A program made the position numbers and the translations under genes. Below, in pieces: positions 1 through 29,613 of a stretch of 29,613 bases of DNA. How positions within the stretch are numbered: position 1 is the first letter of the stretch; each line of letters opens with the position of its first letter. This DNA is from a virus. Its lineage: Duplodnaviria > Caudoviricetes. The DNA is taken from the IMG/VR virus record IMGVR_UViG_3300008266_000327, positions 1 to 29,613 of that record; one strand, written 5' to 3'. Below the pieces are notes generated by a model that saw nothing but the letters and a program-made list of their open reading frames with translations, had not been told where the DNA came from and did not search any database.

Positions 1-39
1 TTCTTTACCGGCTTTGGTCTTTAGTTGCTTGGCGAATGC

Positions 40-759
40 CTAACGCCCAACGTGTGCCATCTGATCGACGCCGGAATACTCAAGGCCGCCCATTACTAAA
101 CCTGCGCTCATAGAATACTTCCTGGCTAACTCGCGGGGGATGCCCTTATCAACCATCCCGGCATACACGCCACCAATGTTTAGCTGGACACCAGCAGCCA
201 ATGCACCGACACCGTACAGTGTCTTGGCCCCAGATTGAGCGCCGATAATAGCGCCTGCGGGATTTCGTGTGATTGCCGCGCCCAGTAATCCTCCACCCAC
301 AGCACCGACAGCAGCGCCAATCCCGCCACCCTTGACTGTGTGCATCATGGACGGGGCGATGTTCATGGCATCACCCGTGAACTGAAAGAAGTTCCGTGGC
401 CCCAGCTTTGCCTCCAGTAGGTTCACGTTCTTCTGAATGGCTTCGAGGTGAGGCGTCTGCAAGTCGCTTAAAGCCGCCCGTTCCTCGTCCTGGTTAAGAT
501 TGTCCTGGCTCCATAATTCGAAGCCCTTCACGCCCCGCACAACCGAGGCATCGCCCATCTCATACTTGTCCCGCATATATTCAATCGGGGCAGTCCAGGG
601 ACTATCGTATCCGGTGCGTTGCTTGTAAGTGGTGTTGTACGTGCCGTCTGCAATTTGCGTTATGGTGTCTGGATTGTCGTAGTCAGGCATAGCTGCCAGC
701 TTTAACTCTGGAGACTCCAGCCCTTCACCGTTGGCTACCTGAGTAATGTCTCTTTCCAT
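40..759 (-). CDS. Putative large internal virion (ejection) protein, N-terminal part; may continue past the TAG at 40-42
   Basis: Follows two internal-virion-like genes and has a Gly/Ala-rich segment (GGGIGAAVGAVGGGLLGAA). The frame stays open and protein-like after the TAG (AFAKQLKTKAGKE) to the window edge. Confidence 0.55.
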   Translation of the reverse strand: MERDITQVANGEGLESPELKLAAMPDYDNPDTITQIADGTYNTTYKQRTGYDSPWTAPIEYMRDKYEMGDASVVRGVKGFELWSQDNLNQDEERAALSDLQTPHLEAIQKNVNLLEAKLGPRNFFQFTGDAMNIAPSMMHTVKGGGIGAAVGAVGGGLLGAAITRNPAGAIIGAQSGAKTLYGVGALAAGVQLNIGGVYAGMVDKGIPRELARKYSMSAGLVMGGLEYSGVDQMAHVGR

Positions 760-767
760 CGCAGTAC

Positions 768-2378
768 CTACTTTTTATTCAACTCGGCTTTGTGTGCCGC
801 AGCGTTCATAAGATTTTGTAGCTGTTGTCCGGTTGGTCGCGTACCGTTATGCGCCTTGGTGTACTGTTCGAACATGGAGTAGAAGTTATTAATGGCCTCT
901 ACGCCCAATCGTCTATTTTCTTTAACGTCATTCGTTCGAGTAGTAGACCATTTACGGATATTGCTTACGTTTAAAAGCACCTGTCTAGCGTGGGTTGCTG
1001 CTTCAGGATCTTTCTTATTCAATCTCTGCAATGCGCTCATAGCGATGCTTCGTTTTGCAGCCGCTTCGGCAGGAGATAAGTATTCTTTTGTTTCGGCAAT
1101 AACCAGTTTGGATAAGTATTCTGACACTTGCTCAGCACTGTACTTATCGCTGACTACGCTATATCGCTTACCTTTTTTACTCTTCGGCAAGAAGATGGCT
1201 TTTTCTGCGGTTTTCAATTCGGTCAAAACCTGTGTTAAGTCTGCATCTCGTTGTGATTTTTCAAGTGCTTTAGCTTGCTCTCTTTTTTGGCGCTTCTCTT
1301 CTGTCATCATCTTGTTGACTTCAGATTCCGCTTTACTCACGTTCCGATTGAGTTGTTGCGCTTCGATAGAATCGATAGCCCTATAAGTACTGGGATTAGC
1401 CTTGAGTTGTGCAGCTTGTTCCCTTGCTGCTTGGAAATCGGCAGGAGTTGTTTCACCTCGAATAGCTCCCATCTGTAGACTGTGGGTAGTATCGGCCATT
1501 GTCACCGCAGTAGTGTACTGTTGTTCTTCGCGCTGATCCCTGGCCCGCGCTAGTGCATGGCTCTCGACATCATTGTAAAGTTTATTGCGGCTTGCACCAT
1601 CAATGAAGTCGTCAAACACGCCCTGTTTAATTACTTGGGTCAACTGATCTGGGTTTTCATACGACAGCCGAGACAGGTAATTCGCGGCCATCTTCTCAGT
1701 TTGCTTTCGGATGTCTGCTTCATTCACGCCGATAGCGCTGAACGCCGTAGAGGTTTTAGCGAAATTCTGCATCCACTCTACTGCTTGCGGAACAGAGAGC
1801 ATACTGTTCGTACCCTCAGCGTTCTTCGCGATGTTGATAGCTGTCCAGTCAGCCATAGACTCGAACTTGGCGAGTCCGGCTTTAACTTTCTGTTCGCCAG
1901 CCCAGGTATTCTGCATACCGCCCAGTTGTTCCCGGAAGCGATTTAAGCTCCCAGTAAAGGCTTTGGTTTTTACTACATCGTTTGCGTTAAGGTTGTCGCG
2001 GTACTCCGAGATAAACTCCGGGCCAATTTGCGCCATAGCTTGAACAGCAGCATCCGGGTTGTCTAAATTCTGCTCTTTGATTGCCGCCATCTTCAAGTCG
2101 AGTTGTCTATCGATGTCATACTGCGCTTTTGCAGCGTCCATGTCATCGATCATCGCTTGTTGCTGGCGGGCCAAAGCTCTGTCTTCAGCCTGCTTCGCTC
2201 GAAGCGCCCGTTGATTCTCCTGGTACTCAACTACCGCGATAGACCGGATGTTAGTTTCCAGCGTATTCAACCCGGACTGAACAGCCGTAGCAACGTCTCC
2301 AGCAGAGGCGTCTACGCCCGGTGTGCCTACTAAGGAAGAGGCGAGCTGGTTCTGGGTGTATTGTGGAATTTTAGGCAT
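768..2378 (-). CDS. Putative internal virion/ejection protein (536 aa, helical)
   Basis: MPKIPQY N-terminus typical of podophage internal virion proteins; Ala/Gln/Glu-rich helical composition; position after the tail genes. Confidence 0.6.
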   Translation of the reverse strand: MPKIPQYTQNQLASSLVGTPGVDASAGDVATAVQSGLNTLETNIRSIAVVEYQENQRALRAKQAEDRALARQQQAMIDDMDAAKAQYDIDRQLDLKMAAIKEQNLDNPDAAVQAMAQIGPEFISEYRDNLNANDVVKTKAFTGSLNRFREQLGGMQNTWAGEQKVKAGLAKFESMADWTAINIAKNAEGTNSMLSVPQAVEWMQNFAKTSTAFSAIGVNEADIRKQTEKMAANYLSRLSYENPDQLTQVIKQGVFDDFIDGASRNKLYNDVESHALARARDQREEQQYTTAVTMADTTHSLQMGAIRGETTPADFQAAREQAAQLKANPSTYRAIDSIEAQQLNRNVSKAESEVNKMMTEEKRQKREQAKALEKSQRDADLTQVLTELKTAEKAIFLPKSKKGKRYSVVSDKYSAEQVSEYLSKLVIAETKEYLSPAEAAAKRSIAMSALQRLNKKDPEAATHARQVLLNVSNIRKWSTTRTNDVKENRRLGVEAINNFYSMFEQYTKAHNGTRPTGQQLQNLMNAAAHKAELNKK

Positions 2379-2877
2379 ATCCTGAACTCCCTGGTAACTG
2401 GAGAGGGCTTACCGCAACCGACGCCGCAGTGCCGTTTCCGTACAATCCAATCTTTTTACCTAACGCATAGTTGCTCATAACGCTGGTTGCGCTTCCAGCG
2501 AGGCTACCCAAAAGGGCAGAACGTCCTGATGCTCTGGTCTGCCAAGCTCTATTTTCTAGCAGCGACTTCTGCATTGCGCCCTGTCTCTCAAGCGCAGTAA
2601 CCTCTTCAGCACCTTTACGTCGAGTCGCTGCAATCACCAACGCAGGGGAGCCAGCGAGGGTGACGCCGGATTTGGCGTACCTCATGGTCTGCTCCTGCGC
2701 GAAGGCTTCAACCTCCTGCGCTTTCTGCAATGCGGATTTCTGCGCTTCCTGCGCGGCAATCCCTGCCTGCTGTTCCTGGAACATCGCCTCTTGATTGGCG
2801 GCTCGCATCTTTTGCATACCGCCAACAGCACCGGCAACAGCGGATACAGCAGATACGATAGCTAGTGTCGGCCCCAT
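2371..2877 (-). CDS. Small internal virion protein (T7 gp14-like position)
   Basis: Hydrophobic Ala/Gly N-terminus, Gln/Ala-rich coil and YAKSGVTLAGSP motif. Start reassigned to the ATG at 2877 (GAGGA RBS; TGATG overlap with the upstream stop). Confidence 0.65.
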   Translation of the reverse strand: MGPTLAIVSAVSAVAGAVGGMQKMRAANQEAMFQEQQAGIAAQEAQKSALQKAQEVEAFAQEQTMRYAKSGVTLAGSPALVIAATRRKGAEEVTALERQGAMQKSLLENRAWQTRASGRSALLGSLAGSATSVMSNYALGKKIGLYGNGTAASVAVSPLQLPGSSGYA

Positions 2878-3323
2878 CAGATGATCCTCGCCCATTGCTT
2901 AAAGTCAGTCTTGTCGAACCCGTACTGGCGCAGAACACCTTCTTCGGTGAATCCCAGGAAGGACATCCACTTGTCGTGCAGCTCATCGTTGATGGCCGCT
3001 GACTGCAAGCGATGGATAGGGTGTTCCTTCTCAAGAACCTTGACATACTGCTTTACCGTTCGTAAGTAAACTGTAGCATATCGCTGCACCCAGATGGAAG
3101 GAAACGCCCATACCTCGTACACTCCGGGCCACATCTCCAGATACCCGATGACCCCGAGAATGCGGCCATCATAGATGATGGTTCCGCCCAAACCGTAAGT
3201 AGCAAGCGCCGCCATCTTACTGGCAGCGCTAGGGTCAAACTCTAATTGCTTTTTCTCGTAGTCCCTCATCTGCATACACTCTAAGTGATCCATTTTGAAG
3301 GGAATGACGGTCGCGCTATTCAT
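2877..3323 (-). CDS. GNAT-fold acetyltransferase-like virion-associated protein (T7 gp13-like position)
   Basis: KWMSFLGFTEEGVLRQYG C-terminal GNAT-type motif; sits directly after tail tubular B. Start at ATG 3323 with a GGAG RBS. Confidence 0.65.
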   Translation of the reverse strand: MNSATVIPFKMDHLECMQMRDYEKKQLEFDPSAASKMAALATYGLGGTIIYDGRILGVIGYLEMWPGVYEVWAFPSIWVQRYATVYLRTVKQYVKVLEKEHPIHRLQSAAINDELHDKWMSFLGFTEEGVLRQYGFDKTDFKQWARII

Positions 3324-5661
3324 CCGTAGTCTCCATAAAGATGTCAAGCCCCTGGATAACGCAAGGCGTAGGGGAGCTTTGAACGATTACAAGGTATTTG
3401 TTTTCGTCCCACGCATCCTGATAGAACTGTTCTTTGACGCCAGTGAATAGCGGAACTGGCCTGCCAGTTGTATCTCCGGTGTCGAAGATGAACTCGCTCA
3501 GGTTGTAGAGATCGGTTCCGAAAGCCGCACCGCCCGAATTGAGGAAGCGAATCGCAGTTTTCGCTACGTTCTTCGGTTTTGATTGGGCTGGGCCACTCAC
3601 CCCGCCCTGGTCTAGCGGTAAGCTCTTTAAGATACCAGTATATCGTAATCCGACATGGATGACACTACCAGGATCGTCCAGACTGATGGTGCCATTAGTT
3701 ACAGTTTCCGTACCCGCATCAGCCCCGTCTTTAACGACTCCTACTTCCATACCTTCTAAGTAGTCAAGCCCAGATACAGAAGTAGCTGTTAGGAACCACG
3801 AACCTGCGGCGTAGACTTCGCCTTCAGGAAATGCTTCGACAATAGTGGCGGTTACATGGGTTGAATCGGTAAACCCTGTGATTGTGGCCCTGCCGCCTCC
3901 ATAACCCTCGTCATCGAATTTACCCCATAATTCTCTTCCAACCATACTTGCGTCAAATACGGCGGCGCTGGCGGTGAACACAACCCCTGTTGCGTCGAGT
4001 TCATCCGCGCCCAATCCAACAGTCAAGCTGGCATCTGCATCCAGGCCATAAACTGACCCATCGTAAACCGAGGCAGCATCCAGGTGAATGGCTTGTTTCT
4101 GGGCTTCATAGAGGGTGTTAAGGTATCGTACATTGTCTGCACGTTTGTTAGCTGTGCCGGTAAAGAAATCCACCGGATCAGGGAAGTCCGGTGGGTCTGC
4201 GAAGTACTCGACGTAGCGAACCGTTTGACCGTCGATAGTACGCTTAACGATCATCCATAGCTGCTCATAGTTGGTTGGCCGGGGCATAACACCTAGCCAC
4301 TCAACGTCACCCTGCGCGATGCCATGTCTATGCCAACCAGAGATATCTTCTTTGTCTTTATAAGTCAATCCAAGCAGCTTGCCGCGATTCGTTACAGACC
4401 AGATAATCTCTGGACTGCCAAGTTGGTTTACGATTTGCTTCATTCCACCCCTGGCAATATGATCCGCTACGAGGTTTCGGTCGGTAGGTACATACCCATC
4501 AACCTGATAGTCATACTCTAAAGACCTAAGCTTCCTGCCGCCTCGCTCCACATAAAACGTTGTGGTGCCGTTTACAACTGGAAGCGAGGGAAACGCACCG
4601 TAGATACTTACCGACTTCGCGGTAACGCTTGACGCAGTAATAGGCTCCGCTTCTGATGCACCGTAGATGCGGCGCACAGTGCCGAATGTGCCTGCGACAA
4701 TGAACTTGTCTGTATTATTAAGCCATTGAATTGAGTCCACCTTGCCGCGAATCGGGGCGAGAGTGAAGATGACAGCATCCGAAGCGTTAGTGCCAGTGGT
4801 GAAATCATCATACCTGAGCGCTCCTGCTCCTGTTGGGCCTCTCGAACCGTAGATGGTTTCCGGGTTATCAACAGTGCCGCCCATCAACAGACGTGCATCA
4901 TCGGAGAACGCCGCTGCTCTGGGCCATTTTCCAGCACCCGTAAACGGGTCTGCGGTACGCACGTAAGTCGCCAGCGTCCAGTTCGTCTCAGTAGTACGAG
5001 TTAGTTTGCGTGGCGCATAGAGCTGGTGAACAATATACATGGTATCAGCGTTTTGCGTATACTGTAATGTCTCAAGATCCGCTTCTGCGTAAGGAGTGAC
5101 GACCTCATATATCTTCTCAGCCGTTCCTCCAGAGACATACACGCCTGCGCCAATAGTACTGATGGCGTTACCCAGGTCATCAGTTAGAGTAAAAGTGTTT
5201 GCAGTGACGTTCGCTACCAGGAAGCGTTTACCGTTCAACCCAGATACACCAACAATCCCGGACAGGATAACCTCGTTGCCGTTACTGTAGCCGTGTGCGG
5301 CAGAAGTGATGACGCCTGGGTTTGCGTTGGTAACACCGGTAATATTTTTTGCGGTTTCCAAAATGATGCCGCCTGCGTCATCAACCGTCTTATAGAAGCG
5401 GAAAAAGCCATCGGTCGCTTCGATAAGGTAGGATTGGATATCGTTGAACTGGAACGGAATGAAGACTGCTTTACGGTTGCGCCGAGTACTGCCAACAAAA
5501 ATAGTGCCGTTCCTGAATCTGGCTGGCCCTTGGGGTTCTGAAATAAAGTCCTGGAGTCGTTCAGCCGACTTTGCGTATACCGGAAGTTCAGACCGGCCTT
5601 TCATCTTGGGGGTTAGTTCACCCCCAGAAAAGTTGACTGCGGCTTTATTCGAGTACGTCAT
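3316..5661 (-). CDS. Tail tubular protein B / tail nozzle (781 aa)
   Basis: NFSGGELTP N-terminus, ISGWHRH, GLDYLEG and HVGLRY motifs typical of P22 gp10/T7 gp12-like nozzles; inserted ITGVTNANPGVITSAAHGY domain; synteny. Confidence 0.85.
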   Translation of the reverse strand: MTYSNKAAVNFSGGELTPKMKGRSELPVYAKSAERLQDFISEPQGPARFRNGTIFVGSTRRNRKAVFIPFQFNDIQSYLIEATDGFFRFYKTVDDAGGIILETAKNITGVTNANPGVITSAAHGYSNGNEVILSGIVGVSGLNGKRFLVANVTANTFTLTDDLGNAISTIGAGVYVSGGTAEKIYEVVTPYAEADLETLQYTQNADTMYIVHQLYAPRKLTRTTETNWTLATYVRTADPFTGAGKWPRAAAFSDDARLLMGGTVDNPETIYGSRGPTGAGALRYDDFTTGTNASDAVIFTLAPIRGKVDSIQWLNNTDKFIVAGTFGTVRRIYGASEAEPITASSVTAKSVSIYGAFPSLPVVNGTTTFYVERGGRKLRSLEYDYQVDGYVPTDRNLVADHIARGGMKQIVNQLGSPEIIWSVTNRGKLLGLTYKDKEDISGWHRHGIAQGDVEWLGVMPRPTNYEQLWMIVKRTIDGQTVRYVEYFADPPDFPDPVDFFTGTANKRADNVRYLNTLYEAQKQAIHLDAASVYDGSVYGLDADASLTVGLGADELDATGVVFTASAAVFDASMVGRELWGKFDDEGYGGGRATITGFTDSTHVTATIVEAFPEGEVYAAGSWFLTATSVSGLDYLEGMEVGVVKDGADAGTETVTNGTISLDDPGSVIHVGLRYTGILKSLPLDQGGVSGPAQSKPKNVAKTAIRFLNSGGAAFGTDLYNLSEFIFDTGDTTGRPVPLFTGVKEQFYQDAWDENKYLVIVQSSPTPCVIQGLDIFMETTDE

Positions 5662-6293
5662 TCAAACTCATAATACCGGGAAGCGGCTTGGCCGTACCCG
5701 ATACCCCTTCTAGCTCGGTGGTATTTGGATTCCTGAACGCGACGAGGCGGACGCTCTTGCCCGTCAACAGAAGTCGCTTTTGCTTCCTCAACTTTCAGCA
5801 TTCCGTTGAGCAAGTCAACCATACCCTTCTTCAAGGTGAACTTATAGGACACCTTTAGCGCCAAGCGTAGAGCGAAGATGTTGACAAACAAGGGATCAAA
5901 GCTAGCAACGTTGGTTACGTCTTTGGTGTACCAGATTGGCAGGCCATTGTCTCCGCCATTTGTAACCATGATTGTGCCTTCTGTGATTTCATAGTCAAGG
6001 TAAGTAGGTAGGTCGCGCCGCTCACCGATACCCAGAAGACGAATAAAATCGTTGGGTTTAGAGTAGGCGTCAACGAAGTACGCTGATCCGGCTCCAGTGC
6101 GAGGGATTACTTGGTACTTCGTGGCGAAGTTCCACACGTATTCTCTCAGACAGATCTGGCGAGTGTGGTCATACCAACGCGCCATAATCTCCTCTGTCTG
6201 GCTTTCAGGCACTTCGATAGAGGAGATGGGTTGCTGGCCCAGGTAGTCAAGGGCCAAGTTGCAGATATCAACCGCAGCAGACGGCGCAGACAT
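5658..6293 (-). CDS. Tail tubular protein A / head-tail adaptor
   Basis: VDICNLALDYLG N-terminus, WNFA, and FDPLFVNIFALRLA motifs; position before the nozzle gene. Confidence 0.85.
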   Translation of the reverse strand: MSAPSAAVDICNLALDYLGQQPISSIEVPESQTEEIMARWYDHTRQICLREYVWNFATKYQVIPRTGAGSAYFVDAYSKPNDFIRLLGIGERRDLPTYLDYEITEGTIMVTNGGDNGLPIWYTKDVTNVASFDPLFVNIFALRLALKVSYKFTLKKGMVDLLNGMLKVEEAKATSVDGQERPPRRVQESKYHRARRGIGYGQAASRYYEFE

Positions 6294-6317
6294 GGGATCA
6301 CCTTTCTCTCAGAACTA

Positions 6318-6345
6318 GGGGGAGACGCCCGGAAGCATCTCCCCC
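6318..6345 (-). terminator. GC-rich hairpin after the capsid/decoration genes, probable leaky terminator
   Basis: Minus-strand RNA GGGGGAGAUGC-UUCCGG-GCGUCUCCCCC forms an 11-bp stem (one U-G pair), followed by a weak U tract (UAGUUCU). Confidence 0.55.
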
Positions 6346-6363
6346 CATGGCCCTGAAGTACGC

Positions 6364-6879
6364 TTATGGGTTGTAGAACTCCAGCTCAGCCAGGACATCG
6401 CCAGCAGCCGTACCAACAGTGTTGGCGGTGAGGCAGATATCGAAGGAGGCAGGTTTGTTCTGCGCGGTGTACCCCAGCCCGGAGGTGATCAACACGGCCA
6501 ATTCCCACAGGGTAAGTTCAAAGTTGGCGATATCAACTGTCACAAGCCCGTCCAGCCAAGTGGTACGGAGGTGAGCAGAAGACAAATCCAGCCCATCAGC
6601 CAGCAAATCTTTGTCCACTACAACGCCGTAATTCGGCAGATACAGTCCGATGTCATAATCGGTGCCACCAGTAATGGCGTCGTTCATAACTTTCAGACTT
6701 TTGAGAATGGCGGTCGAAGGAATATCCTTAAACAGCCGATACACAGAAGCGTTGTCATCAGCCGCAGCAACCTGGAAACCCTGATGAGCGGTAATGATTT
6801 TGGTGCCTTGCGCCCGAGCAGCGGTTGTCAGCTTGCCCGAAACGATCTTGGCGTCTACATATTCGTTAATTACAGCCAC
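6364..6879 (-). CDS. Putative capsid decoration/cement protein
   Basis: 171 aa beta-rich protein immediately after the major capsid gene; strong AGGAG RBS and GTG start. Confidence 0.6.
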   Translation of the reverse strand: MAVINEYVDAKIVSGKLTTAARAQGTKIITAHQGFQVAAADDNASVYRLFKDIPSTAILKSLKVMNDAITGGTDYDIGLYLPNYGVVVDKDLLADGLDLSSAHLRTTWLDGLVTVDIANFELTLWELAVLITSGLGYTAQNKPASFDICLTANTVGTAAGDVLAELEFYNP

Positions 6880-6915
6880 GGTCGTGACTCCTATACTTGA
6901 GTTCTGCTACAACAA

Positions 6916-7809
6916 CTAGGCGGCGGTGGTCGTCACCTTCTGGATCAGCTTGCCTTCAGTACGGACAGCGCCCAGTACGCCAGTGATCTGGATCTGAGTG
7001 GTGTCGTACTTGTCGGTACGCTCCTGGATTTTGATATCCCAGGTGCGGGCAACGCCTACGCAGATAGCGCCTTCGGCCATTACGAAGCCTTGACGAACGC
7101 CAGCCAACACAGGGATGATGGGTACGTTGGCATCGCCAGCGAACTTCACCATGTTGATGCCTACGGCTTTCTGGATGGTGCCGGAGTCCACAACGTACTG
7201 ACGGCTGTAATCGCCGGAGGTCAGCTCCAACTCAGACATCAAATCGGTGTGTTCGCCACCAGTGATACCCATCACCAGCTTGGTGGGCATATCATTGCCT
7301 ACTTCGTTGTCGATGAAGTTCTCGTGGATTTCCAGCAGCTTCTCATAGGTCAAGCCTGCGGTAGCATCCACAGTCAAGACGCCATCGTTGGCGGCAGTAA
7401 TGGTGTTCTCGAAGTCGCGACCAGTTTTAACGTCTGCGAACATAGCTTCAGTAACAACCCGGTCGAACCGGCGTTCCATAGCTCTGACGCAAGCATCGGC
7501 GTAATCGCTGTTGGGGTCTTTGAGTTTCGACTCAACATCGTTCCGGTCAACAGGCAGAGTGACGACAAAGCGCCGCTTGCGGATCTGACGCCGGAAGTGT
7601 TCGATATCGTCGAACTCGACATCCTGGAAGCGACCGTTGATTTCACGGGCTTCTACGGTTCCCAGACCATCGTAAGCGAAGAACTCGCCTTCCATCTTAC
7701 GGATCATCACGTAGGGGCGCAACCGAGCAGTAATTTGCTGGGCGCGAACGTGCATGTTGTCGGAGAATTGGGTGATCAAATGCTGATCAATAGTATCCAT
7801 TACAGCCAC
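6916..7809 (-). CDS. Major capsid protein
   Basis: 297 aa; QFSDNMHVRAQQITARLR N-terminus, AMERRFD, and GAVRTEGKLIQKV C-terminus typical of HK97-fold capsids in this podophage group; follows the scaffold gene. Confidence 0.88.
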   Translation of the reverse strand: MAVMDTIDQHLITQFSDNMHVRAQQITARLRPYVMIRKMEGEFFAYDGLGTVEAREINGRFQDVEFDDIEHFRRQIRKRRFVVTLPVDRNDVESKLKDPNSDYADACVRAMERRFDRVVTEAMFADVKTGRDFENTITAANDGVLTVDATAGLTYEKLLEIHENFIDNEVGNDMPTKLVMGITGGEHTDLMSELELTSGDYSRQYVVDSGTIQKAVGINMVKFAGDANVPIIPVLAGVRQGFVMAEGAICVGVARTWDIKIQERTDKYDTTQIQITGVLGAVRTEGKLIQKVTTTAA

Positions 7810-7964
7810 GGCAAGTGACTCCTATATTCAAACGCTTACACTTTCCGAACGCTACCCTAAACGGACGCCCTAACCCTTATCGCTGGGCTGCTCGGAGGGG
7901 TATCACCCTCATAGACAGACACCGATTTAGCTGGGTGCTACCTGTCTTTCAGCAGTTATCGACG

Positions 7965-7993
7965 ATTATAAGGCTGAGCGTCCGTTAGTGCAA
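7965..7993 (-). promoter_or_regulatory. Sigma70-type promoter for the capsid gene
   Basis: TTGCAC (7993-7988), 17-bp spacer, TATAAT (7970-7965) on the minus strand, in the scaffold-capsid intergenic region. Confidence 0.75.
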
Positions 7994-7995
7994 GG

Positions 7996-9009
7996 TTATT
8001 TTTTGGTGCGGAGCTGGTCGTAGAGAGCGTCTACCTGTTGCTTGATCGACTCATGCTCCGGGTGCATTGTGTTTCGGTAGGCGGGGTGTGTCATTAGCTT
8101 GCGACCTTCCGCACTTATCTCTTCCTTAGACATAGGAGCCGCACTGTGGCCGCTGTTCGCTAGCGTGTCCTCTTTGACAAACTTGCTACGCACCCCTTTC
8201 ATCGCACTGGCTAGTACAATAAGCGCTTCGTTACTGAGAGACGAGATATACTTCTTTGCGTTAGCTGAAACAACCGTGTTTAAGAACGCTTTCTGACTGG
8301 CAAGCTCTTTATCTACGTCTGCGCCAAACTCTTCAGCACTCAGCTTGTCGAAATCCAAGTCCATCTGTTTTCTTGCTTCTGCGCCAGCTTTGAACTCCGC
8401 GCCGAACTTATCGATAAACAGTTTGTCGTAATCCTGCGCGAAGCCCTCAAACAGTTTCTTAGGTAGCTTATGTTTGTGCGCTAGCGCAGTGACAGTTTTT
8501 AAGAACTCTTCGTCCCTGAAACCGTTGACGAACTCTGCGATTTCTTTGCCTTCGTCACCAAGGTCTAGGGGCTTAATCTCGTAATCCTCGGCTTTCTCAG
8601 GGCGTAACCCCTCGTAAAACTTGTCCCAGTCTTCATCTGAGGACTCCGGTGTAGGCACTCCCGTTGGGCGCTCACCCAGCTTTTTCTGCAACCCATCAAA
8701 CTGTTTAAACAGTTCAGCACCGGGATCGCTGTTTTTCAGGATGTTCTGGATATATGGCTTATCCCGTAAGTCTTGTGGGACTACGTTACCCCAGTCAATA
8801 CTACCGCTAGCGTTAGTATCGCCAGTATTAGAAGGGGGAGTAAACTCGGCACTAACAGACTTGGGTGCAGTATCATCGGGTGGCGTGACACTAACCGTAG
8901 TATTCGTAGAGCTGCCCGCAGCTCCGCCATCTCCTTCGCCGTTCCATGCGAAGAAGTTCCGTACAGAAAATCGTGTTCTTCTGCGTTTAGCTGTGATTTC
9001 ATAAAACAT
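7996..9009 (-). CDS. Capsid scaffolding/assembly protein
   Basis: Acidic and helical; WDKFYEGLRPEKAEDY motif and C-terminal HPAYRNTMHPEH...VDALY motif; lies between portal and capsid. Confidence 0.8.
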   Translation of the reverse strand: MFYEITAKRRRTRFSVRNFFAWNGEGDGGAAGSSTNTTVSVTPPDDTAPKSVSAEFTPPSNTGDTNASGSIDWGNVVPQDLRDKPYIQNILKNSDPGAELFKQFDGLQKKLGERPTGVPTPESSDEDWDKFYEGLRPEKAEDYEIKPLDLGDEGKEIAEFVNGFRDEEFLKTVTALAHKHKLPKKLFEGFAQDYDKLFIDKFGAEFKAGAEARKQMDLDFDKLSAEEFGADVDKELASQKAFLNTVVSANAKKYISSLSNEALIVLASAMKGVRSKFVKEDTLANSGHSAAPMSKEEISAEGRKLMTHPAYRNTMHPEHESIKQQVDALYDQLRTKK

Positions 9010-9017
9010 GATAACTC

Positions 9018-9299
9018 CTATAGATCCATCTCAATACGATTACGCTGACCTTTGGGGATTAACTTCCTGAACTCCAGCCATAAGTTCCGGCGAGCTTCGT
9101 TGTAATTCGTTGCCCAGGTGTTGATCTCCCCTGTGTTGGGGTTGGCTGTGATGCTGGGATCTTTAAAACCGCACATCATCATCAGATGGCGTAGCACCAC
9201 TACACCATCGTCTGACTTACTTACCGCTTTAACCGCCCGCAGAAACTCGGTTTGGGCTTCTTCAATCGCTCTATTACTGTCCTTGGTTCGCTGATCCAT
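9018..9299 (-). CDS. Small conserved head-region protein (Bbp19-like)
   Basis: DGVVVLRHLMMMCGF...YNEARRNLWLEF pattern; portal-adjacent position. Confidence 0.65.
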   Translation of the reverse strand: MDQRTKDSNRAIEEAQTEFLRAVKAVSKSDDGVVVLRHLMMMCGFKDPSITANPNTGEINTWATNYNEARRNLWLEFRKLIPKGQRNRIEMDL

Positions 9300-9304
9300 C
9301 TAAT

Positions 9305-11050
9305 TTACGCTGCTCCTTTTTGTCCTCCCTGCGCTTGCGATACGTGCTGTACTGCTTGCCCCATGTTCCGCGCAGTCTCGGAACCCTGGCGCTGCGCTTC
9401 CGCTTCCATCATGGCCTGTTGTTGTTCTGCTCGCGCTTTACGGAATTTCTGAACAACTTCTGCGCTCACGATGGTTTCCCTGGGCGCTCCTGTCAGTTCT
9501 GCGACACGTTTGATGATGTAATCCATGTCGATGTTATCTAGGATTTCCGGCTTCACTCCGGCCACCTCAACCGCCGTCTGGAGGGTTTGCTGGATACCAG
9601 TGAGTTCTTCGGTCTGCATGATCCGAATAGCAGGGCTGACAAACGTGATTTTGTAGACTTCCTGGCCTTTCAGCATCCTGTCAGCGATGGCATCCGGGAT
9701 GTAGATAGGGATGATACCCTCGTCGAGCAGCATCATCTCTTCAACAGAACCTTTGATAACCCCCAGGAATCCTTTCCGTAAAAGGATATTGAAGGTACGC
9801 TCAATCATCGGAACGAACAGTTCCGTAATCTGCCGGGTATAGATGGTGTTTAAAGTCTGTCCACGCAGGTTATTGCGGATGTTAGCTTCCCCGAGAGTCA
9901 TACGTGTCTCGTTGTTTAAGTCCATCAATCGGTCTTGGAAGAAGTGGTTCTTGATAATTTCCATCAACTCAGTCAATCTGGCGTAGCTGGACTGGAGTTC
10001 GCCCACAATAAGCATCGGCTCAACAGGCTTGGCCCCCATACTGCCTAAACGCCCGGATACGCTGAACACGTTAATAGCTCCAGCACTGGTGTTGATGGTG
10101 CCGCCACCCAGCGAACCATCGTCCAGCACGATTAGCGGCGGGTCAAGGTTTTTCTCGACCGCAAGTATAGTCGCTTCACGAATTGCATTCGCTTCAAGAA
10201 TTGAAGGTAAGGCATTCATTCCAGGACTTCTGCCATACTTCTCGCCCATAGCTTTCCAGAAACGGGTTACGTTTACCGGCATCTCAGTATAACCGGACTC
10301 TCTCAGGATCTTTTCATTCTCAACGTCAATATGGATACTAGCGTAGGGCATATCAGCGTTGCCGAATCCGAACGGGTCGCGTTCAATACGAGGCTGAATT
10401 GCGTGTAATACCTTAACTTTACACTTAAAATCACCCTTCTCGTAAGCTTCCTGACGGGCTTTAGATAGTGCATCGTAGCCGTATTCTACGACTGCCTGCC
10501 TTAAAGTAAACTCTTTTTCGATGTATACAGTGTCTACAAAGCCGTTTGGCCCCTCATCGATAGTGACATTCTTAGCGTCCACAGCTTTGTAGATGACCGG
10601 CACTTCCGGGTCATCCTGCTCAAACGTACCGATACCGCTGATACCGAACGCTCCCTGGTCAAGCATATACTCTTCCAGACTGGTTACTAGCCCAGCTTTG
10701 GGGTTATCCATGAACTCGGCCATGCGCTTGGTAACGAACTGGTAGTACTGTTTACACTCCTCAGTATCGCCTACTTCACGCTCTAAACCGAAGGGCATGG
10801 ATATTTGAAAGGTCTTCGGGCCATTGGGCCACAATGCACCAATCAATGAAGCGGCCATAAGATGGACGGCGTTGGGCGCAGTGTCATCAAAAATCTTGTC
10901 GTTCTGCATTTCGCCCGGATTCACGTTAGACGTGAAGTGCTGTTTGCGCGTCATGATGTATTCACCCAACAACTGATAGAGGTTGAGCCAAGGCTGCTTC
11001 TCCGTCTTCATTTCCTTGTGACGGTCAAGGATCATCCGAGCTTTTTTCAT
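9305..11050 (-). CDS. Portal (head-to-tail connector) protein, T7 gp8/Bbp21-like
   Basis: 581 aa; RFWKAMGEKYGRSPGMNALP motif, MTLGEANIR motif and Q-rich C-terminus; follows the terminase. Confidence 0.92.
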   Translation of the reverse strand: MKKARMILDRHKEMKTEKQPWLNLYQLLGEYIMTRKQHFTSNVNPGEMQNDKIFDDTAPNAVHLMAASLIGALWPNGPKTFQISMPFGLEREVGDTEECKQYYQFVTKRMAEFMDNPKAGLVTSLEEYMLDQGAFGISGIGTFEQDDPEVPVIYKAVDAKNVTIDEGPNGFVDTVYIEKEFTLRQAVVEYGYDALSKARQEAYEKGDFKCKVKVLHAIQPRIERDPFGFGNADMPYASIHIDVENEKILRESGYTEMPVNVTRFWKAMGEKYGRSPGMNALPSILEANAIREATILAVEKNLDPPLIVLDDGSLGGGTINTSAGAINVFSVSGRLGSMGAKPVEPMLIVGELQSSYARLTELMEIIKNHFFQDRLMDLNNETRMTLGEANIRNNLRGQTLNTIYTRQITELFVPMIERTFNILLRKGFLGVIKGSVEEMMLLDEGIIPIYIPDAIADRMLKGQEVYKITFVSPAIRIMQTEELTGIQQTLQTAVEVAGVKPEILDNIDMDYIIKRVAELTGAPRETIVSAEVVQKFRKARAEQQQAMMEAEAQRQGSETARNMGQAVQHVSQAQGGQKGAA

Positions 11051-11057
11051 AATCGTC

Positions 11058-11228
11058 TTAATACCCCAAGAAGGTTGCCCTGCGGGAATTTGCCTCGCCT
11101 AGCAGATTGGGTGTGCTATCTGGTTGTGCGCCGAAGAATCCGCCTCTGGCGGTTTTCTTCTCTGGCTCTTTTTTCGGCTGCACTGCTTGTTGCACTTTGC
11201 TGTCTACTGCCGCTTTTTGACCACCCAT
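11058..11228 (-). CDS. Small virion-associated protein (56 aa)
   Basis: GGAGG RBS then MGGQKAAV...RRATFLGY. Small Lys/Pro-rich genes ending R-x-x-[LF]LG commonly precede portals in these phages. Confidence 0.55.
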   Translation of the reverse strand: MGGQKAAVDSKVQQAVQPKKEPEKKTARGGFFGAQPDSTPNLLGEANSRRATFLGY

Positions 11229-11232
11229 TGGA

Positions 11233-11487
11233 CTATCCTCCCAGCAATCGATTGCGACCCGTGGATGCGGTATCGCCACTTAACACGCCCTGCGGCGAGG
11301 TGTTGATTAGATTTGTTTTTTGCCCCGGCTTCAGCTTCGTATCTTCTAAAATGGACGGCGCTTGGGGTTGAAGTGTTTGTTGTGGTGTAACTTTTGGGGG
11401 CTTCCGGCTCGCCTGCACAATAGACGTAGTGCCTCCCGCGATAGCAGACGCAATGCCTGCGATAGCTAATGCTTCCATACCCGTCAT
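11233..11487 (-). CDS. Small virion-associated protein (84 aa)
   Basis: Hydrophobic Ala/Gly N-terminus; TSPQGVL...GRNRLLGG C-terminus; overlaps the terminase stop. Confidence 0.65.
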   Translation of the reverse strand: MTGMEALAIAGIASAIAGGTTSIVQASRKPPKVTPQQTLQPQAPSILEDTKLKPGQKTNLINTSPQGVLSGDTASTGRNRLLGG

Positions 11488-13118
11488 CGTCGTAACCTCT
11501 TTGTCGTGCTACTCCACTTGTCTGTTCGATAGTCGTCATCCAACGGGGGTGGAGTGTTTGTAACTTGTGTTCGTCTGGCCTTCAGGACAGAGCCACGCTT
11601 TGTGTTCTCCGTGTATTTCTGCTTGCGATGCCCGCTTCCTTCAGACCTGACTGGGTATGCGAAGGTAAGAATCGTCGCATCAAAGATATCGGGGGACTTT
11701 CCGAACTTTTTCTTAATGTTATCCTTACTCTCCAGTTGAAGCAAGTTATTGCTTGTTGTCTTGAAATCAGGGATAGCGAGGTAATCCACCTCCACTTCCT
11801 CGTCGTCGGGGATGTTGGTGCCGCCTGGGGTGTTGAGCCAATCCCTGAAATCGCCTGCCATTTCAGCCCTTTTGTTGTAGTAAACCTCATCATTGATGGG
11901 CTTTTCACCGAAGTGAACTCCGGTCACGATATCGGCGTACCCCATCTCATGCAACCTGTCGATGGTTCCATAGCCCATCGCCACGTCCACAAAACACTTG
12001 GCAGCGTTATATTGGTCGATGAGTTTGGCGAGAATCCCCGCCAATCGCATCTCATCCATCTCCGTATACTTGATAATCTTGAGTATATGGCGTCCTTGGC
12101 GGATTGTGAGTACCGTCCGGTCACCTTTTCGGGCGGGGTCTGCACCAATAACAATTGGCTTTGAGCTATCTTTTAGGGTGGATTTCCGCGCCTTGGTTAC
12201 AGATTCAGGATCGATGAGACTGATACCGCTGGACTGAAACGCTTCTCGAACAGTAAACGGATACTCTTGTTTGAATTTCCACTCGCTCTTAAAAAAGCTG
12301 ATTTTGTTTCTGCGCCAATTGATTTGCTCCTCATCCAGGCCGTAAAGCTCCATGAGGGTGACTTCTTCATCAGTCAACTGGAAGTCTTCCCGCTCATGGT
12401 CTTGGATCCGAAGCCTATACTCGTCCTGCCAGTACCACGGGATGAAAACTATTTCGAAAGAACCCTTGCCCTCCAAGGCATCCATACATACTTTGTGAAA
12501 GTAATTACCGATCCCGTTGGCAGTAGACTCAAGGTACACCTCTGTCCCAGGTACATCGGCAACCGTTTGCATAACCCCTGTTTGGATATCGTCGGTATTC
12601 TCGTAGAAAGCGACTTCTGATCCGTGGAATAGCTGGTTCGTTTCACCCCGTCCGATAGCGCCAGAACCAGCAGTACCCACAGTGTACTGGCTACCGTTCT
12701 CGAAACGCATCTGTCTACGGTTGTTCGTAGTGGCCTGCGGCTTGATTTCACCTGGGCAGTTCTCATGGGTCTTCTCCATAATCTGGTACAGTGTCTCGGT
12801 TGTAGTGGCATGGTGAGACAATGTAAAGGCGTTAAGCCCCTTATTTCGGGTTGTCTTATGGTAAATTCGGTTCTGTAAGTAGGTAGAGATACCTTGTTGA
12901 CGGCCTTTAATGATCGCCATTCGTACCATCCCGGTGCGTCGAAGCTGGTCTTCGATCCGGTCATGCAGGTATTGCTGCGCCTTGTTCCAGATAAACGGAA
13001 TCATACCGCCCGCTTTGGCCTTAATGAATACCGCTCGCGCACAGAAGTACTTGAGGTTGCTTTGCAGCTTTGCGTGAATCCGACGCTGCTGGTCGGATAG
13101 GGGTGGGTTTTGGCTCAT
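11484..13118 (-). CDS. terL: Terminase large subunit
   Basis: KGRQQGIST Walker A, FHGSEVAF Walker B, LESTANG coupling motif, IVIGADPARKGDRT RNase H-like nuclease motif and KSPDIFDA C-terminal motif. Confidence 0.95.
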   Translation of the reverse strand: MSQNPPLSDQQRRIHAKLQSNLKYFCARAVFIKAKAGGMIPFIWNKAQQYLHDRIEDQLRRTGMVRMAIIKGRQQGISTYLQNRIYHKTTRNKGLNAFTLSHHATTTETLYQIMEKTHENCPGEIKPQATTNNRRQMRFENGSQYTVGTAGSGAIGRGETNQLFHGSEVAFYENTDDIQTGVMQTVADVPGTEVYLESTANGIGNYFHKVCMDALEGKGSFEIVFIPWYWQDEYRLRIQDHEREDFQLTDEEVTLMELYGLDEEQINWRRNKISFFKSEWKFKQEYPFTVREAFQSSGISLIDPESVTKARKSTLKDSSKPIVIGADPARKGDRTVLTIRQGRHILKIIKYTEMDEMRLAGILAKLIDQYNAAKCFVDVAMGYGTIDRLHEMGYADIVTGVHFGEKPINDEVYYNKRAEMAGDFRDWLNTPGGTNIPDDEEVEVDYLAIPDFKTTSNNLLQLESKDNIKKKFGKSPDIFDATILTFAYPVRSEGSGHRKQKYTENTKRGSVLKARRTQVTNTPPPLDDDYRTDKWSSTTKRLRR

Positions 13119-13120
13119 CG

Positions 13121-13603
13121 TTACAATCCCGCTAGTAGGTCTTCCTCTTCCAGGTCTTCGTCAATGGGGTCGAAAATGCTGGATGGGGATGAAGGTATCT
13201 GTTTGATGTTTTCGTCGTCCCACGGGTCGCCTGTGCTGGTATCCTGGGCATCCTTCTCCGCAAGGAAGTCAAGATACTGGGTATAGGACATTCGCATCTG
13301 GACAGTTTCGGTAGACTGTTTGGGTTTGCCCAGTACACGGTCAAGCAGGGCATCCAATTCTTTGGAGTCCCCGCCTGCCGCTTTCCTTGCCCGCCGAATG
13401 AACGCTACTTCCAGGTTAGTACGGCCTTCGAACTCCGGTTCGACGACATACGAATCAGACACGGGATCGTATTCCCCCTCATAAGGGAGGGATAACGCCG
13501 TCAACGACATCTGATTCACCGCCTCTTTAGTTACAGGCGGTGTGTATTCTGGGACTGGGAGGTTATTCTCCCAGCGCATGTAGCGTCCACCCGTTACTTT
13601 CAT
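13121..13603 (-). CDS. Putative terminase small subunit
   Basis: Directly upstream of terL; RKAAGGD...LLDRVLGKPKQ motif seen in small terminases; acidic tail. The start may be 13579. Confidence 0.55.
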   Translation of the reverse strand: MKVTGGRYMRWENNLPVPEYTPPVTKEAVNQMSLTALSLPYEGEYDPVSDSYVVEPEFEGRTNLEVAFIRRARKAAGGDSKELDALLDRVLGKPKQSTETVQMRMSYTQYLDFLAEKDAQDTSTGDPWDDENIKQIPSSPSSIFDPIDEDLEEEDLLAGL

Positions 13604-13606
13604 GGC

Positions 13607-14263
13607 TTATAACCCGTCCAAATCGCTCTCAGACATGTCGAAATCATCTTCGTCATCGTTGCTGATGGTCTGCATTTTTGGCCCAAAATCGATGGAATTG
13701 GGGACTGATTCACCAAAACCATCGTCTTCTTCAGGGGTTGGCTCGTTGGGAGCGTAATCGGTGTCCTTGCCAATTAGCTTTGCCAGTTCAGGGTTGTCCT
13801 CCACAAAGGACTTGTTAATCTGGAGGGTGGGTGCCATCCGCTTATGCTTGTGTTCCTGCACTTTAAGGAACTGTGTCTTGTTGTCTTTGTAGTTGATGAG
13901 AGCTGCTCGGAGATCCGCAGCCGTAGGATAGAGCGCTGGGTTGATTCCTAGTTTTTTGGAACGGATGAAAGCCACTAACTGCTTGCGATTCATCAGGCCG
14001 ATTTCATTGATAGGCTGGTCACGATACTTGACGTTGACCACGCTAATAATCTCGTGGGTACGAAACCGCTTATAATCCTCGTGCTTGTTCCGCAGGATGT
14101 CGTCTAGGTAATTCTTGCGGATAACGGACAGAAATCCCTGTTTTCGGGCGGATTCACCAAGAATCATAGTAAATTCGTAGTTCTTCTGGCCCTTAACGCC
14201 GTTGACGTTGTTGTAATACTGGCCTCTGACGGTTACTTCGTACTTATCTTCGGTTCTTTTCAT
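13607..14263 (-). CDS. Hypothetical protein, first gene of the late operon (218 aa, basic core, acidic tail)
   Basis: Long ORF. Start reassigned to ATG 14263 (AAAGG RBS) because a promoter lies inside the longer called ORF. Confidence 0.7.
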   Translation of the reverse strand: MKRTEDKYEVTVRGQYYNNVNGVKGQKNYEFTMILGESARKQGFLSVIRKNYLDDILRNKHEDYKRFRTHEIISVVNVKYRDQPINEIGLMNRKQLVAFIRSKKLGINPALYPTAADLRAALINYKDNKTQFLKVQEHKHKRMAPTLQINKSFVEDNPELAKLIGKDTDYAPNEPTPEEDDGFGESVPNSIDFGPKMQTISNDDEDDFDMSESDLDGL

Positions 14264-14327
14264 TGACGATATTACCTTTCCACGCTGATACTCAAGTTGC
14301 TTGTGTATGATTTGGCTCGCTTCCAAA

Positions 14328-14356
14328 AGTATAGTCATCAATAAAAAACCGCGCAA
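14328..14356 (-). promoter_or_regulatory. Sigma70-type promoter for the packaging/virion operon
   Basis: TTGCGC (14356-14351), 17-bp spacer, TATACT (14333-14328) on the minus strand. Confidence 0.65.
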
Positions 14357-14484
14357 GGGGGGTCGCGCGGCGGTGTATTTCCAGTGAGTAGAAATGTTTG
14401 AAATGAATTGGCAAGTTGAGTTTAGCTTGTGTTGGTTATCGTGGTCAAGGTCTGTTGAGTTATCCTGGCGGTGGAAGGGGTTAA

Positions 14485-14538
14485 TAGCGTTATCAGCTTT
14501 AGTAGCTATACCAGCTTTAGTAGCGTAATCGGTGTATT
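14485..14538 (+). repeat. 9-bp periodic array (nAGC[GT]TTAn), left
   Basis: TAGCGTTAT CAGCTTTAG TAGCTATAC CAGCTTTAG TAGCGTAAT CGGTGTATT in phase. Confidence 0.75.
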
Positions 14539-14644
14539 GGAAAATTTTGGGGTTTGGAGGGTGTCAAGGGGTTTCTCGGGCGCGCGGCCACGATGCGCTC
14601 GGGACGCATAGGGGGTCGAAAAAGGGGGTGCCACCTCACCCCCA

Positions 14645-14727
14645 CTTCAATTTGTAAAGCGCAGTCATAGCCACATTACTTCAATGATTGAAGAGTCAAG
14701 CCCAGCTCAACGCTTCAATACGTGAAG
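14645..14727. promoter_or_regulatory. Three palindromic operator-like sites CTTCA-N5-TGAAG at 34-bp spacing
   Basis: CTTCAATTTGTAAAG (14645), CTTCAATGATTGAAG (14679), CTTCAATACGTGAAG (14713). Confidence 0.6.
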
Positions 14728-14742
14728 TGGTCGAGCGTAGGC

Positions 14743-14813
14743 TAGCGCTATCAACGTAACAAGCGTTAAAAGCGTTAAAAGCGTTAAAAGCGATAAAAGA
14801 TGCAAAGCGTTAA
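14743..14813 (+). repeat. 9-bp tandem repeat array (AAGCGTTAA), right
   Basis: TAGCGCTAT CAACGTAAC, then AAGCGTTAA three times and AAGCGATAA, plus a further copy at 14805-14813. Confidence 0.85.
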
Positions 14814-15105
14814 TAAAGGTGATTAACCAAAGTGGGGAGGCGTCAGCCTCGACACAAGCAAAGTAGCTTTTTGCACTTTTTCGGCTTAAAAAATGAAAAA
14901 GCGTATTGTTTTATGAGGTGGAAAGCCGTTCACTCATTGGCCCGCACTAGGTTGAACAGATTCAAAAACCGCTAATGGATATTGTTGAACGGGATGTAAT
15001 ACATAATCTATAAGTTTCTATATAGCGCTAGGCTCATGACCTAACTATATTTATTGAAGTGGGTTATCGTTATTGTATTACTCTTTTTAATGCGCGTTCA
15101 ATATG

Positions 15106-15134
15106 TTTACAGTGTTCAGATTCAGTGATAGTCT
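15106..15134 (+). promoter_or_regulatory. Candidate early promoter
   Basis: TTTACA, 17-bp spacer, TAGTCT with an extended -10 TG, upstream of the first rightward gene. Confidence 0.45.
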
Positions 15135-15182
15135 TAACTTTGACTGAACGTATCCACATAAATGTACGCAACAGGAGTTCAC

Positions 15183-15404
15183 ATGAAAGCTAGATATTCT
15201 TTTTGGGTGGGAACATCGCAACAATTCACAACCAACACGCTCAATTTCGTTGGGTCAAGCCCCTTGGTATCCTCTGAGCAACAAGCTATTAAATGGTTTA
15301 AACACCTATCACCTGGTATGCCTAGAGCTTTTTGGGATCAAACATACTATAAACGTGAGGGGGACAAAGCTAGACGTAAGTTATGCAATCACCACTCATA
15401 CTAA
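15183..15404 (+). CDS. Hypothetical early protein (73 aa)
   Basis: AGGAG RBS 5 nt before ATG 15183. Confidence 0.55.
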   Translation: MKARYSFWVGTSQQFTTNTLNFVGSSPLVSSEQQAIKWFKHLSPGMPRAFWDQTYYKREGDKARRKLCNHHSY

Positions 15405-15450
15405 TTGTTAAGCATTGTAAACAGATTAAGCCATCATCATAAATTAGTGT

Positions 15451-15479
15451 TTGACATCGCCTGAATAATCTGATTTACT
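15451..15479 (+). promoter_or_regulatory. Candidate promoter for the ribozyme-containing early operon
   Basis: Perfect TTGACA (15451-15456), 17-bp spacer, TG-n-TTTACT (imperfect -10). Confidence 0.5.
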
Positions 15480-15491
15480 AATTACATCGAA

Positions 15492-15555
15492 AGCGAGAGA
15501 CGAGAGCTACGCTCCCAACCCCTCGCTAATAGCTCTGTACTTTGATAATTAAATA
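15492..15555 (+). promoter_or_regulatory. Leader hairpin plus boxA-like antitermination sequence
   Basis: AGCGAG/CTCGCT stem with an inner GAGC/GCTC hairpin (15492-15527), followed by GTACTTTGATAATTAAATA (15537-15555), resembling rrn boxA-type motifs. Confidence 0.4.
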
Positions 15556-15560
15556 TATGA

Positions 15561-15686
15561 GTCCTACTGATGAGCGTTTAATACGCGAAACAGGCTCAGA
15601 TCCTACCCGATGATGCTCTTGTGTCAGCTAGCCCTTGCCGGGTAATGCTCAATCAAGCCAGCTATCGGGCTGAGCCTGTTTAGGAC
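15561..15686 (+). ncRNA. Type I hammerhead ribozyme HHR1, with extended stem III
   Basis: Stem I GTCCTA/TAGGAC; core CTGATGA; stem II GCGT-ttaat-ACGC; GAAA; stem III CAGGCTCAG...CTGAGCCTG; cleavage triplet GUU, cut at 15680/15681. Confidence 0.85.
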
Positions 15687-15708
15687 ATTAATTAGAAGGA
15701 TTTCAATC

Positions 15709-15879
15709 ATGAACCGCAAACAGTATGAACTTGCAACACTATTGAACGCTTTAGAGACTATCAATAAGGCCGGTCACCAAACTTTAGTTAATGAGTTTTA
15801 TGAAACCGTTAGGCAAGCGGTACACGATAGCACCGCGCCGAACCTAATCCCCCAAGGTTGGGATGTAGTGACCGCATGA
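15709..15879 (+). CDS. Hypothetical early protein (56 aa, MNRKQYELATLLNALETINKAGHQ...), absent from the ORF track
   Basis: AGAAGGA RBS; ATG 28 nt after the HHR1 cut; ATGA overlap with the next gene. Confidence 0.7.
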   Translation: MNRKQYELATLLNALETINKAGHQTLVNEFYETVRQAVHDSTAPNLIPQGWDVVTA

Positions 15880-16091
15880 TACTAACAATCGCAGGCTTTG
15901 CCCTTGGTGCATTGCTCTTGATATCACAAGCAACCATGATCTATATGATCAAAAACGCCCCTGAGTCTAATGTCAGAGTCTATTTATTCCCTGAATTAGA
16001 CCTAGAGCTAGTGGAACACCTCGAAGAACCTGAGGAGCCAAAATATATACGCAGGTTTTGGGCAATCCTAGACCGCATTTTACATCCCTAG
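15876..16091 (+). CDS. Small membrane protein (71 aa)
   Basis: N-terminal hydrophobic helix; ATGA coupling; the G of the stop codon is the first base of HHR2 stem I. Confidence 0.65.
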   Translation: MILTIAGFALGALLLISQATMIYMIKNAPESNVRVYLFPELDLELVEHLEEPEEPKYIRRFWAILDRILHP

Positions 16092-16144
16092 TCCTACTGA
16101 TGAGCGTTTATGACGCGAAACAGGGCGCAAGCCCTGTATAGGAC
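16091..16144 (+). ncRNA. Type I hammerhead ribozyme HHR2 (minimal, canonical)
   Basis: GTCCTA CTGATGA GCGT-ttatg-ACGC GAAA CAGGGC-gcaa-GCCCTG TA TAGGAC. All core nucleotides present, GNRA-capped stem III, GUA triplet, cut at 16138/16139. Confidence 0.93.
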
Positions 16145-16169
16145 AGTTAATTTAGGAGATCATCAGATT

Positions 16170-17105
16170 ATGGCTAAAGTTTTGAAAAACAATGATCAAG
16201 TGGCTCATGCTTGGGCCAATGCTAAACAGCCATGTGGTTATACTTCCAGCCGTTCGTTTAGCTTTGATGGCTCAGCCCTCTTGAGTTATAACACAGTCAT
16301 AGCTCAAAGAGTGTCAACACCAGCGGGCACACAATACATATATAGTGCTAGATCCTATAGTGTCACCACTGAGGGCAAGCATAAAAACGCTATGCACAAG
16401 GCAGCTAGCCACTTGATGGACATCAAAGTAGATGAAGCCCCGAGCAATTGGGATTTACGCTTTTCTAATGCCTTTTTAACTTGGGTAGAGAATCAAAGCG
16501 CTTACCTTGTGGATGAACTTAACAAGTTTCCGGGCAAAATTAAACGCGCTAGATCCTCTAAAGCGTGGCTTGTGGAACAATACGACAGAGAAGCGGCCAA
16601 CGCTAGACGGTTTAAAACCTTTTGTATTGCCCGAATAGATGACATTGAAGGGGAATGGCCCATAAGCGCACAAAAACGCTTCTATGCGGCTATGGACTCA
16701 ATCACTGAAGCCACGCCATCAAGTGACACTATCGACACATTACACCTTGAGGCAGGCGCATATTTGAGCAATCAAAAAGAGCGTCAAATTAAGACTGAAG
16801 CGGAACAAGTGGAAGAATGGAAGCGCGGCAAGCGTAAAAAACTAAACATCTACCACACTACACACCTACGCATCAATAAAAATCATGATGTTGAGACATC
16901 CAAAGGTATGATTATACCTAACAGAGAGGCAAGAATAGCTTTTGAAGCGTTCAAACGTGGTAAATTATTGGGTTTAAAACTGTTAGGCTACACCATAACC
17001 CAAGTAAATACAGAGACAAAGCGTGTTGTCGCTGGATGTCACTCAGTCCCCTTTGAGGATATCGAGCAACTAGGCCCGCAATTAGTCCTACTGATGAGTG
17101 CTTAA
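16170..17105 (+). CDS. Conserved phage hypothetical early protein (311 aa)
   Basis: AGGAG RBS with ATG at 16170 (the 16110 start lies inside HHR2). VAHAWAN, YSVTTEGKH and AGCHSVPF motifs resemble a phage hypothetical family I recall. Confidence 0.8.
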   Translation: MAKVLKNNDQVAHAWANAKQPCGYTSSRSFSFDGSALLSYNTVIAQRVSTPAGTQYIYSARSYSVTTEGKHKNAMHKAASHLMDIKVDEAPSNWDLRFSNAFLTWVENQSAYLVDELNKFPGKIKRARSSKAWLVEQYDREAANARRFKTFCIARIDDIEGEWPISAQKRFYAAMDSITEATPSSDTIDTLHLEAGAYLSNQKERQIKTEAEQVEEWKRGKRKKLNIYHTTHLRINKNHDVETSKGMIIPNREARIAFEAFKRGKLLGLKLLGYTITQVNTETKRVVAGCHSVPFEDIEQLGPQLVLLMSA

Positions 17106-17145
17106 ATAGCTGAAACAGGGAGCAAACTAGCTCCCTGTATAGGAC
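17085..17145 (+). ncRNA. Type I hammerhead ribozyme HHR3, overlapping the 3' end of the upstream CDS
   Basis: GTCCTA CTGATGA G-t-GCT-taaat-AGC-T GAAA CAGGGAGC-aaacta-GCTCCCTG TA TAGGAC. GUA triplet, cut at 17139/17140; stem II is weaker (G-U closing pair and a bulge). Confidence 0.85.
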
Positions 17146-17168
17146 AGTTAAAATAAGGAATACCAACC

Positions 17169-17444
17169 ATGCAAATTAAACCTTGGGATGGAAAGTTACA
17201 CAAAAAGATTGATTTCTATCAGTGGAGCAAGCAAAAAGGTTACTATGAGTACGTTTGTAGCACCAACCAAAGTAGAACGCTCAAAGAGGCGGCGCAAAAG
17301 TTCTATAGTTCGCGATATGCGAACGGAGAGCCCGCCAGCTTGACCGAGAACACGTTTAAAATCACGTTCAGCAATTCGCCCAAGTGGTTTAATTTACTCC
17401 CCTTGGTGGAGCGTACAGGGCGCAATGAGGAGATGAGCGCGTGA
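17169..17444 (+). CDS. Hypothetical early protein (91 aa)
   Basis: TAAGGA RBS; ATG 29 nt after the HHR3 cut. Confidence 0.75.
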   Translation: MQIKPWDGKLHKKIDFYQWSKQKGYYEYVCSTNQSRTLKEAAQKFYSSRYANGEPASLTENTFKITFSNSPKWFNLLPLVERTGRNEEMSA

Positions 17445-17611
17445 GAACGTATATCTTCCGGTTTTTAAATATAGCTATACGCATAAAAGCACCTACAGAG
17501 AGCGAGGCGTCTAGTTTATTAGCTTGTGCATTGGCACAAGCCAGAGAGCAGGGAGCTAAAACAGAATATCAGTGTTGGAAACATGCAAGGGATAAAGGGT
17601 TAAAGCTATGA
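17441..17611 (+). CDS. Hypothetical protein (56 aa), absent from the ORF track
   Basis: GAGGAG RBS, GTG start, and GTGA/ATGA overlaps with both neighbours. Confidence 0.6.
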   Translation: MRTYIFRFLNIAIRIKAPTESEASSLLACALAQAREQGAKTEYQCWKHARDKGLKL

Positions 17612-18300
17612 ACGAAGTTTATATACTGGCTCGAAATACATACAATGATCCTAGTCTAGGGCTTTTGGCTTGTTACTTTGATAGACAGCAAGCGGAAAAT
17701 GACTGTAACGTCTTATCTACTTACGCTGGCACCGAAGACACCTACCGGATTATCTTACTTAAAGTAGCTCCAGGGCAAGCTTTCCCGGTTTATCTTGGGG
17801 TGGATTTTTCAGAAAAAACGATACCAGTAGTAAATCCGGGGGCTGAGAGGGTGGCCGCAATGTCCTCTTTCTGTCAGGATATCGTCCAGGAGCCCCCTAG
17901 CATCGACGAGAACAAGCGTTTATCGACGGACAGGCTCAAAGTACCTGGAAGTGGTTTACGTCCTCCTATCGGAACACGTAACCGAAAATCAGGAGGAACC
18001 AGAGAGGGTGTTAAGTTTAAGCGATATCCTGAATCAATTAAAATCGATCTGGAAAATTTTCTTTTCAGAGAAATCGAGAAACGGAATTTGGTGTATATCG
18101 TTGAAATACAACAACTATTGGCGGAACAAGTACACCCTAGAACCGTGTTCAAATGGGTTACAGACTTTTTCAAAAGCCAAGAAAACCTAACATACACGTA
18201 TGGACGTGCAGTACACCCGAAATTTAAAGTACCCGTCAGCGTTTATGTCCCTGATGAAAAAGTAAACAGCTTTACACTCCACGCTAATTCCTCAAGTTGA
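17608..18300 (+). CDS. Hypothetical protein (230 aa), possible C-terminal winged-helix DNA-binding domain
   Basis: Long ORF coupled to the upstream gene; VHPRTVFKWV resembles an HTH recognition helix. Confidence 0.65.
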   Translation: MNEVYILARNTYNDPSLGLLACYFDRQQAENDCNVLSTYAGTEDTYRIILLKVAPGQAFPVYLGVDFSEKTIPVVNPGAERVAAMSSFCQDIVQEPPSIDENKRLSTDRLKVPGSGLRPPIGTRNRKSGGTREGVKFKRYPESIKIDLENFLFREIEKRNLVYIVEIQQLLAEQVHPRTVFKWVTDFFKSQENLTYTYGRAVHPKFKVPVSVYVPDEKVNSFTLHANSSS

Positions 18301-18442
18301 CTGTCCTACGGAGGAACCAGACCCTTTTGAAGGGTTGTAGGTTTACCGAGTCACCTTGTTCGGGCCACGTATGTAGTTGAATAGGCTCATACGTGGCCTC
18401 ATACAGGGTTGTTAGTATGATAAATAATAGGGAGATACCATA

Positions 18443-18946
18443 ATGAACGCCGATAATAAAAAGACACTGTACGAAATGCTAACAGGTATAAAGCTTCTGG
18501 AGGAAATAGAAGCGATAGTTGAAGCGCACAAAAAGAAAACCGAGGATCTTTTTACTTGCGCCTTCACAAATGAGACGGATAACCCTTACGACGAAGCTTT
18601 CCAAGCCCGTAAAAATAGTTTTGATGTCTTAAAAACCGGTGAAAACGAAATCCGGCTCAGCACTCCATACTTTCAGTGGGATGAAGAGAAGGGGATGCCC
18701 TACACTTACTTCTGTGATAACCACTTTGAGTACCTGATGAAGCTTTACTTAAATAATTTCATAATGGGTAACACCGATCAAGGCGGCGTTCAAGTCTATT
18801 TAAACCTGTTAAGCGATGATAATCCGCTGTTGGATAGCGGTTGGGAGGAAATAACAGACAAACGCATATCATTTTTCGAGGAAGTTGTTACCAAGCTTAA
18901 AGCGACGAGGGCAGAACAGGATAAAGACGAGGCGCAGAACCAATGA
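18443..18946 (+). CDS. Hypothetical protein (167 aa)
   Basis: AGGGAG RBS; long acidic ORF. Confidence 0.75.
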   Translation: MNADNKKTLYEMLTGIKLLEEIEAIVEAHKKKTEDLFTCAFTNETDNPYDEAFQARKNSFDVLKTGENEIRLSTPYFQWDEEKGMPYTYFCDNHFEYLMKLYLNNFIMGNTDQGGVQVYLNLLSDDNPLLDSGWEEITDKRISFFEEVVTKLKATRAEQDKDEAQNQ

Positions 18947-19143
18947 CGTTCTCTAAAGCCTTAAAAAAGGTGCCACCAAACCACTATAGTGAGCAATTAA
19001 GCTGGCAAATAATGACTGGGTGGCCCATCAAACTGTATTGTAAGATATGCTTGTGGGGTTCAAGCAACGTGCAATACCACGTATGCCCCTATGGCCATGG
19101 TGAAATGGTCGATATTCGCGAATATGCGCTGGGCGATTTATGA
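18943..19143 (+). CDS. Small zinc-binding protein (CxxC...CPxxH), paralog A
   Basis: PIKLYCKICLWG...VCPYGHGEM; ATGA overlaps. Confidence 0.7.
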   Translation: MTFSKALKKVPPNHYSEQLSWQIMTGWPIKLYCKICLWGSSNVQYHVCPYGHGEMVDIREYALGDL

Positions 19144-19349
19144 GTTTGAGTGATAGATCCGTGGGGTTCGAGTTCTACCTGTATGAGCTAAATTTAACGC
19201 TCGCCAACAACACGATCCCTATCACACAATACTGTGCCATCTGTTACTGGGGCGCAATGGCACATACACCAAGGGTTTGCCCCTTCAAACACGGTCAAAT
19301 GAGTCCTATATCATTATTTTACGAGGAGAAAACACGTTATGGCATCTAA
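19140..19349 (+). CDS. Small zinc-binding protein (CxxC...CPxxH), paralog B
   Basis: PITQYCAICYWG...VCPFKHGQM; ATGA overlap. Confidence 0.7.
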   Translation: MSLSDRSVGFEFYLYELNLTLANNTIPITQYCAICYWGAMAHTPRVCPFKHGQMSPISLFYEEKTRYGI

Positions 19350-19499
19350 ACGCGCAAGAACCAACGCTGTGGAAGTGGAACAGAACATTCTGGTACAAAC
19401 ATCATTGTGGTGACTGTGGACGAGTCTGGCATTCCCAGAAACATACTGAAACTCACAGTTGCCCGTATGTAGCAGGTCAATCACAAACGAAAGGAACGT

Positions 19500-19862
19500 A
19501 TGACGATGGTTTCATTGAAAGATATCTTCGAAAAGATCCTGGCAACTGTCACTCAGGACAGGCACAAAACCCACGGCGACCCAATTCAACAGTTGAGTCA
19601 TACCGCATCTCTATGGAGTGCTTATCTCCAGGTTCCCCTGGATGGGGTGGACGTGGCCTTTATGAATCAATTACAGAAAATGAGTCGCCACAAGCATGGC
19701 GAACTCAACGTAGACGACTTCGACGATAACTTGGGCTACGGTGGTATCGCTGCGCTGTTCGCCTATCGTCAGCGAGCCAAGGAACAGGCAAAGAATTTCG
19801 GGGCATTCAAACCTATCGCTACACCCGTCATTGCGGAGGATGCCGAAGATGAAGTTGATTGA
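19500..19862 (+). CDS. DUF6378-like phage protein
   Basis: DRHKTHGDP...ASLWSAYL...DVAFMNQLQKMSR...DNLGYGGIA pattern; AAGGA RBS. Confidence 0.75.
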   Translation: MTMVSLKDIFEKILATVTQDRHKTHGDPIQQLSHTASLWSAYLQVPLDGVDVAFMNQLQKMSRHKHGELNVDDFDDNLGYGGIAALFAYRQRAKEQAKNFGAFKPIATPVIAEDAEDEVD

Positions 19863-19977
19863 AGTCCGCTGTTTACGCTGTTCTTGTAAGTTCTGGACGG
19901 ATAAAGATATCACACCCACCTGTCCACTTTGCAACGGGGATAAAGTGATGTACACTAATAGCGATAAACTACAATAA
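19849..19977 (+). CDS. Small zinc-ribbon protein (42 aa)
   Basis: MKLIEVRCLRCSCKFW...TCPLCNG with two CxxC; GGAGG RBS upstream. Confidence 0.6.
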   Translation: MKLIEVRCLRCSCKFWTDKDITPTCPLCNGDKVMYTNSDKLQ

Positions 19978-20005
19978 GTGAAGTTAATATCGAGAGGAAT
20001 CCGCT

Positions 20006-20254
20006 ATGAGTTATGTCAAGGATGGGGTAAAATGGGAAGAGGTCAGGGACATTGCCGCCCGGTATAATTTCTGCGTGTCGCATGTCCGTGACCTAGCGAG
20101 AACAAAGCGAATCCCCAGTGTGAAAGTAGGGCGTAGGTACTATTTCAACCCCAGAGAGGTTGATAAACACCTCGTCCAGGACAATACTTCAAAAGATGAA
20201 TTGAGCGAGGTTTTAGTAGATGACCGAACAGAAGACCTCCTTGCCGACCTCTAA
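20006..20254 (+). CDS. Excisionase/MerR-like HTH DNA-binding protein
   Basis: VRDIAARYNFCVSHVRDLARTKRIPSVKVGRRYYF, an HTH_17-type pattern. Confidence 0.8.
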   Translation: MSYVKDGVKWEEVRDIAARYNFCVSHVRDLARTKRIPSVKVGRRYYFNPREVDKHLVQDNTSKDELSEVLVDDRTEDLLADL

Positions 20255-22367
20255 AGGGAAGGCAGAGTGGATCAATGAGCTAGTGGCATCAGGGTTCGCC
20301 CTGATGCCTCTTTATCAGGGGACTAAAGTGCCGGTGCATGAGTGCTGGACAGATATTCCTCCAGACCCTACGCAGGGGCCAGCAGACTTCCCATTTAACT
20401 ATGGGGTGATCCCTGATGACAGCAAGGTAATCATTGACGCTGATCCACGGGGTTTTAAAGACGGAATCGACTCATTTCAGAAGTTAATGACCGATATAGG
20501 TATCACAGACTTCGACACCTACACTGTTTTGAGTGGTCGCGGCGATGACGGAATGCACATATACCTCAATAAGCCGCTGGGCGTCAAGCTTCGCACCAAG
20601 AACGTAGACTATCCAGGTATTGAGATTAAAACGGTGGGTAGTTTTCTTGTCGGTGCAGGCAGTATCCACCCTATTAGCGGTAAAGAGTACCGTGTAGTGC
20701 GGGGTACGCCGGATAAATTAGCGGATATACCTACCGCTCTAATGGAGTTGTACATTAAGACTGATCGAACTTTGGTTGGCGCCCTGGATGCACCAAAAGA
20801 CGATGAGGCTACCCGCAAGCGGTTTAGGGCGTTTTTATTCGAGACTCCTGTTGCGGTATGGGGCGAAGACGGTGATCCGACTACATACTATACTGCCTGC
20901 AAGGGCAAGACGATGGGCTTATCCCCCCAAGTAACCTTTGAGGAGATGCGGGATCACTGGAACGAACGGTGTTCACCTCCCTGGGAGATGGGGGAGCTGG
21001 CTAAAAAAGTCAATAACGCCTACGATTACTCACGTTCTGGGTTAGGTTCTGACCATCCAGAAGCAGACTTTAAGGGATTTGAGACTGATCCAGGCAAATT
21101 GGAAGGCCACCAAGCAGTTCGCTGGGCGTTAGATAGCCACGGAAAGCTGAAACCAAACATAACGAACATACTGTACATGCTGGATAACGTACCGGCGTTC
21201 ACTAAAGACCCGAATCCACTGTATAAATTAGTTCGGTACAACCTGTTTACGAACCGCATAGAGTTCACTCGTCCAGCATTCTGGCACCCGAAGGATGAGA
21301 AGCGGGTGAACTGGGGTGACGACGATAACTCTCACGTACAAGCGTGGCTGAGTGAGACGAAATACGTGGATTATACCCTCAGCACCATCCAGAACGCTGT
21401 GATAGTGGCGGCTCAACGCGAACATTATCACCCGGTCAAAGACTACCTGAACGGGTTAAAGTGGGACGGAATCCCCCGAGTTGAGCGTTTGTTCATCGAT
21501 TACGCTGGTACAGAGGATAACATATACTACCGTTGTGCGGCACGTATGTTTATGGCCGCTGGCGCGGGGCGAATACTAGAGCCTGGGTGTAAATACGATA
21601 CCATCGTTACCTTGGAAGGCGAACCCGGAAGAGGTAAAAGCACCTTCTGCCGCACTTTGGCCGTTAAAGATGAATGGTACGCTGACATCTATCTTGAGCC
21701 GCGCAATAAGGACACTATTGTGGTGATGCAAGGTAAATGGATGTGCGAAGTCAGCGAAATGATCTGTGCTAAAAAGTCTGACGCAGAGGATTTGAAGTCA
21801 TTCATCTCTAAACAAACAGATGTAGTGCGGCTACCGTATGGTCGAAACCCTGAAAACTTACCTAGGGAGTCGGTATTCATCGGTACACATAACCCTTCAG
21901 GGGATAACACGTACTATAAAGACCAGACAGGCAACCGGAGACACGTCCCCATCACTATCGGCGAGATTAATATACCCCACCTAACCCGTGACCTCGACCA
22001 GTTATGGGCTGAAGCGGTCGTACTGTTCAAGGCTGGAGAGCCTTTAGAGATGGTCAATCCAAAGGCGATAGCTTACGCTAAGCGGGCGCAGGAAGACCGT
22101 AGGGAAAAAGATGTTTGGGAGATTACGATTCCAGAATGGTTGGCCCGTCAACCGGTACACCATAAGTATTTGGCGACTACTCAAATTCTGGAGGATGTCC
22201 TGAATATCCCAATGCGTCAGGTCGATAAGCAGGTCTATACTAGGGTATCCCTGGTGATGAAGGCGCTCGGCTGGACTAAAGGGCTTGTCGGGCCTACTAA
22301 TTCCCGCAAGCAAGGGTACAAAAATCCCGTCCAGACGCCCGAAGAAGATCTACTTGCTGACCTGTAG
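20220..22367 (+). CDS. Primase-polymerase (bifunctional prim-pol N-terminus) fused to a VirE/VapE-type helicase ATPase
   Basis: NYGVIP...IIDAD, GMHIY and GAGSIHPISGKEY prim-pol motifs; HPVKDYLNGLKWDG, GEPGRGKST Walker A, and FIGTHN...DQTGNRR VirE motifs. Confidence 0.92.
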   Translation: MTEQKTSLPTSKGKAEWINELVASGFALMPLYQGTKVPVHECWTDIPPDPTQGPADFPFNYGVIPDDSKVIIDADPRGFKDGIDSFQKLMTDIGITDFDTYTVLSGRGDDGMHIYLNKPLGVKLRTKNVDYPGIEIKTVGSFLVGAGSIHPISGKEYRVVRGTPDKLADIPTALMELYIKTDRTLVGALDAPKDDEATRKRFRAFLFETPVAVWGEDGDPTTYYTACKGKTMGLSPQVTFEEMRDHWNERCSPPWEMGELAKKVNNAYDYSRSGLGSDHPEADFKGFETDPGKLEGHQAVRWALDSHGKLKPNITNILYMLDNVPAFTKDPNPLYKLVRYNLFTNRIEFTRPAFWHPKDEKRVNWGDDDNSHVQAWLSETKYVDYTLSTIQNAVIVAAQREHYHPVKDYLNGLKWDGIPRVERLFIDYAGTEDNIYYRCAARMFMAAGAGRILEPGCKYDTIVTLEGEPGRGKSTFCRTLAVKDEWYADIYLEPRNKDTIVVMQGKWMCEVSEMICAKKSDAEDLKSFISKQTDVVRLPYGRNPENLPRESVFIGTHNPSGDNTYYKDQTGNRRHVPITIGEINIPHLTRDLDQLWAEAVVLFKAGEPLEMVNPKAIAYAKRAQEDRREKDVWEITIPEWLARQPVHHKYLATTQILEDVLNIPMRQVDKQVYTRVSLVMKALGWTKGLVGPTNSRKQGYKNPVQTPEEDLLADL

Positions 22368-22430
22368 GATATCGCCTACAATAACGTCTAAAGCCATTTA
22401 ATACAGTTTATCGAGTAAAGCGAGCCAAAA

Positions 22431-24239
22431 ATGCAGCTATTCCCGTATCAGGAAGAGGGCGTGGCCTTTCTTACCAGTAGGTTCCACGCGCTTTTAGGGG
22501 ATGATATGGGTCTTGGGAAGACCATTCAGGTAATTGCCTCCTGGGATAAGCTAGGGGTACGGTCGATGATGGTCATCTGCCCTTCTTCCGTGAAATACAA
22601 CTGGGCCAGACAGATCGCCAAGTGGTCTGACCGTCGTTTGGTTGTCTTTGTGGTGAAGGATGGAAGCACAGAGATCCCGCTGCGCGTCAACATAATCGTC
22701 GTAAACTACGAACTGCTACTGAGAGACAAGATATTTAAGCAACTCGTCTCCAGAGGGCAGCGAGTGGGGTATGATGCGGTTGTCTGTGACGAAGCTCATT
22801 ACCTGAAGAATCGCGATGCGAAACGCACTAAACGAGTTCTGGGCAAGGATTCTTTCATGCACAACGCCCGCTATAAGTGGATGCTGACTGGAAGTTTCCT
22901 GCTCAATCGCCCCGTGGAATCTTACCCGATTCTATCAACCCTTGCGCCAGAGGTCATTGCGCCTCACAATAGCTGGGAAGACTTTGGTAAACGGTACTGT
23001 GGAGGCTACATAAACGACAGGGGGCAAGAGAACTGGGGGTCAAGCAACACCCAGGAACTTGCAGATCGATTGAAATCCTTTATGCTCCGGCGAACCAAAG
23101 ACGAAGTACTAGACCAGTTGCCGCCAAAGGTAGAATCTTGGATTGAAATCGATGTCCCTATCCCCTGTGATCTGGAAGACACCCCGATGTCTACCGTCTG
23201 GAAGGAGCTTGGCGTAGCTAAAGCCCCGAAAGTGGCGCAACACATTGAAGATATGCTGGCAGACACTGATAAAGTCGTTGTCTTCTGTCACCATAGGGAT
23301 GTCATTCATATCCTGAACGAACGCCTGCAAGAGCATGAGCCGATCATAGTCTATGGCGGCAAGAATGCAGAGCATAAGCAGGGTCAAGTAGACCGTTTCA
23401 TCAACGACCCCAACTGTCACGTCCTGCTAGCGCAGATTGTAGCAGGGGGTACGGGGATTGATGGTCTACAGGGAGTGTGCAATTACGTTGTGTTCGCTGA
23501 ACTAGACTGGTCGCCTATGATCCTCAATCAAGCGATAGACAGGTTACGCAGGATAGGGCAGGCCAACACCGTATTCGTACACTATCTAGTGGTGCCGGGT
23601 TCTATGGAATCCATCATCATGGACTCGCTTGACGGCAAGCGAGTGGTAATAGACACCGTATTAGAAAGCGATAAGGAACCTCAAAACATGGACACAAAAC
23701 AAATTCAGGCAACAATGCAGACGCTGAGCAAGAGCATGGAAGCTACCCTGGCCGCTATGGAAGCTATGTCTAGCACCATGAGCTTGATCCACGGCCTGTT
23801 GTCCGGCCAACAAACCCTCCCCTTACAGCCCAATAAACCGAAAGGCGGTAAGAATGCTGAGAAAGCCGCAGCCGCAGCGACCGCTGCTGACGATACCCCT
23901 CCCCCATCAGCGCAGACAGTTGACGTTATGGCCCAGGTTGTACCGCAGGCTCCCGCTAACCCAACACCTACCGTTCCGCCCGCCGCACCAACTGTATCCG
24001 CAACTCCTGTGGGTTATAGCGCAGCACAAATTGGAGACTTGGCTACCGCCTTCATCCAAACCTTCCCGGATAAGGAAGTAGGCAAAAACGTCATCCGCAC
24101 TGTGTTGTTACCCAAGTACGGCGCTGCGAAGATGGCTGAGCTGAAGCCTGAGTTCTATGCAGGCTTCGCAAGCGACATGGCTGGCGGCTCTGCCCCATAT
24201 TTGCAACCCCAAACCTTCGATCCTCTGGGAGGTCTGTAG
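22431..24239 (+). CDS. SNF2-family helicase with a long C-terminal extension
   Basis: DDMGLGKT, VVCDEAH, LTGS, MLRRTK and QAIDRLRRIGQ motifs. Confidence 0.92.
   Translation: MQLFPYQEEGVAFLTSRFHALLGDDMGLGKTIQVIASWDKLGVRSMMVICPSSVKYNWARQIAKWSDRRLVVFVVKDGSTEIPLRVNIIVVNYELLLRDKIFKQLVSRGQRVGYDAVVCDEAHYLKNRDAKRTKRVLGKDSFMHNARYKWMLTGSFLLNRPVESYPILSTLAPEVIAPHNSWEDFGKRYCGGYINDRGQENWGSSNTQELADRLKSFMLRRTKDEVLDQLPPKVESWIEIDVPIPCDLEDTPMSTVWKELGVAKAPKVAQHIEDMLADTDKVVVFCHHRDVIHILNERLQEHEPIIVYGGKNAEHKQGQVDRFINDPNCHVLLAQIVAGGTGIDGLQGVCNYVVFAELDWSPMILNQAIDRLRRIGQANTVFVHYLVVPGSMESIIMDSLDGKRVVIDTVLESDKEPQNMDTKQIQATMQTLSKSMEATLAAMEAMSSTMSLIHGLLSGQQTLPLQPNKPKGGKNAEKAAAAATAADDTPPPSAQTVDVMAQVVPQAPANPTPTVPPAAPTVSATPVGYSAAQIGDLATAFIQTFPDKEVGKNVIRTVLLPKYGAAKMAELKPEFYAGFASDMAGGSAPYLQPQTFDPLGGL
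23688..24239 (+). CDS. Possible nested in-frame gene (183 aa) expressed from an internal RBS
   Basis: ATAAGGA RBS before the in-frame ATG at 23688; Pro/Ala linker and LLPKYGAAKMAELKPEFYA domain, usually a separate gene upstream of DUF2800. Confidence 0.5.
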   Translation: MDTKQIQATMQTLSKSMEATLAAMEAMSSTMSLIHGLLSGQQTLPLQPNKPKGGKNAEKAAAAATAADDTPPPSAQTVDVMAQVVPQAPANPTPTVPPAAPTVSATPVGYSAAQIGDLATAFIQTFPDKEVGKNVIRTVLLPKYGAAKMAELKPEFYAGFASDMAGGSAPYLQPQTFDPLGGL

Positions 24240-24240
24240 G

Positions 24241-25482
24241 ATGACCGCCGTTCAGCCAAAGCACAGCCCTATTGGTGCATCGCAAGCGGAACGGTGGATG
24301 AACTGCCCTGGGAGTGTCGCGGCAATCGCGGCACTCCCGCCGGGGGAGCCATCCATTTACGCAGCGCAGGGAACAGTCGCTCACGCAGAAGCAGAGCGCA
24401 TTCTGGCTAACATCCAGGCTGGGAAAGATCCCGAGTGGGATAAAAACCTGGGGTATGAACTCGAAGCGGATGGATTTGACATAGAAGTGGACGACGAGAT
24501 GCTTGATGGCGTCCGTCAGTACGTTGAATACCTAACTAACACTCTCGAAAGATTAGGACTGTCAGCTAAAGACGACCTAGTGGTGGAGCAGAGATTCGCC
24601 CTAGAGCATATCGACAAAGAGGCTTACGGTACATCAGACGCCGTAATCGTTGCCCCGATGAACAGATTGTTCGTAGCTGACCTGAAATACGGACGGAGCT
24701 TTGTAAATCATGTCAATAATCCCCAACTCCGCATTTACGCGCTGGGTGCATACTATAAACTGCCCGAAATGGATAGGCTGGACTTATCTGGTGTCGAAAC
24801 TATCATCGCTCAGCCTAGAGTCGGACAGTTTCCCGATACCATACGAAGCGAGTTCATCGGAGTGGACGAACTACTGGCTTTCGAAAAAGATTACACAGCA
24901 GCTATCCTACGGGTTCGAATGGGTGATACAACTCGAAAAGCCGGTAAGTGGTGCAAATACTGTACCGCCAAGGCTACGTGTGAAGCGGTTAGGGAAGATA
25001 TCGCAAGGTCTGCGTTCGATGACTTCCAGCACGTACTCACCCGAGAAGTACAGCCGCCAGCCCCAGAAGCTCTCACAGAGCAACAACTTGCTTTCGTTCT
25101 TGATAACGCAGATCGAATTAAAGGCTGGGCGGACGACGTTTTCGGATATGCCTTCCGATTAGCTGAAGCCGGGAAGCGAGTTCCAGGGTGGAAGCTAGTT
25201 AAGAAGACCGGCAACCGGAAATGGAAGGACGTTACTAAAGCTGAGAAGCAAGTAGCGAAACTCCTGGACGACACCAAGCGCCCGAAGATGTACAAACCGC
25301 CAGTGCTTCAGTCACCAAATCAAATCGAGAAATTGCTGGGATCGAAGCGCAAAGCGGAAATCGAAGACCTGTACATGATTCCTGAAGGCAAACCAACGCT
25401 AGTTCGGGATGCTGACGCCAGGAAGAAGACAGCTCCCGCCATTGCTAGCGACTTTGCCGGTCTATTACTCGACAACCTATAG
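24241..25482 (+). CDS. DUF2800 Cas4-like PD-(D/E)XK exonuclease
   Basis: HSPIGASQAERWMNCPGS, AAQGTVAH, GTSD...DLKYG, NPQLRIYALG and GKWCKYCTAKATC motifs; start at ATG 24241. Confidence 0.9.
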   Translation: MTAVQPKHSPIGASQAERWMNCPGSVAAIAALPPGEPSIYAAQGTVAHAEAERILANIQAGKDPEWDKNLGYELEADGFDIEVDDEMLDGVRQYVEYLTNTLERLGLSAKDDLVVEQRFALEHIDKEAYGTSDAVIVAPMNRLFVADLKYGRSFVNHVNNPQLRIYALGAYYKLPEMDRLDLSGVETIIAQPRVGQFPDTIRSEFIGVDELLAFEKDYTAAILRVRMGDTTRKAGKWCKYCTAKATCEAVREDIARSAFDDFQHVLTREVQPPAPEALTEQQLAFVLDNADRIKGWADDVFGYAFRLAEAGKRVPGWKLVKKTGNRKWKDVTKAEKQVAKLLDDTKRPKMYKPPVLQSPNQIEKLLGSKRKAEIEDLYMIPEGKPTLVRDADARKKTAPAIASDFAGLLLDNL

Positions 25483-25493
25483 GAGTACTCAAC

Positions 25494-25727
25494 ATGATCC
25501 CCGTAGCGGCGGTCTGTAAACTAATATCTGTCCTGTTGGCAGCAGGGTTCGCCCTAACATTCCTCGTACTGTTTGTATGGCTAGCCGGGGCGATAGCCAT
25601 GACCCTCGTATCATCTATTAAATCGTTTGTGAAAGGACGGAAATCCATTGAAAACAAAAGCAATCGCAGTAGCTTTGATAGCACTGACAGTGACACTGAC
25701 TGGGTGCGCTACGATAGAACCCGGTGA
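25494..25727 (+). CDS. Small membrane protein (77 aa)
   Basis: AGGAG RBS; long hydrophobic segment; overlaps the next gene by 80 nt. Confidence 0.5.
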   Translation: MIPVAAVCKLISVLLAAGFALTFLVLFVWLAGAIAMTLVSSIKSFVKGRKSIENKSNRSSFDSTDSDTDWVRYDRTR

Positions 25728-26433
25728 GCGCGGCGTCAAGGTTGACATGGGCGTAGTGGACAAGCACTTAATCACTAATGGCGTCACGATGTACAACCCC
25801 CTGACATCCAGTATATATGAGTATAACGTGAAGCAGGACACTGTGACTGGAGAAGCTAACCCCTTAACCAGTGACCAGCAGCCCATTTCTATCTCTTACC
25901 GAGTTCAATATAAGATCCCTGAAGGCCAAGTACTGAATTTGTTTGAGAACGTAAAGGGTGATCCTTACGAGACGCTAGTGGTTCCTCAAATCCAGGAGGC
26001 ATTCCGCCAAGTAGTCAGTAAGTATAAGGCTGACTACGTTACCGCTAACGTCAATACGGTGAAAGATCAGGTAGTCGCCCAGGTGCGTAACGCACTCAAC
26101 GGCCAAATGACTGTCATCGATATCCCCATTACCCACGTAGACCTTCCGAAACCGCTGCAAATTGCCATCATCGAGAAGCAACAGATGGAAATGCAAGCAA
26201 AGAAGAAAGCCTACGAGCTTGACCGTGAGCGGAAGCAAGCTGAAATCACAGTAACAAAAGCCAAGGCTGAAGCTGAAAGCACCAAGTTAATGACCGAGGC
26301 TTTGCGTCAGTCGCCTGAGTTGGTGAAGTTCAAGATGGCCGAAGTCGAGCTGGAGAAAGCGAAGAAGTGGAACGGCCAGCTTCCCAGCACTGTGATGGGC
26401 GGCAACGCAAACACCATCTTCTCTCTGAAGTAG
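25648..26433 (+). CDS. SPFH/band 7/prohibitin-family lipoprotein
   Basis: Signal peptide with LTGC lipobox; IEPGERGVKV, AIIEKQ...KAKAEAE and KWNGQLP motifs. Confidence 0.9.
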   Translation: MKTKAIAVALIALTVTLTGCATIEPGERGVKVDMGVVDKHLITNGVTMYNPLTSSIYEYNVKQDTVTGEANPLTSDQQPISISYRVQYKIPEGQVLNLFENVKGDPYETLVVPQIQEAFRQVVSKYKADYVTANVNTVKDQVVAQVRNALNGQMTVIDIPITHVDLPKPLQIAIIEKQQMEMQAKKKAYELDRERKQAEITVTKAKAEAESTKLMTEALRQSPELVKFKMAEVELEKAKKWNGQLPSTVMGGNANTIFSLK

Positions 26434-26502
26434 CCTAGACGCTTGGCTGAAAGCGATCAACCACGTTAAACCCGTTAATAGAAGCTAAATAAGGAAACCG
26501 TC

Positions 26503-27159
26503 ATGACTGATAAAGTGACTACCTGCGTATTTCGTTGTTCCTTCCTGGAGCTGTTCAAGCCGAAAGCTAACACTAACGGCAAGTCCAGCTACGGCGTGAC
26601 GATGATCATCGACCCCGCCAACATGACAGAGCAGGACAAGATGCTGTTCGAAGGAATGAAGCGGATTGTCCAGCAAGCCCTGGAAGAGAAACACGGCACG
26701 AAGGTTCCTTCGTTCTGGCGCTCTCCCTTTCGCAAGGGTCAGCAGAAGACGCAGGAGTATCCGCTGGGCTATGACCTCGCCAAGTACCCTGAGTACGAGG
26801 GGATGATTATTGCCAGCGCTCGCGCCTACGGCACACCTCCTGGCGTTGTGGATGCCAGTACCGGTGTGTTGGTGTATCCCCCTGATTTCACAGGCCAGAT
26901 CATTGCGCCCCACGAGAAAGAACAGGCTGAGAAAGAGTACGAAGCTAAGTTCTACAGCGGGATGTATGCTCGGGCATCCGTCACTGCCTACTGGTACGAT
27001 AAGGAAGGCAACCAGGGCATCGGCTTCAGCCTCCAGAACTTCATGAAGGCGGCTGATGGCGAACCTCTGGGTGGCGGCAAAGGCAATCCTTCCGATGACT
27101 TCGCGGCATTCGCTCAGCCCGCAATGGCTGGCGCGAATATCGATCTCTTCGACCTGTAG
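26503..27159 (+). CDS. DUF2815 single-stranded DNA-binding protein (T7 gp2.5-like)
   Basis: RCSFLELFKPK, FYSGMYARASV, GNQGIGFSLQNFMK and DGEPLGG...DDF motifs. Confidence 0.88.
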   Translation: MTDKVTTCVFRCSFLELFKPKANTNGKSSYGVTMIIDPANMTEQDKMLFEGMKRIVQQALEEKHGTKVPSFWRSPFRKGQQKTQEYPLGYDLAKYPEYEGMIIASARAYGTPPGVVDASTGVLVYPPDFTGQIIAPHEKEQAEKEYEAKFYSGMYARASVTAYWYDKEGNQGIGFSLQNFMKAADGEPLGGGKGNPSDDFAAFAQPAMAGANIDLFDL

Positions 27160-27168
27160 GGGGTACTG

Positions 27169-27333
27169 ATGGCCCGTACCGACTACAGCCGGATGAAACC
27201 GTATGATGAGTTGTCTACCAAGGAAAAGCGCGAGCGCGAGAAGCGCTTCGCTAATCCGAAGAAGACAAAACACGCTCGCCGGAACTGGGATACCCGGTTC
27301 CCGAGCAAGGAAAGGGAAGATCATGACTCGTGA
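27169..27333 (+). CDS. Small basic protein (54 aa), absent from the ORF track
   Basis: AGGGGG RBS; MARTDYSRMKPYDELSTKEKREREKRFANPKK...; overlaps the next start. Confidence 0.55.
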   Translation: MARTDYSRMKPYDELSTKEKREREKRFANPKKTKHARRNWDTRFPSKEREDHDS

Positions 27334-27634
27334 ACCATACTGGATTCAGCTCGAACAGAAAGCTGATGCCAGCAACGAAACCGGCGCAAGGCATATCAAC
27401 TTGGCTGACATCTCCACAGTGCGCTTTAAACGGGATTCAATGAATACCGAGAAGTTCATTATGGCTGAAGCCAAGCTGTATGACGATAAGCTAATCCTTG
27501 TCTGGGACGGAGAAGTAGCTGATCGATTCATGCGTTACTGGTTGACCTACCTGGGCGATAAGCTCCCCGAGGAGCGCATCGACCCACGAGGCAAAGCCGG
27601 TCTAGTATATCTCCCGGATAGCGCCCGGAGATAG
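27323..27634 (+). CDS. Hypothetical protein (103 aa)
   Basis: AAGGGAAG RBS before ATG 27323 (MTREPYWIQL...HINLADISTVRF). Confidence 0.65.
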   Translation: MTREPYWIQLEQKADASNETGARHINLADISTVRFKRDSMNTEKFIMAEAKLYDDKLILVWDGEVADRFMRYWLTYLGDKLPEERIDPRGKAGLVYLPDSARR

Positions 27635-27707
27635 CACCCCTTCCCGATGAGGCGCATCGGATAGTCCGTTAGAGTAACTGTTTATATTGATAGAAAGCGA
27701 GAACATC

Positions 27708-27998
27708 ATGACTGAAGAACTGAACAACGAGAACCTGAACCCGGAAACCCAAGAGGTAAACACCACTCCGGGGGAGCTGAATACTGTGCAAGACGGGATT
27801 TGCCCAGAAGCACCTGCCCCAGATGCGGAAGGCGAGACTGCCCAGCCGTCTGTGGAAGATGTGGAAAGCTCGGATGCGGGTTCTGGAACGGAGCAACAAG
27901 AGACTGCGGATATCACGGATACCGAAACCGATTTCTCGAATGCCGATGAAGACGGCAACGATGATTCCGAAGATGAAGAGTCCGAGGAAAACGTCTAG
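27708..27998 (+). CDS. Very acidic, low-complexity protein (96 aa)
   Basis: Glu/Asp-rich with no Lys or Arg from ATG 27708; abuts the polymerase start. Confidence 0.65.
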   Translation: MTEELNNENLNPETQEVNTTPGELNTVQDGICPEAPAPDAEGETAQPSVEDVESSDAGSGTEQQETADITDTETDFSNADEDGNDDSEDEESEENV

Positions 27999-28000
27999 TC

Positions 28001-29613
28001 ATGCTGAATGTTCATCTCGACTTTGAAACTCGAAGCGAGCTGAGCGTGAAGGACGTAGGGGGGTGGGTCTACTCGACCCACCCTTCTACAGAACCCATTT
28101 GCTTGGCCTATCAAGTGAACAACTTGCCCATCGTATCCTGGGAACTGGGAACCTTTCAGTACTACAGAGCAATGGGCGGCATTGAACTGGAAGAATTGTA
28201 CCGCCTAGCGGCTGATCCCACAGTAATTTTCGTAGCCCACAATGCCTTCTTCGAGCAGTGCATCTGGGCTAACATCATGGTTCCGAAATACGGAATGCCA
28301 CCAATCCCCATCCGCCGCTGGCGTTGTACCGCTGCAAAGGCGGCGTCCTATGGTTTACCGCGCTCATTGGAAGGCGTTGGTACTGCTCTTAACCTTCCTA
28401 TCCAAAAGGATAAGGAGGGCAACAAGACTATGCTCAAGTGTTCACGGCCACGTAAGCCTACCAAGAACAACCCAAACCGTTGGAACGAAGATCCGGCAGA
28501 CCTCAAAAGAACCTATGCGTACAACATCCAGGACGTTCAGACGGAAAAGCTCGTAGACGATGCTCTGCGCGACCTGAACGCATTCGAACAAGAATTGTGG
28601 TTCCTAGACCAGGAAATCAATTTCCGTGGCATCCAGCTTGATATAGCCGCCGTCCGTAAGATGCTTGAACTCATCGAACAGACAACCACTGAGCTGGGCG
28701 CAGAGTTCCGCAGAGTAACGAACGGTGCAGTAGACAGTCCTAGTCAAGTTGTAAAGTATCGCCAGTGGCTAGCGGACAACGGCCTGTTGCTAGAGAACCT
28801 ACAAGCACCAACAGTGGACGCCGCTATCAAGGTTCTCCCTCCCGGCGCTGTCCGACGATCCCTTGAGATCAGGCGTCAGCTCTCTAAAATATCCACGGCC
28901 AAGTACGAGGGGATGATTGAGCGCTCCGACATGCGGGATCAGCGGCTCAGAGAGTGCTTCCTTTATGGTGCGGCACACACTGGGCGTTGGGGTGGACGTG
29001 GTGTACAGGTACATAACTTGCCTAGAGGTACTACCGATAGCGATATCGCTGTTCGGGTAGCTATGGGTAGTGACTATGACTGGTTCAAGGAAGTGTATCC
29101 TGATCCGATGGAAGCCTATAGCTCGTCTCTGCGAGGTATGCTGATTGCTGGCCGGGGCAAAGATCTGATTGTGGCTGACTACGCTTCGATTGAAGCCAGA
29201 GTACTGGCCTGGATCGCTGATCAGCAGTCAACTCTCGACATCTTCCGGCGCGATGAGGACGTATATTGTTACGAAGCCTGCGGTATCTATGGCCGCACAA
29301 TCACAAAGAAGGATAAGTATGAACGTAGTGTTGGCAAAGTATCTGTCCTGGCTCTGGGTTATCAGGGTGGCATCGGGGCATTCGGCACAATGGCCCGAGC
29401 TTACAGTGTGGATCTCCGCCCTGCATTCGAGCTATTGTGGCCTACCGCTTCAACCCAAGAGCGAGAAAAAGCTACCCGAGCTTACGGGGGATACATGGGG
29501 CGGTGTAAACAGAACGGAGAACTTGATCCCCTAGACCGAGAGAGCGCCATTGCCGCTGACATCATCAAGCAACGCTGGCGTGAAGCTAACCCGAAAGTAG
29601 TTAGCTTGTGGTA
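28001..29613 (+). CDS. polA: Family A DNA polymerase (phage APSE-like), truncated by the window end
   Basis: MLNVHLDFETRS exonuclease motif I, AHNAFFE, HTGRWGG, motif A (ADYASIEARVLAW) and motif B (RSVGKVSVLALGYQGG), in a frame open to the end. Confidence 0.95.
   Translation, partial: MLNVHLDFETRSELSVKDVGGWVYSTHPSTEPICLAYQVNNLPIVSWELGTFQYYRAMGGIELEELYRLAADPTVIFVAHNAFFEQCIWANIMVPKYGMPPIPIRRWRCTAAKAASYGLPRSLEGVGTALNLPIQKDKEGNKTMLKCSRPRKPTKNNPNRWNEDPADLKRTYAYNIQDVQTEKLVDDALRDLNAFEQELWFLDQEINFRGIQLDIAAVRKMLELIEQTTTELGAEFRRVTNGAVDSPSQVVKYRQWLADNGLLLENLQAPTVDAAIKVLPPGAVRRSLEIRRQLSKISTAKYEGMIERSDMRDQRLRECFLYGAAHTGRWGGRGVQVHNLPRGTTDSDIAVRVAMGSDYDWFKEVYPDPMEAYSSSLRGMLIAGRGKDLIVADYASIEARVLAWIADQQSTLDIFRRDEDVYCYEACGIYGRTITKKDKYERSVGKVSVLALGYQGGIGAFGTMARAYSVDLRPAFELLWPTASTQEREKATRAYGGYMGRCKQNGELDPLDRESAIAADIIKQRWREANPKVVSLW

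What the first reader, a model, noticed from the sequence alone, without database searches (positions are those of the whole stretch)
15561..17168. Three hammerhead ribozymes punctuate the phage early operon, each cutting just upstream of an RBS
Seen in sequence: three same-strand copies of GTCCTA-CTGATGA-stem II-GAAA-stem III-GTH-TAGGAC, with all hammerhead core nucleotides. Stem III differs between copies but always pairs (CAGGCTCAG/CTGAGCCTG, CAGGGC/GCCCTG, CAGGGAGC/GCTCCCTG). The predicted cuts (15680/1, 16138/9, 17139/40) lie 28, 31 and 29 nt before start codons that have RBSs, giving near-identical leaders UAGGACA(G)UUAA...AGGA...AUG. Established: hammerheads self-cleave after NUH, leaving 5'-OH and 2',3'-cyclic phosphate; 5'-OH ends avoid 5'-monophosphate-stimulated RNase E decay; T7 splits its early mRNA with host RNase III. 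Inference: this phage uses protein-free self-cleavage to split its early polycistron into stable, insulated mRNAs, like a natural RiboJ. Hammerheads have been seen in phage DNA, but I do not know of a described operon-processing array like this.
Basis: partly seen in the sequence, partly recalled or inferred. Interest (0 to 1): 0.95.

Follow-up and report, generated by a model that had tools for sequence, protein, structure and literature searches.

The report
Hammerhead ribozyme trio between phage genes
Three hammerhead RNA motifs, predicted to cut themselves, sit about 30 bases ahead of gene starts in this phage and likely split one long message into pieces; such arrays were described in 2011, but published RNA data for the cultured phage LUZ24 show a transcript end exactly at the predicted cut of the same kind of element, which makes the idea easy to test.

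Summary
Observation confirmed: three same-strand type I hammerheads, predicted cuts after 15680, 16138 and 17139, 28/31/29 nt before ATGs with Shine-Dalgarno motifs; none in 300 shuffles. The novelty claim fails: Perreault 2011 described triple arrays flanking prophage genes, proposed mRNA processing and showed cleavage; this scan also met the layout many times on other DNA. The stop-hammerhead-RBS cassette is common (96 of 113 with a downstream SD+start; 90 of 108 abutting an upstream stop) and patchy among relatives (5 of 14). Added here: LUZ24 has the same cassette (28-nt leader), and a published ONT-cappable-seq table lists an unexplained 3' end at nt 2480, exactly the predicted cut; hairpin trimming is an alternative. 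Stabilisation is untested and host-dependent. Cleavage in this phage is untested. New member of a known kind.

The parts
15183..15404 (+). 73-aa ORF with SD, upstream of hammerhead 1; no family hit
15451..15479 (+). Possible sigma70-type promoter (perfect -35, weak -10); read by eye, not reported by the scan, whose hits were at chance level
   Evidence: sequence
15561..15686 (+). Hammerhead 1 (type I): stem I 15561-66/15681-86, core 15567-73, stem II 15574-86, GAA 15587-89, stem III 15590-15679, H17=U15680; predicted cut 15680/15681
15600..15669 (+). 70-nt structured insert closing stem III of copy 1 (domain folds at -39.3 kcal/mol, z -4.0); a long insert is also present in a diverged strain
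15578..15691 (+). Candidate pseudoknot of copy 1: loop II 15578-82 with tail 15687-91 (5 Watson-Crick pairs); only 2-3 pairs possible in copies 2 and 3
15697..15700 (+). SD motif (AGGA) of the 56-aa ORF; predicted paired in the uncut precursor (unpaired 0.01-0.04) and freer after cutting (0.59)
15709..15879 (+). 56-aa ORF, start 28 nt after cut 1; no family hit
15876..16091 (+). 71-aa ORF overlapping the previous stop; its TAG stop overlaps the first base of hammerhead 2
16091..16144 (+). Hammerhead 2 (type I), the canonical copy: core 16097-16103, stem II 16104-16116, stem III 16120-16137, H17=A16138; predicted cut 16138/16139
16154..16158 (+). SD motif (AGGAG) of the 311-aa ORF
16170..17105 (+). 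311-aa ORF (phrog_7247; large uncharacterised phage family, no PDB fold match); start 31 nt after cut 2; its last codons are stem I, core and stem II of hammerhead 3
17085..17145 (+). Hammerhead 3 (type I, variant): core 17091-97, stem II 17098-17111 with G10.1·U11.1 and a bulged U, stem III 17115-17138, H17=A17139; predicted cut 17139/17140
17156..17159 (+). SD motif (AGGA) of the 91-aa ORF
17169..17444 (+). 91-aa ORF, start 29 nt after cut 3; first of the run of small genes leading to the replication module

Best explanation
Three type I hammerhead motifs sit at gene junctions of this podovirus-like phage and likely cut its presumed early transcript during transcription, without protein, at 15680/1, 16138/9 and 17139/40. 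Shown: the motifs, their helices and their positions 28-31 nt before SD-led start codons; copies 2 and 3 begin on, or inside, the end of the upstream gene. Inferred from hammerhead chemistry: each cut would leave the upstream piece ending in the stem III hairpin and a 2',3'-cyclic phosphate, and a downstream piece with a 5'-OH and a short, weakly structured, near-identical leader. The likely result is three blocks (56+71 aa; 311 aa; 91 aa and onward) whose translation start no longer depends on upstream RNA and whose decay is uncoupled. Copy 2 is predicted to cut well; copies 1 and 3 likely cut partly. Whether the products are more stable depends on the unknown host and is untested.
For: Motifs beyond chance. 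Family-level structure is real: of 95 distinct matches to a pattern that asked for no stem II or inner stem III pairing, 87 have >=3 further stem III pairs and 77 have >=4 stem II pairs (shuffles 8% and 3%); 122 double-sided changes in 42 aligned motifs, slid controls at most 30 (these motifs were chosen for pairing). Placement is a rule: 96 of 113 motifs have SD+start 10-60 nt after the cut (median 32; 1144 of 5750 random positions); 90 of 108 have an upstream frame of >=45 codons stopping at -12..+1 of C3 (332 of 5550 random). Terminase relatives L127, L128, L129 (three copies), L136 and L156/157 carry type I motifs with different stem I sequences at gene junctions of the same small-gene region. 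A diverged strain keeps the 3' arm of copy 1 with H17 U->A. Tandem prophage arrays cleave in vitro and in E. coli (PMC3088659). LUZ24 has stop-hammerhead-SD-start with a 28-nt leader, and ONT-cappable-seq lists a non-intrinsic 3' end at 2480, the cut I noted before opening the table; no TSS lies between 657 and 4869. Cleaved leaders fold weakly (-0.9 to -4.3 kcal/mol).
Against: No cleavage or RNA data for this phage. Stem I probability falls below 0.15 for copies 1 and 3 once 30-60 nt of flank are included, and copy 3 stays at 0.2 or less at every transcript length tried. Copy 3 has the only G10.1·U11.1 among 120 motifs. Only 5 of 14 other >=90%-complete terminase relatives have a validated motif, and the two closest complete ones (G003, G004) have no type I pattern, so the element is dispensable. 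No promoter above chance was found, so a single transcript is inferred. The LUZ24 end could come from exonuclease trimming to the base of stem III: several other LUZ24 ends lie at hairpin bases, the library needs poly(A) tailing, which a cyclic phosphate would block unless removed (chemistry recalled), and T004 is in no transcription unit row. 4 of 18 consensus hammerheads tested in 2011 were inactive.
Confidence: 0.62

Rival explanations
1. Regulated switch: cutting is gated by ribosomes ending on the upstream gene and by pairing of the 5' arm with the downstream SD, so cleavage turns the next gene on or couples it to upstream translation.
For: Stop codons overlap copy 2 and lie inside copy 3; 90 of 108 motifs abut an upstream stop. 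In copy 1 the 5' arm is predicted to pair with the SD (unpaired 0.01-0.04 before, 0.59 after cutting); copy 2 0.27 -> 0.51 in longer context. The C-terminal residues encoded by copy 3 are kept in 89% and 84% identical homologues.
Against: Copy 3 shows no SD change (0.55-0.62 -> 0.65). Stop adjacency is what compact genomes give any intergenic element. Relatives with other stem I sequences (L127-L136, L156) lack SD-complementary arms. Copy 1 has no gene directly upstream. Folding models ignore pseudoknots and ribosomes.
Confidence: 0.17
2. The cut sets unequal lifetimes or marks RNA for decay (glmS-like) to tune gene dosage or shut early genes down, rather than stabilising them.
For: After glmS cleavage the 5'-OH product is degraded by RNase J1 (PMC3328962 passage). 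The 2019 review lists different stabilities or translation efficiencies as open options (PMC6765202 section 13). The cassette also occurs in records of Anaeroplasma and Anaerovoracaceae genomes, lineages recalled to use RNase J.
Against: The nearest named DNA-polymerase relatives infect Proteobacteria (38-42% identity only), where 5'-OH slows end-dependent decay. The fixed ~30-nt distance to an SD fits a translated product.
Confidence: 0.09
3. Neutral or DNA-level role: the repeats are boundaries of a gene-shuffling cassette, spread by duplication; some copies (notably copy 3) are decaying and cleavage has little effect.
For: Copy number among relatives is 0-3 and flanked genes differ. Copy 3 is a variant predicted to misfold. 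The three copies share a 35-nt repeat.
Against: Catalytic core and helices are kept with compensatory change across very different phages, which DNA recombination does not need; the LUZ24 element region is held by 90 phage records.
Confidence: 0.07
4. Cut-and-rejoin: because all three copies share stem I, the 458-nt and 1001-nt excised pieces can rebuild a hammerhead from their own ends and ligate into circular mRNAs, or skip a block.
For: Both excised pieces can form full stem I from their own ends. Type I motifs leave most of the catalytic fold on the cyclic-phosphate end (PMC3088659 discussion), and full-length type I hammerheads ligate far faster than minimal ones (PMC6155905 passage).
Against: Only 11 of 22 adjacent pairs in multi-copy loci can cross-pair 5 bp, and one partner's stem I was mostly fixed by my search pattern. 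Perreault et al. looked for spliced or circular products and found none. Several relatives have a single copy.
Confidence: 0.05

Closest known systems
Clustered hammerheads flanking genes in prophages (Perreault et al. 2011, PMC3088659; sections 6, 8, part of 11 and Dataset S1 searches read)
   Same: Several hammerheads close together, flanking single genes or short blocks of small hypothetical genes in phage DNA; same proposed role (long transcript cut to operon- or gene-length mRNAs); triple arrays; loop-tail pseudoknot option.
   Different: Here a podovirus-like genome without integrase or RNA polymerase hits, all three copies type I with identical stem I; one has a 70-nt stem III insert and one is overlapped by a coding region. 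The sections read do not quantify the fixed stop-adjacent start or the ~30-nt leader.
Type I hammerhead of Pseudomonas phages LUZ24 and PaP3 (Dataset S1 of PMC3088659; NC_010325.1 2407-2488)
   Same: Type I; begins at the upstream stop codon; cut 28 nt before the next start, SD in between; loop II/tail pseudoknot possible; early region of a podovirus; scores 45 bits with the model built here.
   Different: Single copy; unrelated phage; has an in vivo 3' end at the predicted cut, which this phage lacks.
HHphage of haloviruses HF1/HF2 (PMC3088659 discussion)
   Same: Hammerhead just upstream of an early-gene start; a transcript 5' end mapped within 3 nt of the cut.
   Different: Variant core, single copy at the first gene, archaeal host.
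[quoted passage not shown]
   Same: Type I motif cutting just ahead of an ORF; cleavage tied to translation initiation and subgenomic RNA.
   Different: Eukaryotic RNA viruses, cap-independent initiation; no SD.
T7 early mRNA processing by RNase III; RiboJ insulator (both recalled, not checked by a call)
   Same: Works like them: splits a polycistron or standardises the 5' leader.
   Different: T7 uses a host protein and leaves 5'-phosphate ends; RiboJ is synthetic and adds a hairpin after the cut, whereas these leaders are nearly unstructured.
Retrozymes (PMC6155905 figure legend passage)
   Same: Tandem hammerheads bounding a 0.5-1 kb segment.
   Different: Retrozymes are non-coding, LTR-bounded plant elements with type III motifs; here the segments are protein-coding and share only a 35-nt repeat.

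Membership tests
Hammerhead ribozyme, type I | Core C3-U4-G5-A6-N7-G8-A9, G12-A13-A14, A15.1-U16.1, H17 | tested here: met
   All three copies
Hammerhead ribozyme, type I | Three helices around the core, helix I open-ended | tested here: met
   Stems 6/4/10, 6/5/7, 6/(1+3 around a bulge)/9; covariation in 42 motifs
Hammerhead ribozyme, type I | G10.1-C11.1 pair, copies 1 and 2 | tested here: met
Hammerhead ribozyme, type I | G10.1-C11.1 pair, copy 3 | tested here: not met
   G·U wobble, 1 of 120 motifs; filed as a variant; even a U-U mismatch there occurs naturally (PMC3088659 section 8)
Hammerhead ribozyme, type I | Tertiary contact between stem I and loop II | tested here: inconclusive
   5-bp loop II/tail pseudoknot possible in copy 1, 2-3 bp in copies 2-3; family-wide 29 of 120 with >=4 bp against 16+-3 in permutations
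Hammerhead ribozyme, type I | Site-specific self-cleavage after H17 | not testable with these tools
   No RNA data for this phage; indirect support from LUZ24
Rfam hammerhead models | Score at the family's gathering threshold | tested here: not met
   Best RF00008 21 bits vs 48.5; the published LUZ24 motif and other clear motifs are missed too, so this reflects model coverage
Clustered phage hammerheads (Perreault 2011) | Two or more hammerheads close together on the coding strand | tested here: met
   Three within 1.6 kb
Clustered phage hammerheads (Perreault 2011) | Flank single genes or short gene blocks in phage DNA | tested here: met
   Blocks of 2 genes and 1 gene; terminase, portal, head, tail genes in the window
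Clustered phage hammerheads (Perreault 2011) | All sites cleave in a multi-gene transcript | not testable with these tools
   Needs in vitro transcription of 15500-17250
Retrozyme | Long terminal repeats each holding a hammerhead around a non-coding segment | tested here: not met
   Only a 35-nt repeat; segments are ORF-filled

The most novel reading that the evidence does not exclude
The three copies share an identical stem I, so the excised 458-nt and 1001-nt gene blocks could refold a hammerhead from their own two ends and ligate: a DNA phage making circular, exonuclease-proof early mRNAs (or skipping a gene block) with no protein, with ribosomes that terminate inside copy 3 deciding which product forms.
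Probability: 0.06. Interest if true: 0.85.

Novelty: new member of a known kind. Interest (0 to 1): 0.38.

Why it matters
The purpose of self-cleaving ribozymes near phage genes is still called open in the 2017 and 2019 reviews. This locus is one more clean example, not a new system, and its phage is uncultured. The useful by-product is a tractable model: the same stop-hammerhead-RBS cassette lies in the early region of cultured LUZ24/PaP3-type phages (region found in 90 records), and a published in vivo 3' end falls on the predicted cut, listed there as a terminator of no predicted type. I found no paper linking the two (open-access library only). One base change in LUZ24 could decide between processing, regulation, decay and neutrality. 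Rfam misses this type I subgroup, so phage annotation overlooks it.

Tried and rejected
Rfam on the window and on the 1.75-kb region: no hammerhead at threshold; Rfam at gathering on 8 relative loci without a motif found no other ribozyme class and missed all motifs in 10 loci, 9 of which hold one. BLASTN of 15000-18500 and TBLASTN of the 311-aa protein against GenBank phages: no match; copy 2 as a query gave only chance hits. The 14-mer scan of viral contigs gave 120 loci, of which only L051/L052 (identical record) and L073 held hammerheads. No RNA holder listed. Seven of eight laid DNA runs were 99%+ identical with partial cover and showed no variants; the table for the one diverged run was cut, so its stem III 5' arm was not seen. 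Promoter and terminator scans were at chance level. Host not determined. The 311-aa protein gave a confident model (pLDDT 96) but no PDB match and only uncharacterised viral matches; Atlas clusters unnamed. A decayed second hammerhead arm inside the copy 1 insert is weak (154 of 5000 shuffles score as well). Pairing of loop II with the 5' flank is not enriched (11 of 120 vs 8+-2.6). Type II and III descriptors on the 81 loci L121-L201 found nothing convincing. Rejected: RNase III-type or terminator reading of the repeats (core and three-way junction are conserved, no U-tract), retrozyme membership, and the 331-aa start at 16110 (inside hammerhead 2; homologues start at 16170). Dataset S1 text was cut when stored and its alignments could not be searched by motif; the .doc descriptor file and bioRxiv supplements were not readable, and subscription papers (for example Jimenez 2011, de la Pena 2010, Weinberg 2015) were not seen.
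Full report
Observation. The three elements are in the sequence as described. A descriptor scan of both strands found three type I hammerheads (helix I open) with C3 at 15567, 16097 and 17091, identical 6-bp stem I, stem III of 10, 7 and 9 pairs, and predicted cuts after 15680, 16138 and 17139; none appeared in 300 dinucleotide shuffles. The next ATGs lie 28, 31 and 29 nt after the cuts, each behind an AGGA or AGGAG motif. A covariance model from 42 type I motifs scores copy 1, which was not in its training set, at 39.8 bits. Rfam misses all three, and also misses the published LUZ24 motif.

The copies are not equal. Copy 2 is canonical and folds as a hammerhead in every context tried (stem I probability 0.7-1.0). 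Copy 1 has H17=U, a 70-nt structured insert in stem III and a possible 5-bp pseudoknot between loop II and the 3' tail; in longer context its 5' arm is predicted to pair with the SD instead. Copy 3 has G10.1·U11.1, the only such case among 120 motifs, a bulged U, and is predicted to misfold; the 311-aa ORF reads through its stem I, core and stem II and stops inside it, and the residues so encoded are kept in homologues of 89% and 84% identity but absent from 30% ones. The 71-aa ORF's stop overlaps the first base of copy 2. The pieces would carry two genes, one gene and the rest of the block.

Context. The window is a podovirus-like phage: terminase, head-tail adaptor, head and tail proteins on the minus strand; small genes, then primase-helicase, SNF2 helicase, exonuclease and ssDNA-binding protein on the plus strand. 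Record G001 (43,338 bp, 100% complete) is identical over the 6-6.5 kb loci compared, holds only these three sites and adds tail fibres, a resolvase and DNA polymerase; no integrase or RNA polymerase family was hit among the 38+11 proteins scanned. 'Early operon' is inferred from position; no promoter stood above chance. The host is unknown; the nearest named polymerase relatives (38-42%) infect Proteobacteria. The 311-aa protein belongs to a large uncharacterised phage family (1946 hits) with no PDB match.

Relatives. Of 80 terminase-related loci I searched the whole records behind 34. Among the 14 other records at least 90% complete, 5 (G005, G006, G007 with three copies, G010, G020) have a validated type I motif; the closest complete ones (G003, G004) have no match, and G008's match is not a hammerhead. 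These motifs have different stem I sequences and sit at gene junctions of the same small-gene region. One of eight laid DNA runs is a diverged strain: it keeps the 3' arm of copy 1 with H17 changed from U to A and one stem III change whose partner was not shown, and has a motif with a perfect 4-bp stem II.

The cassette is widespread. In a set of 120 distinct motifs (120 metagenome loci, six viral loci and the window, chosen for pairing), 96 of the 113 with enough downstream sequence have an SD plus start 10-60 nt after the cut (median 32; random positions 1144 of 5750), and 90 of the 108 with enough upstream sequence have a frame of 45 or more codons ending at -12 to +1 of C3 (random 332 of 5550; 28 of the 108 end on the core's own UGA). 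A loop II/tail pseudoknot of 4 or more pairs is possible in 29 of 120 (permutations 16+-3). The set is biased to one stem I sequence and its members are not independent.

What is known. Perreault et al. 2011 (PMC3088659; passages, sections 6 and 8, part 1 of section 11, and searches in Dataset S1 read) state that multiple hammerheads often flank single genes or short gene blocks in prophages, that this implies processing into operon- or gene-length mRNAs, that three tandem arrays cleaved in vitro and one in E. coli, and that no spliced or circular products were detected. Reviews of 2017 (PMC6155905, passages) and 2019 (PMC6765202, passages and section 13) call the role open. Earlier notes of this scan report the same layout in many other genomes; I treat them as leads, not support, and my counts predate the stop-codon notes.

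A link to in vivo data. Dataset S1 lists a type I hammerhead at LUZ24 2407-2488. There gp5 stops at 2409, the motif follows at once, the predicted cut is after C2480 and gp6 starts at 2509: the same cassette with a 28-nt leader. I noted that cut before opening the supplement of the ONT-cappable-seq study PMC10914365 (passages, section 18 and supplement table rows read), which lists LUZ24 T004 at 2480 (+), with no predicted terminator type, and no start site between 657 and 4869. With 26 such ends on 45.6 kb an exact hit by position alone is unlikely (about 3 in 10,000), but ends favour hairpin bases and stem III ends one base earlier, the library uses poly(A) tailing, and T004 is in no transcription-unit row. 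It is suggestive, not proof, and concerns another phage. The paper's main text never mentions ribozymes, and a search for LUZ24 with ribozyme returned one unrelated paper. The region is held by 90 phage records.

Mechanism. Most likely (0.62) the motifs cut the nascent transcript at gene junctions, giving blocks with a short, weakly structured 5'-OH leader and an upstream piece capped by the stem III hairpin, which uncouples translation and decay of the blocks. The motifs and positions are shown; cleavage, a single precursor and the consequences are inferred. Stabilisation depends on the host: 5'-OH slows RNase E end-dependent decay (bioRxiv 2020.07.22.216051, one passage) but feeds RNase J1 (PMC3328962, passage). 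Rivals: ribosome- or SD-gated cutting (0.17), decay or dosage control (0.09), neutral or DNA-level cassette boundaries (0.07), re-ligation into circles (0.05; both excised pieces can rebuild stem I, but only 11 of 22 adjacent pairs can across loci). A 2026 paper on type I hammerheads in eukaryotic RNA viruses (PMC13725137, abstract and passages) shows that cleavage ahead of an ORF can drive translation, by a route that does not involve an SD.

Verdict. Real, correctly located, and a new member of a kind described in 2011. Interest 0.38 rather than 0.95: the system is known and this phage is uncultured, but the LUZ24 coincidence makes the open question of function directly testable. T7 RNase III processing, RiboJ and hammerhead numbering are recalled, not checked by a call.

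Noticed in passing
L330:2407-2511 (LUZ24 early region): Published ONT-cappable-seq 'terminator' T004 at 2480 coincides to the base with the predicted cut of the catalogued type I hammerhead; the study does not mention ribozymes.
   Followed up: partly
window 15600-15669: 70-nt structured insert in stem III of copy 1; its 6-nt bulge (15600-05) is complementary to the downstream SD region, and it holds a weak look-alike of the hammerhead 5' arm (3% of shuffles score as well). A diverged strain keeps a long insert with a changed 3' part.
   Followed up: partly
window 17085-17105: The last seven codons of the 311-aa gene are the 5' half of hammerhead 3; close homologues keep these residues, distant ones lack them.
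   Followed up: partly
window 16170-17105: Large uncharacterised phage protein family (1946 relatives) with invariant H13, S39, T67, R234, C290, H291 and a confident model without a PDB match; possibly an enzyme or metal-binding protein.
   Followed up: partly
window 15486-15560: Structured leader between a possible promoter (15451-79) and hammerhead 1; cut 1 would remove it, so copy 1 may mature a 5' end rather than split genes.
   Followed up: no
window 14765-14815: Short tandem-like repeats (about five copies of a 9-base unit) and a GC-rich hairpin at 14624-43 in the gene-poor stretch between the divergent structural and early modules; possible origin or genome-end region.
   Followed up: no
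window 18342-18424: Long hairpin between the 230-aa and 167-aa ORFs (chance-level Rfam hit); could be an RNase III-type processing site.
   Followed up: no
window 25648-26433: SPFH/Band 7 family gene inside the replication module.
   Followed up: no
L206, L212, L217, L218, L221, L238 and similar metagenome loci: Many type I motifs are followed by a second hairpin between the cut and the SD, a closer natural analogue of an insulator with a 5' hairpin than the window's copies.
   Followed up: no
L328:2991-3057; L325; L327: The same cassette occurs in named bacterial genome records (Glaciimonas immobilis DSM 23240, an Anaeroplasma MAG, an Anaerovoracaceae MAG); the first is a cultured strain.
   Followed up: partly
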